Shown here: piece by piece, positions 1 to 64,000 of the stretch
Position numbering within the stretch: position 1 is the first letter of the stretch
Layout of the letters: every line of letters starts with the position of its first letter
From: Polyangiales bacterium
GTDB lineage: Bacteria; Myxococcota_A; Polyangia; Polyangiales; Ga0077539
NCBI GenBank assembly: GCA_044229975.1
Contig: JBGARZ010000008.1
Coordinates: 256,001-320,000, forward strand
Length of the DNA: 64,000 nucleotides
Direction: 5' to 3'
The notes under the pieces: model-generated
What the model saw: only the letters and a program-made list of their open reading frames with translations
Databases searched by the model: none
What the model was told of the DNA's origin: nothing
Program-made: the position numbers and the translations under genes

Positions 1-1916
1 TGCACGTCGCCCGCGTCGTCGTTGCAGCCGCGCTCGGTGCTCGCCTGCGCGCACGTCTGCCGGATGAACACCGCCGGGTCGTACCCGCTCGTGGTGGACG
101 TCACCGACACCCGCACCGCCGACCGGCGACGCACCACGAGGCGGTAGAGCCGCTCGGGGCTGCGCGCGCCGCCCGCGCACGACGCCTGGAAGCGATCGGT
201 GCCGCCCGCCGTCGTGCCCGTGACCGTGCGCCCGGGGACCAGCAGCGGCGCCGTGCGGCAGACGCGCTCGACCTCGGCCGCGCTCTCGACGCGCGAGTTG
301 AGGCGGAAGCGACCGAAGCGCCGCGGGGCCGCGCTGTCGACGATGACGAAGTAGTCGCCCGCATCGAGGATCTGGTCGTACGCCCGGTTGGCGCCGAGGG
401 CGCCCGCGCGGCAGGTGGCCTGCGCGAGAGCGGGCGCTTCGCACGCGCGGGTCACGGTGATGGTGCCCTGCTCGCGGAGGTCGTTGCTGTCGAACCAGAG
501 CTGCACCCGCGAGCGGGCCGCGACGTTCATGCGATAGACGACGTCGTAGCCGTCGGCGGGAGCGGCGCAGGGCGAGCGCACGTCGTCGCGGGCGAGGAAG
601 GTGTTGCCATCGACGGGAGTGCCCGGGGTGAGCACCTGGGCGTCGGCGCAGGTGTCGCCCGCGGTGTTGGCGCCCGCGACGGGAGCGAGGTCGGCCTGGA
701 GGGTGTAGTTGCCCGCGGCGCCGGCCTGGAAGGCGTCGGTGAAGACGAAGTAGGTGCCCGCCGGGACGATGGCGTTGATGCGCGCGTGCTGCTGGTCTTC
801 CGCGTCGTCGTTGCACTCGACCTCAGAGGCCGCGTCAGCGCACGCCCGACGGAACGAGATCACCCCGTCATAGTCGCTCTCCTGATGGAGCTGGAGCCGC
901 GACTCCTCGGGGACCACGAGGCGATACACACGATCGGGACCGGGCGTGTGGTTGCCGCAGCGGGCCTGGAAGATGTCGAGGTCCTGCGCGGCGAAGGTGC
1001 CGGTCACGGCGGTGTTGGGCGTGAGGGCTGCGGCGCTCTGGCAGACGTCGGCGACCGACGGGATGTCGGCGGCCGTGACGGTCATGGAGAAGGTGCCCGC
1101 GTTGCGGGCGAAGCCGTCGACGAAGATGTAGTGGGTGCCCGGGTCGAGCGCGACGACCACGCGCGAGTGCGAGGTGTCGCCCGCGTCATCGTTGCAGCCT
1201 CCCGCGGCCTCGCCCGACTGCTCCTCGCAGGAGCCCGATCGTACGTAGACCGTACCGTCGTACCCGGCGCCCTGCTCGACGGCGACGGTGACCTGCTGAC
1301 GGTGCTCGAGCGTGAGCGCGTAGACGAGCTCTGGGGCGCCGCCCTCGCCCTCGTCGCTGCCGACACACGAGCCGTCGTTGTGCGAGCCCGCGCGGCGGGT
1401 GTCGCCCGTGACGGTCTGCCCCGCGGTGATGGGGATGGGGCTGGCGCAGGAGCCCGGGCCGTTGTCGGCGACCGCGCCGGGGCCGCTGCTGCCGCCCGCA
1501 GAGCCACCCTGCCAGTTGGCGAGGAGGTATCCGCCGCCGCCGTCGGCCATGCGCAGCGCGAGGGTGTAGCGCCCGCGCATCGGCGGGCAGAACTGCACGG
1601 ACGCCTGGGAGTCGCGGGTGTTGTCGCCGGCGACGCGCTGGTTGTTGGCGTCGAGGACGTTGAGCTCGATGTCGCGGACGCCATCGCCGAAGGCGACGAA
1701 GGTGTGGCAGCGGGCTTCGAGCTCGACGGGGAAGCGGGCCGTGGCGCCTTCGGCGAGGGAGCCCTGGGAGATGGGCCCGAGCTGCGAGACACCCATGGTG
1801 GTGAGGGTGTTGTGCACCGCGGTGAAGCGGGTGTGCAGGAGACCACCACCGGAGCAGCCGAGGGTGGTGCCGAGGAGCAGCGCGGTGAGCGCGCGGTTGG
1901 AGCGATGGATCGTCAC
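1..1916 (-). CDS. Large secreted lipoprotein with repeated Cys-containing PPC-like beta-sandwich domains (3'-partial, runs off window)
   Basis: Not in the ORF track. Read manually from GTG at 1916 (GGAG upstream): MTIHRSNRALTALLLGTTLGC lipobox, then repeated 'CNDD...AGxYFIFVD'-type modules typical of myxobacterial PPC-like proteins. Confidence 0.7.
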   Translation of the reverse strand, partial: MTIHRSNRALTALLLGTTLGCSGGGLLHTRFTAVHNTLTTMGVSQLGPISQGSLAEGATARFPVELEARCHTFVAFGDGVRDIELNVLDANNQRVAGDNTRDSQASVQFCPPMRGRYTLALRMADGGGGYLLANWQGGSAGGSSGPGAVADNGPGSCASPIPITAGQTVTGDTRRAGSHNDGSCVGSDEGEGGAPELVYALTLEHRQQVTVAVEQGAGYDGTVYVRSGSCEEQSGEAAGGCNDDAGDTSHSRVVVALDPGTHYIFVDGFARNAGTFSMTVTAADIPSVADVCQSAAALTPNTAVTGTFAAQDLDIFQARCGNHTPGPDRVYRLVVPEESRLQLHQESDYDGVISFRRACADAASEVECNDDAEDQQHARINAIVPAGTYFVFTDAFQAGAAGNYTLQADLAPVAGANTAGDTCADAQVLTPGTPVDGNTFLARDDVRSPCAAPADGYDVVYRMNVAARSRVQLWFDSNDLREQGTITVTRACEAPALAQATCRAGALGANRAYDQILDAGDYFVIVDSAAPRRFGRFRLNSRVESAAEVERVCRTAPLLVPGRTVTGTTAGGTDRFQASCAGGARSPERLYRLVVRRRSAVRVSVTSTTSGYDPAVFIRQTCAQASTERGCNDDAGDV

Positions 1917-1972
1917 GATGGGTGCACTCCCGCCGCGCGGCGTTGGACCGTTATGACCCCGCGGGCGCGCAG

Positions 1973-3862
1973 TTATCGCACGGTGCCCGAACGGGAGCCA
2001 ACGGTCTTGTTTCGTCGACGCGCCCGCCGCCACGCGATCGCCAGCCCGACCACGCTCACGAGCGACCACCGCCCGGCGCCTTCGCGCGAGGGCGCTCCGC
2101 CCACCCGGCAGGCGCAGCCGGGGCCGACGATCTGGCTGTCGGTTCCGGTGTCGACGCGCGAGGTGCCGCCGTCGCCGTCGCACTGCGGCGGGCAACGTCC
2201 GAGCGGGCGGCAGATGGCGCATGGGTCCTTCCCATCGTCTTCCGTGGGCGGGTGCGCGGTGACGACCTCGGCCGCCATCGGCCCCGCATCCGGAACGAAG
2301 AACGACCCCACGTCGTTGGGCAGCAGCACGTCACCCGCTGGTGGCAGATCGACCGCGAAGGACACATCCGCTGGCGGCAGCGACGCATCGACCGGCAGCG
2401 GAACCCACGCGTCGGGCAGCGCGAACCCGAGGTCTCTTGGTGGGCCCGCGTCCACCGACGCGGGCGGCGGACCGGCGTCGAAGGGCGGCGGCGGCGGCTC
2501 ACCCGAACCGCGGCACTGGGCGCTGGTGGCGGAGACCCTCGCGCAGGTCTGCCCCGACGCGCAGTCGCCTTGATAGCCGACGAACAACCCGTCGGTGCAG
2601 CGCCCGATGCGCCCCGGCGTCGCGCAGAAGGTGATGTCGCCGGTGAGCACCGGGCAGATGGTGGAGATGCAGCGCGACCCGGCGGCGTCTTCGTGACAAC
2701 GGCCGCCCTGGGCGCCGCAGTCGGCCTGCGCGGTGAGCTGTCCGTTGAAGCAGCGACCGCGGTAGCGACCGAGCCAGCAGGTGTCGTGTTCGCCTTGCGG
2801 GCGGCACGCGAAGAAGACGCACCGCGCGCCGAGGCTGTCGTCGACGCAGCTCGCGCCGAATGCCCCGCAATCACCTGGCGACTGCGGAACACCATCACGA
2901 CATCGCGCGATGTACCGCCCGCCGATGCAGGCGTCGTAGGTTCCGGGCCGCGCGCACTCGGGGTAGGCGCAGCGGGCGGAGGTGCCCTCCTGCACGCACG
3001 CGGCGCCGTAGTAGCCGCAGTCACCCTGCGAGATGAGGCTGCCGTTGCGGCAGTGGCCGATGTGTCGACCGAGCCAGCAGGTGTCCTGCTCGCCCTGCGC
3101 GGGGCACGCGAAGAAGACGCAGCGGGGACCGAGGCTATCGTCGACGCAGTTGGATCCGAAGGACGCGCAGTTGCCGCGACCGCAGTCGCGATCGACGAGG
3201 GTAGAGCCCTCGCAGCGGGCCGTGCAGGCGGGCGGCGTCGGGGTTGATCCGACGGGCGCGGTGGGGTCGCACGCGGTGGCGTCGGCGGCACGGAGCAAGG
3301 GGTACGGGTCGACGTCGTTGGCGTAGTCGCCGTCGCGGTGGACGTTGAAGTGGAGGTGCGGGGCGGTGCCGCGGGTGCCGGTGTCGCCGAGGGTTCCGAT
3401 GACCTGACCGGCGACGACGCGGGTGCCAACGCCGATGCCGGGGGCGATGGAGTCGAGGTGCCCGAAGTAGTAGCTCCAGCCGCAGGCGTCCTCGACGGTG
3501 ACGCGGAGGCCGGAGGTGGCGGAGACCTCACCCGAGCGGGTCACGCGCCCGGCGCGGACGGCGACGATGGGGGCGCCGCGCGGGGCGAAGAGATCGTTGC
3601 CGTGGTGGTCGCCGCCGTAGTCGGAGTTGTCGGGGCTGCCGCCGGGGTGGGGGGCGCAGGTGAAGTTGTTCCAGCCGCGGTCGTAGCCGCCGTTGTGGGG
3701 CGCGGCGATGGGGTAGCGCTCGATGACGGGGTCGCAGGAGACGGCCTGCGTGATGAGCACGGTGTCCTCGCCGCCATCGTCACCGGGAGAGCCGTGGGGA
3801 CAGCCCGCGAGCGCGAGCGCCAGAAACGCGACGGAGCGTGACGCTGCGCGAGGGATGCCCAT
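1973..3862 (-). CDS. M23 family metallopeptidase lipoprotein with Cys-rich repeats and MYXO-CTERM-like anchor
   Basis: Lipobox LALAGC; M23 motifs HHGND and PHLH; repeated 'GDCGxFGAxCVDDSLG' units; C-terminal GCAC + hydrophobic stretch + RRARRR. Confidence 0.85.
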   Translation of the reverse strand: MGIPRAASRSVAFLALALAGCPHGSPGDDGGEDTVLITQAVSCDPVIERYPIAAPHNGGYDRGWNNFTCAPHPGGSPDNSDYGGDHHGNDLFAPRGAPIVAVRAGRVTRSGEVSATSGLRVTVEDACGWSYYFGHLDSIAPGIGVGTRVVAGQVIGTLGDTGTRGTAPHLHFNVHRDGDYANDVDPYPLLRAADATACDPTAPVGSTPTPPACTARCEGSTLVDRDCGRGNCASFGSNCVDDSLGPRCVFFACPAQGEQDTCWLGRHIGHCRNGSLISQGDCGYYGAACVQEGTSARCAYPECARPGTYDACIGGRYIARCRDGVPQSPGDCGAFGASCVDDSLGARCVFFACRPQGEHDTCWLGRYRGRCFNGQLTAQADCGAQGGRCHEDAAGSRCISTICPVLTGDITFCATPGRIGRCTDGLFVGYQGDCASGQTCARVSATSAQCRGSGEPPPPPFDAGPPPASVDAGPPRDLGFALPDAWVPLPVDASLPPADVSFAVDLPPAGDVLLPNDVGSFFVPDAGPMAAEVVTAHPPTEDDGKDPCAICRPLGRCPPQCDGDGGTSRVDTGTDSQIVGPGCACRVGGAPSREGAGRWSLVSVVGLAIAWRRARRRNKTVGSRSGTVR

Positions 3863-3926
3863 GACCGCACCATAGACCCGTTGGCGGCGGCGGTGCTGAT
3901 GTTCGGAGTGGACGATGGCGTCGGGT

Positions 3927-4239
3927 GGAGAGCGCCCACTGCGCGGTTGCGGTCGGCCCGCGGGCGGGCCTGCAACCGCTGAAGTGGGAGCCTGGAGCTG
4001 GGCGTCCCGCCTGCGCGGGACTTGCTGGCGGAGCGCCGAGCGCTCTGCGCTCGACGAGTGGATGTAGGGGCTCGCTGAATGTCTTGAGAACACACTCCTT
4101 CACCTCTTCGTCGGTCGCGCGAGCGACCGGCGCTCGTGCAGGAAGTCCCGCGCAGGCGGGACGCCCATCTCCAGGCTCCCACTTCAGCGGTTGCAGGCCC
4201 GCCCGCGGGCCGTCCGCAACCGCGTAGTGGGCGCTCTCC
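3927..4239. repeat. Long imperfect inverted repeat (~110-bp arms 3927-4037 / 4129-4239), REPIN/MITE-like
   Basis: ggagagcgcccact...gggactt is the reverse complement of aagtccc...agtgggcgctctcc with a few mismatches. Confidence 0.85.
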
Positions 4240-4282
4240 CGTGATGCCCGCCACCTACTCCGAATCCCGGGGCAGTGGAGAC

Positions 4283-4876
4283 CGTTGACGCTCGCGGGCG
4301 CGGCGGTGTCCCCTGCCAACGATGAGCTACGGAGCCGCGTCCGATCGATCGCTGGCCGAGACCGTCACGTGGTGCCGTTCGCGCACCTCGGCAGACGACC
4401 CGAAGGGCTGCCTGCGCAGCGAGGAGTTGCACCCGACCCTGCTCGCGCAAAACCGCTTCGAGGTGGTCGACGGGGTTCTTCACCAACGCTCGCAGTTGCT
4501 CTCGCTTCGGCCGCCGAAGGGAGACCCCATCGGATCGTCGGCGGGTCGACTGCTGGTCTACTTCCCCGACGCCAACCTCTGCGATGGGGCAGCGATGGAG
4601 GCGTCGAGCGGCTTCTTCGACGCCGACAACACCCCGCCCTGGGACACCTGGGTCGGCCTCGTCTCCACCATGAACCGCGAGCACAACGCCTCCTTCGCGA
4701 CGGCGCTCGTCTGCTGGGTTCCTGAGGCATTCGCGGCGGACGCGGACGCTGGCGTCGCGGTGAACCCGGAGGAGTGCATCCTGTGGCTCGACGAGGTCTA
4801 CGCGCGGGGCTGGATCTCGCCCGACGCACTGCCGTTTGCACGACCGCGTTGACGCTCGCAGGCGCGGCGGTGTCCC
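4283..4876 (+). repeat. 30-bp direct repeat pair (4283-4312 and 4847-4876) flanking the 4322-4852 gene
   Basis: cgttgacgctcgc(g/a)ggcgcggcggtgtccc occurs twice with 1 mismatch; each copy ends 8-9 nt before an ATG. Confidence 0.85.
4322..4852 (+). CDS. Hypothetical protein (FFDxDNxPPWDTWV motif)
   Basis: 176-aa ORF with normal codon usage and globular composition. Confidence 0.7.
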   Translation: MSYGAASDRSLAETVTWCRSRTSADDPKGCLRSEELHPTLLAQNRFEVVDGVLHQRSQLLSLRPPKGDPIGSSAGRLLVYFPDANLCDGAAMEASSGFFDADNTPPWDTWVGLVSTMNREHNASFATALVCWVPEAFAADADAGVAVNPEECILWLDEVYARGWISPDALPFARPR

Positions 4877-4884
4877 TTCGGTGC

Positions 4885-5655
4885 ATGCGCCTCCCCGGCC
4901 TCGCCATGATCGCTGCGCTCCTCGTCGGCTGCCCGCGGGCCCCGCTCGCTCCGCCGCGTGCGCCGGTCGACACGCTCGCCGCTCCCGTCGATGGCGGCGC
5001 CGATGTTGTCGCGGATGTCGGCGGTGTCGATGTGCCCGTTGCTGCTCCCGTCGACGTGCCCGTTGCCGCTCCCGTGTCACCCACGCGCGTCGCCGCGTGG
5101 ACCGACCCGGCCGCTGTCGCCGCGCTCGCCGTGAGCTGCAACTACGCGCCGTCGCCACCACCCGAGGACGACGGCAACGGGCCCGACCCGATGACCTGCA
5201 ACGGCAACCTCATCGCGCAGTCGTGTGACTTCGACCCGTGCGAGGACGGGGTCGATGTTCCGTGTCGGACGCAGTGCGGGCGTACCTGCGGCGCGTGCGA
5301 TGCGCGGTGTCGCGTAAGCTGCCGCCAGTGCCGAACGGCGTGCCGGGACGACACCTGCCTGCGCGCGTGTGCGGCAACGTGCGGCGCCTGCCTCGAAGGC
5401 TGCATCGACGGCCGCGACCACTGCCTGACCGCGGTGTGCACCGCCCGCTACCAGGCGTGCGCGCGACGGACGGTGACCCACTACCGACAGGGGCCGTGCC
5501 TCGCGACCTGCGCGGCTTGCCAGACCGAGTGCGCGGACCGCGACCGCGTCGGCGAGTGCGTCGACGCGTGCGCCCGCCGACGGGGCGGCTGCACCGCGAC
5601 CGAGCGCCGCATCTGCCAGTGGCACGGCGTGTCCTTCGGGCTGACGGAGCAGTGA
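4885..5655 (+). CDS. Cys-rich lipoprotein
   Basis: MRLPGLAMIAALLVGC lipobox, VDVP low-complexity linker, many CxxxC motifs. Confidence 0.75.
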   Translation: MRLPGLAMIAALLVGCPRAPLAPPRAPVDTLAAPVDGGADVVADVGGVDVPVAAPVDVPVAAPVSPTRVAAWTDPAAVAALAVSCNYAPSPPPEDDGNGPDPMTCNGNLIAQSCDFDPCEDGVDVPCRTQCGRTCGACDARCRVSCRQCRTACRDDTCLRACAATCGACLEGCIDGRDHCLTAVCTARYQACARRTVTHYRQGPCLATCAACQTECADRDRVGECVDACARRRGGCTATERRICQWHGVSFGLTEQ

Positions 5656-5678
5656 GCGCACGGCGGGCCGTCGGAGGG

Positions 5679-5933
5679 GGTGACTGGAAGGCGGGTGGTC
5701 GCGTCCCTTCGGGTAAGGGCGGTGACTGGAAGGTGGGCGGTCGTACCGAGGGCGGCCCAACGGCGATCATCGGAACGGCGCTCGTCAGCCGACCACCCAC
5801 CTCCCAGTCACCGCCCTTACCCGAAGGGACGCGACCGCCCACCTCCCAGTCACCGCCCTTACCCGAAGGGACGCGACCGCCCACCTCCCAGTCACCGCCC
5901 TTACCCGAAGGGACGCGACCGCCCACCTTCCAG
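5679..5933. repeat. 42-bp tandem repeat cluster in two opposing blocks (~1.5 copies reversed, ~3.5 copies forward), REP-like
   Basis: Unit cgaccgcccacctcccagtcaccgcccttacccgaagggacg at 5790-5933; reverse-complement copies at 5679-5743; lies between convergent genes. Confidence 0.9.
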
Positions 5934-5956
5934 CCCGCTCCCCTATCCGATCAACC

Positions 5957-6922
5957 TCACAGCTCGTACGGCACCGGGCGCACCTCGGGCTCGAACGCCA
6001 GCGCCTCCCTCGCCTCCCTCCACTCCCCCGGCATCGTCTCCTCTCGGCACGACAGCGCGACGATGCCGCCCACGATGGCGCAGGTGGTATCCCGATCGCC
6101 GAGGCCCTCCACCGTGAGCCACATCGCCTCTTCGTAGTCGTCGAGCCCGCGCGCCGCGCACCACATCGTAAACGGAACCGTGTCCTGCGAGATCACCCGG
6201 TAGCCCGTCCCGAGCACCGACGCGGCGAGGCGCAGATCAGCGTCCGCCGGCAGGTCGCGCGCCACCTCGATGGTCGCCCGCGTCACCGAGTCGGGCGTGT
6301 GCGCCAGGACGTGCGCCCACAGCGAAATCCCCGCCGCGCGAAACGATGGGTCGTTCGCGACGCGCCACGCGTACTGCGCCGCGAGCGCCACGGCGACGGC
6401 GCCCGCCTGCCCCTCGCGGTTCATGTGCGTGACCTCCGCCGAGAGCGTCGCCTCCCGCACCACCACAGCCGCATCGTCGCTCGCGAAGTACGCGCCCAGC
6501 GGGGCCACGCGCATCGCCGCGCCGTTGCCCATGGAGCCCGTCCCGCCGTGGACGGCGGCGGAGACCTCGCGCCAGTCGCCGCCGTGATGGAGCTCGCGCA
6601 GGATGCCCATGGCCGTGCCCGCGTAGCCGCGCGTCGGATCACACCGCCAGCGGTGCGCGAAGGCCGCCGCGAGGGCGTCCTGATCGACACGACCGTGGTG
6701 CTTGAGCACGTCGAAGAGCGCGAGGGCCATCTCCGTGTCGTCGGTGTAGTTCCACGGTGAGCGGGGGACGGCGCGGTGCGCGATCATCGACTCGATGGTG
6801 AGCGCGTGGCCGAAGAAGCGCTGGCCGAAGGCGTCGCCGAGGGAGAGCCCGTCGAGCGAGCGCAGCGCGCGGGCGAGGCGAACGTCGTGGTCGACCGGGA
6901 GCGCGGGCGTCATGTCGGGCAT
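5957..6922 (-). CDS. ADP-ribosylglycohydrolase (DraG/ARH family)
   Basis: Motifs GDAFG, YTDDTEM, GNGAAMRVAP, GDRDT; true start is within the longer track ORF. Confidence 0.92.
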   Translation of the reverse strand: MPDMTPALPVDHDVRLARALRSLDGLSLGDAFGQRFFGHALTIESMIAHRAVPRSPWNYTDDTEMALALFDVLKHHGRVDQDALAAAFAHRWRCDPTRGYAGTAMGILRELHHGGDWREVSAAVHGGTGSMGNGAAMRVAPLGAYFASDDAAVVVREATLSAEVTHMNREGQAGAVAVALAAQYAWRVANDPSFRAAGISLWAHVLAHTPDSVTRATIEVARDLPADADLRLAASVLGTGYRVISQDTVPFTMWCAARGLDDYEEAMWLTVEGLGDRDTTCAIVGGIVALSCREETMPGEWREAREALAFEPEVRPVPYEL

Positions 6923-7126
6923 CGGCGTTTCATACCGCAGAGCGCCACGACGGACCGCCGGCGAGACCGCCGTCGCTTTTCGTGACGGACCCGCCGCACC
7001 CGCGGCCAATACACAGCACGACCCCACTTCCGGCGCAGCGACCGACGGCGCGACGACCGCGCCCACAGTCTCGCCGCGCCCCCACATCGGCCGTCCTCCG
7101 TCGACGGACCGAAGGAGCCCACTGCC

Positions 7127-7933
7127 ATGTCCACGTCCAGCCTCCGCTCGACCGCCCTCGCCCTCGCCGCCTTTGCCCTCTCGCTCGCCGCGCGCAACGC
7201 CGAGGCCGCGTGCGACCTCTCGGTGTCCATGGCCCAACCGCGCAACGTGTCCGTGTACCAGTCCGCGCGCTACACGGTGCGCGTGACCAACCTCTCGGGC
7301 AGCACCAGCGCCCGCGCGACGCTCACCCTCCAGCTCCCGCGCACGCACACGAGCCCGACCGTGTATGTGCTCGGCACCGTCGGCGCCTTCACCACAGGAT
7401 GCACACGCTCCGGGACGGTGATCAGCTGTGGCGTGGCGCAGCTCCGGCGCGGCGGCTCGCAGGACTTCTTCGTCGACCTCACCTTTCCCCAGAACGCGGG
7501 CCCCCTGGAGATCACGGCCAACGTCGACGTCGCCGGCGACTCGTCCACCGGCAACAACCGCCGCACGCTCCTCGCCGACCTCCAGAATCCCGACTTCGTC
7601 ATTCCGACGACCACCGACCGCAGCGTGCAGAACCTCCACTGCACCGGCCGGGGGCTCACGTCCTACTTCGAGTGCACGCTCTTCTCGGGGTCCATCGCCA
7701 CGCACGCGACGGTGTTTCGCCCCGACGGATCGGTCGCGATCCCCGACGAGCCGGACTACGGCGGGCGGTGGTGGCAGCCCCTCGATGACGAGCTCGCGTT
7801 CAACTACACCTACGGAGGCAACACCGTGGCGCAGTTCGTCGGGAGCAGCGTCGGCGGCGGGTGCTTCGAGGGCATCACGTCGTTTCCCAACAGCACGTAC
7901 GTCTCGCCGTACCGCGTCTGCGTCGGGCCGTGA
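7127..7933 (+). CDS. Secreted DUF11/CARDB-like domain protein
   Basis: Signal peptide; DLSVS...YTVRVTN...D-x-x-x-NN Ig-like pattern; AAGGAG RBS. Confidence 0.7.
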   Translation: MSTSSLRSTALALAAFALSLAARNAEAACDLSVSMAQPRNVSVYQSARYTVRVTNLSGSTSARATLTLQLPRTHTSPTVYVLGTVGAFTTGCTRSGTVISCGVAQLRRGGSQDFFVDLTFPQNAGPLEITANVDVAGDSSTGNNRRTLLADLQNPDFVIPTTTDRSVQNLHCTGRGLTSYFECTLFSGSIATHATVFRPDGSVAIPDEPDYGGRWWQPLDDELAFNYTYGGNTVAQFVGSSVGGGCFEGITSFPNSTYVSPYRVCVGP

Positions 7934-7952
7934 GAGCGCTAGCCCCGAGCCC

Positions 7953-9281
7953 CTACCGCACCCGCACCCGCAGCCCCGGATCAGCGGGCGACGGGAGCAC
8001 CGCCGTCCACCCCGCTGGCAACGCAGGCGGCGACCACTGGAACAACCACGCCGCGTCGCGCGGGGCCATGTTCACGCAGCCATGCGATCGCGGCCGCCCG
8101 AAGAGGTCGTGCCAGAACACCCCGTGCAGCCCCTGGTCCTCGTGGAAGAACATCACCCACGGAACGCGCGCCGCCGTGTACAGCGCCGTCGCCGTGAGCA
8201 GCTCGCTGTTGCCCACGTTGGACATGTCCGTCGTCGCGAGCTTCGACCACACCCGGTGATCGCCCGGCAGCGTCGGGTGGTCGGCCCGGCCCGTCGACAC
8301 CAGCGTCGCGAAGACCGGCGCCCCGCCCTCCATCGCCACCAGCAACTGACGACCGCGCTCGATGTCCACCCAGCGCTCGCGCGCACCGAGATCCGCCGGT
8401 CGCGCGCCCACGTCCGGGCGCATCAGCAGCGACGCTCGCACCCACCCCGCGTCGAGCCGCGCCATGCGAACGCCTCGCACCGTTCGCTCCTCGCGGATGT
8501 GCGCGGCCTCGCGGCGCGTGAAGCCCACCGATGATCCCGACGGGCCGCTGTCGCGCAGGGTGTTCTCCGGCGTCGGCCACGCCCGCGTGTTGGCGGTGAA
8601 GAAGCCCACCGACGCGACGGTCTCGCCCGGCTCGTAGAAGATGCCGACGCGCTCGCTCGGTCGCGCGAAGGCCAGGTCGCGCATCGCCACCCAGCGGTTG
8701 CTCGCGGTGTGCACGTACGACGCCCCTTCGATGCGCGCGGTGCCCACGACGGCGACGGACATCCCGCGCTCCAGCTCCTCGGCCCAGTCCTCTGCCGCGG
8801 CGTCCTCCATGCGACGGTACGTCCTCACGCCCGCGTGCGTCGCAAACGCGTACTGGTACGGCACCACCTGCCCCTCGCGCACCACCGGCTGCGGAACCGC
8901 CCGCGGCGCATCCGCCGTCAGCGTCGCCCCGTCGCCGCACACCCACGCCTCGACGTCGATGCGCACCCACGCCGTGCGGCACCCGCGGCCCTGCGTCGCC
9001 TCGTGCACCGGCAGCCGCGCCCCGCGAGCGAGCGTTCCGCGTCGCGCCGACTCGATGTCCGCCCGCGCGCGCACCACCTCGCCCTCGCGCTCGATGCGCA
9101 GCGAGCGCGCCTCCGAAGGCAGCACCGTGCCGTCGGCGCGGTCACCCACCAGCACCGGGTCGTCGGAGATGGGCCCGCTCACCGGCAGCCGCCGCGGCGG
9201 AACCTGCGAGTGACCCACCCGCGCGCAGAGCACCCCAAGGGCCATCGCCCACCGCCACTCCGCGCCGCGAACGATCCGCAT
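7953..9281 (-). CDS. L,D-transpeptidase (YkuD family)
   Basis: C-terminal VSTG, LHGVFWH and SHGCVNM motifs. Confidence 0.92.
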   Translation of the reverse strand: MRIVRGAEWRWAMALGVLCARVGHSQVPPRRLPVSGPISDDPVLVGDRADGTVLPSEARSLRIEREGEVVRARADIESARRGTLARGARLPVHEATQGRGCRTAWVRIDVEAWVCGDGATLTADAPRAVPQPVVREGQVVPYQYAFATHAGVRTYRRMEDAAAEDWAEELERGMSVAVVGTARIEGASYVHTASNRWVAMRDLAFARPSERVGIFYEPGETVASVGFFTANTRAWPTPENTLRDSGPSGSSVGFTRREAAHIREERTVRGVRMARLDAGWVRASLLMRPDVGARPADLGARERWVDIERGRQLLVAMEGGAPVFATLVSTGRADHPTLPGDHRVWSKLATTDMSNVGNSELLTATALYTAARVPWVMFFHEDQGLHGVFWHDLFGRPRSHGCVNMAPRDAAWLFQWSPPALPAGWTAVLPSPADPGLRVRVR

Positions 9282-9344
9282 GTCGCGCGGCCTAGCAGAT
9301 CGCGCAGGGCGGCTCCAATTCGAGGCGATGTCGAGCGACAGGGC

Positions 9345-10277
9345 TCAGCGCAGCAGGCGGATCAGCACGCCGAGTGCGCCAACCACCATCGCCCCCACCA
9401 GGGCGTTGTCCCGCCACGACCGCGGCTCGATATCGGGCCACCAAGCCACGACCTCCGTCGAGGAGTGCTCGCGGTACCCGACCGACTCGGTCGCGCGCAT
9501 CAGCGCCTTCGTGCAGGGCTGCTCGGACAGTCCCCACGACGGCGCGACCGCTTCATGATGGCGGGCATCGACCCAGCGGTATCCCGCGGGCGCCGTGAAG
9601 GGCAGCATCGCCAGATCGCGGTGCGCGTGACGCTCCGCGACCCACAGGGCAAGCGCGAGCAGCAGTGACACCACCGGGAGCGCCACGTCCGCTGCGGTGC
9701 GCATGAACGCCAACAGGACAGAGTCATTCCAGCGCTCGGTGGTCACGCCCGCGAAGGACGTGATGCCGTAGGACACCGCCCCGACGCACGCGAGCGTGGC
9801 CCACGCGTCGAGGCCGCGTCGAGGGACGGGGTCGTCCCGCCAACGGTCGATGGCGAGCCCGAGCGGAACCGCGACCGTCGCGCCCATGACGCCCATGATG
9901 CAGCCGCAAAAGAGCGACCCGACGACGACGGAGAAGAAGTCGACGCCCGACGGGCTGTCCAGGTAGCGCACGCGGCTGACGCCGAGCGCGACGAGGACCG
10001 TCAGGGCCATGCCGACGACGGTGAGGGCAACGACGATGGCAGAGGCGCTGAGCGGGCCACGACGACGGCGCAGCGAGATCCAACCGAGCGCGAGGATGTT
10101 GGTGGACACCAACGCCAGCGCGGGGACGAGCTCCCGCGCCGAGAACCCGAACATCGCCCACGCGAAGGCCAGGTGCCCGGCCGCGGCGAGCGCGAAGAGC
10201 GTCAACCGCGGGCCGAGCCCCGCCGCGCCGAGACGTAGCCAGCGCATGGTGGTCGGGTCGGTCGCGACGGTGGCCAT
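9345..10277 (-). CDS. Hypothetical multi-pass membrane protein
   Basis: About 6-7 hydrophobic segments from MATVATDPTT onward; C-terminal 'GYRE' motif seen in myxobacterial membrane proteins. Confidence 0.65.
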   Translation of the reverse strand: MATVATDPTTMRWLRLGAAGLGPRLTLFALAAAGHLAFAWAMFGFSARELVPALALVSTNILALGWISLRRRRGPLSASAIVVALTVVGMALTVLVALGVSRVRYLDSPSGVDFFSVVVGSLFCGCIMGVMGATVAVPLGLAIDRWRDDPVPRRGLDAWATLACVGAVSYGITSFAGVTTERWNDSVLLAFMRTAADVALPVVSLLLALALWVAERHAHRDLAMLPFTAPAGYRWVDARHHEAVAPSWGLSEQPCTKALMRATESVGYREHSSTEVVAWWPDIEPRSWRDNALVGAMVVGALGVLIRLLR

Positions 10278-10309
10278 GGACGGGGAGCATAGTCCCGCGC
10301 GCGGCGGGC

Positions 10310-10891
10310 TTACAGGTGCACTCCCACCCGCAGCGCGCCGGTGACGCCCCAGGAGCCGTAGGCGGTCTCGTCGGCGAAGTAGGCGGCGCCGTCGACGCTG
10401 ACCTCGGGGCCGAGGGAGAAGTACCGGTTGAGGTACAGGTCCGTCGCGAAGGTCAGGCGGGCGCCGGCGCCGTTGCGTTGCGAGAGGCCGTTGGCGCCGA
10501 AGAAGGCCCAGCCGCCCGCGAGCGAGAGGTTGAGCCCGACGATGCCGCGCCGGCCGCGCAGACCCGCTTCGAGATAGAGCTTGTTGAAGTTGAGGTCGTC
10601 TCCATTGAACAAGCGCGTCTGTTGGAAGAGAGCGCCGATCTGGAACCCTCCCAGCACGAAGCCCGCGTGACCACCGTACGCCAGGCCGACGCCCGACGAG
10701 CGCGTGGTGTTGACGCCCAGGTAGTCGGACTGGAGCGCGGCCGAGCCGATGCCGACGTACTCGGCACCGATGATGGGAGTCAGATAGACGATCTCCGACT
10801 GTCGGTCGGTGGCTTGAGCGTTGGCGCTCGCGCCCGCTGCGATGAAGGCCAGAGCGCAGGCCGCTCCCACGAATCGTTGAACACACACCAT
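10310..10891 (-). CDS. Small outer-membrane beta-barrel protein
   Basis: Signal peptide ASANA; alternating amphipathic strands; C-terminal LRVGVHL. Confidence 0.7.
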   Translation of the reverse strand: MVCVQRFVGAACALAFIAAGASANAQATDRQSEIVYLTPIIGAEYVGIGSAALQSDYLGVNTTRSSGVGLAYGGHAGFVLGGFQIGALFQQTRLFNGDDLNFNKLYLEAGLRGRRGIVGLNLSLAGGWAFFGANGLSQRNGAGARLTFATDLYLNRYFSLGPEVSVDGAAYFADETAYGSWGVTGALRVGVHL

Positions 10892-10942
10892 GGCGAAGAC
10901 CTCCTGTCGGATGACGCGTGGGAGTCGGTCGCGGACCGCGCT

Positions 10943-11389
10943 TCAGCTCCCGGAGGTGGTGGTCGCGCGGACGGTGATGTCGAGCTCGAAGGTGGTGGTG
11001 GTGGGCGTGCGATCGTGGCGATGAACGCGACAGATCAGCTTGTGGGGACCGGGCGCCGTCGAGGGCGGGACGGTGACGCTGAAGGACGTCTGCGCGGTCA
11101 CGAGGATCTCGGTGGAGTCGGTGTCATCGAGGTAGACCTGGAGGTGCCCGGCGGTGGACGCCTGCGCGGCGGTCGGGGTCGCCGAAGGCTCGATCAGCGT
11201 GACGTTGGTGACCTGCACCGTCATGGGGACGGCCTGTCCCTGCATCACGTTGTTGACGTCCACGGTGGTGGTGACGTTGATGCGCGCGTTGATGTTGATC
11301 TCGGCATCGAGGGAGCCGTTGCAGCCCGCGGCAGGAACGGCGAACGCAAGCAGACCGACGAAGGCAAAGCGGTGCAGCGAAGTGAACAT
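10943..11389 (-). CDS. Small lipoprotein (GHLxVYLD...GPHKL beta-sandwich, DUF4399-like)
   Basis: Lipobox AAGC; His-containing motifs. Confidence 0.7.
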   Translation of the reverse strand: MFTSLHRFAFVGLLAFAVPAAGCNGSLDAEININARINVTTTVDVNNVMQGQAVPMTVQVTNVTLIEPSATPTAAQASTAGHLQVYLDDTDSTEILVTAQTSFSVTVPPSTAPGPHKLICRVHRHDRTPTTTTFELDITVRATTTSGS

Positions 11390-11461
11390 TGGCGGTTCTC
11401 GACTTTCTGAGCGGACACGAGGGGGGAGGTTGCTGGGCTCGTTGACCCGACAACGCCCTTC

Positions 11462-11476
11462 TCAAGCGCCGTGCCG
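11462..11476 (-). promoter_or_regulatory. Possible sigma54-type promoter for the 11389 lipoprotein gene
   Basis: Minus strand reads CGGCACG-GCGC-TTGA, an imperfect match to TGGCACG-N4-TTGC. Confidence 0.3.
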
Positions 11477-11637
11477 AGCTGTCCGCAGTGGATTGCCGGT
11501 GATTCCACAGTGATGTGCGCGATCGCGGCGGAGCGCCCTTCGCGCAGCCGTCTCAGGTGTGGCGTGCATGCTCAGCGCGGGCGCCATCAGACGTACCCTC
11601 CCGCCATGAACACCCCGACCGCGCTCGATGGTGTCCA

Positions 11638-12630
11638 ATGAGGTCGCTGGTCACTGGCGCCGCGGGCTTCATCGGCTCGCACGTCGTCCGCGCCCTGCTC
11701 CATCGCGGCCACGCGGTGCGCGCGCTGGTGCTCCCCCGCGACGACCGCCGCAACCTCCGCGGGCTCGACGTCGAGCTCGTCGAGGGCGACGTCACCGACG
11801 AGGCCGCCGTCGCCCGCGCCGTCGATGGCATGGACCGCGTCTTCCACCTCGCCGCCATCTACGCGCTCTGGCTCCCCGAGCCCGCGCTCATGCACCGGGT
11901 CAACGTCGACGGAACCCGCAACGTCCTCCGCGCAGCGCGGCGAGCGGGCGTTGGTCGCGTGGTGCACACGAGCTCCTTCGCGCGCTTCGCCGGTCAGGGA
12001 ACCGGCCGACGCGCGACCGAAGATTCCCCCTGGGCGCTCGGCGTCACGGGCGACCGCTACTCGCAGACCAAGCACGACGCCCACTGCGTCGCCGAAGAGG
12101 CCGCCGCCGCGGGTCAGGACGTCGTCATCGTCGCGCCGTGCGCCCCCATCGGTCCGGGCGACGTCGGCCCGACTCCGACCGGGCGCCTCCTGCTGACGAG
12201 CCTCGAAGCGCCCGTGGTGGCCGTCTCGGCGATGGTGAGCAACGTCGCGCACGTGAAGGACATGGCCGAGGGCCACGCGCTCGCGGCGGAGCGTGGCGTC
12301 GCGGGTCGCAGCTACATGCTCGGGCACCGCGACCTGTCGGGCGTCGAGCTCGCGCACATGGCGATGCGGGTGACGGGGCGTTTGCGCCCGGTGGTGGAGA
12401 TTCCCCACGCGGCGGCGCTGCTCGCGGGTCACGCGGCCCTCGCGTGGACCGAGCGCGTGAGCCACCGCGCGCCGCTGTTGACGCCGGCCGTGGCGCGCAT
12501 CGGAGCGCTCGGGCTCGCCGCCGATTGCAGCCGGGCGGTGCGCGAGCTCGGGATGCCGCAGACGCCGATCGAGGACGCCCTGCGCGACGCGATCGAGTGG
12601 TGGGGGCGCGAAGGCTACCTGCGGCGCTGA
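11638..12630 (+). CDS. NAD-dependent epimerase/dehydratase (HpnA/dihydroflavonol-reductase-like extended SDR)
   Basis: TGAAGFIG, VFHLAA, YSQTK (YxxxK), PIGPGDVGPTPTG. Confidence 0.9.
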   Translation: MRSLVTGAAGFIGSHVVRALLHRGHAVRALVLPRDDRRNLRGLDVELVEGDVTDEAAVARAVDGMDRVFHLAAIYALWLPEPALMHRVNVDGTRNVLRAARRAGVGRVVHTSSFARFAGQGTGRRATEDSPWALGVTGDRYSQTKHDAHCVAEEAAAAGQDVVIVAPCAPIGPGDVGPTPTGRLLLTSLEAPVVAVSAMVSNVAHVKDMAEGHALAAERGVAGRSYMLGHRDLSGVELAHMAMRVTGRLRPVVEIPHAAALLAGHAALAWTERVSHRAPLLTPAVARIGALGLAADCSRAVRELGMPQTPIEDALRDAIEWWGREGYLRR

Positions 12631-12682
12631 TCGCCGAGCACACCGGGCGTGAACGCCGTGCGCTGTGATCGTGTGGTGAAGG

Positions 12683-14023
12683 TCAGCGGCGGTAGCGATC
12701 GAGCACGTCGCCGCGGCCGTAGTAGCTGGTCATCCAGGTAGCGTAGGGGTGCGGGTCGAGCGCGAAGGTGTAGCTGCTCCCCGCGTCGGTGTGCGTGAGC
12801 TCGACCTCGATGCTGAGCACGGTGCCGCCCGACCCGTCGGGCGCGTAGTCGCGGACGAAGCGCAGCCGCCCGCTCGCGTCGTACACGTACGACGTGCGCG
12901 ACGTGGCGGTGTACACGGCGTCGCGCAGGAGGCCGCTCGGGGCGTAGAAGTAGTCGAGGTGGGACGTGGTGCTGTTGCGGCGGAAATCCTGGGCCCGCAG
13001 CGCGCCGTTGGTCCACGCGACGTAGGTGAAGCCGCCGGCGTCGGACCAGCTCCCGGTGGGTGATCCGCGGTCGCCGCGACCGAGGCCGCGCAGGCGCCCG
13101 GTGTCCTCGAACGAGTACGACTGGTAGCTCGCGTAGTAGAGCTCGCCGCCCGACGAAGGCGTCTGCCAGAAGCGCCGCCAGGTGGGTCGCCCGGACTCCC
13201 ACTGCCAGACGTAGCGGTAGTTCTCGATCCAGCCGTCGGGGAAGGTCAGGACGTCGTGGTGGTCGACGGTGCGCTGCCCGGCGCCGTCGTACTCGTAGCG
13301 CATGCGCTCGCTGTCGAGCCAGAGCGTGCCCGATGGGATCTGCGTGCTGGCCGACGTCAGCCGCCCGGCGGTGTCGTAGCGGTAGGTGGTGCGGGTGAGC
13401 GAGCGCCAGGTTCCGCCGGCTGCGGGCGCCTGCGACTCGGTGGTGTCGAGCCGTCGCATCGCGTCGTAGGCGTAGAGCGTGCGGCGCTCGTCCGCGAGGG
13501 AGCCGCTGTCGCCGACACGCCGTTCGATGGCAGTGAGCGGGGCGTATCCGAAGGGTGCAGGGGGCGGGAGCGTGGGCTGGGTCTCGCCTGCATCGACGGG
13601 CGACGGGACGTCGGTGGGCGATGGGCGATCGACGGATTCTGGGAGGTCAACAGGAGTGCCCGCGTCGGCGACAGAACCGCGATCGGTGACAGCGAGGACA
13701 TCGGTCGCGGAGGGCGTGTCGGGGGCGGTGGACGCATCGACGGAAGCGGGTGCGTCGAGCGCGGCGGAGGTGTCGGCGCCGAGGTCGCGAGAGACGACCG
13801 CATCGCCCGACGGAACGGATGCGTCGGGCGTGGTGACGTCGCGGGTGACGACCGCGCCATCGGGCGACGGGCTCTCGCGGTCGGACGCCGCGCTGGCATC
13901 GTCGGCCGCGAGCGGAACGTCAGTGGCGGTCGCGGAGCCATCGACGCGACTGTCGAGCCCGGAGACGTCCACGGGCGCGCAAGACGCAAGGGAGAGAAGG
14001 AAGAGCGGAGCGACGAGGCGCAT
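12683..14023 (-). CDS. Lipoprotein with low-complexity linker and YD-like repeats
   Basis: Lipobox LASC; repeated YxYDxxGR motifs in the C-terminal half. Confidence 0.75.
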   Translation of the reverse strand: MRLVAPLFLLSLASCAPVDVSGLDSRVDGSATATDVPLAADDASAASDRESPSPDGAVVTRDVTTPDASVPSGDAVVSRDLGADTSAALDAPASVDASTAPDTPSATDVLAVTDRGSVADAGTPVDLPESVDRPSPTDVPSPVDAGETQPTLPPPAPFGYAPLTAIERRVGDSGSLADERRTLYAYDAMRRLDTTESQAPAAGGTWRSLTRTTYRYDTAGRLTSASTQIPSGTLWLDSERMRYEYDGAGQRTVDHHDVLTFPDGWIENYRYVWQWESGRPTWRRFWQTPSSGGELYYASYQSYSFEDTGRLRGLGRGDRGSPTGSWSDAGGFTYVAWTNGALRAQDFRRNSTTSHLDYFYAPSGLLRDAVYTATSRTSYVYDASGRLRFVRDYAPDGSGGTVLSIEVELTHTDAGSSYTFALDPHPYATWMTSYYGRGDVLDRYRR

Positions 14024-14071
14024 GGGCCGCGACCATAGTCCAATCGGCCCCGACGAGCGCTGCGCTCTGCG

Positions 14072-16036
14072 TCACTCCACCGTCGCGTGCACGCCCATCA
14101 CAGCCAGCGCCGCGCCCAGCGGAACCACCGCATCCGCCCCGTCCCAATGCACGGTCACGTCCACCGCCACGAGCGGCGACACGCCCACCGACTCCAGCGC
14201 CCGGAGCGCGCGCTCCCTCGCCAGCGGCGGAACCTCCCGCATCGCCGTCTCCCCCGTCACGGCCGCGAGCCACCACACGTCCTCGGCCGGTCCTTCGTCG
14301 ACGTCGATGACCGTCTGCAACTCCGGCGCACCACTCCGAGCCCACGCCCGCACCCGCTCGCGCGCCCCGCGAAAGGTCGTCAACTTCGTCAACCCGACGC
14401 CCGTGAACGCGTCCACCCAACCGTCTGCCGTGCGGGTGCGCGCGGCCTCGTCGCGGTCCATCGGCGGCGGCGGAACCGACGATCGCCGATCATTGCGCGG
14501 CGTCGGCCGCTCCAGGATGAGCTCGTCGGCGAGCTCCCACGGGAGGGCAGCGAGCAGCGTGCGCGCCTCGGGGGCGTCTTGGGGACGATCGTCCTGCGAC
14601 TTCGCCATGAGCCGCGCGATGACCTCGTCGAACACCACCGGCAGCCGCGGGCACACCGCCGTCACCGCCGGAACAGGCGCCGACAGATGCTGCGCCATGT
14701 AGTCGGGCCCCTCGTAGGGCGGGTGCCCCGCGAGCATCTCGAACAGCACGCACCCGAGCGCGTAGAGGTCGGTGGAGGCGCTCACGGGCGCGCCGGTCAT
14801 CTGCTCCGGGGCCATGTACGGGAGCGATCCCACGAGCCCGCCGGTGACGGTCGCGCCGAGGTCGCCGAGGTGGGCCGCTCCGAGGTCACCGAGACGGGCC
14901 TGACCCGCCGGGTCGAAGAGCACGTTGCTGGGCTTCACGTCACGGTGAACGACCCCGTGCCGGTGCAGCGTCTCCAGGGCGCGCAGCAGGCGCAGGGTGA
15001 TGACGCCGACCTCGCGCAGCGGGAGGGAGCCGACGCGGGAGGAGAGGGTCCCGCCGGGCATCCAGTCGTAGACGATGGTGGGGCCTTCGGGGTCGAGCGC
15101 GCGCATCCGCACGAGGCACGGATCATCGAGCGAGCGCGCAAGATCGGCCTCGCGCACGAAGCGCCCGAAGGCCGCGCTCCGATCGTCGCTGACGGTGAGC
15201 ACCTTGAGCGCGACGGAGTCACCCGTGAGCTCGTCGACGGCTTCGAGCACGCGGCCTGTCGCGCCGGATCCTGCCTCGCGCACCACGCGGTAGCGGCCCG
15301 CGTAGCGCTTCGCAGCGCCCTCGGCGCGGGGCAGGTGCTCGGCGTATGCGTCGGGCTCGACCGGCCAGGAGGCGTCGCGATCGCGCAGGCGGGCGATCCA
15401 GTAGCGGGCGCCATGGAGGTACCCGAGGCGGCGCATGCCGGCCACGAGCCGCGCCATGACGTCGTCGCTCTCCTCGACCTTCGCGGCGGCTTGCAGCGCG
15501 CGGACGGCGCCCTCGTCGTCGCCCTGTCGCGCGCGGAGCTCGCCGAGGCGCATGGCCGCGGGGGCGTCGTCGGGGGTCTGGGCGAGGTGTTGTTCCCAGG
15601 CGCGGGCGGCGCGACCGGGGTCGTGGGCGCGCTCGAAGCACGGGGCGGCGCGGGCGTACTCGCCGAGCGTGTACCAGGTCTCGGCGGCCTCCAGCGGAGC
15701 GGTGTCTTCGAGGAGGCGGGCGGCCACGTCGTCGCGGCGGGCCAGCCTCGCCTGCGCGGCGGCCTGTGCGACGCGGGCAGTGTCACCCGCGAGGCGGGCG
15801 CTCAGGGCGTTGAGCACCTGCTCGTCGGCGGCCTGGAGCGCGATGTCCATGGCGAGGCGCCACTCGTTGCCTTCGACGGCGGCGACGGCAGCGTCGGCGA
15901 CGCGACCGAGCGAGGCGAGCAGCTCGGCGGCGCGGCGCCACTGACTGCGTTGAACAGCAAGCGCAGCGGCCTGATCGACCTCGGCGCGGGCGACGAGCGC
16001 CTCGACTTCGGGGTCAACCGCCACTCGGGGTGGCAC
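14072..16036 (-). CDS. Ser/Thr protein kinase with N-terminal TPR-like region
   Basis: GSGATG, VALK, HRDVKPSN, DLG, YMAPEQ, DLYALG. Confidence 0.92.
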   Translation of the reverse strand: MPPRVAVDPEVEALVARAEVDQAAALAVQRSQWRRAAELLASLGRVADAAVAAVEGNEWRLAMDIALQAADEQVLNALSARLAGDTARVAQAAAQARLARRDDVAARLLEDTAPLEAAETWYTLGEYARAAPCFERAHDPGRAARAWEQHLAQTPDDAPAAMRLGELRARQGDDEGAVRALQAAAKVEESDDVMARLVAGMRRLGYLHGARYWIARLRDRDASWPVEPDAYAEHLPRAEGAAKRYAGRYRVVREAGSGATGRVLEAVDELTGDSVALKVLTVSDDRSAAFGRFVREADLARSLDDPCLVRMRALDPEGPTIVYDWMPGGTLSSRVGSLPLREVGVITLRLLRALETLHRHGVVHRDVKPSNVLFDPAGQARLGDLGAAHLGDLGATVTGGLVGSLPYMAPEQMTGAPVSASTDLYALGCVLFEMLAGHPPYEGPDYMAQHLSAPVPAVTAVCPRLPVVFDEVIARLMAKSQDDRPQDAPEARTLLAALPWELADELILERPTPRNDRRSSVPPPPMDRDEAARTRTADGWVDAFTGVGLTKLTTFRGARERVRAWARSGAPELQTVIDVDEGPAEDVWWLAAVTGETAMREVPPLARERALRALESVGVSPLVAVDVTVHWDGADAVVPLGAALAVMGVHATVE

Positions 16037-16859
16037 CGGGCGCAGGCGGTTGCTCTTCGTCTTCGTCGTCGTCGGAGCCGTCGGGCGTCATGGCGGGGGC
16101 CGTGTCGACGCCGCCGATGGGCGTCACGCCGCGAGCGCGGGCGCGGGCGTCGGCCTCCTGCGCCTGGGTTCCGTGAACCTCCTGCATGCCGCGGCTGCGA
16201 CGACGGCGGGAGGAGCGGCGGCGGGTGGTGCGGCCGGGCGGGCTCGAGTCGACCCAGAAGTAGCTGCGGTTGCGGACGTCGACGTGGACGAAGCCGCTGT
16301 GGGGGTACACCCCGACGCCGAGAAACCCGATGGTGCGCGCGAACTCGGCGACCTGCTCATCGCGCACGCCGGGGAGCACGATGTCGGCGGCGCGGCCGAT
16401 GGCGTGGTTGCTGCGGCCGGCCTCGGAGCGGAAGCCCGAGACGATGTTGACCTGACCGACCTCGAAGTGGCGGGCGATCTCGAAGATGACGTCGATGAGG
16501 CGGCGGTCGATGGGGGCGTGGCGGCCGTTGCGGCGGTCGCCGAGAACGCGGGCGACCTCGGCGCGCTGGGTCTCGTCGAAGCCGCCGTCCTGGCGCTCGG
16601 GGGTGAGCTCGGTGGAGCCGAGGCCGTTGAGCGAGGAGAGCCGGAGGACGAAGCGACCGTCGCTGGTGAAACGCGCGGCGGGGATGGTGGCGGCGTTGTG
16701 CCAGCGCTGGTTGATGGTTCGGTAGCTGGAGAGGCTGATGCGCCGGGCAGCGGGGCGACGGGAGGAGGAGGACGACGACGGGCGCTGCTGGGCGAACGCG
16801 GCGACGGGCACGAGCAGGCCGAGCAGCAGCACGACGAAGGCTGTGAGGCGGCGCTCCAT
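16014..16859 (-). CDS. YcbK/DUF882 family (peptidase M15) protein
   Basis: SGFRS, SNHAIGRAAD, GVGVYPHSGFVHVDVR; signal peptide. Confidence 0.9.
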   Translation of the reverse strand: MERRLTAFVVLLLGLLVPVAAFAQQRPSSSSSSRRPAARRISLSSYRTINQRWHNAATIPAARFTSDGRFVLRLSSLNGLGSTELTPERQDGGFDETQRAEVARVLGDRRNGRHAPIDRRLIDVIFEIARHFEVGQVNIVSGFRSEAGRSNHAIGRAADIVLPGVRDEQVAEFARTIGFLGVGVYPHSGFVHVDVRNRSYFWVDSSPPGRTTRRRSSRRRRSRGMQEVHGTQAQEADARARARGVTPIGGVDTAPAMTPDGSDDDEDEEQPPAPGATPSGG

Positions 16860-16933
16860 AGGGGACGGGAGATTCCCCGATGGACGCGCGGGGCGCAAGG
16901 GGGCGGTGATTACCGGGGTGTGTAAGCGGAGGG

Positions 16934-17101
16934 GGGTGGGGACGGTTTCAGCTTTTCACGTTGTCGATGACAGGGGACGGGGACGGTTTCACCTATTCAC
17001 CTTCATCGTGTTGACCCATCACCGTGGGCGGAAGGTGAAAGGCTGAAACCGTCCCCGCCCCCTGTCATCGACAACGTGAAAAGCTGAAACCGTCCCCACC
17101 C
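16934..17101. repeat. Inverted repeat element built from GGGGACGGTTTCA units (two per arm), REP-like
   Basis: gggtggggacggtttcagcttttcacgttgtcgatgacagggg...ggggacggtttca is mirrored by tgaaaccgtcccc...cccctgtcatcgacaacgtgaaaagctgaaaccgtccccaccc. Confidence 0.9.
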
Positions 17102-17106
17102 GTTCA

Positions 17107-17733
17107 CTACGGACGCGCGTACACGCCGGTGAGCGTCCCCCACGCGAGCGTGTGCCCGCGCAGCATGAAGCGCACGAGCGCTGCGCTGGCTCCCTCCGGC
17201 GCGCCGAGCTGCGCCGTGTCGAGCGCGTACACGTTGAACCGATACCGGTGCGCGGGCCCCGGCGGCGGGCACGGTCCACCGTACCCGAGCGAGCCGAAGT
17301 CGGTGCGGCCATGGTGGGCGCCCGCGGGCAGCGACCCCTCGGCGCCCGCGTGCTCGGCGAGCGACGTCGTCCCCGCCGGAAGGTCGAACACCACCCAGTG
17401 ATAGAAGCCCGTCCCGGTGGGCGCGTCGGGGTCGTGCACCACCACGGCGACGGAGCGCGTCCCTTCCGGGAGGTTGCTCCACTGGAGCGCCGGCGAGTGG
17501 TTGTCGCCCGTGCAGCCGAAGCCCGAAAACACCGATCCGTTGGGGATGGCAGCGCCCTCGGCAAACGCCGCGCTCGTCACCCGAACCGTCGCGGGAGAGG
17601 GCGTTCCGTCGGCGCGCGTCGCGACGTACGCCACCGAGTCGGCCGTCGCAGAGGTGTCGGTGTGTGAGGCGTTGGTCGTGGTGTGCGCGCACGCAACAAG
17701 CGAGAACGCGGCCAGAAGAGAGAGGCGTCGCAT
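17107..17733 (-). CDS. YbhB/YbcL family Raf-kinase-inhibitor-like (PEBP) lipoprotein
   Basis: HDPDAP, FYHW, YGGPCPP, HRYRFNVYALD; lipobox LVAC; alternative start at 17757. Confidence 0.92.
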   Translation of the reverse strand: MRRLSLLAAFSLVACAHTTTNASHTDTSATADSVAYVATRADGTPSPATVRVTSAAFAEGAAIPNGSVFSGFGCTGDNHSPALQWSNLPEGTRSVAVVVHDPDAPTGTGFYHWVVFDLPAGTTSLAEHAGAEGSLPAGAHHGRTDFGSLGYGGPCPPPGPAHRYRFNVYALDTAQLGAPEGASAALVRFMLRGHTLAWGTLTGVYARP

Positions 17734-17831
17734 CGAGATGGGTGTCCTTGTTGGCATGGAGTCGGCCGTCGAAGCGCGCCAACGATAGAGACCCATCACC
17801 GCGACGACCAGTGGGATAGTCGCACCCCACG

Positions 17832-18920
17832 ATGCTCGCCCGCGTGCTCCTCGCCGCCTCGCTGCTCCAGGCCGCGCTCATCTACGTCCCGCTGCCGACC
17901 TGGGCGCTGTGGATGGTTCACTTCGCGGCCGTCGAGGCGTGCCTGCTCGGCGCCGCCACCGGCCTCGCCGCCCTCGCCCTCGGGCGCGGCCAGCCCGTCG
18001 TCCAGGCCCTCGCCGTCGTCGGCATCATCGCCGCCCTTGTCCCCGCACTCGCGGTGCTGCCCCTCTATCGTCGCGAGGCGTCGTCCTTCTCGTTCGTGTC
18101 GTGGCTCACCGGGCGCATCGGTCCGACCGTCGTCGTCGAGCGCGACCTCACCCTCGCCCCGGGTCTGCGCGCCGACCTCTACCGCGCGCCCGGCGCCGGT
18201 CCCCATCCCTTCGTCGTGGTCATCCATGGCGGGAGCTGGCGCTCGGGCGACAAGGGCGACGCCGCACACGTCTCCCACGCCCTCGCCCGCGCGGGCTTCT
18301 CCGTCGTCGACGTGTCGTACCGCCTCGCGCCCGCAGCACCCTTCCCCGCCGCCATCGCCGATGTGAAGTGTCTCCTCGGACAGCTCCGCGCACGCTCCTC
18401 CGAGCTCGGCCTCGACCCCGCGCGCGCCGCCCTCCTCGGCCGTTCGGCGGGCGGTCAGATCGCCCTCGTCTCCGCCTACTCCGACAACACCATCGCCCCC
18501 TCGTGCGAGCTCCCCTCCCCCGCGCTGCCCGTGCGCGCCGTGGTCTCCGTCTACGGGCCCACCGACCTCGCGTGGGGACACGGTCACCCGTTCGTTCCTG
18601 ACGTCGTTCACGGAACCGACGCGCTCGAGACCTACCTCGGCGGCTCACCCCGAACCGCCCCCGACGCCTACCGCCTCGCCACCCCGCAGACCTGGGTCAA
18701 CGACGCCTCTCCCGCGACGCTGCTCGTCCACGGCCTCGGCGAACGCTGCGTGCGCGCCAACCACGCCGAGAAGCTCGCGACGGCGCTTCGCTCCCACGGT
18801 CGCACCGCACGCACGCTCCTCATCCCCTTCGCCGACCACGGCTTCGATGTTCGCCCTGGCGGCTTCGGCGAGCAGCTCGCGCGCGGCGCCATCATCGACT
18901 TCCTCCGGCAACACCTCTGA
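17832..18920 (+). CDS. Membrane-anchored alpha/beta hydrolase (esterase/lipase)
   Basis: HGGSW oxyanion motif, GRSAGG nucleophile elbow, C-terminal HGF; N-terminal TM segments. Confidence 0.88.
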   Translation: MLARVLLAASLLQAALIYVPLPTWALWMVHFAAVEACLLGAATGLAALALGRGQPVVQALAVVGIIAALVPALAVLPLYRREASSFSFVSWLTGRIGPTVVVERDLTLAPGLRADLYRAPGAGPHPFVVVIHGGSWRSGDKGDAAHVSHALARAGFSVVDVSYRLAPAAPFPAAIADVKCLLGQLRARSSELGLDPARAALLGRSAGGQIALVSAYSDNTIAPSCELPSPALPVRAVVSVYGPTDLAWGHGHPFVPDVVHGTDALETYLGGSPRTAPDAYRLATPQTWVNDASPATLLVHGLGERCVRANHAEKLATALRSHGRTARTLLIPFADHGFDVRPGGFGEQLARGAIIDFLRQHL

Positions 18921-19002
18921 CCACCGTGGCACGCACGCTGCACTTTTCGCGGCGATGCCGGGGAGATGCCACTCGATAGACCGCGCGCACGGACTTGCCG
19001 CG

Positions 19003-20004
19003 ATGGTCGCGGCGGCAGGCGCGTTCGCCCCATGGCCCGGAGTGGCACAGACCCTTGCCGAGACGCGCGTGGAGTTGTCGTGGTCGGCGCCCGGGGGATG
19101 TCCCGACGAGGCCTTCGTGCGGGCGGAGGTCGCGCGCCTGACCCGATCGCAGACGACCGGTGGAGCGCCGCTGCGGGTGCATGCCTCGGTGTCGTCCAGC
19201 GGGCCCGATCGCTGGCGGCTTGAGCTGCGCTCGACGCGCGCCGGTCTCGACACGTCGCGGGTGCTCGAAGGCCCCGCGTGCGCACCGCTCGCCGACGCCG
19301 CGACGCTGATCATCTCGATGATGGTCGACCCCGATGCGGAGCTACCAGCGCCCGCCGAAACACCCGCTCCGCCACCGCCCGTCGCGACGACGGAGCCCGA
19401 CCCACCGCCGACGGTCGCTCCCGTCGTGGCACCTCGTCGACGCCGCGCGCGACGTTCTCATCGCGCGATCGCGCTCGTCCCGACGCGTACTCGCCTTCGC
19501 TTCGTCATCGGCGCAGACGCCGGCCTCGACGTCGGTCTCCTTCCTGGCGCGTCGGTGAGCCTTCGCGGCGCAGCGGGGATCACCTACGGCCCATGGCGCG
19601 TCGAGCTCTCCGGGCAGTACTGGCCGGGGTCGAGCGTGGCGCATCCGACGCGCGCGGGCGTGGGTGGACACTTCTCGCTCGCAGCAGGTGGAGCGACGGC
19701 ATGTCGTGACCTCGCGGCCGGTCGCGTGGCTGCCGTCGGTGTGTGCGCCGGTGTCGAGGTCGGCGCGGTCACCGGAACGTCGTACGGCGTCGCGCTCCCA
19801 GAGACGGTTCGCGCCCCGTGGGCAGCCGCCACTGCGGGAGGCATCGGGACGCTGCGGCTCGGGTCGCGCATCGCGCTGCGGTTGCAGGCGGTGGCGGTGA
19901 TTCCGGTGCTGCGGCCCGACTACCAGCTCGAAAACATCGGAACGGTCCACCGACTGCCCGCGGTGGGATTTCGCGGGCTCTTGGGTATCGAAGTGCACTT
20001 TTGA
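19003..20004 (+). CDS. Exported hypothetical protein with C-terminal beta-barrel (ECF-operon associated)
   Basis: WSAPxGCP N-domain, Pro-rich linker, barrel-like C-terminus ending in F; start uncertain (18955 possible). Confidence 0.7.
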   Translation: MVAAAGAFAPWPGVAQTLAETRVELSWSAPGGCPDEAFVRAEVARLTRSQTTGGAPLRVHASVSSSGPDRWRLELRSTRAGLDTSRVLEGPACAPLADAATLIISMMVDPDAELPAPAETPAPPPPVATTEPDPPPTVAPVVAPRRRRARRSHRAIALVPTRTRLRFVIGADAGLDVGLLPGASVSLRGAAGITYGPWRVELSGQYWPGSSVAHPTRAGVGGHFSLAAGGATACRDLAAGRVAAVGVCAGVEVGAVTGTSYGVALPETVRAPWAAATAGGIGTLRLGSRIALRLQAVAVIPVLRPDYQLENIGTVHRLPAVGFRGLLGIEVHF

Positions 20005-20031
20005 TCACGGAGCGAGCCATGCCGCTGCACT
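20005..20031 (+). promoter_or_regulatory. Putative ECF promoter TCACGG-N16-GCACT upstream of the sigma gene
   Basis: Same bipartite motif and spacing recurs at 21396-21422. Confidence 0.55.
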
Positions 20032-20099
20032 CAGCCGTCGAAGCCCCGTGGGCGTCGCCAGTGGGCCAACCCCCGCCGGCCGTCCGCGACGCACCTCCC

Positions 20100-20621
20100 A
20101 TGCAACTCGCGGAGATCTACGCCGAGCACTTCGACTTCGTGTGGCGCAGCGTGCGTCGGCTCGGTGTTCCTGAGTCGTCGGTCGACGACGCCGTGCAGGA
20201 CGTCTTCGTGGTGGTGCATCGACGGCTCGATGAGTTCGAAGGGCGCTCGTCGATGAAGACCTGGCTCTTCGCGATCGTGCGCCGCGTGGTGCGCGACCAC
20301 CGCCCCTCCACCCGGCGAACGCTGGTCGAGCCCGCTGCGCTCGAAGCGCTGCCCGACACCGCGAGCGGTCCCATGGAGTGCGCCGCGCAGGCCGAGGCCG
20401 TGCGGCTGCTGTACCGACTGCTCGACGAGCTCGACGCCGACAAGCGCGAGGTCTTCGTGCTCGTGGACCTCGAACAGATGACCGCCCCCGAAGCCGCCGA
20501 GGCCGTCGGCGCCAACGTCAACACCGTCTACGCCCGGCTCCGCGCCGCGCGACGCGACCTCGACGCGGCGATGACCCGGCTGCGAGCGAAGGGCGCGTGG
20601 AGGCAAGCATGCGCGACCTGA
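20100..20621 (+). CDS. ECF RNA polymerase sigma factor
   Basis: DDAVQDVF, FEGRSSMKTWLFAI (region 2), REVFVLVDLE...NTVYARL (region 4); alternative start at 20019. Confidence 0.93.
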   Translation: MQLAEIYAEHFDFVWRSVRRLGVPESSVDDAVQDVFVVVHRRLDEFEGRSSMKTWLFAIVRRVVRDHRPSTRRTLVEPAALEALPDTASGPMECAAQAEAVRLLYRLLDELDADKREVFVLVDLEQMTAPEAAEAVGANVNTVYARLRAARRDLDAAMTRLRAKGAWRQACAT

Positions 20622-21424
20622 ACCCCGACCTGCAGTCCCTCGTCGACGCCACCCGCGACGCCGACGGCCCCCGCCCCGATGACCGCGAGCGCGTCCGCCG
20701 CGCGCTCGCCGCCCAGATCGGCGCGGCCGCCCTCCTCGCCTCGACCGCGGCCACCGGCTCGGCCAGCGCGGCGGGCGCGACGTCGGCCGTCACCGTCGCC
20801 GCCACCGTGACCACCGCCGCGAGTCTCTCGACCAAGCTCGCCGTCGTGGCGCTGCTCGTCGCGGGAGGCGTCGGCACCGTGGCCCTCACGCGCGCCGCCC
20901 GGCCGCGCGTCGTGACGGTGACCGTCCCATCGGTCCCTGACGAGCGGCCGCGTGCTCAGCCGGAGACCTCTGTGGGACGCTCGCCCGCGAGCACGATCAG
21001 CGCCCCGGCGACCGAGGCGCTGCACGTCGACGTTGCGCCCGCGCGCGTCGCGGTTCGCCCGCGGCGCGAAGCGACGGCGGTCGCTGCGCGCGTCGAACAG
21101 CCAGCACCGCCGTCTTCGCTCGTGGCGGAGTTGTCGCTCCTGCGTGCGGCACAAGGCGCGCTGCGAAGCGGCGGGGCAGACCATGCGCTCGACCTGCTCT
21201 CGCAGCATGCGTCGCGCTTCCCCGATGGTGCCTTGCGCGAAGAGCGGCTCGCGTTGCGCGTCGTCGCCCTCTGCGATGCGGGGCGGCGGGCGGAGGCGCG
21301 TGTGCTGGGCGAGGAGTTCGTTCGCGGGGCTCCGCGCTCGGTGCTGGTGGAGCGCGTGCGAGCGAGCTGCGTGGGAGCGGGCACCGTCGATTCGGTCACG
21401 GGCTCCGACCCCTCGCGGCACTGA
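20609..21424 (+). CDS. Putative membrane anti-sigma factor with C-terminal TPR-like domain
   Basis: Overlaps the sigma gene; Ala-rich N-terminus, TM helix, C-terminal 'HASRFPDGALREER..LC' motif. Confidence 0.75.
   Translation: MRDLNPDLQSLVDATRDADGPRPDDRERVRRALAAQIGAAALLASTAATGSASAAGATSAVTVAATVTTAASLSTKLAVVALLVAGGVGTVALTRAARPRVVTVTVPSVPDERPRAQPETSVGRSPASTISAPATEALHVDVAPARVAVRPRREATAVAARVEQPAPPSSLVAELSLLRAAQGALRSGGADHALDLLSQHASRFPDGALREERLALRVVALCDAGRRAEARVLGEEFVRGAPRSVLVERVRASCVGAGTVDSVTGSDPSRH
21396..21422 (+). promoter_or_regulatory. Putative ECF promoter TCACGG-N16-GCACT upstream of the Cys-rich lipoprotein gene
   Basis: Identical elements and spacing to 20005-20031; followed by an AAAGGAG RBS. 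Confidence 0.55.
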
Positions 21425-21465
21425 GCGGGTGGGCTTCGCTTCACATCGAACAAAGGAGACCGGTC

Positions 21466-22737
21466 ATGACACAACGAACCACTTCCCTGGGCACCGTCGG
21501 CGCGCTCGCGCTCGTCGCGTCGCTCGTCGGGGGCTGCCTCTTCGAGGTTCCATTCGGCAAGGATCGCCCCGACGGCGGTGGTAGCCCCGACGGCGGCGCT
21601 GCGGCGGCCTGCCGTCCATCGGGCTGCTCGGGACAGCTCTGCTCCGACACCGACGAGGCCTCCACCTGCGAGTGGCGCGAGCAGTACGCCTGCTATCGCA
21701 CCGCGACCTGCGAGCGGCAGTCCGACGGTCACTGCGGCTGGACGCCAACCACCGAGCTGACCTCCTGCCTCGCAGGCGGTGGACGGCCCGACGGCGGCGT
21801 CACTCCGCCCGTGTGCCGCACTCCCGATGGCCGGCCGCTCGCGGCGGGCGAGTCGTACAACGACGGCTGCAACGAGTGCCTGTGCACCGAGAGCGGCAGC
21901 ATCGCCTGCACCCGCCGCGCGTGCGTCGACGGCGGCGTAACCCCGCCCGTGTGCCGCACCCCCGACGGCCGGTCGCTGCGCGTCGGCGAGTCGTACTTCG
22001 ACGGATGCAACACCTGCGCGTGCCAGGCCAATGGCCTCCTCGCCTGCACCCTCCGCGCGTGCGAGGACGCGGGCTCTCCCACCGTGTGCCGCACCCCCGA
22101 TGGGCGGTCGCTGTCGGTCGGTGAGCGCTACTACGACGGCTGCAACTACTGCACGTGCGGCGCTGACGGCAGCTTCTCGTGCACCGAGCGGGCGTGCCCT
22201 GACGCGGGCATCCCCGTGGACGCGTGCCACCCGACCGGCTGCTCGGGACAGCTCTGCGCCGAGCACGATGTCGCCTCCACCTGCGAGTGGCGCGAGGAGT
22301 ACGCGTGCTACCGCAGCGCGACCTGCGCGCGACAGGCCGACGGCCTCTGCGGATGGACGCAGACCCCCGAGCTGCGCGCCTGCCTCACGGGGGGCCGCGT
22401 CGACGGCGGCGTGACGCCACCCGTGTGCCGCACGGCGGACGGCCGCACGCTGGCGGTGGGCGAGTCGTACAACGACGGGTGCAACGACTGCACGTGCACC
22501 GCGGGCGGCGGGTTCGCCTGCACCCGCCGGGCGTGCGTGGACGCTGGCATCCCCGTGGACGCGTGCCGCCCGACGGGCTGCTCGGGGCAGATCTGCGCGG
22601 AGCATGCCGTCGCCTCGACCTGCGAGTGGCGCGAGGAGTACGCCTGCTACCGCAGCGCGACCTGCGAGCGCCAGCCCAGCGGCCTCTGCGGTTGGACCCA
22701 GACCCCCGCGCTGCGCGCCTGCCTCGGCACGCCCTGA
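21466..22737 (+). CDS. Cys-rich lipoprotein with four pacifastin-like and three eight-cysteine-cluster-like domains
   Basis: 4x C...DGCNxCxC...G..xCTxRAC and 3x GCSGQ(L/I)C...STCEW...C...C...G.CGW. Confidence 0.8.
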   Translation: MTQRTTSLGTVGALALVASLVGGCLFEVPFGKDRPDGGGSPDGGAAAACRPSGCSGQLCSDTDEASTCEWREQYACYRTATCERQSDGHCGWTPTTELTSCLAGGGRPDGGVTPPVCRTPDGRPLAAGESYNDGCNECLCTESGSIACTRRACVDGGVTPPVCRTPDGRSLRVGESYFDGCNTCACQANGLLACTLRACEDAGSPTVCRTPDGRSLSVGERYYDGCNYCTCGADGSFSCTERACPDAGIPVDACHPTGCSGQLCAEHDVASTCEWREEYACYRSATCARQADGLCGWTQTPELRACLTGGRVDGGVTPPVCRTADGRTLAVGESYNDGCNDCTCTAGGGFACTRRACVDAGIPVDACRPTGCSGQICAEHAVASTCEWREEYACYRSATCERQPSGLCGWTQTPALRACLGTP

Positions 22738-23031
22738 TCAATCAGTCAGCACGTACCCCGACGCGTCCATGTCGACGCGATCCTTCGACCGGAACACCAC
22801 TCCCTCGGCGCGCAGCAGTCGCATCTGACGCGCCCTCACCTCCGGCGCGCACGACCCGTCCGCGCGCAACACCCGCCACCACTTCGCCTCTCCGCCCCAG
22901 GTGGACATCACCCGCGCGACCATGCGGGGCCCTGGTCCGCCCAGGTACGCCGAGATGTCCCCGTAGGACATGACCCGCCCACTCGGGATCGCGTCGACGA
23001 GGTCGAGCACCTCCCGCGCGAACGGGGTCAT
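22738..23031 (-). CDS. Alkyltransferase-like (ATL/MGMT family) DNA-binding protein
   Basis: IPSGRVMSYGDI, PRMVAR, WWRV in place of the catalytic PCHRV; start may be slightly upstream. Confidence 0.88.
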   Translation of the reverse strand: MTPFAREVLDLVDAIPSGRVMSYGDISAYLGGPGPRMVARVMSTWGGEAKWWRVLRADGSCAPEVRARQMRLLRAEGVVFRSKDRVDMDASGYVLTD

Positions 23032-23084
23032 CCCCCCGGGGAGATCTTCCGGCGATGCGCCCGGTCGAAGCTTCACGGTGAGCG

Positions 23085-25133
23085 CTACGGCTGGAGCGGC
23101 GCCATCGAGAAGTCGCCGCCGCGGTAGATGCCGACCTTGCGGTTGTTCTCCGTGCCGAGCAGCGAGCAGTTGCCCTGCGCCGCGTACACGTTGCTGGTGC
23201 CGTCGGTGTGGAGGCAGAAGTTGAACGCCGCGCTGTGCAACCGCAGCGGGAAGTTCGGATCGAAGCCGCCCTGGTCGTAGCGCTCCAGGGTCCACTGCTG
23301 GCTGCTGTTGGCGGTGTCGCAGGCCGCCATGCCGATGGTGCCCACCCAGCTCACCGCGGTGAGGCAGCGCATCGTCCCCAGGTTGCGAAACGCCCGCCGA
23401 CCGCTGCCCACGTCGATCACCTCCCAGCGCTGGCTGGCATGCGCCGCCTCGCAGGTGGCGCTGGAGTGGAGCGCCGTGCCGTCGTCGTAGAGGCAACGCC
23501 CCGCTCGCACCTTGATCAGCGAGAACGCCGGCGTGCCCATCGGCGTCGTGTCGCAGGCGTCGCCCTGCCCGTCCATGTCCGCGTCGGCCTGCGTGGCGTT
23601 GGCCGCCATCGGGCAGTTGTCCCTCGCGTCCGCGACACCGTCGCCGTCGCCATCGGGGTCGTTGGCGCTGTCGCACGCGTCGCCCATGCCATCGTGGTCG
23701 GCGTCCTCCTGCGCGGCGTTGGCCACCATCGGGCAGTTGTCCCCCGCATCCGGGACACCGTCCCGATCGCCATCGGTCACGCTGGTCGAGTTGTCGCACG
23801 CGTCGCCTTCGCGATCGAAGTCGGCGTTGGCCTGCGTGGGGTTCGCGACCATCGGGCAGTTGTCGTAGTCGTCGAAGACGCCGTCGCCGTCGCTGTCCAC
23901 GAGGGGCGTCGGGGTCGGCGGGCAGCCGCCCGGCTCGCAGCTCCAGTCGGGGAAGCGATAGTTCACCAGCAGGTTGCCCGGCGCGCACATCTCCTGCTCG
24001 AAGGGGTCGGTCGAGCAGGCGATGGAGAAGTAGCTGCCGGGGCCGCGCACCGAGTCGCGGATCACCACACGCGAGATGGCCGTGCCCGCGAAGTCGCCGC
24101 CGAGCGTGACGGTGCCGCTCTCGGAGCCGTCGCCGCCGAAGTCGGTGTCCTGCGAGATGATGCCGTCGCCCACGAGGCGCACCGGCGACATCCGCGTGGC
24201 CATCGGGTCGGTGCCGCGCGGGTCGCGCGCGTAGTCGTGCACCGGGATCATCACCGTGTTGTCGCAGCCCCGGTAGGTGAAGCGGCTGATGGCGCGCAGA
24301 CCGCTGAGGGAGACGTCCCACTCGACGGTACCGCCGTGCTCACAGTTGCCGCGCCAGTTGTTGGGGCCGCTCGGGTTGCGGCAGCCGTTGAGGCTGCACT
24401 GGATCTCGTCCTTCCACGCGACAAACGCCCGCGCGAGGGTGCCGTTGGTCCACGGGAGCGCGAGGGCGCCGCGCGGCGTCGGGTCGCACGCGTTGCCGAT
24501 GCCGTCGTGGTCGTCGTCGCCCTGGTTGACGTTCCAGACGCGGATGCAGTTGTCGGCGGCGTCGGGTCGGCCGTCGTGGTCTTCGTCGGGCGCGCCCGCG
24601 GCCTCGCAGGCGTCGCCGATCATGTTCATGTTGGCGTCGGCCTGGTCGCGGTTGGCCTGCGTGGGGCAGTTGTCCCGGTTGTCGGGCGCGCCATCACCGT
24701 CGGTGTCGGGCTCGGGCTGCGTGCAGTCGAGGGTGAAGTTGCCCGCCACGGTCTGCACCACGACCCGGTCAGCGACGGGCCAGCCGAACGCGAGCTTGAT
24801 GCCACGAATCGCCGTCGCCGACGTGTCACCCGCGCAGTCGAGGCGGATGACGTGGTCGGGCGCGAGCCACGCGGCCGTCCCACCAACGCATTGGCCGTCC
24901 TGGATGTCGGGCATGGTGCCGTCGGTGGTGAAGCACACCGACCGCTCGGTGATCGCCCCGATGCGCACGGCACCCGTCGGCGCGTGGAAGTTGTGCCCCG
25001 GCCGCGGGTCGAAGATCTCCGCGGGCGACGGAACCTCCGTCGGCGCCTCGCAGCCCGCGCCGAGCGCAAGCGTGAGCGCCACCAGGGTGGCACCCATCGT
25101 CCCGCGCAAACCAGACGTCACGACGCGCAGCAT
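23085..25133 (-). CDS. Lipoprotein with thrombospondin type-3 repeats and C-terminal ricin-B lectin domain
   Basis: Repeated DxDGDG...DNCP...NxxQxDxD.DG.GDAC; QRW/QQW ricin motifs. Confidence 0.88.
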   Translation of the reverse strand: MLRVVTSGLRGTMGATLVALTLALGAGCEAPTEVPSPAEIFDPRPGHNFHAPTGAVRIGAITERSVCFTTDGTMPDIQDGQCVGGTAAWLAPDHVIRLDCAGDTSATAIRGIKLAFGWPVADRVVVQTVAGNFTLDCTQPEPDTDGDGAPDNRDNCPTQANRDQADANMNMIGDACEAAGAPDEDHDGRPDAADNCIRVWNVNQGDDDHDGIGNACDPTPRGALALPWTNGTLARAFVAWKDEIQCSLNGCRNPSGPNNWRGNCEHGGTVEWDVSLSGLRAISRFTYRGCDNTVMIPVHDYARDPRGTDPMATRMSPVRLVGDGIISQDTDFGGDGSESGTVTLGGDFAGTAISRVVIRDSVRGPGSYFSIACSTDPFEQEMCAPGNLLVNYRFPDWSCEPGGCPPTPTPLVDSDGDGVFDDYDNCPMVANPTQANADFDREGDACDNSTSVTDGDRDGVPDAGDNCPMVANAAQEDADHDGMGDACDSANDPDGDGDGVADARDNCPMAANATQADADMDGQGDACDTTPMGTPAFSLIKVRAGRCLYDDGTALHSSATCEAAHASQRWEVIDVGSGRRAFRNLGTMRCLTAVSWVGTIGMAACDTANSSQQWTLERYDQGGFDPNFPLRLHSAAFNFCLHTDGTSNVYAAQGNCSLLGTENNRKVGIYRGGDFSMAPLQP

Positions 25134-25283
25134 GTTGGGGGGCCCACGTTACGTTCGTCGGCGGGCCCGTGTCAGCGCCCGCGTGGTGGGGAAAACTTTG
25201 TTTGGGTGCCTGCGCTGGGCGTCGGCGCGCCGCGGCTCAACTATTTGCCCGCCGCGGGCGCGCTGACCTACGAAGCGCCCACC

Positions 25284-25943
25284 ATGTCGCTCGCCCTCTA
25301 CGGACATTGCTTCTCGTCGTACACGCAGAAGGTGCTCATCGCGCTGTACGAAAACGGCACGGTGTTCGAGTTTCGCAGCATCGGGCCCGACACGCCGGAG
25401 CACGCGGCCGAGTGGCTGCGGCGCTGGCCGTTGCGGAAGTTCCCGCTGCTGGTGGACGGCGATCGCAGCGTCGTCGAGACGAGCATCATCATCGAGCACC
25501 TCCAGCTCATGCACCCTGGTCCGGTGCGGCTGCTGCCCGCCGACCCGATGGCCGCGCTGGACGTGCGCTTCCTCGACCGCTTCTTCGACCTGCACGTGAT
25601 GAACGCCGCGCAGCACGCCGTCGACGGCGCGCTGACGGGTGACCCGGTGAAGCGCCGAGACGGCATGTCGCTCGCTGTCGAGAAGCTCGAACGTGCCTAC
25701 GGGTGGCTCGAAGGGCACCTCGCCGGCCGCACCTGGGCCGCTGGCGATGAGTTCACGATGGCGGACTGCGCGGCGGCGCCGTCGCTCTTCTACGCTGACT
25801 GGACGCACCGCATCTCGGAGGCGCATCCCGTGCTGCGCGCCTACCGGGCGCGGTTGCTCGCCCGGCCGTCGTTTGCGCGCGCGGTGGACGAGGCGCGGTG
25901 GTTTCGACCGAACTTCCCGCTGGGAGCGCCGGACCGCGATTGA
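25284..25943 (+). CDS. Glutathione S-transferase family protein
   Basis: MSLALYGHCFSSYTQK, KFPLL, ETSII, FTMADC. Confidence 0.9.
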   Translation: MSLALYGHCFSSYTQKVLIALYENGTVFEFRSIGPDTPEHAAEWLRRWPLRKFPLLVDGDRSVVETSIIIEHLQLMHPGPVRLLPADPMAALDVRFLDRFFDLHVMNAAQHAVDGALTGDPVKRRDGMSLAVEKLERAYGWLEGHLAGRTWAAGDEFTMADCAAAPSLFYADWTHRISEAHPVLRAYRARLLARPSFARAVDEARWFRPNFPLGAPDRD

Positions 25944-26018
25944 GGCTACGGCGCCGGGCGGTCACACCCACCGGCCGCGCGACCGTTACCCCTTTGGACC
26001 TCCGACCGCGGGCGGTCT

Positions 26019-26845
26019 CTACAACGTCTGGAGGTATGCGGTCAGATCGCTGATCTGCATGGGCGTGAGCCCAGAGGTGCGGCCGTGGCGATCGCCGCCG
26101 CCCGATGGCTCGAATCGCTCTCGCAGCGTAGCCGCGCGGCCATCGTGGAGGTACGGGGCGCGGGCCGCGAGCCCCCTCAGCGACGGCACCTGAAACGCGC
26201 CGCCCGTGCCCACGTCGACGGTCTGGTTGTTCGTCAGCGCGGGGCCGCCGTGGCAGGTGGCGCAGGCCACCGTCGCGTCGTGGAAGAGGGCGTCGCCGCG
26301 CGCGACCGAGAGGTCGTCATCGGCCGGGGAGCGCGGGATCGTCGGTCGAGCTCCGGGTCGGCGGCGACGGCGGCGTGTCCGTCGCGCGTCACGAGCAGCG
26401 TGCCCCCGCTGATGGCCGGGAGCTGCGGCGTCGAGGTGATCGTGCGCGCGGGCGACGACGGCCTGAACCGGGACGGAGCGATGGGCGGTCGTGCGGGCGG
26501 TGGTGCGACGGCGGTCGCCGCGACGCGCGACGGAGCTCGCAGTGGCGACCGCAGCGGTGCAGGTGCCCCATCGGACTCGTGCTGGAGCAACAGATATTGC
26601 ACGGTGTCCAAGCCGCTGATGCGATCGCGAACGGCGAAGCGGCCGCCCCGCGAGGTCGCGGCATCGACGCAAGCGTTGGCGGCTGAGAGCGTCGCTTCCT
26701 CACCGTTCAGGTCGCTACCGTTCACGCACACGACGGCGTCCGACACGACGCGGCTTGCGAGGTCGTCGAACGTCTCACACTGGTCGCCGCACCCAAAGAG
26801 GGTGATGACCGCGAAGGCCCAGAGGCGCCAGGCGGTTGTCGACAT
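26019..26845 (-). pseudogene. Disrupted c-type cytochrome lipoprotein (cytochrome c peroxidase-like C-terminal domain)
   Basis: N-part (lipobox LFGC; PAISGGTLLVTRDG...AADPELDR) and C-part (CATCH, VPSLRG, APYLHDG) are in different frames, joining near 26340. Confidence 0.7.
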
Positions 26846-26909
26846 GGCGAGGAGGGTTACCCCGATCGCGGGTCGATCGATGAAGTCGGCCCGTGATAGA
26901 ACCGACCTC

Positions 26910-27641
26910 ATGGATGCCGCGAAGCACCTGTCTGCACCGGTGATCTACCCGGAGACGGACGACATGGGGGAGCACGAGACGCAGTTCCATATCGCCCATC
27001 TGCTTGTGCCGTTGCTGAAAGCGGTTCTGGCGGCGCAGGGTCGGGTGGCGCGCGTCGCTGGCAATCAGTTCTGGTACTTCGCGAAAGGTCAGCCCCAGCG
27101 CTGCCGAGCGCCCGACGTCTACGTGGTCGACGGCGTCGCCGCGAGCGAGCCCGACCGCGCGAGCTGGTTCACCTGGGAGGGACACCACCCGGCCTTCGCG
27201 CTCGAAGTGGTCAGCGCGAAGTGGCAGAAGGACTACGACGACGCCCCGGGTGACTACGAGGCGATGCGCGCGGATGAGGTCATCGTCTTCGACCCGGGCG
27301 CGCGACCGCGGAGCCAACGGCGCGTGCGCTGGCAGGTCTTCCGGCGCGTGCGGGGTCGCGGGCTCGTGCCGGTGTTCGCGGGTGGCGGTGACCGCGTGGA
27401 GTCACGTGCGCTCGGAGCGTGGGTTCGCCTCGTCGACGACGCGGGTCATCCGCGACTGCGCGTCGCCACCGGCCCTCACGGCGACGAACTCCTGCCCACC
27501 GACGCTGAGCGCGCCGACGCCGAACGCGCCCGCGCCGAAGCCGCCCTCGCTCTTGCGAGCGTCGAGCGCGCTCGCGCCGAAGCCGCCGAGGCCGAGCTCG
27601 CCCGCCTGCGCTCCACCGCTCCTCGCCGCCGCGGCCGATAG
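26910..27641 (+). CDS. Uma2 (DUF820) family endonuclease-like protein
   Basis: YPETDDMGE, APDVYVV, LEVVS...KDY, FDP; ERARAE coiled-coil tail. Confidence 0.88.
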   Translation: MDAAKHLSAPVIYPETDDMGEHETQFHIAHLLVPLLKAVLAAQGRVARVAGNQFWYFAKGQPQRCRAPDVYVVDGVAASEPDRASWFTWEGHHPAFALEVVSAKWQKDYDDAPGDYEAMRADEVIVFDPGARPRSQRRVRWQVFRRVRGRGLVPVFAGGGDRVESRALGAWVRLVDDAGHPRLRVATGPHGDELLPTDAERADAERARAEAALALASVERARAEAAEAELARLRSTAPRRRGR

Positions 27642-27655
27642 CGACGCGCCGCCCG

Positions 27656-28489
27656 CTACAGATCGATCTGCTCGACCTCGTCCACCGGGTGTCCCAGGAA
27701 GCGCGACGCCACCTCCGCGAAGCTCTGCGGCCGATCGGTGACCAGCATCCGCAGCGCCCCTTCGCCCGCCTTCGCCGCGCCCAGTCCGCGCGTCTCCAGA
27801 AAGCCCTTGAGCTCCTCCGCCGTCGCCTCGGCGCTGTCCACCACCGCCGCGTCCGGACCCAGCACCCGCTTCGCCTCGACGGTGATGGTCTCGCGCAGCA
27901 CCGGGTAGTGCGTGCACCCGAGCACCACCACGTCGACGTCGCACGACGCCAGCGTCTCCAGGTACCTCGCCACCGCCAGCCGCGGGACCTCGCCCTCCAG
28001 CCACCCCTCCTCCACCAGCGGAACCAGCAACGGCGCCGCCCGCCCGAACACCTCCGTGCGCGACGAGCGCGACGCGATGGCCCGCGGGTACGCGCCCGAC
28101 GCCACCGTCCCCGCCGTCGCCAGCACCCCCACGCGATGCCTTCGGGTGGCCGCAACGGCCGCACCCGCACCGGGCTCGATGACGCCCAGCACGGGCAGGT
28201 CGAGCTCGACGCGCAGCATGTCGAGGGCCACCGCGCTCACCGTGTTGCACGCCACCACGAGGAGCTTGATGCCGCGCGACACCAGCGCCCGCGCGCACGC
28301 CCGGGAGTAGCGCAGCACCGTCTGTGCCGAGCGCGTCCCGTACGGAACGCGCGCCGTGTCGCCGAGGTACAGCACGTCTTCTTGAGGGCACATGCGCCGG
28401 ATCTGGCGCACCACCGTGAGGCCCCCGAGCCCGGAGTCGAAGACCCCGATGGGGAGCGCGCGGCGCGGGTCGCTGGCCTGGTCGCTCAA
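27656..28489 (-). CDS. murI: Glutamate racemase
   Basis: IGVFDSGLGGLTV, GDTARVPYG, VACNT, LGCTHYP; TTG start overlaps the upstream stop (TTGA). Confidence 0.96.
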   Translation of the reverse strand: MSDQASDPRRALPIGVFDSGLGGLTVVRQIRRMCPQEDVLYLGDTARVPYGTRSAQTVLRYSRACARALVSRGIKLLVVACNTVSAVALDMLRVELDLPVLGVIEPGAGAAVAATRRHRVGVLATAGTVASGAYPRAIASRSSRTEVFGRAAPLLVPLVEEGWLEGEVPRLAVARYLETLASCDVDVVVLGCTHYPVLRETITVEAKRVLGPDAAVVDSAEATAEELKGFLETRGLGAAKAGEGALRMLVTDRPQSFAEVASRFLGHPVDEVEQIDL

Positions 28490-29547
28490 GGGGCGCGCAG
28501 GGGTTCGTGGTTGACCGTGATGAGCACGTCCGGCGGAACCTTCACCGCCACCTCGGACAGCAGCGAGAGGCCCGCCGCGCCCATGGCCACCGCGGCCGTC
28601 GTGCGGAAGCCCCACACCTGCGCGTAGTACGTCGCGTCGGCCGAGGGCGGGAGCTGCAACGCGAGGTAGAGCCCGTTGCTGCTCGTCGACGAAAACGCCG
28701 TGCGCCGCGCCGGGAGCTGCGGCGTCGGGGAGAAGTAGTAGATCTGCGCGCTCGGCACGAAGGTCGGGCGGGCGTTGCTCGTGCGCGACGAGGTCGACGA
28801 GATGGTCGCGATGGCGCCGATGAGGTCGCGGCCCATGCAGTCGGTGGCGTTGCCCGCGATGATGCCGGTGCCCATGCGCCGACTCTGGCCGAGCAGCGTC
28901 GCGAGCAGGCTGGCGGTGCCGTTGTCGACGGAGTTGCGGTTGCTGCGCGTGATGGGACCGCCCGCGAGGTTGACGGTGTCGTTGACGAGGTAGGTATCGA
29001 GCGTTCCAGACGAGCGCACCCGCCACGAGAGCGGACCCATCGTGCCCGTCGGGACCATCACCGTGTACTCGCCCATCGCATTGGACGTCGCCGTCGCGAG
29101 CGGCGCACCCAGGTAGTTGAGCCCCGAGAACACGTCGACCGTCGCGCCCGCGACGCTGTCGCCCGTGACGAAGTCACCGACGGTTCCGGAGATGGAGAGC
29201 GCCGCCGTGGTGGTGGTCACGGCCGGCAGGTCGCAGTTGAAGTCCGGCGCGATCATCGGCATCGCCGTGCCGCCATTGGCCATCACCGCGGCGGTGGGCA
29301 GCTCGAAGCACGCCGCGCCGCCCTCGCGGCCGCAGGTCGGCGGGCCCGCGTCGACCGTCCCCACGTCCGCGGGGCCAGTGTCGGCGACGGTGTTGCCGGC
29401 GTCGGTTCCGGTGTCGACGGGGTTGCCCGCGTCGACGGCGCCAGTGTCCACGGGGGTGGTGCCCGAGTCGGTGGTGGTGGCGGGGTCGCTGCTGCACGCG
29501 GACAGGGCGAGGGCGGCAAAGACGAGGGCGGTGTGCCTGACGATCAC
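28486..29547 (-). CDS. Lipoprotein with carboxypeptidase-regulatory-like beta-sandwich domains
   Basis: Lipobox LSAC, DAG/DTG linker, 'ISGTVGDFVTG..VAGATV' motif; start uncertain. Confidence 0.7.
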   Translation of the reverse strand: MIVRHTALVFAALALSACSSDPATTTDSGTTPVDTGAVDAGNPVDTGTDAGNTVADTGPADVGTVDAGPPTCGREGGAACFELPTAAVMANGGTAMPMIAPDFNCDLPAVTTTTAALSISGTVGDFVTGDSVAGATVDVFSGLNYLGAPLATATSNAMGEYTVMVPTGTMGPLSWRVRSSGTLDTYLVNDTVNLAGGPITRSNRNSVDNGTASLLATLLGQSRRMGTGIIAGNATDCMGRDLIGAIATISSTSSRTSNARPTFVPSAQIYYFSPTPQLPARRTAFSSTSSNGLYLALQLPPSADATYYAQVWGFRTTAAVAMGAAGLSLLSEVAVKVPPDVLITVNHEPLRAP

Positions 29548-29600
29548 GGGGTTGCTCCGATGCTGAAGGGTGGAAGTGGTTACCGGGGACAGTAAGAAAC

Positions 29601-31397
29601 TCACGGCGACGGACGCCAGCGGACGACGGACTCCATCGGCATGTACAGGTACCGCTGCGCGCCAGGGCCGATGGAGTTGGTCTCCTCGTAGTGATCACCC
29701 GGCGGCTCGTTGAGGTACGGCGTCACCGGGTCGAGCACGTAGTTGTACGAAGGAACGATGTACCCCAGGAAGTCCTCGCTCAGCCCCGAGACGAAGGCGT
29801 AGCGCACGCCGGGGTTCATCAGCACGAGGTCGCGCAGGTAGGGCGGCGCCGGGGCGGTGGAGAGGTCAGGCGAGTTGGGCATCGCGGTGAGCGCGGGCTG
29901 ACCCCACGACCAGCGCGTGTCGCGCGTTCCGACCCAGAGGTCGGGGTGCAATTCGCCGGGGGCGGTGATGGTCCCGACGGGGCCGACCTGGAGGTAGGTC
30001 ACGCGAGAGTTCACCCACGGCAGGTTGTCGCCCTCGATGGGCTGCGTGCGGTCGAAGTAGAGGAGCTCGCGCGCGAAGATCCCGGTGAGGAAGTACGCGT
30101 GGTAGCCGATGTTCTCGGCCACGGCGGCGATGGGAGCCGTGCGGTACGAGAGCGAGAGCTCGCTCGCGGGGATGTCGGTTCCGTCACGGGTGATGGCGGT
30201 GAGCGCGAGGCGGGCGACGTTGCGGCCGACGGCCTCGGCCTTCGCGAGACCCGACTCGGAGATGACCCCGCCGTCGTGGTCGTTGTCGGGGATGCGCGTC
30301 CCGCCGGGGCCGACCTGTCCGCCGAGGGCGCCGTTGACGAAGACGGTGGTTCCGCCGAGGCCCGCGAGTCCGCGCGAGGCGTCGCCGGTCTCGGTGACGT
30401 CGCGCAGCCAGTGCACGTAGTCGGCGCTGAGCTGGTCGTTGCGCGAGCCCGCGTACTCGGGGTGGGCCGACCAGTTGATCCAGGTGGCGATGGTGTTGCC
30501 GGGCTGATCGAGCTCGGTGAAGCGAACGACCGTGAGCGTGGGGTCGTAGATGACCGGGTCGCGGGTGTCGTTGACGTACGAGCGGGTGTCGCCCATCGCG
30601 TCGGTGGGGAGAGCAGTGGCCACGCGCATGCGGGCCGGGCGCAGCGCCATCACGGCCTGGCGGATGGCCTGCGCGGCGCGTTGGTGGGTGAGCTGCTGGT
30701 ACTCCATGTTGAGCCCGGTCTGGCTCACCGACGGGCCCCAGAGGCCCACCGTGTCGGCGCCCTCGTGGACGTGCGTGGCGCCGATGATGACGCGGTCGAT
30801 GTCGAGCCCGGCGAGCGTCGGGTCGGCGCGTACGGCGTCCATCTCGTTGATGAAGTACCCGACGACGTCGAGCACCGCGAAGACCACCGTGGTGTCGTTG
30901 TAGCGGAACGCGATCGCCCGCACCTCCAGCTCGTCGTGCACGGCGCGCGCGACGCGGGCGTTGCCGAAGCCCGCCATCCAGATGGCGTCGAAGCGGCCGT
31001 TGCCGTTGACGTCGGTGAAGGGCTCGCTGCGCTGCCACTCGTGGTCGCCGTTGCGGTCTTCGAACTCGGTCTCGACGAGGCGCGGGGTGATGCTCGCGCG
31101 GCCCGCCCCGACGTAGAGGCGGTTGTCGCCGGTGGTTCCGCGGCAGTGGTCGCGGCCGGGACACCAGTCGTCGGGGCCCGCGTAGGGGACGGGCCGCCCG
31201 CCGTCGGCGGGGACATCGGTGGCGACAGGGACGTCGCGCACGACGGGGACGTCCACCACGGGGTTGCCGAGATCGTTGGGGGCCGTACCAACGTCGGCGC
31301 GACCGGCGTCCACGGGGGCGGACGCGGGCGGGTCATCGCAGCCCGAGAGCACGGTCGCGAGCGCGGCACCGGCGACCCACGTGCGCAGGTGGTTCAT
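29601..31397 (-). CDS. Neutral/alkaline ceramidase-like lipoprotein
   Basis: ATHVHEGADT, WSAHPE, SADY, NGALGG, APGE, HYEET motifs. Confidence 0.75.
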   Translation of the reverse strand: MNHLRTWVAGAALATVLSGCDDPPASAPVDAGRADVGTAPNDLGNPVVDVPVVRDVPVATDVPADGGRPVPYAGPDDWCPGRDHCRGTTGDNRLYVGAGRASITPRLVETEFEDRNGDHEWQRSEPFTDVNGNGRFDAIWMAGFGNARVARAVHDELEVRAIAFRYNDTTVVFAVLDVVGYFINEMDAVRADPTLAGLDIDRVIIGATHVHEGADTVGLWGPSVSQTGLNMEYQQLTHQRAAQAIRQAVMALRPARMRVATALPTDAMGDTRSYVNDTRDPVIYDPTLTVVRFTELDQPGNTIATWINWSAHPEYAGSRNDQLSADYVHWLRDVTETGDASRGLAGLGGTTVFVNGALGGQVGPGGTRIPDNDHDGGVISESGLAKAEAVGRNVARLALTAITRDGTDIPASELSLSYRTAPIAAVAENIGYHAYFLTGIFARELLYFDRTQPIEGDNLPWVNSRVTYLQVGPVGTITAPGELHPDLWVGTRDTRWSWGQPALTAMPNSPDLSTAPAPPYLRDLVLMNPGVRYAFVSGLSEDFLGYIVPSYNYVLDPVTPYLNEPPGDHYEETNSIGPGAQRYLYMPMESVVRWRPSP

Positions 31398-31460
31398 GGG
31401 CGCGGACGCTACCCCAGGGCGGCGCCGGAGCGGAAGAGTCGGGCGGTGGTGGCGTCGGGT

Positions 31461-32360
31461 TCAGGCTGCCGGATCGGCCAGGATCTCGTCGAGCGAGGTC
31501 AGGGTGACCGCGCGCGCGATCCACGCCGACAGGAGGGAGGAGTCGCCGCAGGTGATGATTCGCTGCCGCGCAGTCTCGTCGACCTCAACACCACGGGCCG
31601 CGAGGACCGCGAGCAGCGCGTTGGCCTGACCAATCGCCTCGCCGCGAGCCTCGCCGCGGGCCTCGCCGCGGGCCTCGCCGCGGGCCTCGCCACGGGCCTC
31701 GCCCTGCTGCGCCGCGGCCGCAACCACCGCTGCGAGTCGAGAGTTGCCGCGCGCCAACAACGCGTCCGCGAGCGCGTCGTCCGCCGCGGCTGCGTCGAGC
31801 AGCGCCTGCACCGGAATGGGCCGAGCGAAGCACACGTCGTCGATCACACTGGCGAGCGGCAGCACCTGCCACACGCCGCCGCGCCACTCGCACACCCGCT
31901 TCTGGCGAGGCCACAGACCGAAGACGCGACGCACGCCCCGCGTGGTCAGGTCCTGGGCCTTCGCGGTGAGGTCGCCCGCGCGCTGGGTGTTCACGACCTC
32001 GAAGGCGACCTCTTCCAGATAACGGGCGCCCGTCGTCGGGTCGATGCCCTCGCGCCGCACGCTCGCGTCCGTGGCGAAATCCGAGCGCTCGTCGGTGCGC
32101 GTGAGCAGGTCGGTCGCGCCTCGCCATCCCGGGCGCAGGTGCGTGAACACCACCGCGTCGAGCTGCATGTGCGGGTCGGCATGGTCGGGCAGCGAGGGCG
32201 ACGCCTGCACGCGCTCCCCACGCAGCACCTCGTAGTCCGTCTCCGGCTCGACCAGGCGCTGATCGACCCGTGGGCGCGGGTCTTCCAGCGGCTCGCCGAA
32301 GGGTCCCGTGCCGTGCCCCGGCGCGGTCCATCCGTGGGTGTGGGGCGTCTTGGGGTCCAT
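31461..32360 (-). CDS. Uma2-like (PD-(D/E)XK) protein with (GEAR)n tail
   Basis: H..LD, TDASV, FEVVNTQ, RGVRRVF; tandem 12-bp GEAR repeats near 31635-31705. Confidence 0.8.
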   Translation of the reverse strand: MDPKTPHTHGWTAPGHGTGPFGEPLEDPRPRVDQRLVEPETDYEVLRGERVQASPSLPDHADPHMQLDAVVFTHLRPGWRGATDLLTRTDERSDFATDASVRREGIDPTTGARYLEEVAFEVVNTQRAGDLTAKAQDLTTRGVRRVFGLWPRQKRVCEWRGGVWQVLPLASVIDDVCFARPIPVQALLDAAAADDALADALLARGNSRLAAVVAAAAQQGEARGEARGEARGEARGEARGEAIGQANALLAVLAARGVEVDETARQRIITCGDSSLLSAWIARAVTLTSLDEILADPAA

Positions 32361-32413
32361 CGACGCCGGATGCTACGCCGCGGGTCGCGAGCGTTCCAGC
32401 GAAGGAAGAACAG

Positions 32414-32866
32414 TCAGCCCGCGCGCGGCAGCGAGACGACCACCAGCGTGAGCCCGGTGCCTTCGGTCGCGCGTTCGAGCGCCGCGCGAACGTCCGCCCA
32501 CGAGAGCCCGCCGAGGCCCGCGCCGATGCGCGGCATCCCGACGCGGGTGACGCCCAGGGTCGCGGCCTCGCGCGCCATCGCAGCCACCGCGCGCTCGATG
32601 TATTCGAGTCGGGCCTCAGTGCGCCAATGCGCCTGGGTGCCGAGGTTGAAGACGGTCGTCCCGCCCTCCTGCCAGACGAAGACGTCCCCCACCTGAAAGC
32701 GTTTGTCGGCGCAGCGGGCCTTGTACTCGGCGTACATCCGCGGCCAGCGCTGCTTGAAGGGGACGGCGATGCCCTTGCCCATCGCGCCCGCGCAGTTGCA
32801 ACCGTGCGCGAGCGCCGTCAGGTCGGGCTGCGCGAAGAGGTCCCCGGTGCGCTCCTCGATGCTCAT
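32414..32866 (-). CDS. Macrodomain protein (TARG1/DarG/Poa1-like)
   Basis: GDLF, AHGCNCAGAMGKGIA, FNLGTQ, MPRIGAGLGGLSW. Confidence 0.92.
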   Translation of the reverse strand: MSIEERTGDLFAQPDLTALAHGCNCAGAMGKGIAVPFKQRWPRMYAEYKARCADKRFQVGDVFVWQEGGTTVFNLGTQAHWRTEARLEYIERAVAAMAREAATLGVTRVGMPRIGAGLGGLSWADVRAALERATEGTGLTLVVVSLPRAG

Positions 32867-32952
32867 GGCGCCGGTGGGTAGCACGGGCTGGTGACGAACG
32901 TGCGACGAGGACACGGTTGACGGGACGCCGGACACGGTGGCGTAGTACGGGC

Positions 32953-34893
32953 GTGAGCGACGCGAACGACAGCTTGAGCTCAAGTCCTCCAACAGTACTG
33001 ATCGTAACTGAGCAGCCAGACATCTATCGGGCGCTACGAGAGTTCCTGCGCTTATACGAGGAGAAGCAGGTTGCATCGGGAGCCTTCTGTGACATGGGAT
33101 TCGCCGACGCGCCGAATGGGCAATGGCGAGTCATGATGCCTTTGGGTATCGATTTTACCGATAATATTTCCGAAGTCATTTCGGACTGCGACCCACACCT
33201 CATAATTCTGATCAATGACGACAGCGAATGGGAGTTCCGGCAGGGTCGCTCGCTACCGGCATTGATCCCTATGGAGCTCGGCTTCGACATCGGAGACAAC
33301 TTCGAGTCATTCGACATCAATATCCCTCGGAAGATCGCCTCGCTGCTTAGCCGAGTGCGCATGCGAGGATGGCTACAGACATCCGGCGACCCACTCGATT
33401 TTGAGCTTCGAGACGCCCACGCAATGTCTAGCTCTGTCCTTTGCAGAACAGCTAAACACGCCGCCGCCGAGAGCCGGCACTGCTTTTTGATATCCTTCCA
33501 CGATTGCTCCGACTATGGGGCGACCTCACTTATCGCGACATTACTGCGTAACCTGCCAATCGACGACACGTCTCATGGCCCCAACAGGCCCACTCCAACC
33601 AAGGCACCCGAGCCACCTTCCTTCGCGCTCGACGGTGCGATCGAAGTCCACGGATTCATCGCGCACTACGAAATGCGCTCGCTCCGCATGCTCGATCACA
33701 TCCTCTGGCAATCGCCCCCTGAGCCAGCGGGTTGGCAGGTGATCCTCGGCGACAACGCATCCGGGAAGACCAGCCTTCTACGTGCAATAGCTCTCTGCCT
33801 CCTCGACCGCAGCGAACGTGATGCCCTCCGCCAGAGTTGGGACACGTGGCTTCGTCGGGGGTCCGCCGACGGCAGCGTCTGTGTCGATCTCACCGAGACC
33901 GATGCCCCAACAGCGTCCCTGAAATTCGCGCTCCAACGTGTCCGCCCCGCGAAGGACACCACTGAATCTTCCGTTGTCGACATTCACAGTTCTGAGCGCA
34001 GCCGCTACGCCGACTTCCTCGCCGCGTACGGTCCGTTCCGCCGCTTCACCGGGGGCGATGCCGAGTGGGTCAAGTCCTTCAAGACCCACCCGCGCCTCCA
34101 GAGCGTCCTCACACTCTTCGATGAGCGCGCTGCCCTCTCCGATGCGCTGGAGTGGCTCAAGGATCTCTGGGTTCGCGCCCGCACCCAACAGCCCACTCCC
34201 CCCGAAGCCGCCTTCCTCGCCGAGCTTCTCTCCTTCATCAATGAGACCGGCTTCCTCCCCGAGGGCGTCACCATCGAGGAGCCCGACGCCGACGGCGTCT
34301 GGTGCCGCGACGGCAACGGTCTCCGTGTGCCTGCGATCGAGCTCTCCGACGGCTACCGCTCCGTCCTGAGCCTCGCGCTCGACCTGCTCCGCCGACTCTC
34401 CGCCGAGCACGGCTACGACAAGGTCTTCGCAACGTCCCCCACGCGCCATGTCGCCCTCGGCGGCATCGTGCTCATCGACGAGGTCGACGCCCACCTCCAC
34501 CCGCGCTGGCAGCAGCGCATCGGGTTCTGGTTCAAGGAGCACTTCCCGCGGATGCAGTTCATCGTGGCGACGCACAGCCCGATCGTCTGCCAGGCCGCGG
34601 ACTCCGTGATGTTGCTCCCCACGCCCGGCGACGACGCCGCGCCGCGCATGGCGACGAAGGAGGAGCTCGACCGCCTTCGCTACGGCGATCTCCTCGACGC
34701 GTTCTCCACCGACTTCTTCGGCGAGCGAGTGACGCGATCACAGGCTGGGCGCGAGAAGCTCGACCGCCTCGCCGAGCTCAACGACGAGATGATCGCTCGC
34801 GAGCTCTCCCCCGAAGAGCATGCAGAGCAGCGGCAGCTCCGCTTGGAGCTCGGAACGACGGGCGCGGTGGCCTCGACCGAGGCAGCGGAGTGA
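32953..34893 (+). CDS. ABC-type (AAA_21/PtuA-like) ATPase with divergent N-terminal domain
   Basis: Walker A GDNASGKT, signature LSDG, Walker B LIDEVDAHLHPRWQ, ATHSP; AT-richer ~220-aa N-terminal extension. Confidence 0.88.
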   Translation: MSDANDSLSSSPPTVLIVTEQPDIYRALREFLRLYEEKQVASGAFCDMGFADAPNGQWRVMMPLGIDFTDNISEVISDCDPHLIILINDDSEWEFRQGRSLPALIPMELGFDIGDNFESFDINIPRKIASLLSRVRMRGWLQTSGDPLDFELRDAHAMSSSVLCRTAKHAAAESRHCFLISFHDCSDYGATSLIATLLRNLPIDDTSHGPNRPTPTKAPEPPSFALDGAIEVHGFIAHYEMRSLRMLDHILWQSPPEPAGWQVILGDNASGKTSLLRAIALCLLDRSERDALRQSWDTWLRRGSADGSVCVDLTETDAPTASLKFALQRVRPAKDTTESSVVDIHSSERSRYADFLAAYGPFRRFTGGDAEWVKSFKTHPRLQSVLTLFDERAALSDALEWLKDLWVRARTQQPTPPEAAFLAELLSFINETGFLPEGVTIEEPDADGVWCRDGNGLRVPAIELSDGYRSVLSLALDLLRRLSAEHGYDKVFATSPTRHVALGGIVLIDEVDAHLHPRWQQRIGFWFKEHFPRMQFIVATHSPIVCQAADSVMLLPTPGDDAAPRMATKEELDRLRYGDLLDAFSTDFFGERVTRSQAGREKLDRLAELNDEMIARELSPEEHAEQRQLRLELGTTGAVASTEAAE

Positions 34894-35693
34894 TCCGGGC
34901 GTCCGTCGCCACCCTCCCCGACGCGACGCTCACCGACCTGCTCACATGGCAGGGAGAGGTCGACGGCGCGGGTGACTACGCAGCGCGCATCGAGGCCGCC
35001 GAGGTCGAGTTCAAGCGCCGCCGACCGCAGGCGCCCTTTCGCCCCGTGATCAGCGCGCTCACAGCGATGTGCTCCGGCTCGCAGCGCTGCATGTACTGCG
35101 AGGACAACTGCGCCGACGAGGTCGAGCACCACCATCCGAAGGCGCTCTATCCCGAGCTGGTGTTCGCGTGGGCCAACTTTCTCTTCGCGTGTTCGCGTTG
35201 CAACCGTCGCAAGTCGACGAGGTTCCCGCTGTTCGCACCCTCCCCGCCAACGATCGTGACCTTCGTACCAGTGAACGCGAAGCAGCCGCTGCCGCCACCC
35301 GCCGGGATATCTGTTCTGCTCGATCCGCGACGGGATGACCCGCACGCGTTCTTACGACTCGACCTGCGGGACACGTTCCAGTTCCGCGCCGCGGCGGCGA
35401 AGGGAAGCGTCGAGCACCTGCGCGCGTCGAAGACCATCGAGGTGCTCGGACTCAACGATCGGAGCGAGCTACGCAAGCACCGTGAGGCGGTCTATGAATC
35501 GCACCTGAGCCACCTGCATCGGGCCGCAGCCGCACGCCGCGACCCCGCGCGCGTGGCGGAAGTCACTCGCATCCGCAACGCGGTGCACGGGCTCTCATGC
35601 GGCATCGTCTGGTTCGAGATGAAGCGTCGTCGGAGCGAGATCTCGGAGGTAGGTGCGGCCTTCGCCGCGATCCCCGAAGCCCTCGATTGGTGA
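34890..35693 (+). CDS. HNH endonuclease (PtuB/TIGR02646-like), translationally coupled to the ATPase
   Basis: CMYCE...EVEHHHPK...W.N...CSRCNRRK; LLDP; TIEVLGLN; GTGA overlap with the ATPase stop. Confidence 0.88.
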   Translation: MIRASVATLPDATLTDLLTWQGEVDGAGDYAARIEAAEVEFKRRRPQAPFRPVISALTAMCSGSQRCMYCEDNCADEVEHHHPKALYPELVFAWANFLFACSRCNRRKSTRFPLFAPSPPTIVTFVPVNAKQPLPPPAGISVLLDPRRDDPHAFLRLDLRDTFQFRAAAAKGSVEHLRASKTIEVLGLNDRSELRKHREAVYESHLSHLHRAAAARRDPARVAEVTRIRNAVHGLSCGIVWFEMKRRRSEISEVGAAFAAIPEALDW

Positions 35694-35745
35694 GGCCGAC
35701 GCGGTCGAGCTCATCGCCCGCGTCGCCCGCCCCTGATCCCTCCGC

Positions 35746-38157
35746 TCACCCCTTCAACCAGAACGCCGTAAACGCATCCCCGCCATCCTGCGGATCAGCC
35801 GCCCGCGACGCCCGCACCCACGGCGACCGCTTGAGGTGCTCGCGCACCGCCAGCTTCAGCGCGCCGGTCCCGTGCCCGTGCAGCACGTACCCCGTCGTCG
35901 ACCCCTGACCGAGCACCCGGTCGAGGAAGGTGTCCACCATCCCCAGCGCGTCGTCGGCCCGCAGCCCCCGCACGTCGCAGGTGTTGGAGTCCACCCGCAG
36001 CGATCGCTCCAACGGCGCATCCGCCGCCACCGCGCCACCGCCGTTGCGAGCACGCCCACCTTCCGCCTCGGCGCCGTCGTCCTTGGCGCTCTCGGCGAGC
36101 ACCTCCTCGACGGTCACCAGCAGCTTCAGCGCCCCGGCCGCCACGCGAACCTGTCCGCGCGACGGCGCCTCCAGCACCTCCACCGTGTTGCCCAGCCGCG
36201 GAACCCACACCTTCATGCCAGGCCGCAGCTCCTCTTCGCGCACCGTCCGTCGCGACACGTTGGCCGGCTTCAGCGCCTCCAGCCCCTTGCCCAGCGCGCC
36301 GTCGAGCGAGGCCAGCTTCGCCACCTCGCTCACCGCCCGCTCCGCCTCGCGGACCTCGGCCTCGCCCGCCTTCTTGCGCCGCAGCTTGGCCTGCGCGTCA
36401 CGCAGCTCTTCGCGCGCGCTCCGCAGCAGGCCCACCAGCTCCGAGCCCTCGCGTGACAAGCGCTCGCGTTCCTTCACGCGCAGCGCGTGCTTCTCCGCTT
36501 CGAGCTCGACCCGCAGCGCCGTGATGACCCGCGACTCCTCCTCGACCGCCGCCCGCGCCAGCCGCGCCGCGCGCTCCTCGTCCTGCAAGCGACGCAGCAC
36601 GTCCTCGCGGCTCCCCGCGTGCTCGGGGAGCAACCCCCTCGCGCGCTCGACCACCTCGGCGTCGACGCCGAAGCGCCTGGCCACCGCCAGCGCGCTCGAC
36701 GCGCCCGGAACCCCCATGGTCACCGTGAACGTCGGCGCCATGCTCGCGAGGTCGAAGCCCACCGACGCGTTGACGAAGCGGTCGTCGCGCACGGCCAGCG
36801 TCTTGAGCAGCTCGTAGTGCGTCGTCACGGCCACCGCCGCGCCGCGCGCCGCCAGCGTCTCCAGCACCGCCGCGGCGAGGGCCGAGCCCTCTTCGGGGTC
36901 GGTTCCGCCGGCGAGCTCGTCGAGCAACACCAACGCACCGGGGCGCACCGCGCGAAGAACGTCCGCGAGGTTGCTCACGTGCGCGCTGAAGGTGGAGAGG
37001 TTCTTGGCGAGCGACTGGTCGTCGCCCACGTCGCAGAACACCGGGTCGAACCAACCGACCCGCGAGCCCTCCTGCACCGGCAACGGCAGCCCCGCGCGCA
37101 CCATCATGGCCGCGAGCCCGAGCGTCTTCAGCGCCACGGTCTTGCCGCCCGCGTTGGGCCCCGACACCACCAGCACCCGACCCGCCCGCAGCGCGAGGTC
37201 GTTGGGAACCACCGCCTCCGACGACAGCGCCAGCAGCGGGTGCCGCGCGCGACGCAGGTCGAGCACCGGCTCGGACTCCGGCTCGATCGCGATGGCCTTG
37301 AGGTCGTCACCGAGCCGCACGATGGCGCCCAGCAGGTCACCCGTCACGCACGCCCGGTGCGCCTCTTCGAGCTCGCGCACTTCCTCACGGCAGCGCTCGG
37401 CGAGCTCCATGAGCACGCGGGCTTCTTCGCGTTCCATTTCGGCGGTGAGCACCTTGAGCTGGTTGCCCAGCACCATCACCGGCCGCGGCTCGATGAAGAG
37501 CGTCGCCCCCGAGCCCGACGACCCGTGCACGATGCCCGGCACCTTGATGTGCGAGTCGGACCGCACCGGCAGCACATAGCGTCCGTCGCGCTGCGTGTAG
37601 AAGCGGTCTTGCAGCACCGCGGCGTACTTCGCGATGAACTCCTCCAGCCGCGCCACGACGCGCCCGCGCATGTCGTGCACCTGCCGACGACAGCGCGCGA
37701 GGTCGGCGCTGGCGCGGTCGGCGAGCGATCCGTCCGGGTCGATGGCGTGGTCGAGCGTGGCCAGCAGTCGGTCGAGGGACTGCTCGCTGTGGAGCGCGGC
37801 CGCGAGCGTCGGGTGCGTGGCCTTGCGGGCCTGCGACCAGCGGCGGAGCGTGTGGGCGGTGCGCATCACCTCGCGGAGCTGGTGCAGCTCCGGGGCGCTC
37901 ACTTCGGCGACGCGTTCGATGCGCGCGATGACCTCGGTGACGTCGGGCAGCGGGCCCGTCGGGATGGGGTCACCGTCGCGCGCGGCGCGCAGCGCCTCGG
38001 TGGTGCGGCGCATGCGGTCGCGGGCGTCGTCGAGGGTCTCGGCGGGCGAGAGCTCGAGCGCGAGGTGCTGGGCCTGGCCGCTCTGGCAGCGGGCGGCGAG
38101 GTGCGCGGTGAGCGCGGGCCATTCGAGGTCGTGGATGGACTTATTGGAAGGTTGCAT
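35746..38157 (-). CDS. mutS2: Endonuclease MutS2
   Basis: SGPNAGGKT, LSTFSAH, LLDELAGGTDP, TTH; C-terminal Smr domain HGHGTGAL. Confidence 0.95.
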   Translation of the reverse strand: MQPSNKSIHDLEWPALTAHLAARCQSGQAQHLALELSPAETLDDARDRMRRTTEALRAARDGDPIPTGPLPDVTEVIARIERVAEVSAPELHQLREVMRTAHTLRRWSQARKATHPTLAAALHSEQSLDRLLATLDHAIDPDGSLADRASADLARCRRQVHDMRGRVVARLEEFIAKYAAVLQDRFYTQRDGRYVLPVRSDSHIKVPGIVHGSSGSGATLFIEPRPVMVLGNQLKVLTAEMEREEARVLMELAERCREEVRELEEAHRACVTGDLLGAIVRLGDDLKAIAIEPESEPVLDLRRARHPLLALSSEAVVPNDLALRAGRVLVVSGPNAGGKTVALKTLGLAAMMVRAGLPLPVQEGSRVGWFDPVFCDVGDDQSLAKNLSTFSAHVSNLADVLRAVRPGALVLLDELAGGTDPEEGSALAAAVLETLAARGAAVAVTTHYELLKTLAVRDDRFVNASVGFDLASMAPTFTVTMGVPGASSALAVARRFGVDAEVVERARGLLPEHAGSREDVLRRLQDEERAARLARAAVEEESRVITALRVELEAEKHALRVKERERLSREGSELVGLLRSAREELRDAQAKLRRKKAGEAEVREAERAVSEVAKLASLDGALGKGLEALKPANVSRRTVREEELRPGMKVWVPRLGNTVEVLEAPSRGQVRVAAGALKLLVTVEEVLAESAKDDGAEAEGGRARNGGGAVAADAPLERSLRVDSNTCDVRGLRADDALGMVDTFLDRVLGQGSTTGYVLHGHGTGALKLAVREHLKRSPWVRASRAADPQDGGDAFTAFWLKG

Positions 38158-38461
38158 GACGAAGCCTTCGGGGACGGGCGTCGGGTCGACGGCGACAGGC
38201 GCGCCGGTAGCGACGATGGATTGGGACCGATCAAGCTGTGGTGGGAGGGAGAGACCGGGTCTAGACCCCAGGACGGGGAACACCGGTGCAGAACGAGCGA
38301 AGCGCGCGGAGTGCTAGCAAACGGGGCGATCGCTCGCAAGGCGAACGGGCAACTGAACCAATGATCACCGAAAATTTGATCGCCCGTCGGACCTGATCGA
38401 CAACGAGTTCGTCGCCCGGCCGAGTGGGGCTTTGAGAGGCGACGCAACGAGGAGAACACCG

Positions 38462-39217
38462 ATGAGCAAGACGCCGACGTACGCCTACGGAACCTTCATC
38501 TGGCGCGAGATCTCGACCCCCGACGTGGCCGCGTCGAAGCGGTTCTACGGCGAGGTCTTCGGGTGGAACTTCACCGACATGCCGATGGGGGAGTTCACGT
38601 ACACGATGATCGGCGCGGGCGAGCGCGGCATCGGCGGCATGACCCCGCTCGACCCATCCACGGGCGCGCCCCCGAACTGGATCAGCACCATCTCCGTCGA
38701 GGACACCGACGCCACGGCGAAGGCCGCTGTCGACGCGGGCGGCACGCAGGTGGTTCCGCCCGGCGACATCGAGGGCTACGGCCGCTTCGCGCTGGTGACG
38801 TCCACCGACGGGACGCTCATCTCGCTGATGCACCAGTTCGACGGCGACCAGCCCGTCGACCGGATGCCGACGGTCGGGGAGTTCTGCTGGGAGCACCTCA
38901 ACACCGCCAACGTCGAAGCCTCGAAGGCCTTCTACGGCAAGGTCTTCGGTTGGGAGGTCGGCACCAACGAGGGCGGCCTCGGGGTGCTCAAGCTCGGCGA
39001 CAAGACCGTGGCGTCGATCACCCCGGCGGATCCCGGCGCGCCGTCGCACTGGCTCACCTACGTGGTCGTCGACGACCTCGCCGCCGCCCGCGCGCGCGTC
39101 GTCAACAACGGCGGTAAGGTGCTCGCCGAGGAGCACGCCGTCCCCGGCATCGGCCGCTTCGCCGTCGTCACCGACAACGTCGGCGCGGTGATCTGCCCCT
39201 TCCAGCCCGCGACCTGA
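38462..39217 (+). CDS. VOC/glyoxalase family protein (two-domain)
   Basis: Two repeats of W.E..T......FY..VFGW ... GRFA...D. Confidence 0.9.
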   Translation: MSKTPTYAYGTFIWREISTPDVAASKRFYGEVFGWNFTDMPMGEFTYTMIGAGERGIGGMTPLDPSTGAPPNWISTISVEDTDATAKAAVDAGGTQVVPPGDIEGYGRFALVTSTDGTLISLMHQFDGDQPVDRMPTVGEFCWEHLNTANVEASKAFYGKVFGWEVGTNEGGLGVLKLGDKTVASITPADPGAPSHWLTYVVVDDLAAARARVVNNGGKVLAEEHAVPGIGRFAVVTDNVGAVICPFQPAT

Positions 39218-39226
39218 TTCGGCTCC

Positions 39227-40030
39227 CTACGGCGCGAGCCAGCGCCGGCCCGACAGCGACCCCACCACCACCCCCACCACCAGCGGAACCACATGCGACA
39301 CCAGCGTGTGGTCGAGGTCCATCACCGGGCAGTGGAGGTGCTGCACCAGCGCGCCCACGAGGCCCGCGCCGAGGCCCGCCACCGCACCCGCGGTCACCGG
39401 ATTCACCGCCGCGCTCCGCCGCGCTCCGTAGAACACCACCAGCCCCGCCGCCGCCGCGAAGAGCGTCCCATGCATCCCGCACGTCACCCGCGCCTGCCAC
39501 GCCTCCGCGCCCGCGAGGTGCACCGACCCCTCCACCGGAACCGTCACCGCCGCCATCACCAGCTCGAAGCACGCGAAGACCACCGCCATCACCGTCCACC
39601 GCAGCCGCGCCGGGAGACCGAGCCCGCTGCGACCACCGTGGAGCAACAACGCCAGCGACACCGCCAGGCCGGAGACCACCGCGCCGAGGCCCAGGCCCAG
39701 GTGCGCCGCCGACTGGTGCGCGAGGTCGCCCCGCGGTCGCATCCTCACCATCACCGCCGCCAGCGCCGCCGCCACCGCCACGACGGGCAGCGCGCGCCGC
39801 CACGGGTCGAGCGCCGTCACGGGCCGCGCGTCGCGAGCCAGCGCCTCACGCAGCACGGGCGGGAGCTCCTCGTCGGCCTCGACGTCCGTCACCCGTTGCG
39901 CCGCCGACATGCGCGCATCGGCGGCGACCAGCGCACCACACACGGCGCAGCCCTCGGCGTGCCTTCGCTGCACGGCGTCGAGGGCCTTCCCCTCCGCGAG
40001 TGTATCGAGCACCCGATCGCAGTCGCTCAT
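39227..40030 (-). CDS. NrsF/DUF1109-like membrane anti-sigma factor with N-terminal zinc-finger
   Basis: HAEGCAVC (HxxxCxxC), multiple TM segments, LHCP...H; ATGA overlap with the sigma gene. Confidence 0.82.
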   Translation of the reverse strand: MSDCDRVLDTLAEGKALDAVQRRHAEGCAVCGALVAADARMSAAQRVTDVEADEELPPVLREALARDARPVTALDPWRRALPVVAVAAALAAVMVRMRPRGDLAHQSAAHLGLGLGAVVSGLAVSLALLLHGGRSGLGLPARLRWTVMAVVFACFELVMAAVTVPVEGSVHLAGAEAWQARVTCGMHGTLFAAAAGLVVFYGARRSAAVNPVTAGAVAGLGAGLVGALVQHLHCPVMDLDHTLVSHVVPLVVGVVVGSLSGRRWLAP

Positions 40031-40590
40031 TCCGTCCTCCCGAGGCCGAGCGCGCGGCGCAGCGCTTCGTACCCGCGATGCGCCCGCACCTTGAGGTTGC
40101 CCGGGCTGATGCCCGCGACGTCGGCGGCCTCGGCCACCGACAAGCCCTCGACCTTCAACAACACAATGGCCTCGCGCTGCGGCGCGGGGAGCGCATCGAG
40201 TCCACGCTGGAGCGCGTCGAGGGCGTCGGTGCTCAGCGCCTCGAAGCCCTTCGGCGACGCGGCGTCGGCCAGCGGCTCGGGGAGCTGTCCGTCGTCGCTC
40301 AGGGCCTCCGGGCGACGGCGTCGGTAGCGCAGGTGATCGAGCCAGGTGCGCCTCGCGATGGCGAACATCCACGGCTCGACGGGGGCGCCCGCGCGGTAGG
40401 TGTCCCTCGCCTGGTGCACCTTGAGGAAGGTCGCCTGCGTGAGGTCCTCCGCGAGGCGCGCGTCACCGCAGAGCCCGCGCAGGAAGCCCCGCAGTCGCGG
40501 CGCGAGGCGGCGGTACACCCGCTCGAAGCCGGCGGCGTCGCCCCGCTGGAACGCCTCCATGCACGCCTCCAACGGCTCGTCGACGCTCAT
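40027..40590 (-). CDS. ECF RNA polymerase sigma factor
   Basis: AEDLTQATF, PWMFAIAR, EGLSVAEAA...KVRAHRG. Confidence 0.93.
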   Translation of the reverse strand: MSVDEPLEACMEAFQRGDAAGFERVYRRLAPRLRGFLRGLCGDARLAEDLTQATFLKVHQARDTYRAGAPVEPWMFAIARRTWLDHLRYRRRRPEALSDDGQLPEPLADAASPKGFEALSTDALDALQRGLDALPAPQREAIVLLKVEGLSVAEAADVAGISPGNLKVRAHRGYEALRRALGLGRTE

Positions 40591-40650
40591 CAGCGGGCCA
40601 AACCGTACCGCACTCTCAAAGCCTTCGACGAGGGCCAACACCACCCGTGT

Positions 40651-40678
40651 ATTCGCCGCTACCCCTCCCGGCGGTTAC
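40651..40678 (-). promoter_or_regulatory. Putative autoregulatory ECF promoter GTAACC-N17-CGAAT
   Basis: Lies about 60 nt upstream of the sigma ATG; resembles the GTAACC...CGAA promoters of SigF/NrsF-type systems. Confidence 0.5.
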
Positions 40679-40682
40679 ACCA

Positions 40683-41429
40683 TCAACGCGCGATGTCGGG
40701 CTCGACCGGGCGCAGCACGCTGAGCGCCCCGAGAATCACCTGCTCGGTCAGCTCGTTGCTGCCCGCCTGGAGCGCCCCCGGAACCGTCACCCGATAGCCC
40801 CGCTGGAGCGCGTCGATGGCCGTCGCGTACAGGTGGATCTCCGTGATGCAGCCGGTGATCTCCAGCGCGTTGACGCCGAGGCCGCGCAGCGTCTGGTCGA
40901 GCGCCGTGTCCGAGAAGACCGAGTAGTGCCGGTGGGCAATCACCACGTCGCCCGGCTGCGGGGCGAGCGCGGGCCACACGCTCGCAGCAGGGTCACCCGT
41001 GTTGTGGTGCGGCCAGTTGAGGAGGTCGGGGTCGCCCGGCTCGTGGTGGTCGCAGAGGTACAGCACCGGCTCGCCCGCCGCGCGCGCTGCCGACAATCGG
41101 GCGCTCATGGCCGGGACGATGTCGCGAGCGCGCGGAACCTCCAGCGCCGACCCCGGCGTGAGGTGATCGACGAGCATGTCGACGACCACCACCGCGGTCT
41201 TCGTGGTCACCACCGGGACGGCGTCGAGCGCTGCGAGGAGCCGCGCGCGCAGACCCGCCGACGGAGCGACGGGGTCGAGCCCGAGTCCGAGCACCCCGAC
41301 CACCTCGCGGGTCTCGTCGACCTCGGCGAGGAGCGCCGACTGCCCTGCGAGGCTCGCATCGACGGCGCGCGAGGGCGTCCCCGCAAGAATGCGGGCGAGG
41401 ATGTGGTCGAGGGTGGAGTCGTCGGTCAT
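40683..41429 (-). CDS. Isochorismatase/cysteine-hydrolase-fold protein with altered active site and N-terminal extension
   Basis: VVVDML, CDHH, WPHH, HRHYSVF, GCITEIHLYATAIDA. Confidence 0.85.
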   Translation of the reverse strand: MTDDSTLDHILARILAGTPSRAVDASLAGQSALLAEVDETREVVGVLGLGLDPVAPSAGLRARLLAALDAVPVVTTKTAVVVVDMLVDHLTPGSALEVPRARDIVPAMSARLSAARAAGEPVLYLCDHHEPGDPDLLNWPHHNTGDPAASVWPALAPQPGDVVIAHRHYSVFSDTALDQTLRGLGVNALEITGCITEIHLYATAIDALQRGYRVTVPGALQAGSNELTEQVILGALSVLRPVEPDIAR

Positions 41430-41548
41430 GGGTGCTGAAGGGGAGAGGCGCTTCTTGGGATGGGGAAGGCTCTCATCGGGGCTCTACGGCGCCGTGCGTC
41501 ACTCGGATTCAATGTCTCGACCCGTCGGCGCGCCGGGGATGATAGTGC

Positions 41549-42955
41549 ATGCCACCGATGGCCGCGCAACCCTCCATCACGCTTCGCTTCGACGCCGGAA
41601 CACTGCTCATCGACGGCTTTCTCGAAGGCGCGAGCGAAGGGGCGACGCTGCCGGGGTGCGTCTGGGATGCCCGGGTCCAGCGGCTTCGGTCCCCGGCCTG
41701 GCGGTACCGCGAGGTGGTGACGGCGCTGACGCGGCTGGCGCGCGGGGGCACCATCGCCTTCACGGACGAGGCGCGTGGATACGCCGTGCTGGAGGTGACC
41801 CACCGGGCGCAGCGGACGCCCTTCGAGCATCAGCGCGAGGCGGTGGCGGCGTGGAGGGCGGCGGGCAACCGGGGTGTGGTGGTGTTACCGACGGGGGCGG
41901 GCAAGAGCTACGTGGCCGAGATGGCCATCGCGCTGGCCCAGCGGAGCGCGCTGGTGGTCGCCCCGACGCTCGACCTGATGAACCAGTGGTACGACATCCT
42001 GCTTACGGCCTTTGGCGAGAAGGTGGGATTGCTGGGCGGCGGCTACCACGAGCCGGGCGACCTCACGGTGGCCACCTACGACTCGGCGTGGATGCACATG
42101 GACCGCCTCGGCGCGCGCTGGGGGCTGGTGATCTACGACGAGTGCCACCACCTGCCGGGGGCGTCGTACCTGGGCGCGGCCGAGGCTTCGATCGCGCCGT
42201 TTCGGCTGGGTCTGACGGCGACGCTGGAGCGCAGCGACGGGCGTGAGGCGCTGCTCAACGACCGCGTCGGGCCGGTGGTGTACAGCCGCGGCATCAAGGA
42301 CCTCGCGGGCGATCACCTCGCCGAGTACACGGTCGAGACGCTGATGGTCGACCTCACCGCGGACGAGGCCACGGCCTACAACGAGCACCGCGAGACCTAT
42401 CGAAACTTCGTGACCGACGAGGGCATCCGCATGGCCTCGCCCGACGGGTGGGCGCGCTTCCTTCAGGCGAGCGCGCGCAGCCCGGCGGGTCGTCGGGCGC
42501 TGCTGTCATACCAGCAGCAGAAGCGCATCGCGCTGGCCTCGCAGGGGAAGATCGATGTGCTGGAGGGACTGCTGCGACAGCACGCGAAGGACCGGACGAT
42601 CATCTTCACCAACGACAACGACACGGTGTACGCGATCGCGCGGCGGTTCTTGATTCCGGCCATCACGCACCAGACGGACGTGAAGGAGCGGCGCGAGGTG
42701 CTGGAGCGCTTCAACTCCGGCGCGTACCCCGCGGTGGTCACGTCGAGGGTGCTCAACGAGGGCGTCAACATCCCCGAGGCGCGCGTGGCCATCGTGCTGA
42801 GCGGAACCGGGAGCGTGCGGGAGCATGTTCAGCGGTTGGGGCGCATCTTGCGACGGCAGGAGGGGAAGAGGGCGGTGCTCTACGAGGTCATCACCCGCGG
42901 CACCGGCGAAGAGCACCAGTCGGGCAGGAGGCGCGAGCACGATGCTTACCGCTGA
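41549..42955 (+). CDS. XPB/Rad25-like SF2 helicase (DEAD/DEAH, ResIII)
   Basis: LPTGAGKS, DECHH, LGLTAT, NEGVNIP, QRLGRILR. Confidence 0.92.
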   Translation: MPPMAAQPSITLRFDAGTLLIDGFLEGASEGATLPGCVWDARVQRLRSPAWRYREVVTALTRLARGGTIAFTDEARGYAVLEVTHRAQRTPFEHQREAVAAWRAAGNRGVVVLPTGAGKSYVAEMAIALAQRSALVVAPTLDLMNQWYDILLTAFGEKVGLLGGGYHEPGDLTVATYDSAWMHMDRLGARWGLVIYDECHHLPGASYLGAAEASIAPFRLGLTATLERSDGREALLNDRVGPVVYSRGIKDLAGDHLAEYTVETLMVDLTADEATAYNEHRETYRNFVTDEGIRMASPDGWARFLQASARSPAGRRALLSYQQQKRIALASQGKIDVLEGLLRQHAKDRTIIFTNDNDTVYAIARRFLIPAITHQTDVKERREVLERFNSGAYPAVVTSRVLNEGVNIPEARVAIVLSGTGSVREHVQRLGRILRRQEGKRAVLYEVITRGTGEEHQSGRRREHDAYR

Positions 42956-44237
42956 CCTCATCCGCGCGAGGGTGGTGAAGGGCGAGGTCCGGCCGCGCTA
43001 TGTCGCTGACAATGACCTCGACGTGCGGGCGCTCGCCGAGGAGATGACCGGGGTGTTTCGCGCGCACCTGGGCAGGCGCCGCGTCGAGCTCGACGACGCG
43101 CTCACGCAGCTCACCGGCGAAGGAACCGACTACCTCCTGCACCGCGGCCTCGCGAAGCTGCTCTTCGACAAGTCGAGCTACGAGGTGCGCTCGCCGCTCG
43201 CGCCCGTCGATCTGCGGAGGGCGGTGTTCGAGGCGTCGGCGAAGGTTCATCCCGCGGTGCGGGTGGCGGACGCGGTGCACACCGTCACGCGCGACGACGT
43301 GCTCGCGCAGGTGGCTGCGTCGCTGGGCGTGGACGTCGCTGCGGTGGAGCAGGGTCTCTACGCCGACCTCGAAGACGAGCAGGTGATGACCGAGGCGCCC
43401 GACCTCACGGGAGAGGCGCTGGTGCAGCGGTACAACCTCGCGCTCGCGCAGGCGGCGCTGCTGCGGGCCACGCGGCTGGTGGTGTACCTCGAAGAGGGCG
43501 ACCCCTCGCGCTTCCGGCAGTTGTTCCGGTGGGTGAAGTTCTATCGGTTGATCCACAAGGCGGAGAGGGCGGAGGGCGGCGGATGGATGCTCACGCTCGA
43601 CGGGCCCATCAGCGTCTTCCAGCAGTCCAACAAGTACGGGTTGCAGCTCGCGGAATTCCTCCCCGCGCTGCTGCTGTTTCCGGCGTGGCGCGCCGAGGCG
43701 CAGCTCCGCTGGGGGCCGCAGAAGCGCGACATGGCGTTCCGGGTGTCGAGAGAAGACGCGCTGGTCTCCCACCTCCCCGACAAGGGCGCGTACATCACGA
43801 AGGAAGAGCAGTGGGTGCTCGATCGCTTCGCGGCGCTGAAGACTCCATGGACCTTGAGCCGCGAAGGCTCGCTCATCGACCTCGGTGGCAGAGGCGTGTT
43901 GATCCCCGACTTCGTGGCGCGGCACACCGACGGGCGCGAGGCGCTGGTCGAGGTGCTGGGCTTCTGGCGCAAGGAGACGCTCGCGGCGCGCATCGAGCTG
44001 CTCAAGGCGGCGGGGCCGGGCAACCTGGTGCTGGCGGTTCCGTGGAAGCTGCGCGGCGACGCGGAGGGCGAGGCCGCGGCGACGGGAGTGGAGGCGCTCT
44101 TCTTCAAGGAGGTCATCGTCGCCAAGGAGCTGCTGGAGCGCGTCGAGCGGGTGGCCGCGAAGCCCGTTGCGACGGGTGAGACAGGCAGCGCGCCGCTGGC
44201 ACCTGCGAAGGCGAAGAGGGCGCGCCCGAAGAAGTGA
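42942..44237 (+). CDS. DUF790 (Bax1-like) endonuclease
   Basis: MLTADL, LYADL, RYNLALAQ, LDGP, KYG, IPDF...EVLGFW; overlaps the helicase gene. Confidence 0.9.
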   Translation: MLTADLIRARVVKGEVRPRYVADNDLDVRALAEEMTGVFRAHLGRRRVELDDALTQLTGEGTDYLLHRGLAKLLFDKSSYEVRSPLAPVDLRRAVFEASAKVHPAVRVADAVHTVTRDDVLAQVAASLGVDVAAVEQGLYADLEDEQVMTEAPDLTGEALVQRYNLALAQAALLRATRLVVYLEEGDPSRFRQLFRWVKFYRLIHKAERAEGGGWMLTLDGPISVFQQSNKYGLQLAEFLPALLLFPAWRAEAQLRWGPQKRDMAFRVSREDALVSHLPDKGAYITKEEQWVLDRFAALKTPWTLSREGSLIDLGGRGVLIPDFVARHTDGREALVEVLGFWRKETLAARIELLKAAGPGNLVLAVPWKLRGDAEGEAAATGVEALFFKEVIVAKELLERVERVAAKPVATGETGSAPLAPAKAKRARPKK

Positions 44238-44258
44238 TCTGCGCTACGGTCGCGCGCG

Positions 44259-45077
44259 ATGAGCAGCACGACCGGATTCCGTCAGTCGGTGAAGCGCGGC
44301 CTCCATGCGACGGGCTTGCTCGACCTGGCGCGGCTTGGGATGCAGGCGAGCGGGATGGTGCTCGACCTCCGCAAGCTGCCCGGAACGGTGGCGGCGCTGC
44401 CGTGGTTCGTCCGCTCGTGGCGCGAGTACACCGCGATGGGGGCGGCGGCCCCGAGGGTGCGCGACGCCTTCCCCTGCCTCGACGACCGCGGCGAGAGCGC
44501 CGGGTCAGCGTCGGGTCACTACTTCCATCAAGACCTGTGGGCCGCGCGCAAGGTGCACGCCTCGGGCGTCGCCGAGCACGTCGACGTGGGCAGCCGGGTC
44601 GACGGCTTCGTCGCGCACGTGGCGTCGTTCACCGACGTGGTCTACGTCGACCTGCGGCCGCTCGAAGCCAAGGGGCACCCTCACATCAAGGCCCGCGTCG
44701 GAACGGTGCTGGGCCTGCCCTTCGACGACCGCTCGGTGCGCTCGCTGTCGTGCCTCCACGTCATCGAGCACATCGGCCTCGGGCGCTACGGCGACCCGCT
44801 CGACCCGGACGGATCACGCAAGGCGCTCGCCGAGCTCCAGCGCGTGGTGGCGCCGGGCGGTGACTTCTACCTGGGTGTTCCGGTCGGGCGCGAGCGCGTG
44901 TGCTTCAACGCCCATCGGGTGCTCTCGCCGCGCACCGTCCTCGGCGCCATGAACGAGCTGTCGCTGGTGGAGTTCAGCGGCGTCGACGACCGCGGCGACC
45001 TCGTGCGCGACACCGACCCGGCGGGCTTCGAAAACGCCGACTACGCGTGCGGGTTGTTCCACTTCACGCGGCGGTAG
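44259..45077 (+). CDS. DUF268-family SAM-dependent methyltransferase-like protein
   Basis: HYFHQDLW, HVDVGSRVDG, SCLHVIEHIGLGRYGD, FNAHR. Confidence 0.85.
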   Translation: MSSTTGFRQSVKRGLHATGLLDLARLGMQASGMVLDLRKLPGTVAALPWFVRSWREYTAMGAAAPRVRDAFPCLDDRGESAGSASGHYFHQDLWAARKVHASGVAEHVDVGSRVDGFVAHVASFTDVVYVDLRPLEAKGHPHIKARVGTVLGLPFDDRSVRSLSCLHVIEHIGLGRYGDPLDPDGSRKALAELQRVVAPGGDFYLGVPVGRERVCFNAHRVLSPRTVLGAMNELSLVEFSGVDDRGDLVRDTDPAGFENADYACGLFHFTRR

Positions 45078-45087
45078 TGCCTGTGGG

Positions 45088-45312
45088 CCGGAGTTCGCGT
45101 GCCCCCGTTGCGGGGGCGTGCAGTCGCTCACTCCGGGCTATTTCAGGTGGTCACCTCGCTGCGCGAGGTTGCAGGGACCGCAGCCGACGATGAGTCGAGC
45201 GATGGGTGGTTCGTTGCCACCAATGCTGCAACCTCGCGCAGCGAGGTGACCACCTGAAATAGCCCGGAGTGAGCGACTGCACGCCCCCGCAACGGGGGCA
45301 CGCGAACTCCGG
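45088..45312. repeat. Perfect 87-bp inverted repeat (45088-45174 / 45226-45312), REPIN-like
   Basis: Arms checked base by base as exact reverse complements; 51-bp spacer; each arm has internal hairpins (TAGCCCGGAGT...ACTCCGG). Confidence 0.95.
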
Positions 45313-46815
45313 TCACACCTTCTCGAAGCTGCCGCTGGTGAGCGTCAGCCGACCCGTCGGAATGGTCACCACCATGCGCGCGCCGTCGCCGCCGTCCTCG
45401 CGGTTGAGCACGGCGATGGAGCCGCCCGCCTGCTCCACGATGGCGGCGCTCGTCGGCAGCCCGAGGCCCGTGCCCTCGCCCGCCGGCTTCGTCGTGAAGA
45501 AGGGCTCGAACACCCGCTCCCGCAGCGCCGCCGGGATGCCCGGTCCGTCGTCCACCACCTCGATGACCACCTTCGTCTCGTCGAGGCGCGCCGTGATGGC
45601 GATCTGCCCCTTCGAGCGACCGTCGCCGCGGATCGCGTCGGCCGCGTTGAGCGCGAGGTTGAGCACCACCTGCACCAGACGGTCGCCCGAGACCAGCACC
45701 GTGGGCAGAGGGTCGTCGGTCTCCACCGTGAGCGCGATGTCCCGCATGGACTTCTGCGGCTGCAACAGCCGACGCACCTGCTCCAGGGAGTCGCGCACGT
45801 CCGCGTTGGGCTCCACGGGTGTTCCGTCGAGGCGCGGCGGGGCGGCCGACCCGGGTGCCGCGCGGGCGTAGTCGAGGAGCTGCCGCACCGTGCGATGGAT
45901 GCGCTGCGCCTCGTTGCCGATGCGCCCGGCGAACTCCTTGTTCTCGTCCTCCTCCAGGCCGCCGTCGCGCATCACGTCGGCCAGACCCACGATGGCCGCC
46001 AATGGGTTGCCCACCTCGTGCGCGATGCCCGCCGCGAGGCGACCCACCACCGCGAGGCGCTCGCCGCGAACCACCTGCTCCTGCGCGCGGCGGAGGTGGG
46101 CGCTCGCCTTCTCCAGCTCCTGCACCTGCTTGGAGAGCTCGGCCTCGCGCGCCGCGAGCTGGTCCGTCATCCGATTGAACGCCGACGCCGCCCGCACCAC
46201 CTCCTCGGCGCCGCGCTCCTCGGCGCGCACGTCACGACGCCCGGCGGCCACCCGTTCGGCCGCGCGGGTGAGGCCCTCCATCGGGCGAACGATCCAGCGG
46301 GTGAGCGCGAGGTACACGAGCCCGATGGCGAGCAGCCCCGAGAGCCCCGTCGAGAGCAACACCGCGGGCGGAACCGTCCGTTCCGCCGCGCCCGGCGACA
46401 GCGACGTCTCGGCGACGAAGACCCCGCGCCCCGGCAGCAGCACCACCACGGCCATCATGTCGCCGGAGACGCGCACGTCGGTGAAGGGCGGCGGGGCGAG
46501 CGATGTCGGCAGCGTGAGCGACCCGTAGATGGACAGGAGGTGACCGTTGAGGTCGTAGAGCGCCGCGCCCGAGAGGCCACCCTCGCCCACGCTGGCGGCC
46601 AGCAGCGGTTGCACCCGCGTCGGGTCGGGCGTGAGCGAGACCTCGCCCGCGACGGAGCGCGCGAGGGTCATCCCGAGGCGGCGGCGCGCGATGCGCCCGG
46701 AGGCGACGGTGAGCGGGTACACCGCGGCCAGCGCGAGCGAGGCGGCGATGGCCAGCGCCACCAGGAGCGCCAACGCGAATTGGGCGCGCAGACCGAAGCC
46801 CCGACGTTCTTCCAT
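45313..46815 (-). CDS. Membrane HAMP-domain sensor histidine kinase
   Basis: 2 TM segments, HAMP, AHEVGNPL, QVVLNLALNA, DDGPGI, FFTTK, GTGLGL. Confidence 0.94.
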   Translation of the reverse strand: MEERRGFGLRAQFALALLVALAIAASLALAAVYPLTVASGRIARRRLGMTLARSVAGEVSLTPDPTRVQPLLAASVGEGGLSGAALYDLNGHLLSIYGSLTLPTSLAPPPFTDVRVSGDMMAVVVLLPGRGVFVAETSLSPGAAERTVPPAVLLSTGLSGLLAIGLVYLALTRWIVRPMEGLTRAAERVAAGRRDVRAEERGAEEVVRAASAFNRMTDQLAAREAELSKQVQELEKASAHLRRAQEQVVRGERLAVVGRLAAGIAHEVGNPLAAIVGLADVMRDGGLEEDENKEFAGRIGNEAQRIHRTVRQLLDYARAAPGSAAPPRLDGTPVEPNADVRDSLEQVRRLLQPQKSMRDIALTVETDDPLPTVLVSGDRLVQVVLNLALNAADAIRGDGRSKGQIAITARLDETKVVIEVVDDGPGIPAALRERVFEPFFTTKPAGEGTGLGLPTSAAIVEQAGGSIAVLNREDGGDGARMVVTIPTGRLTLTSGSFEKV

Positions 46816-46850
46816 GGTGGAGCCGCGATGCTATCGCGGACGGGCCTCGG

Positions 46851-48125
46851 GTGGTGCGATGGTCACCGCCGATGATCGCCGCTGCGCAGGCCCGCCGCTT
46901 CCTCGTCCGACGACACCTGCTGGCGCCGCCGCGGTCGCTGCCCGCTGATCCCGCGTCGGTGCTCACCGTGGCGCGGCGCTTCGGGTCGCTCCAGTTCGAT
47001 CCGCTCGATGCGCCCGGCGCGCGCAACCACGAGGCCGTGCTGCACGCCCGCATCGAGGGGTACACCCGCGGCTGGTGCGAGCAGCACCTCTACGGCCCGC
47101 CCGCCACGCGCTCGCTCATCGAGCTCTGGAACAAGTCGCTCAACATCGTCCCCATCGAAGACCTGCCGGCCCACCAGCACGCGTGGTCGAAGGCCAGGGT
47201 GCGCCACGCGAAGGGCATCCTCACGAAGCGGAAAGCCGTCGCCGAGACCATCCTCGAAAGCGTTCGCACCGCGGGCGCGACCGGCACGCGCGCCATGGCC
47301 CGCTCCCACGCCGGGTCCGTCGACTGGTACTGGGCGCCCACCTCCGAGGGCCGCGCCGTCGCCGAGGCCCTCTTCGAGACGGGCCGCCTCGGCATCGCGC
47401 ACCGCGAAGGCAACCACCGCGTCTTCGACCTCCTCGAACGCCTCCACCCCACGCTCGCCCCCGCCCTCGACGTCGATGACGCCGAGCGCGTTCGACTGCT
47501 CACCCGCCACCGCGCCGTCGGCCTCATGGGCGCTGGCGGAGGCGCCGAGCTCTTCACCGGGCTCGGCCCCGCCGCGGTGCGCGCCCGCTCGCTCCGCGCC
47601 CTCCTCGACCACGGAACGCTCCTCCCGGTGGCCGTCGAGGGTGTGCGCGGCGAGCGGTACGTCCTCGCTGATGAGCGCGCTCTTCTCGACGCGTGCGCCG
47701 ACGACCACGCTCCCCTGCGCGGCGTCACCCTGCTCGCGCCGCTCGATCCCTTCGTGTGGGACCGCGCGCTCCTGCGATCGCTCTTCGACTTCGACTACCG
47801 CTGGGAGGTCTACACGCCCGCGCACCTGCGCCGCTTCGGCTACTACGCGTTGCCGCTGCTCTGGGGCGACCGGCTCGTGGGTCGCGTCGAGCCCTCGCCC
47901 GACCGCGCGAAGGGCCGCCTCGTGCTGAAGGGATTGTGGTTCGAGGACGGCTTCGACCCGCTGTCCGCGGAGGGTTTCGTCGACGACCTCGGCGACGCCG
48001 TCGAGGCATGGCGGCGCTTCGTCGGAACCGCCACCGTCACCGCACCGCGCACCCGCGTGGGCCGCGCGATCGCCGAGGCGTGGCGGCGCGACGGTCGCGT
48101 GGCGCTGACGACGAGCGCCCGGTGA
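46851..48125 (+). CDS. YcaQ/AlkZ-family (HTH_42) crosslink-repair DNA glycosylase
   Basis: LQFDP (QxD motif), LLAPLDP..WDR, FDFDYRWEVYTP, GYYALP; start 46851 or 46872. Confidence 0.9.
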   Translation: MVRWSPPMIAAAQARRFLVRRHLLAPPRSLPADPASVLTVARRFGSLQFDPLDAPGARNHEAVLHARIEGYTRGWCEQHLYGPPATRSLIELWNKSLNIVPIEDLPAHQHAWSKARVRHAKGILTKRKAVAETILESVRTAGATGTRAMARSHAGSVDWYWAPTSEGRAVAEALFETGRLGIAHREGNHRVFDLLERLHPTLAPALDVDDAERVRLLTRHRAVGLMGAGGGAELFTGLGPAAVRARSLRALLDHGTLLPVAVEGVRGERYVLADERALLDACADDHAPLRGVTLLAPLDPFVWDRALLRSLFDFDYRWEVYTPAHLRRFGYYALPLLWGDRLVGRVEPSPDRAKGRLVLKGLWFEDGFDPLSAEGFVDDLGDAVEAWRRFVGTATVTAPRTRVGRAIAEAWRRDGRVALTTSAR

Positions 48126-49405
48126 GCGACGCGCGCGGCTCGTTGTGGGAGCCCCTCACCCACCGCAACTTCCGCCTGCTCTGGGTGGGCTTCGTCACCT
48201 CGCAGGTGGGCGACATCATCCAGATGCTCGCGCAGGCCTGGCTCGTCGTAGAGCTCACCCACTCGGCCGCCCTCGTCGGCCGCCTCGCCGCCGTGCAGGC
48301 CGCGCCGCGACTCCTTCTCGGGCTCTTCGGCGGCGTGCTCGTCGACCGCGTCGATCGTCGTCGGCTGCTGCTCGCCACGCAGTCCCTCGCCGCGCTCCAG
48401 AGCGCCGCCTTCCTCGCGCTCTACCTCTCGCACCGCGTCACCTACAACGTACTGCTCGTGCTCGCGTTTGCCCTCGGCGTGCTCGACGCGCTCAACCTCA
48501 CGGCCCGCGCCGCGCTCATGCCCACGCTCGTCCCGCGGCCGATGATCCCGCGCGCCGTGGCGTTGCAGGCGCTCGGGGTCAACGTCACGCAGCTCCTCGG
48601 TCCGTCGCTCGGCGGCGTGCTGCTCGGGTGGGTTCACGTCGAGGGCTGCCTCGTGGCCAACCTCGTGTCCTTCAGCGCGCTCGTGCTGTCGCTGCTGGCG
48701 ATGAAGATCCCGCCGCGCGAGGTGATCGCGGGCCCGACGCCCTCGGTCGGTGACGCGCTGCGCGAGGGCGGGCGCTACCTGCGCGCCAACCCGGGGCTGC
48801 TGTGGTCCATCGCGCTCGCGTACCTCGTGGGGGTGTTTGGGATGCCGCTGGTGCGGCTGCTCCCGCTCTACGCCAAGGTGGTGCTCGCGACCTCGGGGCG
48901 CGGCTATGGGTTCCTCGCGGCGGCGTCGGGCGTGGGCGCGCTCGGGGCGAGCCTGCTGGTGACGGCGCGCTCGTCCGCCGAGCGGGTGCCGCGCAACATC
49001 GTGGTGTCGGGGGCGATCTTCTCGGCGGCCGTCGTGGCCTTCGCGCACACCCGCAACGTACCCATCGCCGCGGCGTGCCTGGTGGTGTTCGGCGGGTCGC
49101 AGATGGCGTTTCGATCGGCGGTGATGACACGCATCCAGACGGAGGTGCCGGACCAGTTGCGAGGGCGGGTGGTGTCGGTGCTCGCGATGGACTTCGCGCT
49201 CTGGTCGCTGGGGGCGGCGGTGTTGGGCGCGGCGGTGGATGCATATGCCCGCGAGCACGCGTCGCTGCCCGCGTCGGCGCCGCTGTCGGCTGTTCCGCGC
49301 GACGCGATGACGGCGGGGCTCAGCGCGGGGCTCACCGCCGCAGGGATCGTGTGCGCCGTGGCGACGCTGGCGTCGGCGCGAGGGGTGTTGCGACGCGAGG
49401 GGTAA
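48122..49405 (+). CDS. MFS transporter (MFS_3/DHA3-like)
   Basis: HRNFRLLW, GVLVDRVDRRRLL, ~12 TM segments, LRGRV. Confidence 0.92.
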   Translation: MSDARGSLWEPLTHRNFRLLWVGFVTSQVGDIIQMLAQAWLVVELTHSAALVGRLAAVQAAPRLLLGLFGGVLVDRVDRRRLLLATQSLAALQSAAFLALYLSHRVTYNVLLVLAFALGVLDALNLTARAALMPTLVPRPMIPRAVALQALGVNVTQLLGPSLGGVLLGWVHVEGCLVANLVSFSALVLSLLAMKIPPREVIAGPTPSVGDALREGGRYLRANPGLLWSIALAYLVGVFGMPLVRLLPLYAKVVLATSGRGYGFLAAASGVGALGASLLVTARSSAERVPRNIVVSGAIFSAAVVAFAHTRNVPIAAACLVVFGGSQMAFRSAVMTRIQTEVPDQLRGRVVSVLAMDFALWSLGAAVLGAAVDAYAREHASLPASAPLSAVPRDAMTAGLSAGLTAAGIVCAVATLASARGVLRREG

Positions 49406-49447
49406 GCGGCGGAGGCGTTGGGATGAGGGAGTGGGCCGAGGGAAATG

Positions 49448-49570
49448 GCCGCCAGGACGCAAGGGTCGCAAGGGAGTGATGGGATAGGCGTTCGAGCATT
49501 CGAGTGGTTCGCCCTTCGTCGGGCGGCGTCTCTTCCCGTTGTTCCCTTGCGACCCTCGCGTCCTGGCGGC
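49448..49570. repeat. 28-bp inverted repeat pair (REP-like)
   Basis: gccgccaggacgcaagggtcgcaaggga / tcccttgcgaccctcgcgtcctggcggc with 1 mismatch. Confidence 0.85.
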
Positions 49571-49646
49571 TTTCTCCCGCCGCGAACGCGGTCAATGCCA
49601 ATCCTCCCCGCACCGCTGTCCGGTTCGTCTGGTAGCGTGCGCGCCC

Positions 49647-50252
49647 ATGACGAAACCACGACTCACCTATTTCGACATGGCCGTCAGCCGCGGCGAGGAG
49701 TGCCGCCTCGCCTTCGTGATCGCGGGCGTCGACTTCGACGACCACCGCCTCTCGCGCGAGCAGTGGGCCGCGCTCAAGCCGAACACCCCCTTCGGCGCGG
49801 TGCCCGTGCTCGACGTCGAGGGGCATCCTCCGCTCGCGCAGTCCAACGCCATCCTCACGTACATCGGGCGGACGTACGGCGTGCACCCGAGCGATCCCAT
49901 GGAGGCCGCGCGGCACGAGGCCGTGCTGGCCCACGTCGAAGACCTCCGCGCGAGCGTGGCCGTGCCGCGCGGCGCCGACGAGGCGACCAAGAAGAGCGCG
50001 CGTGAGCAGATGGCCGCGACGACCATCCCGACGTGGGCGGGCTACGTCGAGAGGCAGATCGGCGACGGGCCGTTCTACGCGGGCGAGCGCCCGATGGTCG
50101 TCGACATCAAGCTCTACATGGGCATGCGATCGTTTCGCCGCGGCGTGATGGATCACATCCCGACGACGGTCTTCGACGGCTTCCCCAGGCTCATCCGACT
50201 CTACGACGCCGTCGAGGCTTGGGCGCCCGTCAAGGCGTGGATGAGCCGCTGA
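49647..50252 (+). CDS. Glutathione S-transferase (sigma-class-like N-terminus)
   Basis: LTYFD...RGEECRLA, TPFGAVPVL, AQSNAI. Confidence 0.9.
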   Translation: MTKPRLTYFDMAVSRGEECRLAFVIAGVDFDDHRLSREQWAALKPNTPFGAVPVLDVEGHPPLAQSNAILTYIGRTYGVHPSDPMEAARHEAVLAHVEDLRASVAVPRGADEATKKSAREQMAATTIPTWAGYVERQIGDGPFYAGERPMVVDIKLYMGMRSFRRGVMDHIPTTVFDGFPRLIRLYDAVEAWAPVKAWMSR

Positions 50253-50304
50253 CGAATCAGCCCCTCCGTTGACCCGTCGGCCGTCACGCGCCGATGATGG
50301 CCGT

Positions 50305-51480
50305 ATGAGCTCAGGCAACCACAACGGCTTCGGGGGGTTTCCGCAGCAGCCGCCGGGATGGGGCTTCGCACCGCCGCAACAGCCGCCGCCGCAGCAGTGG
50401 GGCGGCGGGTATCGCACCCCGACGAGCCCCATCGCGCCCAACGCCGACGAGACCTGGTTCGAGGTGGAGGTTCCCTTCGCGGGGGCCGCGGTGCCCAACC
50501 GCTGCGCGTGCTGCTGCGGGCCGCACGAGGTGCGTCGCACCGCCACCACCACCGTCACCGTCGGCCGAACGCACTACACCCGCCGCATGGACATCCCCTA
50601 CTGCCGCGCGTGCGACGCGACGGTGCGGGCGGGCGCGCGACGCGGGCTGTGGCTCGGGCTCATCGGGCTCGCGGTCGCGGCGGCCTTCCCCTTCGTGCTG
50701 GGCTTCGCGTGGGAGTACGCGCCGGCGCCGGTCACCTTCGTCGCCACACCGCTCGTCGCCCTCGCCGCGCTCTTCCTCCTGGGAACGCTCTGGAAGGAGA
50801 CCCCCATCGCCCGCGAGCGCAACGCCACGTCGGGCTCGCGCGACGCCGTGTGGATGCTGCCCTTCCACATCGGCTCCAACCCGACCCGCCTCGCCGGGAC
50901 CAACGAAGCCTGGATGCGCCAGCTCGCCGAGCTGCACCACGTCGCCGTCGCCCCACGTGGCAAGCGCCGCGCGACGGCCGCCCGCTACATCGTGGTGCCC
51001 ATCCTCGCGACGCTCGCGGCCATCCCCGCGTGGTTCTCGCTGCACGGCCACGTGTACTTCGACAACCCCACGCTCTCGCCGCTCACCTTCGACATCGACC
51101 ATGGCCTCGCCGAGATCACCGTCCCCGCCGGGGGCCACGACGACCTCTATCTCCCGTATGGGCGAACGGTCATCGACGTGATGTTCAACGGGCGCGCGTC
51201 CGACCGCATCACGGGCGAGGTCGAGCGCTTCGGCAAGCACGTCGCGACGCCCTTCGGGCGGGCCTGCTACGCCACCACGAGCAGGGCCTACGGCACCGCG
51301 ATGGTGCACGGTCCGAGCGCGGAGAGGGCCACGCCGGGCCTGCGCTGGTACACCCTCGACAACGTGCAGCACGTGCTCGAACCCCTGCCCCACAGCGTAT
51401 CCGTGGGCCGCGGGCAGAGCGGGGCCACGCGCCACGGCTTCGTGCGGGTCACCTGTCCGACCGCCTGGCCGATGCTCTGA
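50305..51480 (+). CDS. Membrane protein with CxxC/CxxC zinc-ribbon and PEGA-like C-terminal domain
   Basis: Pro/Gln-rich N-terminus, CACC...PYCRAC, three TM segments. Confidence 0.7.
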   Translation: MSSGNHNGFGGFPQQPPGWGFAPPQQPPPQQWGGGYRTPTSPIAPNADETWFEVEVPFAGAAVPNRCACCCGPHEVRRTATTTVTVGRTHYTRRMDIPYCRACDATVRAGARRGLWLGLIGLAVAAAFPFVLGFAWEYAPAPVTFVATPLVALAALFLLGTLWKETPIARERNATSGSRDAVWMLPFHIGSNPTRLAGTNEAWMRQLAELHHVAVAPRGKRRATAARYIVVPILATLAAIPAWFSLHGHVYFDNPTLSPLTFDIDHGLAEITVPAGGHDDLYLPYGRTVIDVMFNGRASDRITGEVERFGKHVATPFGRACYATTSRAYGTAMVHGPSAERATPGLRWYTLDNVQHVLEPLPHSVSVGRGQSGATRHGFVRVTCPTAWPML

Positions 51481-51525
51481 TCGCGGCGCGGCCGCAGACC
51501 TCACGCCCGTCGTCCACCCACAACG

Positions 51526-51612
51526 TCATCGAGCCACCGCGCGGGCGAGCGTCGACTTGCCCGAGCCGGAGGATCCGACCACCACCACGCGCGACAACAC
51601 CGACCGGCTCAC
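51526..51612 (-). pseudogene. Truncated P-loop kinase (adenylate kinase/topology-modulation-like) remnant
   Basis: VSRSVLSRVVVVGSSGSGKSTLARAVAR-stop; the GTG overlaps the upstream stop codon. Confidence 0.6.
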
Positions 51613-53828
51613 ATCCCGAGGCGCACGTCCTCGGTCAGGCCCACGGGGCCGACCGGGGCGGCACCGAGCGCGACGGACGTTCCGCCCGCGCCGCCCGCCG
51701 CGGGCGTGGTCGAGCGAGCGTAGCGGGGCATGTTCAACGTCGGCGCCGTGCCCACGTAGAGAACGCACACCGACGGGCCGCCCGCCCCGCCCGCCCCGCT
51801 GCCACCCGGACCGCCGCGACCGCCGATGGCGCCGTTGCCGCCGTTGCCCGAGTTCGAAGCGCCCATGCCGCCGCCACCGCCGCTGCCCGGAGCACCTGCG
51901 CCGCCGCCGTTGCCACCGCGACCGCCCACGCCGCCGGCGCCCGCCGTGAGGCTGCCGCCGTCGATGGTGACCATCGCGCCGACGCTCAGCACCGCGAAGC
52001 TCCCGCCGCCACCACCACCACCGCCACCCGCCGTCCCACCGCAGCCGCCTGCCCCGCCGCCGCCACCACCACCGCTACCGGTGCCGCAGCACATCAAGGT
52101 GCCGCAGGGGATCGAACCGCCACCACCGCTGCCGCCGCCGCCGCCGCCGCCGCCCGCGCGCCCGGGCGTGCCCACGCCACCACCCGGCGGAACATAGAGC
52201 CCCGTATCCGTCGCGAACGAGCCGACGTTGCTACCGGCGGTTCCGTTGGCGCCGTTGCCACCCGGGCTGCCAGCCGCCGCCGCACTCGCAGGCGCCGCGC
52301 TACCACCGTTGGTCACGACGCCCGCCACGCAGAGTCCCGCGCCGCCGCCGCCGCCCGCTGCGCCGCCCGCACCGCCGCCCGTCACCATCATCCCGGCGTT
52401 GCCCGACACGCCCGCGGCCTGGCCGAAGCGACCCGCTCCGCCTCCGCCTCCCGCACCCGCGCACGCCGAGGTACCCGCGGTGCCCGCCGCGCCGTTGGAC
52501 GACGTCGCCACGCCGCCCATCCCCCCGTTAGCCCCCGTCGCGCCCATCACGCCATCGGTGCCCGCCACGCCGACGGCGCCCGCGCCCGCGGTGATGGTGC
52601 ACGCCTGCAACGTCAGCCGACTGCTCCCGCCGCGCGCCCTCACGCCGTAGCTGCTCTCGCCCGGCGTCGTCGCCGCCGCCGACACGATGGTCAGCCGTTG
52701 CAGCACCGTCGCCCCCGCGAGCTCGTTCGCCACCACCGCCGTCGTCCCACCCTGGATCGTCGTCACGTTGCCCGCAGCGCGCGTCCAGTCCGACCCGTTG
52801 TAGCCGCCGTAGAGGCTCACCCCGGACGCGAGCGTGATCGTCTCCGCGTACGTGCCCGCAGCGATGTACACCGCGAAGCCCACACCCGCCGCCTGCGCCG
52901 CCGTGATGGCCGCCGCGATGGTGCGCTTGGGCTCTGCGCGCGTCCCAGGTGCCGCGTCGTTGCCGCCCTCCCGCACGAAGATCGCCCGCGCCGCGATGCC
53001 GTCGACACCGTCGCAGTTGGTGTCCATCCCGGTGAGGTCGGGCTCGTCGGGGTTGGTCCGGCAATCCACCATGCACGCGCCCGCGGTGCACACCATCCCG
53101 GCGCTGCAAGCCCGCCCGCACATGCCGCAGTTGCGCGCGTCGGTCTGGTAGTCGGGACCCTCGTGACCGCAGATGCGGGCGCCCGCGTCGCCGACGCCGC
53201 CGTCACCCGCCGCGCTCGCGGTGCAGCGGTCGACGGTGCACGGGTCCATGTCGTCGCAGTCGAAGGCGGGCGCTCGCTCGCACTGGTTGCGCGTCGTGTT
53301 GCAGCGCCAGGCGCCCGTGCAGATGTCGCCGCCCATGCTCGCGCACGCGCTGTCGTCGGACGCCGAACACTGCACCGGCGCCACGCAGCCGCCCGTGCAG
53401 GCGCCGCCGCCCGACGGGCAGTCGACCACGCACATCTGCCCGCCCGTGCACATCGAGCTGGTCGCCACGTGATCACAGCCGCCGCGGGTCGTGTTGCAGG
53501 TGTCCACCGTGCACTCGATGCCGTCGTCGCAGTTCGCGCGGGCGTGCGTCTCCTCGCAGAAGCCCATCCGGCAGACCTGTGCGTTGATGCAGAAGTCCGA
53601 CGCCGTGCACTGGTCGTCGCGATCACAGCGCCGCCGCGGAACGTCCGCCGGCACGTCGCCCTGCACGTCGACCGCACCCACGTCGGCGGGGCGATCGACG
53701 GCGGTGTCACCGAGGTCGGTGCGCGGGCCGGTGTCCGCCGGACCGCCGTCGGCGTTGCCGTCGATGCGCGCCCAGGGGACGCAACCCACCGCGAGACAGA
53801 GTGCCACCACCGACAGACGTGCAGACAT
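51609..53828 (-). CDS. Cys-rich/Gly-rich surface lipoprotein with DUF1565-like beta-helix
   Basis: Lipobox AVGC, CDDGxxCTVD repeats, DxNCDGVDG, GNDAAPGT..PKRTI, poly-Gly C-terminus. Confidence 0.82.
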   Translation of the reverse strand: MSARLSVVALCLAVGCVPWARIDGNADGGPADTGPRTDLGDTAVDRPADVGAVDVQGDVPADVPRRRCDRDDQCTASDFCINAQVCRMGFCEETHARANCDDGIECTVDTCNTTRGGCDHVATSSMCTGGQMCVVDCPSGGGACTGGCVAPVQCSASDDSACASMGGDICTGAWRCNTTRNQCERAPAFDCDDMDPCTVDRCTASAAGDGGVGDAGARICGHEGPDYQTDARNCGMCGRACSAGMVCTAGACMVDCRTNPDEPDLTGMDTNCDGVDGIAARAIFVREGGNDAAPGTRAEPKRTIAAAITAAQAAGVGFAVYIAAGTYAETITLASGVSLYGGYNGSDWTRAAGNVTTIQGGTTAVVANELAGATVLQRLTIVSAAATTPGESSYGVRARGGSSRLTLQACTITAGAGAVGVAGTDGVMGATGANGGMGGVATSSNGAAGTAGTSACAGAGGGGGAGRFGQAAGVSGNAGMMVTGGGAGGAAGGGGGAGLCVAGVVTNGGSAAPASAAAAGSPGGNGANGTAGSNVGSFATDTGLYVPPGGGVGTPGRAGGGGGGGGSGGGGSIPCGTLMCCGTGSGGGGGGGAGGCGGTAGGGGGGGGGSFAVLSVGAMVTIDGGSLTAGAGGVGGRGGNGGGAGAPGSGGGGGMGASNSGNGGNGAIGGRGGPGGSGAGGAGGPSVCVLYVGTAPTLNMPRYARSTTPAAGGAGGTSVALGAAPVGPVGLTEDVRLGM

Positions 53829-53969
53829 CGTCGCAGACCATAGCGCCATTGCCCGCGCGCGGAACCCTCCGATCAACAGCGTCGTGCGCTGCGTTCACGC
53901 CCCTACACCGAGGCGCGAGGTCCTCGTTGCGTCGTGCGACCGTCCCGCGGCAGCATCGCCGCGCACCCG

Positions 53970-54200
53970 ATGACCGACCCACGCGCCCTCACCGCCGACC
54001 AGGCCTGGCTGCTCAAGCTCGCACGCACGCGCATGCCCTACGGGCGCCACCAGGGGATGCTGCTCGTCGAGCTCCCGGAGCCGTACATGGTGTGGATGGC
54101 GCGGCAGGGCTTCGACGACACCGAGCTCGGTCGGATGCTCGCCATCGTCCACGAGGTGAAGGTCAACGGGCTGGAGTATCTGTTCGAGAAGATCCGCTGA
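53970..54200 (+). CDS. DUF3820 family small protein
   Basis: MPYGRH.G..L.ELPEPY..W...GF...LG......E.K.NGLE.L. Confidence 0.88.
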   Translation: MTDPRALTADQAWLLKLARTRMPYGRHQGMLLVELPEPYMVWMARQGFDDTELGRMLAIVHEVKVNGLEYLFEKIR

Positions 54201-54375
54201 GCCCACGCCGACGCCCACACCGCCAGCGCCGCCACCACGGCTCGCAGCCTGATCGTCATCGCGCGCTCCTCGCCGCCTGCCGCCGAGACCGCGGCGACCG
54301 TATCGTCGCGGCTCCCGCAACGTCAACGCCGCGCTCGACCGCGCCGCCGCACCCGCGGTACTCCTCGCGCCCGTC

Positions 54376-55323
54376 GTGAGCACGCGTTCGTTTCCCCCGC
54401 GCGAGCGGCGCATCCGCACCGAAGACGGCGACGAGATCATCGTGCGTGGCGACCGGGTGCGCCTCACGGGCAACCTGTACCACCTGTTTCTGCGCGCCTC
54501 GTGGCCGGTCGCGCTCGGCATCATCGTCGCCGCCTTCCTCGCGATGAACCTCGTCTTCGCCCTCGCGTACGTGGTCGTCGGCGGCGTCGAGGGCGCGCGG
54601 CCCGGCAGCCTCTTCGACGCCTACGCCTTCAGCATCGAGACCATGGCCACCATCGGGTACGGCGAGATGCACCCGGCGTCCGTGGGATCGCACCTCCTGG
54701 TGATGATCGAGGCCGTCGTGGGGCTGCTGGTGACGGCGGTGGTGACGGGGATGGCGTTCGCGAAGTTCTCGCAGCCGACGGCGCGCATCATGTTCAGCGC
54801 GCGGGCGGTGATCGGGCCCATCAACGGCGTCCCGACGCTGTCGTTTCGCGTCGGCAACGAGCGCAACAACCGCATCCTGGAGGCGACCGTGCGCGTGGTG
54901 ATGGTGCGCACCGAGCGCAGCGCCGAGGGCGAGACCTTCTACCGCATGCACGACCTCCCACTCGTGCGCGAGCGCTCCCCCGCCCTCTCCCGCTCCTGGA
55001 ACGCCATGCACGTCATCGACGCCACCAGCCTGCTGCACGGATGCACCCCGGAGTCGTTCACCCGCGACGAGGTCGAGCTGCTGGTCACCGTGGTCGGCAC
55101 CGACGACACGTCGCTCCAGCCCGTGCACGCCCGCAAGCGCTACCTCGACGGCGAGATCACCTGGGGCGCCCGCCTGGCCGACATGCTGGAGCTGCGCCCC
55201 GACGGCAGCTTCGTGCTCGACCTGGAGCGCTTCCACGAGATCGCCCCCACGCGCCCCACCGAGACCTTTCCGTACCCAATGAAGTCCGTGTCCGATGGTT
55301 CTTCGGACGAGGAACGCCCATGA
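54376..55323 (+). CDS. KirBac-type inward-rectifier potassium channel
   Basis: Filter TIGYG, FAKFSQP, FSARAVI, NERNNRI, WNAMHVID. Confidence 0.93.
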   Translation: MSTRSFPPRERRIRTEDGDEIIVRGDRVRLTGNLYHLFLRASWPVALGIIVAAFLAMNLVFALAYVVVGGVEGARPGSLFDAYAFSIETMATIGYGEMHPASVGSHLLVMIEAVVGLLVTAVVTGMAFAKFSQPTARIMFSARAVIGPINGVPTLSFRVGNERNNRILEATVRVVMVRTERSAEGETFYRMHDLPLVRERSPALSRSWNAMHVIDATSLLHGCTPESFTRDEVELLVTVVGTDDTSLQPVHARKRYLDGEITWGARLADMLELRPDGSFVLDLERFHEIAPTRPTETFPYPMKSVSDGSSDEERP

Positions 55324-55979
55324 CCATCACCCGCCCATCGACCCTGCTGGTCCTCACCACGCTGTTGTCTCTCGGCGCCTGCGGCCGACGCTCCGGCGGC
55401 CCTCCCGCGATCGAACCCACCACGCGACCCGTCGTGGCGGTGGATGTTCCCGCGGCAGTCGATGTCCCCGTCGCGGTGGATGTTCCCGTCGCGGCGGATG
55501 CTCCCGTCGCGGTTGACGTGCCTGCGGTCCCCGACGAGGGCGCGCTCAACGAGCGGTTGCTGCGCGGCCTCGCCGACGGGAGCATCCCGCTGACGGCGAG
55601 CGTCGACCCGGCGCGGGGCGTGGTGTTGGTGAGCTACATCGAAGCGGGCCCCAACGGCGGCCGCGAGCGGCACACGACGCAGCGGCTGTGTGGGGCTGCG
55701 GCGACCAACGCGGCGCTGCGGCAACGGTTGCAGGCGCTGGTGACGCAGGCGCGGGAGATGGAAGGGCCGCAGTGCGACGCGGAGTCGTGCGCGGCGCGGG
55801 GCATGGAGTACCAGCCGACGCTGCGGGCGTACTTCGCGCAGAGGCCCGACGGGTCGCGGGTGCTCGTCGCAGCCGTCGAGGTGAGCGAGGCGCTCCTGGG
55901 CGACGAGTGGATCACGCGGACGCGGGCCTACGTCGACGCGAGCCTCGCGCGAGCACGGTCGACCCGCTGCCCACGGTAA
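55320..55979 (+). CDS. Hypothetical lipoprotein
   Basis: Lipobox LGAC, VDVP linker; ATGA overlap with the channel gene. Confidence 0.7.
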   Translation: MTITRPSTLLVLTTLLSLGACGRRSGGPPAIEPTTRPVVAVDVPAAVDVPVAVDVPVAADAPVAVDVPAVPDEGALNERLLRGLADGSIPLTASVDPARGVVLVSYIEAGPNGGRERHTTQRLCGAAATNAALRQRLQALVTQAREMEGPQCDAESCAARGMEYQPTLRAYFAQRPDGSRVLVAAVEVSEALLGDEWITRTRAYVDASLARARSTRCPR

Positions 55980-55982
55980 CCG

Positions 55983-58211
55983 CTAGGGCGCGGTAATGGT
56001 GAGGTCGTAGGCCGGGTTGTACATGGTGCCGTTGTACTGGCAGTCCACGAACACGTAGTAGGTCGTTCCCGCGGTGACGGTGAGGGAGACGTTTTCGGTG
56101 GGCCACGAGCCTGCCTGCGAGTCGCACGCGACCTGACTGCCGGTGTCGCAGGAGGTCTGGCGGACGTAGAGCGTCGCGGGCCAGAAGTCGCCCGTCAGAC
56201 GCACCGTCGCGGTGCCAGAGCGTGATGGTGTCCAACGCCAGATGCGCTCGACGCCGCGGCTGTTGGAGCTCGCCCCGCAGGTGGCCGAGTGGGTGCCGGC
56301 GCCGTTCATGTTGCCGGTGAAGCGCCCGCCCGCGGGGGCCGCGACGTACGGCAGCCCGCAGGTTCCGTTGCCGCAGCCCTCGTCGACCGCGCCGTCGCAG
56401 TCGTCGTCCATGTTGTTGCACGCCTCGGCGGCAACGTTGGCGACGCAGCTCCCGTTGCCGCAGCGGTTGTACCCGGCGCTGCACTGGAGCCCGCACGTGC
56501 CCGCCGAGCAGGTCGCGGTCGCGCTGCCACCACTCGGGCAGACGTTGCCGCAGCGCCCGCAGTTGGTGGTCGACGAGAGGGCCGTCTCGCAGCCGTTGCT
56601 CGCGGCGCTGTCGCAGTCGCCGAAGCCGTCCGCGCAGCGCGATCCGCACGCGCCCGCCGTGCAGGTGGCCGTCGCATTGGAGCCGGCGGTGCAAGCGTTT
56701 CCGCAGCGCCCGCAGTGGCTCACCGAACCGCGGGTGTCGACCTCGCAGCCATCCGACGCGACGCCATTGCAGTCGGCGAACCCGGCCGCGCAGGTGAACG
56801 CGCAGACGCCCGCGGCGCACGAAGCCGCGGTCGCGTTGGCGGGCACCGGGCACGCCGACGCGGCGCCGTAGCCGAGCCCATCGGAGCGGCAGGTCTCGAC
56901 CGACGAGGCGCCCGAGCAGCGGCGCGCGCCGGGCGAACAGATCCAGCCGGAGCACATGCCGCCGGTGCACGAGGAGCCCACCGCGCACGCGACCGGAGAG
57001 CTGCCACTGCCGTCGGCGGCGCAGACGTTCATGGTCGCGAGGTCGCGGCAGGTCGAGCTCCCAGGCGTGCACGCCCACGCGCGGCAGGCGCCATCACGGC
57101 ACGACTGCCCGCTCTCGCAGGGGCGCGTCGTGTAGCCCTGACCGTCGGCCGAGCACACACGCGAGGCCGTGCCCGAGGCGCACTCCACGGCGCCGGGAGT
57201 GCACGTCCACGGAACACACGCGCCCATGACGCACCCCGCCCGCTCGCCACAGGAGACGTTGGTGGTCGCGAGGCCGTCGGCGCCGCAGACCCGGCGCACC
57301 CTGGCGTCGACGCAGGTCGACGCGCCGGGCGAGCACACACGCGTCACGCAGGCGCCATCGCGGCACGAGCGATCGGCGGGACACGCGGTGGTGGTGGAGC
57401 CGAGGCCGTCGTCGTTGCACACGGCCACGCCCGTCGCTCCCTCGCAGCGCATCGCGCCGGGGGTGCAGGTGCGCGACACGCAGCGACCGGCGGAGCACGA
57501 CTCGCTGGCGCCGCAGGTCTGCTCGACCCACGCGCTGCCGCGGGCGTCGCAGCGGCGAGCGCGGCGGGCGTCGAGGCACTCGATGGCGGCGGGCGTACAC
57601 ACGCGCGGTCGGCAGATGGCGCCCGCGGTGCAGTAGAGCCCGTCGGCGCAGTCGACGTCGGAGGCGCACTCGACGCACTGCCCGCGGGCGGTGTCGCAGA
57701 CCAGCATCAGGTCGCTGCACTCGCGCGACGAGCGGCAGGTGCGCGGCGGAGGGACGCAGGCGTTGGAGCGGCAGACGGTTCCGTCGGCGCAGTCGGGGTC
57801 GGCGTTGCAGTCGACGCAGAAGCCGCGGGTCGGGTCGCAGACCTGGCCGGGGCACATGCGCGACGTGGTGCAGGTGACGGCGGGGACGCAGCGGCTCCCC
57901 CTGCACGAGCGCCCGCTGCCGCCACAGTCGTCGGGCGAGACGCACTCGACGCAGCGCCCGCGAACGCGGTCGCACACGTTGCCCGCCGCGCGACAGGGCG
58001 TGTCGTCGACACAGGTCGTGGTGCCGATGTCACCGATGGAGGGGACGTCGGAGAGCTCACGATCGAGCGCGGGAGTCGCGTCGCTGGCGACGTCAACGGA
58101 TGCGTCGACCGGAGGCACGTCGGACCCGGAGCTCGGCGGGAGAACCACCGCGGGTGTGCACGCTGCGAGCAGGACGAAGAGGAGGGCGAGGCGGGTGGAC
58201 GGGGCCGACAT
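55983..58211 (-). CDS. Large Cys-rich repeat lipoprotein (myxobacterial adhesin-like; MopE-type repeat, PPC-like C-terminus)
   Basis: Lipobox LAAC; CTPG...C..DG repeats; DC.....NGCE; EACNNMDDDCDGAVDEG. Confidence 0.85.
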   Translation of the reverse strand: MSAPSTRLALLFVLLAACTPAVVLPPSSGSDVPPVDASVDVASDATPALDRELSDVPSIGDIGTTTCVDDTPCRAAGNVCDRVRGRCVECVSPDDCGGSGRSCRGSRCVPAVTCTTSRMCPGQVCDPTRGFCVDCNADPDCADGTVCRSNACVPPPRTCRSSRECSDLMLVCDTARGQCVECASDVDCADGLYCTAGAICRPRVCTPAAIECLDARRARRCDARGSAWVEQTCGASESCSAGRCVSRTCTPGAMRCEGATGVAVCNDDGLGSTTTACPADRSCRDGACVTRVCSPGASTCVDARVRRVCGADGLATTNVSCGERAGCVMGACVPWTCTPGAVECASGTASRVCSADGQGYTTRPCESGQSCRDGACRAWACTPGSSTCRDLATMNVCAADGSGSSPVACAVGSSCTGGMCSGWICSPGARRCSGASSVETCRSDGLGYGAASACPVPANATAASCAAGVCAFTCAAGFADCNGVASDGCEVDTRGSVSHCGRCGNACTAGSNATATCTAGACGSRCADGFGDCDSAASNGCETALSSTTNCGRCGNVCPSGGSATATCSAGTCGLQCSAGYNRCGNGSCVANVAAEACNNMDDDCDGAVDEGCGNGTCGLPYVAAPAGGRFTGNMNGAGTHSATCGASSNSRGVERIWRWTPSRSGTATVRLTGDFWPATLYVRQTSCDTGSQVACDSQAGSWPTENVSLTVTAGTTYYVFVDCQYNGTMYNPAYDLTITAP

Positions 58212-58395
58212 GGCGCCGGAGTACAACAGCGCGGGGGGCGTGTCTCTTGGCGCCCGGGTGGGCGTCACGTCTCCTTGCAACGCGGGCGGGTCGACCGGCA
58301 CCCCAAAGGTCACAGAGCACCAACGATCGAAAATGGCCTTCAAGCATCAATTGTCTTTACGGACATCCGTGTCTGGAGTACACAGGTCCATCGTC

Positions 58396-58431
58396 ATGTC
58401 TGCCTGTCTTCACCATCCGCATCGTTATTGA
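58396..58431 (+). other. Possible leader peptide MSACLHHPHRY ending TAT-TGA-C
   Basis: CAGGT 8 nt upstream; codons unusual for this GC-rich genome; followed by hairpin tcgggc-tcgcg-gcccga and then the tRNA. Confidence 0.3.
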
Positions 58432-58472
58432 CCGCCTCGGGCTCGCGGCCCGATCTGGCATCGTCAATCAAC

Positions 58473-58557
58473 GCGGATGTGACCTGAGCGGCAATAGGAC
58501 CGGGCTGTAAACCCGGCGGCCACAAGCCTTCGTGGGTTCGAGTCCCACCATCCCGCA
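58473..58557 (+). tRNA. Atypical tRNA-Tyr (anticodon GTA) with long variable arm and bulged acceptor stem
   Basis: Anticodon arm CCGGG-CTGTAAA-CCCGG; T arm GTGGG-TTCGAGT-CCCAC; variable arm GGC-CACAA-GCC; acceptor GCGGATG/CATCC(C)GC; discriminator A; followed by CCG rather than CCA. Confidence 0.85.
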
Positions 58558-58630
58558 CCGCCCGGCGCTGGCGCCCTTCGTGGGAGTTGGCGGACCGGTT
58601 GTTCAATGGAGAAAGAGAGGGTTTTGCGTC

Positions 58631-59309
58631 ATGGGAGTCATCATCGAGGTTCGCGCGGCGGAGGGCGGGGCGGACGCCCGTTCATTGGTGTCAGAGCAGG
58701 TTGCCGTGTATGTGAAGAGGGCGCAGCGAAAGTGTCTTTGACGTCGAGATCACCGACAGCCGGGAAGGGCGCATCGTCCTCCTGGTGACCGGGGAGTGGG
58801 CGCACGATGCGTTCAAGCACGAGGCGGGCGGGCATCGGTGGCAGCGGGTTCCGCCGGGCGACAAGCGGGGTCGGGTGCAGACGAGCACGGTGACGGTGGC
58901 GGTGCTGTCGGAGCCGACGGCGACGCAGCTCACCATCGCGCCGGGCGACCTCCAGTGGGCCTTCAGCCGAGGCAGCGGCGCGGGCGGACAGAACCGCAAC
59001 AAGACGGATTCCGCCGTCGACCTCACGCACCGGCCGACGGGCGTGGTGGTGCACTGCGAGAGCGAGCGTTCGCAGCAGCAGAACAAGGCCAACGCGCTGG
59101 CGATGCTACGGGCGCGATTGTGGGAGGCGCGCGTCGAGGCCGACCACCAGGCCCGCAGCGCGGCGCGACGCGAGCAGCTCGGAAGCGGCGAGCGCGGCGA
59201 CAAACGATGGACGGTGCGAACGCAGGACGACGTCGTGACGCACCAGGTGTCGGGGCAGAAGTTCAGGCTGCGGGACTACCTCGAAGGGGACTACGAGGTG
59301 GCGAGGTAA
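58631..59309 (+). CDS. Minimal class-1 peptide chain release factor homologue, ~225 aa, needing a +1 frameshift at CTT-TGA-C (58736-58742)
   Basis: Frame 0: MGVIIEVRAAEGGADAR...KCL-stop. +1 frame from 58740 continues without stops: DVEITDS...EAGGHRWQRVPPGDKRGRVQTS...GSGAGGQNRNKTDSAV...ERSQQQNK...GSGERGDKRWT. Confidence 0.9.
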
Positions 59310-59323
59310 GGGGGCGATCGAGC

Positions 59324-59464
59324 CGACCTCCCCCCGCTGCCGCGCGCCCCTCTCCCTGGCAGGAGAGGGGCTGATCTCACCTGACAATTCGAGGTCGAAC
59401 GCGTGCGTCGACAGAGCCCCTCTCCTGCCAGGGAGAGGGGCGCGCGGCAGCGGGGGTGAGGTCG
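59324..59464. repeat. ~50-bp inverted repeat pair containing CCCCTCTCC...GGAGAGGGG palindromes (REP-like; possible terminator)
   Basis: 59324-59372 matches the reverse complement of 59415-59464 with one indel. Confidence 0.88.
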
Positions 59465-59489
59465 ACGCGGCCTCGTCGTATCCTCCTGC

Positions 59490-60593
59490 ATGATGACGCG
59501 ACGCCCGGTGTTGCTCTCCCTCGGATACACCGCCCTCCTCGGCTGCGGCGACGCCCACCTCCCGATCACCACCACGGACGTGCCCACCGTCGCCACGGAC
59601 GCTCCCGTCGGTCCGCCACCGGGCAACCCCGATGGAAGCTGCGAAGTCCCCGTCGAGGCCCGCGCCGCCGACGTCTCCTCTCCGCGCACCGTCGTCGGCA
59701 CTGGAACCCCCGCGAGCTGCACCGGCGACGCCTTCGTCGCGGCCGTGGCGCGCGGCGGCGTCATCACCTTCGACTGCGGCCCCGACCCGGTGACCATCAC
59801 CCTCGCGCGAACCGCCAAGGTCTTCAACGACACCGGCCCCGACATCGTCATCGACGGCGGCGGGCGCGTGACCCTGAGCGGCGGCGGGCGCACCCGCATC
59901 CTCTACATGAACACCTGCGACCCGTCGCAACACTGGACCACCTCGCACTGCGACAACCAGGACCATCCCCGGCTCACGGTGCAGAACCTCACCTTCGTCG
60001 ATGGCGACTCGCGCGCGGAGACCACCTACGACGGCGGCGGCGCCATCTGGGTTCGTGGCGGGAGGTTTCGCGTCGTCAACAGCCGCTTCTTCCGCAACCG
60101 CTGCGCCGACGTGGGGCCCGACGTCGGGGGCGCGGCGGTGCGGGTGTTCAGCCAGTTCGAGGGGCGACCGGTGTACGTGGTGGGCTCCACCTTCGGCGGC
60201 GCCGAGGCCGACGGCAACCAGTGCTCCAACGGCGGCGCCATCAGCAGCATCGGCGTGAGCTGGACCATCCTCAACAGCGTCTTCTCGCACAACCGCGCCG
60301 TCGGCCGCGGCGGCAACCCGGCGACGTCGGGGCCCGGCGGCGGGAGCGGCGGGGCGATCTACAACGACGGCAACCGCATGACCCTCTCGCTCTGCGGAAC
60401 GCGCATCGAAGACAACGAGGTCGTCCAGCACGGCAGCGGGATCTTCTTCGTCACCAACGACCACACGGGCGACGTGCGCCTCGACCGCTCGGCCCTGCGC
60501 CGCAACCGCGGCGGGAGCTGGTACGCCGTCCGGCCGCAGATCTCCTGCCACGACGACACGCCCATCGCGGTGATCGACAGCGTCTTCGAGTAG
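59490..60593 (+). CDS. Right-handed beta-helix (pectin-lyase-like) lipoprotein
   Basis: Lipobox LLGC; GTPASCT, GGVITFDCG, repeated GGAI and F..N motifs; start 59490 or 59493. Confidence 0.85.
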   Translation: MMTRRPVLLSLGYTALLGCGDAHLPITTTDVPTVATDAPVGPPPGNPDGSCEVPVEARAADVSSPRTVVGTGTPASCTGDAFVAAVARGGVITFDCGPDPVTITLARTAKVFNDTGPDIVIDGGGRVTLSGGGRTRILYMNTCDPSQHWTTSHCDNQDHPRLTVQNLTFVDGDSRAETTYDGGGAIWVRGGRFRVVNSRFFRNRCADVGPDVGGAAVRVFSQFEGRPVYVVGSTFGGAEADGNQCSNGGAISSIGVSWTILNSVFSHNRAVGRGGNPATSGPGGGSGGAIYNDGNRMTLSLCGTRIEDNEVVQHGSGIFFVTNDHTGDVRLDRSALRRNRGGSWYAVRPQISCHDDTPIAVIDSVFE

Positions 60594-60596
60594 GCG

Positions 60597-61442
60597 CTAC
60601 GGACGGACGGCGAGGAGCGCGGCGGTCTTCCCGGGCGCGGCCGCCGTCATCATGTCGACGAGCATGCGCGCCTCGGCGGGACCGAGCGCGCCGAGGTCGC
60701 GCAGCATCGCTGTCCGGCTGAGGGACCACAACAGCGACGCGACGACCGCGCGCGGCAGTCGGCTCAGCACCGCGACGAAGGATGGCTTCACGTCGTGACC
60801 GAGCCCGCGCACCACGTCGAAGCCGGTCGCCATCGCCTCGGCGTACGTTCCTGCTTCGCGCCACGAGATGCCCGCGCCGCGCCCGGCGACGAGCACGCCG
60901 ATGGCCATCAACGGGATCACCAGCGCGGCGTGCGAGCGCAGCCACGCGTGCATGTCGGGCTCGACCACGGTGGGGATGCCCGCGTCGGTGAAGGTCTTCG
61001 CCCAGGGGGCGTCGTCCGCGGTGGTGCCAGGGTTGATCCGTGGCTTGATCCTGCCGTCGATGAGCAGCGTGAAGACGCCGGCCGGGAAGCCGAAGGCGAA
61101 GCGCCGCGCCCCCACCGCGTCGCGCAACGGGTCGAGCGGCTCGAAGGTGTTGAACATGAACATCACCCTCCGCGCGGCGCTCTCGCGCAGCGATGGGAGG
61201 ACGGCCGCCACCTGCGGTGCGAGCACGGTCACGAGCACGAGGTCGTAGGCGATGGAGGGGTCGAGCGCGGGGTGGACGGTGACGGCCGCCCGCTCACCCG
61301 AGACGAGGACGATGGCCTCGTCGCGCTGGAGCTGTTCGAGGCGGGCGCCCCGCGCGACCACGGTGACGGCGTGCCCCGCCCGGGCGAGCTGGTAGGCGAA
61401 GGTGCTGCCGATGGCGCCTGTTCCGATGACGGCGATGTTCAT
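60597..61442 (-). CDS. Ketopantoate reductase (ApbA/PanE) family protein
   Basis: MNIAVIGTGAIG, VARG, YDLVLVTV, MFN, WLRSH. Confidence 0.85.
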   Translation of the reverse strand: MNIAVIGTGAIGSTFAYQLARAGHAVTVVARGARLEQLQRDEAIVLVSGERAAVTVHPALDPSIAYDLVLVTVLAPQVAAVLPSLRESAARRVMFMFNTFEPLDPLRDAVGARRFAFGFPAGVFTLLIDGRIKPRINPGTTADDAPWAKTFTDAGIPTVVEPDMHAWLRSHAALVIPLMAIGVLVAGRGAGISWREAGTYAEAMATGFDVVRGLGHDVKPSFVAVLSRLPRAVVASLLWSLSRTAMLRDLGALGPAEARMLVDMMTAAAPGKTAALLAVRP

Positions 61443-61518
61443 GCGGCGGATGGTGGTGCTCCGACGCGGCCGTCGTCGATGCGCAGAATCGCCAAGCCGT
61501 TTTGCGCGGAAGCGAAGG

Positions 61519-62403
61519 CTACGCGAGCGCCCGACGCAGCGCCGCCTCCAGCGCCCGCACCACCGCCCGCACCCGCGGCGTGTTGCGCGCCTCCCGATGA
61601 AACACCACGAAGAGCGCCACGGACGGCAGCGGCTCGTCCACGTCGAGGCGCACCAGACCTTCGATGGCGTCACCCTGCACCTCTCCCAGCGCCCCGATGC
61701 CGATGCCCGCGCTCACGGCCTCCTCGATGGCGGTGTTGGAGTTCGATCGGAAGACGAAGCGGCGCGCGCCGTACGCTCGCATCCACTGCTCCTGCGGGAG
61801 GTGGCTGAGCGAGGGGTCGAGGCCCACGAAGTCGTGTCGCTCCGCCGACTCGCGGCGTAGGCGCCCGCCCGGCAGCCGACCATCGACGTAGCCCCGCGAC
61901 GCGAAGAGGGCGATGCGCGCGCGGCCCACCGGCTTCTCGATGAGCGCGGGCGACGACGAGCGGCCCACGCGGATGCCGACGTCCGCCTCGCGACGGGAGA
62001 TGTCCGCGACGCGCGACTCGGAGACAAGCTCGAACTCCAGCGCCGGGTGCCGGATGCGAAGGTCGGCGAGCACCCGCGTCGCGGCGCGCACCACCCCCTC
62101 GCTGACCGAGACGCGAACCGACCCCGCCAGCACCGCGTCGCCCGCGCTGCGACGCATCGCCGCGAGCCCGTGCTCCATCTGCTCGGCCAGGGACACGAGC
62201 TCGCGGGCGTCGGCGTCCACCGTCGTGCCCGCGCTGCCACGGTGAACGAGCGTTCGGCCGAGGGCGCGCTCCAGCGCCTCGACGCGCCGCGCGACGGTGG
62301 AGGTCGCCACGCCCAGCGCCTTGCCCGCCGCCAGGAAGCTGCGCTCCCGGTGCACCGCGAGCAGCACGCGAAGGTCGTCCCAGGGAGGCGTCTCGGTTTG
62401 CAT
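61519..62403 (-). CDS. LysR family transcriptional regulator
   Basis: [10 protein letters not shown]...[41 protein letters not shown]. Confidence 0.93.
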
Positions 62404-62468
62404 CGATGGGAAGCACGCTCGCACGGGTGCGCGTGGCGGGTCACGGCCCTCGGTGCGTCGTCGCCTGG

Positions 62469-62673
62469 TCTGCCACTGGGCGTGCCGCCGAGCATCGGAT
62501 GGTGGCAGTCCCCGGGGCTTACGCCGCCGCGTCAGCGCGGCGCGCGACCACGACCCCTCCGGTCCGGACGGACGAACACAGGAGACGTGATCGCTCGCGC
62601 GCCGCGCTGACGCTGCGGCGTAAGCCCCGGGGACTGCCACCTCCCGATGCTCGGCAGCACGCCCGGTGGCAGA
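62469..62673. repeat. ~79-bp imperfect inverted repeat (62469-62547 / 62595-62673) with CCCCGGGGCTTACGCC core
   Basis: Arms are reverse complements with a few mismatches. Confidence 0.88.
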
Positions 62674-63131
62674 TCCAGAGGCAGACCCAACGCCGAACTC
62701 CATGTGCGAAGAAAAATCACAAGTCACTTGACCGACGCAGCGATGGTCGATTAAGGTCGCCACCGCTCACGCAACCTTCCCATATGCGTCAGGTGCAACC
62801 ACACCGGCACGGAAGGTCAAAAACCAGAAGACACAACACAGTGCGGGTGGAGGGTGGAGTCATCCTGACGGCCTCATAAGCCGTAGAATGCCGTGCGACT
62901 CGGCAACTCCGCGACCGAGGTGGAGCCATGGGTCAGCCGTTGGGTACGGTTGATCAAGCCCACACGTCCGTCTTTCGACATCTCATCCATGTTGGATGAG
63001 ATGTCGTTCGGATTTTGATCCGACAACCCATGACGAGTCCCTTCGCGGGACCTCTCGTCGACTGCGGCCTGTTTCCCGATCACCAATTCATCCATTGCAG
63101 CCGCCGTTCGATTCCGGGCAACATTGCGCGG

Positions 63132-64000
63132 ATGTCGCCGCCCCACGTCCCGTTGCACCTCCGCGCGCAGGCCCACGCCGCGCGCGCCCTGTTGAAGCTC
63201 CCGCCCGCCACGCTGGTACGGCTGTCCGGGGGAAAGCGCATCGAGCGCCACGGGTGCGTCCTCGATGCGCAGTTCCAGTTCATGCTCTCGCTCGCCGAGC
63301 GACTCGGCCGCGGAACGCCCGACCTCACCGGTCCCCTCGCCGATCGCCGCACCGCGATGGACCTCGACAGCCTCGTCTTCGCCCCCGCGCCCGTCCACCT
63401 GGAGAGCGCCCGCGACGAGCGCGTGGCCGACCGCTTCACCGTCCGCATCTACCGCCCGCACGGCCTCGGCAGCACGGCCCCCGCGGTGGTGTATCTCCAC
63501 GGCGGCGGCTTCGTGCTCGGCGGCCTCGCGTCGCACGACCCCATCTGCCGCGCGCTCGCCTACGAGACCCGCTGCGTGGTGATCGCCGTCGACTACCGCC
63601 TCGCCCCCGAGCACCCCTACCCCGCCGCCGCCGACGACGCGACCGCGGCCTTCCGCTGGGTCATCGCCGAGGCCCACCGCCTGGGCATCGACCCGAAGCG
63701 CGTGGCCGTGGCGGGCGACAGCGCGGGCGGCAACCTCTCGGCCGTGGTGGCCAACGACACCCGCGACGACGAGCACCCGCCGTGCTTCCAGGCGCTGGTG
63801 TACCCGGCCGTCGACCAGACGATGACCTTCCCCTCGCTGCGCTTGATGGAGAAGGGCTTCCTGCTGGAGCGCGCGACCATCCTCTGGTTTCGAGCGCAGT
63901 ACTGCCCCGACCCGGCCATGTGGCTCACCCCGCGGGCGTCGCCGTGGTTCGCCGACGTGAAGGGCGTGGCGCCCGCGCTGGTGCAGACGGCCGGCTTCGA
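63132..64000 (+). CDS. HSL-family alpha/beta hydrolase (Aes-like esterase), 3'-partial
   Basis: Read manually from ATG 63132: YLHGGGF, DYRLAPEHPYP, GDSAGG, YP. Confidence 0.92.
   Translation, partial: MSPPHVPLHLRAQAHAARALLKLPPATLVRLSGGKRIERHGCVLDAQFQFMLSLAERLGRGTPDLTGPLADRRTAMDLDSLVFAPAPVHLESARDERVADRFTVRIYRPHGLGSTAPAVVYLHGGGFVLGGLASHDPICRALAYETRCVVIAVDYRLAPEHPYPAAADDATAAFRWVIAEAHRLGIDPKRVAVAGDSAGGNLSAVVANDTRDDEHPPCFQALVYPAVDQTMTFPSLRLMEKGFLLERATILWFRAQYCPDPAMWLTPRASPWFADVKGVAPALVQTAGF

Follow-up and report, generated by a model that had tools for sequence, protein, structure and literature searches.

Classical examples of leader-peptide attenuation are trp, his, the multivalent ilv/thr leaders, and pheST. 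The ribosome-mediated form of this control is defined in PMC1183508, at least in the accessible portion of that paper. Another form of translational control is the autoregulatory +1 frameshift of prfB (RF2), the rate of which depends on the release-factor level. Among the 8164 prfB motifs covered in the available text of PMC12421855 none uses TAG, and prfA has no programmed frameshift there.

For release factors, the accessible part of PMC6514570 lists RF1, RF2, ArfB, and PrfH only. Spare tRNA genes are known from L-arrays, which are described in the available sections of PMC8421152 as a divergent second tRNA set, linked to HNH genes and proposed to serve in translational stress.

The window analyzed here is a stretch of 64,000 nucleotides from a Polyangiales bacterium. 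Near its end lies a unit that combines features of these systems: a promoter-like site, a leader ORF, an accessory tRNA-Tyr, and a short RF1-like gene that is interrupted by an internal stop codon (Table 1). Besides this unit, the host genome encodes prfA, prfB, and a housekeeping tRNA-Tyr. The unit is read here, with a probability of roughly 60%, as a putative supply of one spare tRNA and one spare release factor that is gated by the leader and checked a second time at the frameshift. It likely belongs to a dispersed back-up translation set of nine units.

Table 1. Features of the Tyr unit and its 3' border, numbered from the first letter of the window
Feature	Positions	Strand	Remarks
Promoter-like site	58356..58384	+	-35 TTTACG, -10 TACACA, 17-nt spacer; predicted
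Leader ORF MSACLHHPHRY	58396..58431	+	11 codons, TGA stop; first ATG past the promoter-like pattern
Leader segment complementary to the tRNA-Tyr 5' acceptor strand	58414..58420	+	7 nt; predicted anti-tRNA helix
GC-rich hairpin immediately 3' of the leader stop	58434..58459	+	Without U-tract; from folding
Accessory tRNA-Tyr(GTA)	58473..58557	+	Discriminator A at 58557; ARAGORN (58473-58556), Rfam
Spacer	58558..58630	+	73 nt; conserved 22-nt motif 58597-58618 and likely ribosome-binding site
Release-factor ORF1	58631..58741	+	36 codons up to the internal TGA
Predicted +1 frameshift cassette	58727..58742	+	Weak SD-like CGAAAG, 3 bases, CTT TGA C
Release-factor ORF2	58740..59309	+	+1 frame, TAA end; GGQ = residues 118-120
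REP-like long palindrome	59324..59464	.	Generic intergenic element

A preliminary description of this DNA placed the unit in an AT-richer island between two lipoprotein genes and closed it with the palindrome. GC content is 0.59 at 58300-58640, against 0.74 and 0.71 for the flanking genes. The release-factor gene itself is host-like in composition (GC 0.69, GC3 0.91). The flanking ORFs begin with lipoprotein-like signal peptides, as judged by eye, and have no Pfam match. The palindrome exists and folds strongly (z = -15), but it was rejected as a component of the module. The paralogue's palindrome is different, and fragments of the window's palindrome are scattered elsewhere in the genome.

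Sister modules of the Tyr unit are found in the same genome and in related ones. The paralogue lies on contig C4, is 89% identical over the gene, and carries tRNA-Tyr and tRNA-His upstream. The Tyr-His-factor unit is also present in two of eight congeners (G004 and G005), and a DNA search finds the Tyr/His unit in 2 of 401 genomes. The order of promoter-like site, leader, tRNA or tRNAs, and short RF1-like gene is conserved in the four genomic copies. Three sister modules keep tRNA-His, and the window copy has lost it whole: aligned with the paralogue, it lacks ~135 nt that take in the entire gene. The His-less layout is common to contigs of the public runs X2, X4, X5, and X16. Those of X2, X5, and X16 are ~90% identical to the window, and that of X4 equals 58559-58709 without a difference.

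The spacer between tRNA-Tyr and the release-factor gene was originally described as a tRNA-5'-half-like element. It has no Rfam match at E <= 1. Compared with the tRNA-His of the paralogue, its top matches reach 8 and 7 nt and are out of order. Together with the ~135-nt deletion, these results led to the rejection of the spacer as a tRNA half, tRNA remnant, or Y-RNA. It is, from the paralogue alignment, the leftover of the tRNA-His loss and not a tRNA-like RNA. The motif at 58597-58618 may have a boxA-like role. Membership in a Ro60/Y-RNA system, to which the locus was also compared earlier, fails on the missing Rfam match in the spacer and on the TROVE genes, which match elsewhere in the genome, on contig C2 and at C4:126890.

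The release factor is a protein of 225 residues once its two ORFs (58631-59309) are joined by a +1 move at CTT TGA C, 58736-58742, and the frameshifted minimal factor of the preliminary description is borne out. It matches Pfam PCRF and RF-1. Its alignment to E. coli RF1 begins at residue 112, which means that domain 1 is missing. The closest curated family is prfA, although the score stays under every curated cut-off (203 bits for the RF1 family TIGR00019, cut-off 423). The model of homologue P0012 (pLDDT 89) superposes on ribosome-bound RF1 with a TM score of 0.90, which agrees with an RF1-type fold of domains 2-4. GGQ is invariant in 69 of 69 family rows, and so is Gln71, the RF1-type Gln ahead of the recognition loop. 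The PxT threonine position is variable, with Asn in 30, Thr in 28, Gly in 3, and Ser in 3 of the 69 rows. P-P-N/T dominates in the family; the window factor has P-P-G and the paralogue P-P-S. The RF1-type strands HRxQRxP and R-V-H/Q-T-S and the RF1 C-terminal part are kept.

On sequence grounds the factor is a separate short RF1-like clade and not a PrfH. A quick tree of 65 rows, rooted at the midpoint and built with the PrfH rows left out, sets the 40 family rows on one side of a long branch (SH-aLRT 98), outside the RF1 clade. PrfH membership was considered and rejected. The PrfH family TIGR03072 gives 73.8 bits against a cut-off of 166.65, and no match in the genome exceeds that cut-off. 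The SXY recognition motif is absent from the window factor. The gene directly upstream is a tRNA and not rtcB; the three rtcB genes of the genome are on contigs C32, C10, and C20 only. The RtcB/PrfH pairing to which the preliminary description compared the locus is therefore not what is found here.

The frameshift is programmed-looking. Contigs of the public runs X1, X4, X2, and X5 span the site without an indel, which rules out an assembly error. The viral census comprises the best 80 of 310 confirmed loci, minus 3 without the anchor motif and 7 duplicates (70 loci). The bacterial census comprises 20 loci with one duplicate (19 loci). CTT and a stop codon stand in the right frame in 60/70 viral loci (47 TGA, 10 TAG, 3 TAA) and in 19/19 bacterial loci (18 TGA, 1 TAG). 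In the resulting 79 distinct sites, CTT precedes the stop in 79, C follows it in 63, and the stop is TAG in 11. The SD-like element is CGGAGG in 42 of the 79; the window has the weaker CGAAAG and two relatives have CGGAAG. The host prfB site reads GGGAGG-CAT-CTT-TGA-C at codon 23, in domain 1. The factor's site is at codon 36, within domain 2 and near RF1 residue 144, and this difference in position suggests an independent origin.

The same regulation could also serve a codon-independent rescue factor for damaged or stalled ribosomes. Such a factor would resemble ArfB or PrfH, the latter of which acts on ribosomes damaged in the decoding center whatever the mRNA, and one of the genome's three RtcB ligases might be its partner. 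In the census of 79 sites no co-variation of the recognition motif with the frameshift stop is seen, and with Thr in only 28 of 69 rows the PxT position is not kept; both points suit such a factor. So does the missing domain 1, a trait shared with PrfH in the available text of PMC1586002. This rescue function is nonetheless unlikely. The factor is much nearer to RF1 (E 1e-45 to RF1 structures) than to PrfH (1e-9 to 1e-11), it has the RF1-type strands and C-terminal part, and it has neither SXY nor an adjoining rtcB. A stop-codon gate also suits a factor that replaces termination.

The promoter-like site TTTACG-N17-TACACA is present as the preliminary description gave it, and TTTAC-N17-TA is unchanged across the four sister modules, but a generic sigma-70 scan does not call it (0 sites). 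It resembles the housekeeping tRNA promoters of the host, whose -10 hexamers often start with TA and have no last T (TACACC, TACATC). Accessory promoters have AT-rich upstream stretches in common, as judged by eye.

The short uORF that was proposed downstream of this site holds up as the leader of Table 1. Its core, HHPHRY-stop, is kept in the four copies. Within the core only CAT/CAC swaps and a stop change occur, and the first leader codons change amino acid. Among the differences listed for the public contigs, the core changes are likewise synonymous. U-ending codons, which are rare (~9% genome-wide), account for 9/12 His and 4/4 Tyr codons in the four copies. The paralogue leader has 4 of 10 codons cognate to its tRNA-Tyr and tRNA-His cargo, where 0.37 are expected. 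The window leader contains His codons three times and a Tyr codon once before its stop; the His codons have lost their cargo match, which leaves the Tyr codon and the stop. The leader is likely a ribosome sensor of His, Tyr, and stop codons, as predicted from this pattern. Both stops, that of the leader and that of the frameshift, are TGA in three copies, the window copy included, and TAG in the C4 paralogue; this co-variation is one event only. The His codons are retained in several strains whose copies have no tRNA-His, so the constraint on them may come more from RNA structure than from sensing.

Leaders of this kind recur at other tRNA clusters of the genome. The rule used to find them takes a promoter-like pattern and the next ATG; codon content plays no part in it. 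The rule, whose promoter pattern was written after leaders had been seen, yields ORFs at 13 of 48 tRNA clusters, among them all 9 accessory ones. The accessory clusters are Tyr; Tyr/His; Glu/Glu/Arg/Asp; Glu/Arg/Asp; Leu x3; Asn/Lys/Arg; Gly x2; Ser x4 with a Cys-like gene (by eye); and Trp/Phe/Gln/Gln. Each unit has 1-4 called tRNAs, and the window unit has one. Housekeeping tRNA promoters, where found, are leaderless and lie at a distance of 7-29 nt from their tRNA.

The leaders match their cargo, a point that the preliminary description missed. For the 7 independent cluster types, the true pairing of leaders and clusters ranks first of 5040 permutations, with 21/22 tRNAs having a cognate codon in their own leader against a permutation mean of 9.7. 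When all 13 picked ORFs are used, 5 of 100000 permutations score as high. Single leaders range from p = 8e-9 (Ser) to 0.33 (Leu), and the paralogue leader tested against Tyr and His gives 0.0003. Three of the nine leaders are not enriched alone: the window leader against Tyr only (p = 0.16), the Leu leader, and that of C16 (0.27). The four non-accessory picks have no cognate-codon enrichment. A Ser/Cys-rich leader is again found upstream of the Cys/Ser cluster of G004. Leaders picked by eye upstream of large arrays cover 16/16 (G043), 34/35 (G137), and 11/12 (G009) anticodons, a coverage only weakly beyond chance (39-712 of 5000 for these three, 39-800 over the leaders of large arrays). Terminator-like hairpins follow the leaders of the Cys/Ser unit and of the large arrays. 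Outside the genus, the leader pattern has 15 matches in viral contigs and 2 in the 401 genomes, and a tRNA is present at 0 of these 17. Whole Asn/Lys/Arg, Leu, or Trp/Phe/Gln units were not found in five congeners, nor a whole Gly unit in eight; matches there are to single tRNAs or repeats only.

Leader gating is well supported by this sequence pattern. Since each of the nine leaders contains codons read by its own tRNAs, slowed ribosomes would likely switch on the part that is missing. The preliminary description had proposed a self-contained unit of spare tRNA and spare release factor for times of translation trouble. The conserved order in four copies and the occurrence of the factor within large tRNA arrays speak for such a unit, but "self-contained" is too narrow a term for one of nine similar units.

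Stress induction could instead act at the promoter, as in the Anabaena trn operon, with leaders that are incidental or structural. L-arrays are controlled via promoter repeats in the available text of PMC8421152, AT-rich stretches lie upstream of the accessory promoters, and the His codons outlast tRNA-His. Promoter-level control is quite unlikely to be the whole of the regulation, given that the leader-cluster matching is the best of 5040, that the housekeeping promoters sit close to their tRNAs and are leaderless, and that the leader core changes synonymously only.

The factor family is found in 16 of 401 genomes of the order at E <= 1e-47. At the phylum level 5 of 401 genomes passed, two of them with an ordinary RF1. 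A genome-collection scan with an alignment was dominated by ordinary RF1 and gave 2 family loci among the 80 kept of 577. A viral scan with a single protein gave 0 confirmed loci out of 29. A metagenome scan gave 6 loci in 211 stretches, and the three of them included in the tree group with RF2. Large phages commonly carry the short RF1-like clade, and its occurrence in this bacterial order is sporadic.

The neighborhood of the factor is varied. Four of 19 distinct bacterial loci, all from one genus, have a tRNA-Tyr immediately upstream. Two further bacterial loci are in or beside tRNA arrays, and the remaining ones have no same-strand tRNA <=1 kb upstream. A tRNA is found within 4 kb at 36 of the 74 distinct viral loci, and a tRNA-Tyr at 6. 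A family-wide pairing with tRNA-Tyr, for which the neighborhood check had been suggested, is thus rejected; among bacterial loci the tie stays within this genus. A 41-tRNA array of G137 contains an HNH-like gene and the short factor, a setting like that of L-arrays that suggests the ancestral one. Short ORFs ending in Phe-x-stop or Phe-stop are upstream of 7/16 other bacterial copies and 6/69 viral copies, and a GC hairpin follows each of the six that were folded. A script found no Phe-ending leader at 9/16 other bacterial copies.

The accessory tRNA-Tyr(GTA) is confirmed by ARAGORN and by Rfam. It scores 37.6 bits in Rfam (cut-off 29), where the paralogue scores 49.8 and the housekeeping copy 54.9. 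It has a 3-nt linker past the acceptor strand and, in this assembly, an extra C in the 3' acceptor strand (58552-58554). Contigs of runs X2, X5, and X16 have one base fewer at 58552/58554, which makes the extra C special to this assembly. The G004 copy also has an extra base at the acceptor-stem position. The window copy may be decaying, as its SD-like element is below the family norm and its tRNA has the extra base.

The whole unit could be a phage or array insertion in decay, a relic that has no function today. Its distribution is patchy (2/8 congeners, 16/401 genomes of the order), bacterial and viral rows interleave in the tree, and the window copy has lost tRNA-His and has an extra acceptor base and a weak SD-like element. 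Such a relic is improbable in view of the excess of synonymous codon differences between the paralogous factors (44, against 21 non-synonymous; 8 and 4 within ORF1) and the paired changes in the anticodon stem across copies. The host-like GC3 of 0.91, the ordinary genes on both sides, and the clean acceptor stem and better SD-like element of the relatives also stand against it. That the tRNA-Tyr is a near-cognate reader of UAA/UAG that competes with the factor, as the preliminary description hinted, is very improbable: Tyr codons are one position away from UAA/UAG, but the tRNA-Tyr of each of the four copies has an ordinary GTA anticodon, the window's leader and frameshift stops are TGA, and most family members have no tRNA-Tyr nearby.

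For the leader-gated unit, folding predicts a long stem that runs from the His-Pro-His codons of the leader to the 5' acceptor strand of the tRNA. Unmasked, the tRNA 5' strand pairs upstream with a probability of 0.75-1.00 in the four copies. When the leader is masked to the last His, this strand pairs with its own 3' strand at 0.91, 1.00, 0.79, and 0.18. When the mask extends past the stop, the cloverleaf reaches 0.06, 0.99, 0.16, and 0.01 and is well predicted in 1/4 copies. The leader captures the housekeeping tRNA-Tyr far less (0.29). The 7-bp leader-tRNA helix has 27/28 cells paired in the four copies, with one U-A/C-G swap. It does not go beyond controls, as 99/500 shuffles, 80/300 synonymous recodings, and 79/300 codon shuffles do as well. 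The core hairpin of the stem has 7 invariant inner pairs and no covariation, and no pair of the outer stem is changed on both sides. The other units have no such leader-tRNA pairing preference, and no U-tract terminator follows the window leader on the + strand. The anti-tRNA helix is only suggestive as a folding switch, as it does not beat the shuffle and recoding controls and has no two-sided pair changes.

The proposed mechanism has two states. During normal translation the ribosome would clear the leader, and the 3' half of the leader would form a stem with the spacer and the tRNA 5' acceptor strand. The tRNA would then not be matured, or the transcript would be ended or degraded. Control by tRNA misfolding and processing is placed slightly ahead of Rho-type termination, which is nearly as likely. 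A ribosome stalled on the last His, Arg, Tyr, or stop codon would mask the 5' arm of the stem, so that the cloverleaf could form and the downstream message survive. By analogy with prfB, the full-length factor would be made only if termination at the internal stop, the same codon as the leader's, is slow. The factor itself would act in peptide release at stop codons; its specificity is probably relaxed, and it would probably make no contact with RF3. The nine-unit set likely arose from the break-up of a phage- or L-array-type tRNA array.

A bolder version of the mechanism is tentative. The nine units may be a modular spare decoding kit with per-codon feedback, in which the stop is one more codon and its reader a third, near-omnipotent class-I factor. 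In the Tyr/His unit the tRNA itself would be the switch: the leader would mimic the 3' acceptor strand and trap the precursor in a misfolded state, from which a stalled ribosome would release it.

A full-text literature search, with most hits judged from listings, found no description of leaders controlling tRNA genes. The short RF1-like clade was not found in the literature either, and the supplements of PMC8421152, PMC6514570, and PMC7162821 could list the factor. If the leader-gated reading is true, leader translation can set both the supply of tRNAs and the capacity for termination, one codon at a time. This would give the cell a targeted answer to anticodon nucleases, starvation, and drugs that trap release factors.

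Like an attenuator, the leader is a short ORF that lies between promoter and cargo and has cargo-cognate codons, and pairing of its 3' part with downstream RNA is predicted. Unlike in attenuators, the cargo consists of tRNA genes and a release factor instead of enzymes, the stop seems to be sensed along with the other codons, and the window copy has no U-tract terminator; the pairing partner may be the tRNA itself.

PrfH, in the available text of PMC1586002, PMC9304027, and PMC6514570, shares a class-I fold without domain 1, GGQ, and a sporadic distribution. The factor of the window differs from PrfH in its missing SXY, the lack of an adjoining rtcB, the sub-cut-off score, the RF1-type strands and C-terminal part, and the frameshift gate. 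Huge phages also carry release factors and tRNA sets among their genes (PMC7162821), but the accessible part of that account does not describe the short clade, its frameshift, or the leaders.

L-arrays resemble the set in being a divergent second tRNA set, and the G137 array holds both an HNH gene and the short factor. The nine units are small, unlike L-arrays, and each has a promoter-like site and a leader. The terms 'leader', 'attenuat', and 'release factor' do not occur in the main text of PMC8421152, as far as available, and control is assigned there to promoter repeats; arrays of the trn operon type are marked by direct repeats over the -10 box.

The frameshift site is built like that of prfB in the available text of PMC12421855, with CTT, a stop, and mostly C; the SD-like element three bases upstream is CGGAGG in 42/79 sites and weaker in the window. 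It differs in belonging to an RF1-like gene, in lying in domain 2 and not domain 1, and in using TAG in 11/79 sites against 0/8164. In the published view, autoregulation of this type occurs in RF2 only and TAG is never used; the TAG-gated frameshifts of the short clade would be a natural exception.

Leaders are the short ORFs proposed to act as ribosome sensors ahead of the accessory tRNA clusters. In L216, the Trp/Phe/Gln/Gln unit on contig C16 of the window's genome (G000), the leader is 105 codons long, and its reading frame continues across the tRNA-Trp-like gene. Immediately 5' of this gene there is a Trp codon, and a Gln-rich segment with a Phe codon lies immediately 5' of the tRNA-Phe, Gln, and Gln genes. 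The L219 array of genome G137 has a 75-codon ORF at its head, with all 20 amino acids represented, alongside a clear intrinsic terminator. Both an HNH-like gene and the release factor are located inside this array. A terminator-like hairpin 3' of the leader is common to the arrays of G009, G043, and G044 (L265, L267, and L268), and G000 and its congener G004 share it in their Cys/Ser units (L215 and L272).

Factor copies in other genera are preceded by short ORFs that end in Phe-Pro/Thr-stop (L186, L194, L200-L203, and L205; a further one, at L195, was spotted by eye). Most are directly followed by a GC hairpin. These ORFs are candidate termination sensors. In two viral family members, L122 and L129, the factor's frame is interrupted by a stop and the CTT site is absent, which suggests gates other than the CTT frameshift, e.g., read-through.

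Features located in the window, G000, and G137
Feature	Location	Strand
Conserved motif, 5' of factor start codon in the window and within the Ser cluster on C32	window 58597-58618; G000:C32:449083	
Leader and tRNA-Trp-like/Phe/Gln/Gln cluster (L216)	G000:C16:42026-42700	+
High-scoring tRNA-Ile, anticodon TAT	G000:C20:281741-281814	+
Long Cys-rich repeat protein, lipoprotein-like start	window 55983-58211	-
Long Cys-rich repeat protein, lipoprotein-like start	window 51609-53876	-
Weak tRNA-like gene with a pair of short repeats, then TROVE gene	G000:C2:10385-11700	+
HNH-like gene and tRNA-Thr, then short repeat	G000:C21:32030-32800	+
41-tRNA array (L219)	G137:C1:3446000-3464000	

The C2 (TROVE-side) and C21 (HNH/tRNA-Thr) elements may be additional fragments of the broken-up array proposed as the source of the dispersed units in G000. 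The C21 repeat is similar to the short repeats 5' of the TROVE gene. The tRNA-Ile anticodon found on C20 is uncommon in bacteria. A Pfam search with the window's Cys-rich protein at 55983-58211 returned zero matches, and the window's GC profile contains another intergenic dip (0.58-0.64) at 62600-63200.

The second occurrence of the conserved motif, on C32, is inside the Ser cluster. The motif resembles a boxA anti-termination site and may play such a role.

Follow-up and report, generated by a model that had tools for sequence, protein, structure and literature searches.

A short RF1-like release factor family behind a conserved stop-codon gate in large phages, megaplasmids and myxobacterial chromosomes

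Introduction

Can a release factor gene that is interrupted by a stop codon be a working gene, and if so, when is its product made and which stops does it read? The question is raised by a locus in a 64,000-nt stretch of a Polyangiales bacterium contig (hereafter the window), where the release factor domains are divided between two open reading frames. A preliminary description of this DNA had read the two as one gene, running from ATG 58631 through 36 codons to CTT TGA C and then in the +1 frame to TAA, and this layout holds (Table 1). Joining the frames across CTT TGA C gives a product of 225 aa. As that description had also stated, the PCRF and GGQ domains lie in the +1 frame, which has PCRF and RF-1 Pfam matches together with RWQRVPPGD and GGQ. 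The short frame supplies helix alpha5. The heptamer CTT TGA C occurs once in the window against 2.3 expected, not beyond chance alone, and it is conservation among relatives rather than rarity that lifts the shift site above chance.

Table 1. Coordinates of the short release factor (RF) gene and associated features in the window
Feature	Position	Strand	Basis or remark
Accessory tRNA-Tyr(GTA)	58473..58556	+	ARAGORN; Rfam 37.6 bits; ends 74 nt 5' of the short RF gene
Putative ribosome-binding site, purine-rich	58608..58621	+	From sequence; presumed function
Frame 0: 36 codons (first strand, helix alpha5 with GGAD tip) and gate TGA	58631..58741	+	ATG 58631
Internal Shine-Dalgarno position, degenerate: CGAAAG (family consensus GGAGG)	58727..58732	+	Position matrix, duplex energy
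prfB-type +1 shift site CTT TGA C	58736..58742	+	Sequence, family conservation
+1 frame: 189 codons, remainder of RF1-like domains 2-4	58740..59309	+	Stop TAA 59307-59309
Recognition tripeptide P-P-G (family P-P-T/N; E. coli RF1 P188-A189-T190)	58851..58859	+	Alignment
Catalytic GGQ	58983..58991	+	100% conserved, 268 family rows

The interrupted frame is conserved and under selection

We gathered 406 loci by a DNA motif of the recognition loop (101 viral, 118 genome), by profile (the best 80 viral and best 80 metagenome matches) and from kin genomes (27). None of these searches used the shift site, the motif scans demand the exact loop sequence, and forms up to 394 aa were covered. Setting aside 5 incomplete loci and 45 canonical RF1 genes left 356 loci, which form 274 clusters at 90% DNA identity. 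A single-sequence scan of viral contigs gave 29 pattern matches and 0 confirmed; the profile and motif scans succeeded.

A +1 break is present in 232 of the 274 clusters, at the exact column of the window copy in 214 of those. The remaining clusters comprise 32 with an in-frame stop, 9 that are continuous and 1 otherwise broken. The codon before the gate stop is CTT in 229 of the 232 (TTT in 2, CCT in 1), whereas CTT makes up 11% of leucine codons elsewhere in the same genes. The base after the stop is most often C (178/232), and GGAGG stands at -11 to -7 in 120 of the shifted clusters. The proposed +1 site, prfB-like in type but placed elsewhere than in prfB, is therefore borne out. The check suggested with it, whether homologues keep CTT-TGA at the same column behind a Shine-Dalgarno (SD) element, finds CTT-stop there in most. 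The case that would have undone it, homologues that are all continuous ORFs, describes 9 clusters only. Because 232 clusters are shifted and 32 have an in-frame stop, 264 of the 274 depend on failed termination.

Both frames are under purifying selection. Across 30 disjoint close pairs, frame 0 has a dN/dS of 0.146 and the part beyond the shift site one of 0.183. For the 14 codons past the site the ratio is 2.67 when they are read in frame 0 but 0.31 in the +1 frame, so selection switches frame at the shift site. It might be argued that the gene is a pseudogene or an assembly indel, or that only a 174-aa C-terminal frame (GTG 58785) is made, as would suit the degenerate SD of the window copy and the gene callers, which annotate the C-terminal part alone in about half of the 120 matches listed. 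However, the break is common to 214 clusters, frame 0 has a dN/dS of 0.15, and +1-frame selection starts directly after the site, before the first start codon. The preliminary description had also asked for the raw reads to be checked for the extra T; over 58553-58820 a contig from another public run (X4, depth 3, one run) matches with one substitution and no gap, evidence against an assembly indel. Public contigs did not reach the TAG site of the second copy in this genome (described below), and the RNA run compared covers short pieces and the tRNA region of a relative but not the shift site. We regard an artefact as exceedingly improbable, and it is confirmed that the split gene is not a pseudogene. 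What the gene callers produce is a systematic annotation error, in which these genes are split into two ORFs or entered as 'peptide chain release factor 1' without their N-terminal part.

The device resembles that of prfB in having CTT before the stop, an SD-like element at equal spacing, C mostly after the stop, and a class I release factor as the gated product. Unlike prfB, the gated gene is RF1-derived, without domain 1, accessory and sporadic. The shift site comes after helix alpha5 (codon 36) and not in domain 1, the SD consensus is GGAGG and not AGGGGG, and an in-frame stop replaces the shift in 32 relatives. The window copy has the CUU-stop with +1 continuation and lacks an internal SD 3 nt before the CUU; the host's own RF2 gene (prfB, contig C11) has CTT TGA C with a strong SD. 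Across the family, the anti-SD duplex has a median of -9.5 kcal/mol versus -2.7 at 4726 control positions, and a duplex of -5 kcal/mol or stronger forms at 79% of family sites and 28% of controls. In the window lineage the values are -0.5 for the window copy and -3.8 for its paralogue on contig C4 (described below). All of these energies refer to a generic anti-SD, the 16S 3' end not being found in the assembly. The weak internal SD remarked on earlier is thus right for the window copy but local to its lineage, not general.

In a mostly betaproteobacterial subgroup of the family (L209, L217, L224, L239, L287, L297, L306 and L080), a CTT TGA shift lies some 10-12 codons further downstream. The cassette therefore arose or moved at least twice within the family.

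The product is an RF1-type factor without domain 1

Bacterial forms of the factor are given as RF1, RF2, ArfB and PrfH in the cited portion of Burroughs and Aravind (PMC6514570). Against curated models, the 225-aa product scores best as RF1 yet falls below every cut-off: 203 of 423 bits for prfA (TIGR00019), 142 of 370 for prfB (TIGR00020), 74 of 167 for prfH (TIGR03072) and 49 of 100 for ArfB (NF006718). Domain 1 was found upstream of the short factor in 0 of 224 loci versus 40 of 42 canonical RF1 controls, and its absence, claimed before, is upheld. An AlphaFold2 model of a continuous relative, P0009 (64% identical to the window product; pLDDT 89), overlays domains 2-4 of ribosome-bound RF1 with Z 24 and an rmsd of 1.5 A; for RF2, Z is about 20-22, and for PrfH it is 15 with an rmsd of 3.8 A. 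In this model and in the Pfam matches, the GGQ hydrolase domain is inserted in the codon-recognition domain, as in class I release factors. In trees, the family lies on one side of a branch (SH-aLRT 96), sister to 23 sampled RF1 rows (92) and apart from RF2 and PrfH; the tree is a quick one with long branches and a limited RF1 sample, which bears on the exact origin. FastTree agrees in placing the family beside RF1. Tree and structure match thus both support the RF1 ancestry proposed at the outset, and the short factors form a clade of their own beside RF1 and are not PrfH.

The short factor is like RF1 (prfA) in its best sequence and structure match and in mostly keeping RF1 residues. It differs from RF1 in the absence of domain 1, a short C-terminus, its long-branched separate clade, the changes E123D, V184W and A189P, a deletion of 153-156, and stop-gated expression, which is not described for RF1. 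The window copy has neither domain 1 nor the PxT tripeptide, and it lies below the TIGR00019 cut-off and outside the RF1 clade. Its loop, PPx where RF2 has SPF, and its TIGR00020 score set it apart from RF2 as well. ArfB/YaeJ lacks a codon-recognition domain and has a GGQ domain on its own, with a basic tail; the short factor has domains 2/4. The RF1 of the host's family (G000:C4:116k, L186-L208) resembles the short factor in its alpha5 tip, RAAEGG, but the two do not come together in the trees.

The loop PPG, offered earlier as the defining feature, does not define the family: among the 274 clusters the tripeptide is PPT in 174, PPN in 57, PPS in 8 and PPG in 4, and the PxT of RF1 is mostly retained. 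At position T190 (E. coli RF1 numbering, 268 rows), Thr accounts for 70%, Asn for 23%, Ser for 3% and Gly for 2%; because Gly is so rare there, the window PPG is an outlier. Kept across the same rows are G120, Q185 (99%), P188, T198 (85%, with Ser in 15%), GGQ (100%) and the 299-303 region. Family-specific changes near the decoding site are E123D (97%), V184W (93%) and A189P (94%; RF2 has Pro here). The deleted hairpin residues 153-156 align with RF2 E170/E172, and the residue aligned with RF2 E167 is acidic in 80%. RF1 contacts the stop through G120, E123, T190, Q185 and T198, and T190 is thought to exclude G2 (Hoernes et al., PMC5776981, in the part cited). According to the cited part of Abdalaal et al. 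(PMC7530605), loss of charge at such residues broadens RF2, as E167K, E170K and E172K show, and a broadened release factor comes at a cost on sense codons. As far as residues can tell, the evidence on specificity is mixed.

Hosts, neighbours and a second copy

The family is found in large phages, megaplasmids and, mostly myxobacterial, chromosomes. Among the first 80 matches listed, 18 phage contigs with the short factor are at least 200 kb long, and the six huge-phage records of 485-735 kb that were examined carry a family member or a basal relative. Plasmid carriers measure 0.7-0.8 Mb. Cultured carriers include Archangium, Minicystis, Nannocystis, Pyxidicoccus, Thiobacillus and Variovorax plasmids, among them the strains Archangium gephyra SDU49, Nannocystis exedens DSM 71 and Minicystis rosea DSM 24000. 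Occurrence is sporadic, with the gene in 4 of 31 genomes of the host's family and in 4 of 401 phylum genomes at the threshold used. A TGA-interrupted factor on the Bosea plasmid pBSY19_1 (L432; NZ_CP016463.1 257680-258348) stands between a CRISPR-Cas operon and a HipA-type module; it is unannotated, and a hypothetical ORF is called on the opposite strand.

Because the factor is common on large phage contigs, lacks the RF3 contact domain and is nearly always gated, it could be a takeover or interference factor, one that ends translation at near-stop or sense codons or lingers without RF3 recycling and so favours phage mRNA, the gate limiting its toxicity. We consider this quite improbable: the gene is under purifying selection in bacterial chromosomes away from phage genes, and Myxococcota supply 73 of the 118 genome loci.

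The host genome (10.0 Mb) has a normal RF1, a normal RF2 and RF3 besides the short factor, which is thus accessory, as had been proposed. Its fifth GGQ-domain gene is probably ArfB. PrfH was found in 0 of the 61 genomes searched, the host genome included, and the three RtcB genes of the host all lie on contigs other than that of the short factor. A second copy of the short factor, 90% identical to the window copy, lies at G000:C4:10899-11868 on the minus strand (L182). It breaks at the same codon with the gate CTT TAG C, ends in TAG, and stands behind tRNA-Tyr and tRNA-His. Between the two copies, dN/dS is 0.15 before the shift site and 0.14 after. The flanking ORFs of both look like ordinary chromosomal genes and not prophage (for C4, from a listing of the flank rather than a family scan). 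Relatives L184 and L269 have tRNA-Tyr and tRNA-His at the same place as the C4 paralogue, and the housekeeping tRNA-Tyr (C32) differs in sequence from the one upstream of the window copy. The tRNA-Tyr and short RF of the window look like the remnant of a tRNA-Tyr/tRNA-His/RF cassette among chromosomal genes. The closest relatives that have a name come from records labelled Myxococcaceae or Polyangiales, which points to a myxobacterial host.

In 51 of the 106 viral clusters whose flanks are long enough, the locus holds a tRNA, and in 42 it holds at least three; in genome clusters a tRNA is present in 11 of 70. The family probably travels with phage tRNA arrays. Genes that recur beside it encode an HNH nuclease (23 loci, mostly directly upstream), NADAR (13), Pth2 (6 and 4), a SLOG protein, a phosphatase and a CCA-adding/poly(A)-polymerase-family protein. 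For chromosomal copies, the 79 genes scanned of 140 adjacent ORFs picked include no shared neighbour, and a sigma-54 motif was found upstream in 0 of 223 loci. One CTA-anticodon tRNA was seen near the gene among the cluster loci scanned, so there is no general link with suppressor tRNAs. That tRNA, at L033:5538-5614 (oriented to the RF gene), is amber suppressor-like, and the short factor of the same phage is TAG-gated.

In such surroundings, and with domain 1 missing as in PrfH, a rescue role deserves consideration: a PrfH/ArfB-like factor, induced by failed termination, that acts independently of the codon on stalled, non-stop or damaged ribosomes. The tRNA arrays, Pth2, NADAR, the CCA-adding/poly(A)-polymerase-family protein and the HNH nucleases would suit it. 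PrfH/RFH is also of similar size, has GGQ and is sporadically distributed. The PrfH loop is an SxY motif, whereas that of the short factor is of the RF1 type. According to the portion of PMC9304027 cited here, PrfH acts solely on damaged ribosomes, with RtcB2. Directly upstream of the window copy stands a tRNA and not rtcB, and RtcB was absent from 31 neighbour-cluster representatives and 79 adjacent genes scanned. Since the family also groups with RF1 and not with PrfH, scores 74 bits against the TIGR03072 cut-off of 167, is stop-gated and conserves the stop-reading residues, we think rescue unlikely.

Phage release factors have been noted before. In the cited portions of Al-Shayeb et al. (PMC7162821) and Borges et al. 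(bioRxiv 10.1101/2021.08.26.457843) they are named RF1 or RF2, and the word 'frameshift' occurs 0 times. In Iyer et al., release factors appear in the reference list only. The Lak phage factor groups with RF2, unlike the short factor, and mycobacteriophage 'RF-1' proteins match the GGQ domain only. PHROGs holds no family-specific model. Open-licence full texts gave no account of the family or of a frameshifted RF1-type gene; subscription papers lie mostly outside that set, and supplements may list these genes as RF1. An RF1-derived family with a conserved recoding device, a combination absent from the literature searched, is therefore apparently undescribed. Its components are known in kind, and its TAG gate departs from the prfB rule.

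The gate stop varies and the shift can be replaced

Gate stops in the 232 shifted clusters are TGA in 162, TAG in 64 and TAA in 6. By contrast, prfB gates are TGA in 98.6% and TAA in 1.4%, with TAG in 0 of 8160 genes, as given in the cited part of Prince et al. (bioRxiv 10.1101/2024.09.24.614795). The window copy obeys the prfB rule of a UGA or UAA gate and never UAG; the family and the C4 paralogue break it, and the UGA-specific sensing put forward in the preliminary description has to be given up. On a 195-tip tree the gate stop switches 45 times, close to what shuffled labels give (mean 52.6, minimum 45), and in 4 of 30 close pairs the two members have different gates. None of the recognition-loop residues follows the gate stop, and loop T/N against gate stop is not significant in 11 independent pairs. 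Strong ties to the gate stop exist only at columns that the +1 codon itself dictates. Next comes position 150, where Q goes with TGA gates (p=9e-5 in 519 tests, uncorrected for kinship).

The end of the gene was also considered. It is TAA in 20 of 55 GC-rich chromosomal loci versus 14 of 310 neighbouring genes. Because both host factors read TAA, such an end is what one expects of a gene translated during a shortage of one host factor; the preference could also come from high expression or a phage origin. TGA-gated GC-rich chromosomal copies still end in TGA in 18 of 39 cases.

In Kofleriaceae/Haliangiales-type loci, a leader ORF of 9-11 codons (GTG start, ..LRE.. end) lies 60-85 nt upstream of the RF start (L218, L221, L241, L248, L250, L252, L253, L268, L273, L275, L277 and L281; similar in L243). 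It is followed by a hairpin inside a longer stem, 3 of 13 pairs being compensated. In one clade, 12 of 13 loci have the same stop in the leader ORF and in the gate, and the combination TGA/TGA is found at three places in the tree. The leader ORF is possibly a second termination sensor or attenuator, and it is absent from the window copy. Because leader and gate stops match, stop identity may be tuned per copy rather than interchangeable.

In the 32 in-frame members the gate is TGA in 31 and TAG in 1, and six carry two TGAs. These stops fall at seven columns in several separate clades. Members with one or two in-frame TGAs in place of the frameshift (L431-L432, L434-L436, L438, L322, L295 and others) include huge phages of 635-735 kb and Variovorax, Bosea and Cupriavidus plasmids; a Variovorax record annotates such a gene as two CDSs. 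At the 7 in-frame stop columns, a single Trp occurs in 268 rows. By 49-kb tests, two huge phages use TGA as an ordinary stop (ORF cover 0.75-0.79 under code 11, 0.79-0.80 with TGA open). A stop-continuation test of 14 loci also favours the standard code, three of them being uninformative for want of a TGA-ended ORF. The in-frame stops look like read-through gates, and in low-GC phages the in-frame TGA may reflect hosts whose ribosomes ignore the SD. The hairpin signal behind these stops is weak: the median z is -0.23, with values below -1.5 in 28% of 32 versus 7% of 60 shifted loci (L278, which has an extra indel, excluded).

A proposed mechanism

The layout, the conserved site, the selection in two frames, the RF1 domain 2-4 fold of the continuous-relative model and the intact GGQ are established, and on them we build a mechanism. 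By analogy with prfB, termination very probably competes with +1 slippage at CUU-stop. While CUU occupies the P site and the stop the A site, timely arrival of a release factor would yield the 36-aa peptide. If the factor is late, tRNA-Leu would re-pair on UUU and the 225-aa protein would be made. The window copy, which has lost its SD, probably has a lower shift rate; in Flavobacterium, prfB sites that have no SD keep shifting at about 7% (PMC10798248, in the portion cited). The product would then enter the A site and hydrolyse peptidyl-tRNA without RF3 recycling. Catalysis without RF3 is plausible since release does not need domain 1, which is reported to be dispensable for it in the cited part of PMC1586002. 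In the last and least certain step, broadened stop reading would close a negative feedback loop. The short factor would thus be a spare, RF3-independent terminator, made when termination is slow, likely reading UGA, UAG and UAA, and switching off its own synthesis, a reading to which we give an even chance.

The argument for broadened reading comes from the gates. For feedback to operate in the UGA-gated 70%, an RF1-derived product must read UGA, and a factor able to read every stop is the simplest explanation for gates that switch freely while the loop stays unchanged. Against this, the RF1 determinants Q185, T190 and T198 are largely kept and T190 is reported to exclude G2, which argues for UAA/UAG only. 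With RF1 specificity retained, the gate would report on host RF2 (TGA) or RF1 (TAG) and in this way signal translation stress or the stage of infection in general, and true autoregulation would be confined to TAG/TAA-gated copies. Retention of P188 besides Q185, T190 and T198, a host genome that keeps one TGA-gated and one TAG-gated copy, and the leader-ORF match in 12 of 13 loci of one clade all speak for such a product. However, it leaves 70% of the shifted members without feedback, though a broadened factor is costly (PMC7530605, same portion), and the family-specific changes ring the decoding site. An RF1-specific product is, in our estimate, somewhat unlikely. Returning to the all-stop reading, we tentatively propose, at rather less than even confidence, an undescribed phage-spread family kept in myxobacterial chromosomes, whose members are omnipotent release factors regulated by slippage or a leaky stop at their own stop. 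The window copy, with its rare loop Gly and lost SD, may be a weak or drifting member.

For stop-codon autoregulation, the prfB frameshift is the textbook example. Here the same device occurs in an RF1-derived family, at another position and with any of the three stops, and an in-frame stop has taken its place several times. These natural sequences bear on why bacteria have no single all-stop release factor and on what the release factors of huge phages do. If all-stop reading is true, the family provides a natural omnipotent bacterial factor and a form of the RF2 frameshift switch that is worked by UAG. Genetic-code engineering could make use of a 225-aa RF3-independent factor whose specificity is changed.

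Other features of the window

A sigma-70 promoter scan of 58200-59600 found none. On the minus strand, 51609-53876 and 55983-58343 encode two long Cys/Gly-rich repeat proteins without Pfam hits, probably lipoproteins. Just 3' of the short RF gene, at 59331-59456, lies a perfect 42-nt inverted repeat with a 42-nt spacer, a candidate REP/MITE-like element or terminator. Its arm has 3 copies in the genome, and pieces of it occur in other contigs of the public runs X4 and X16.
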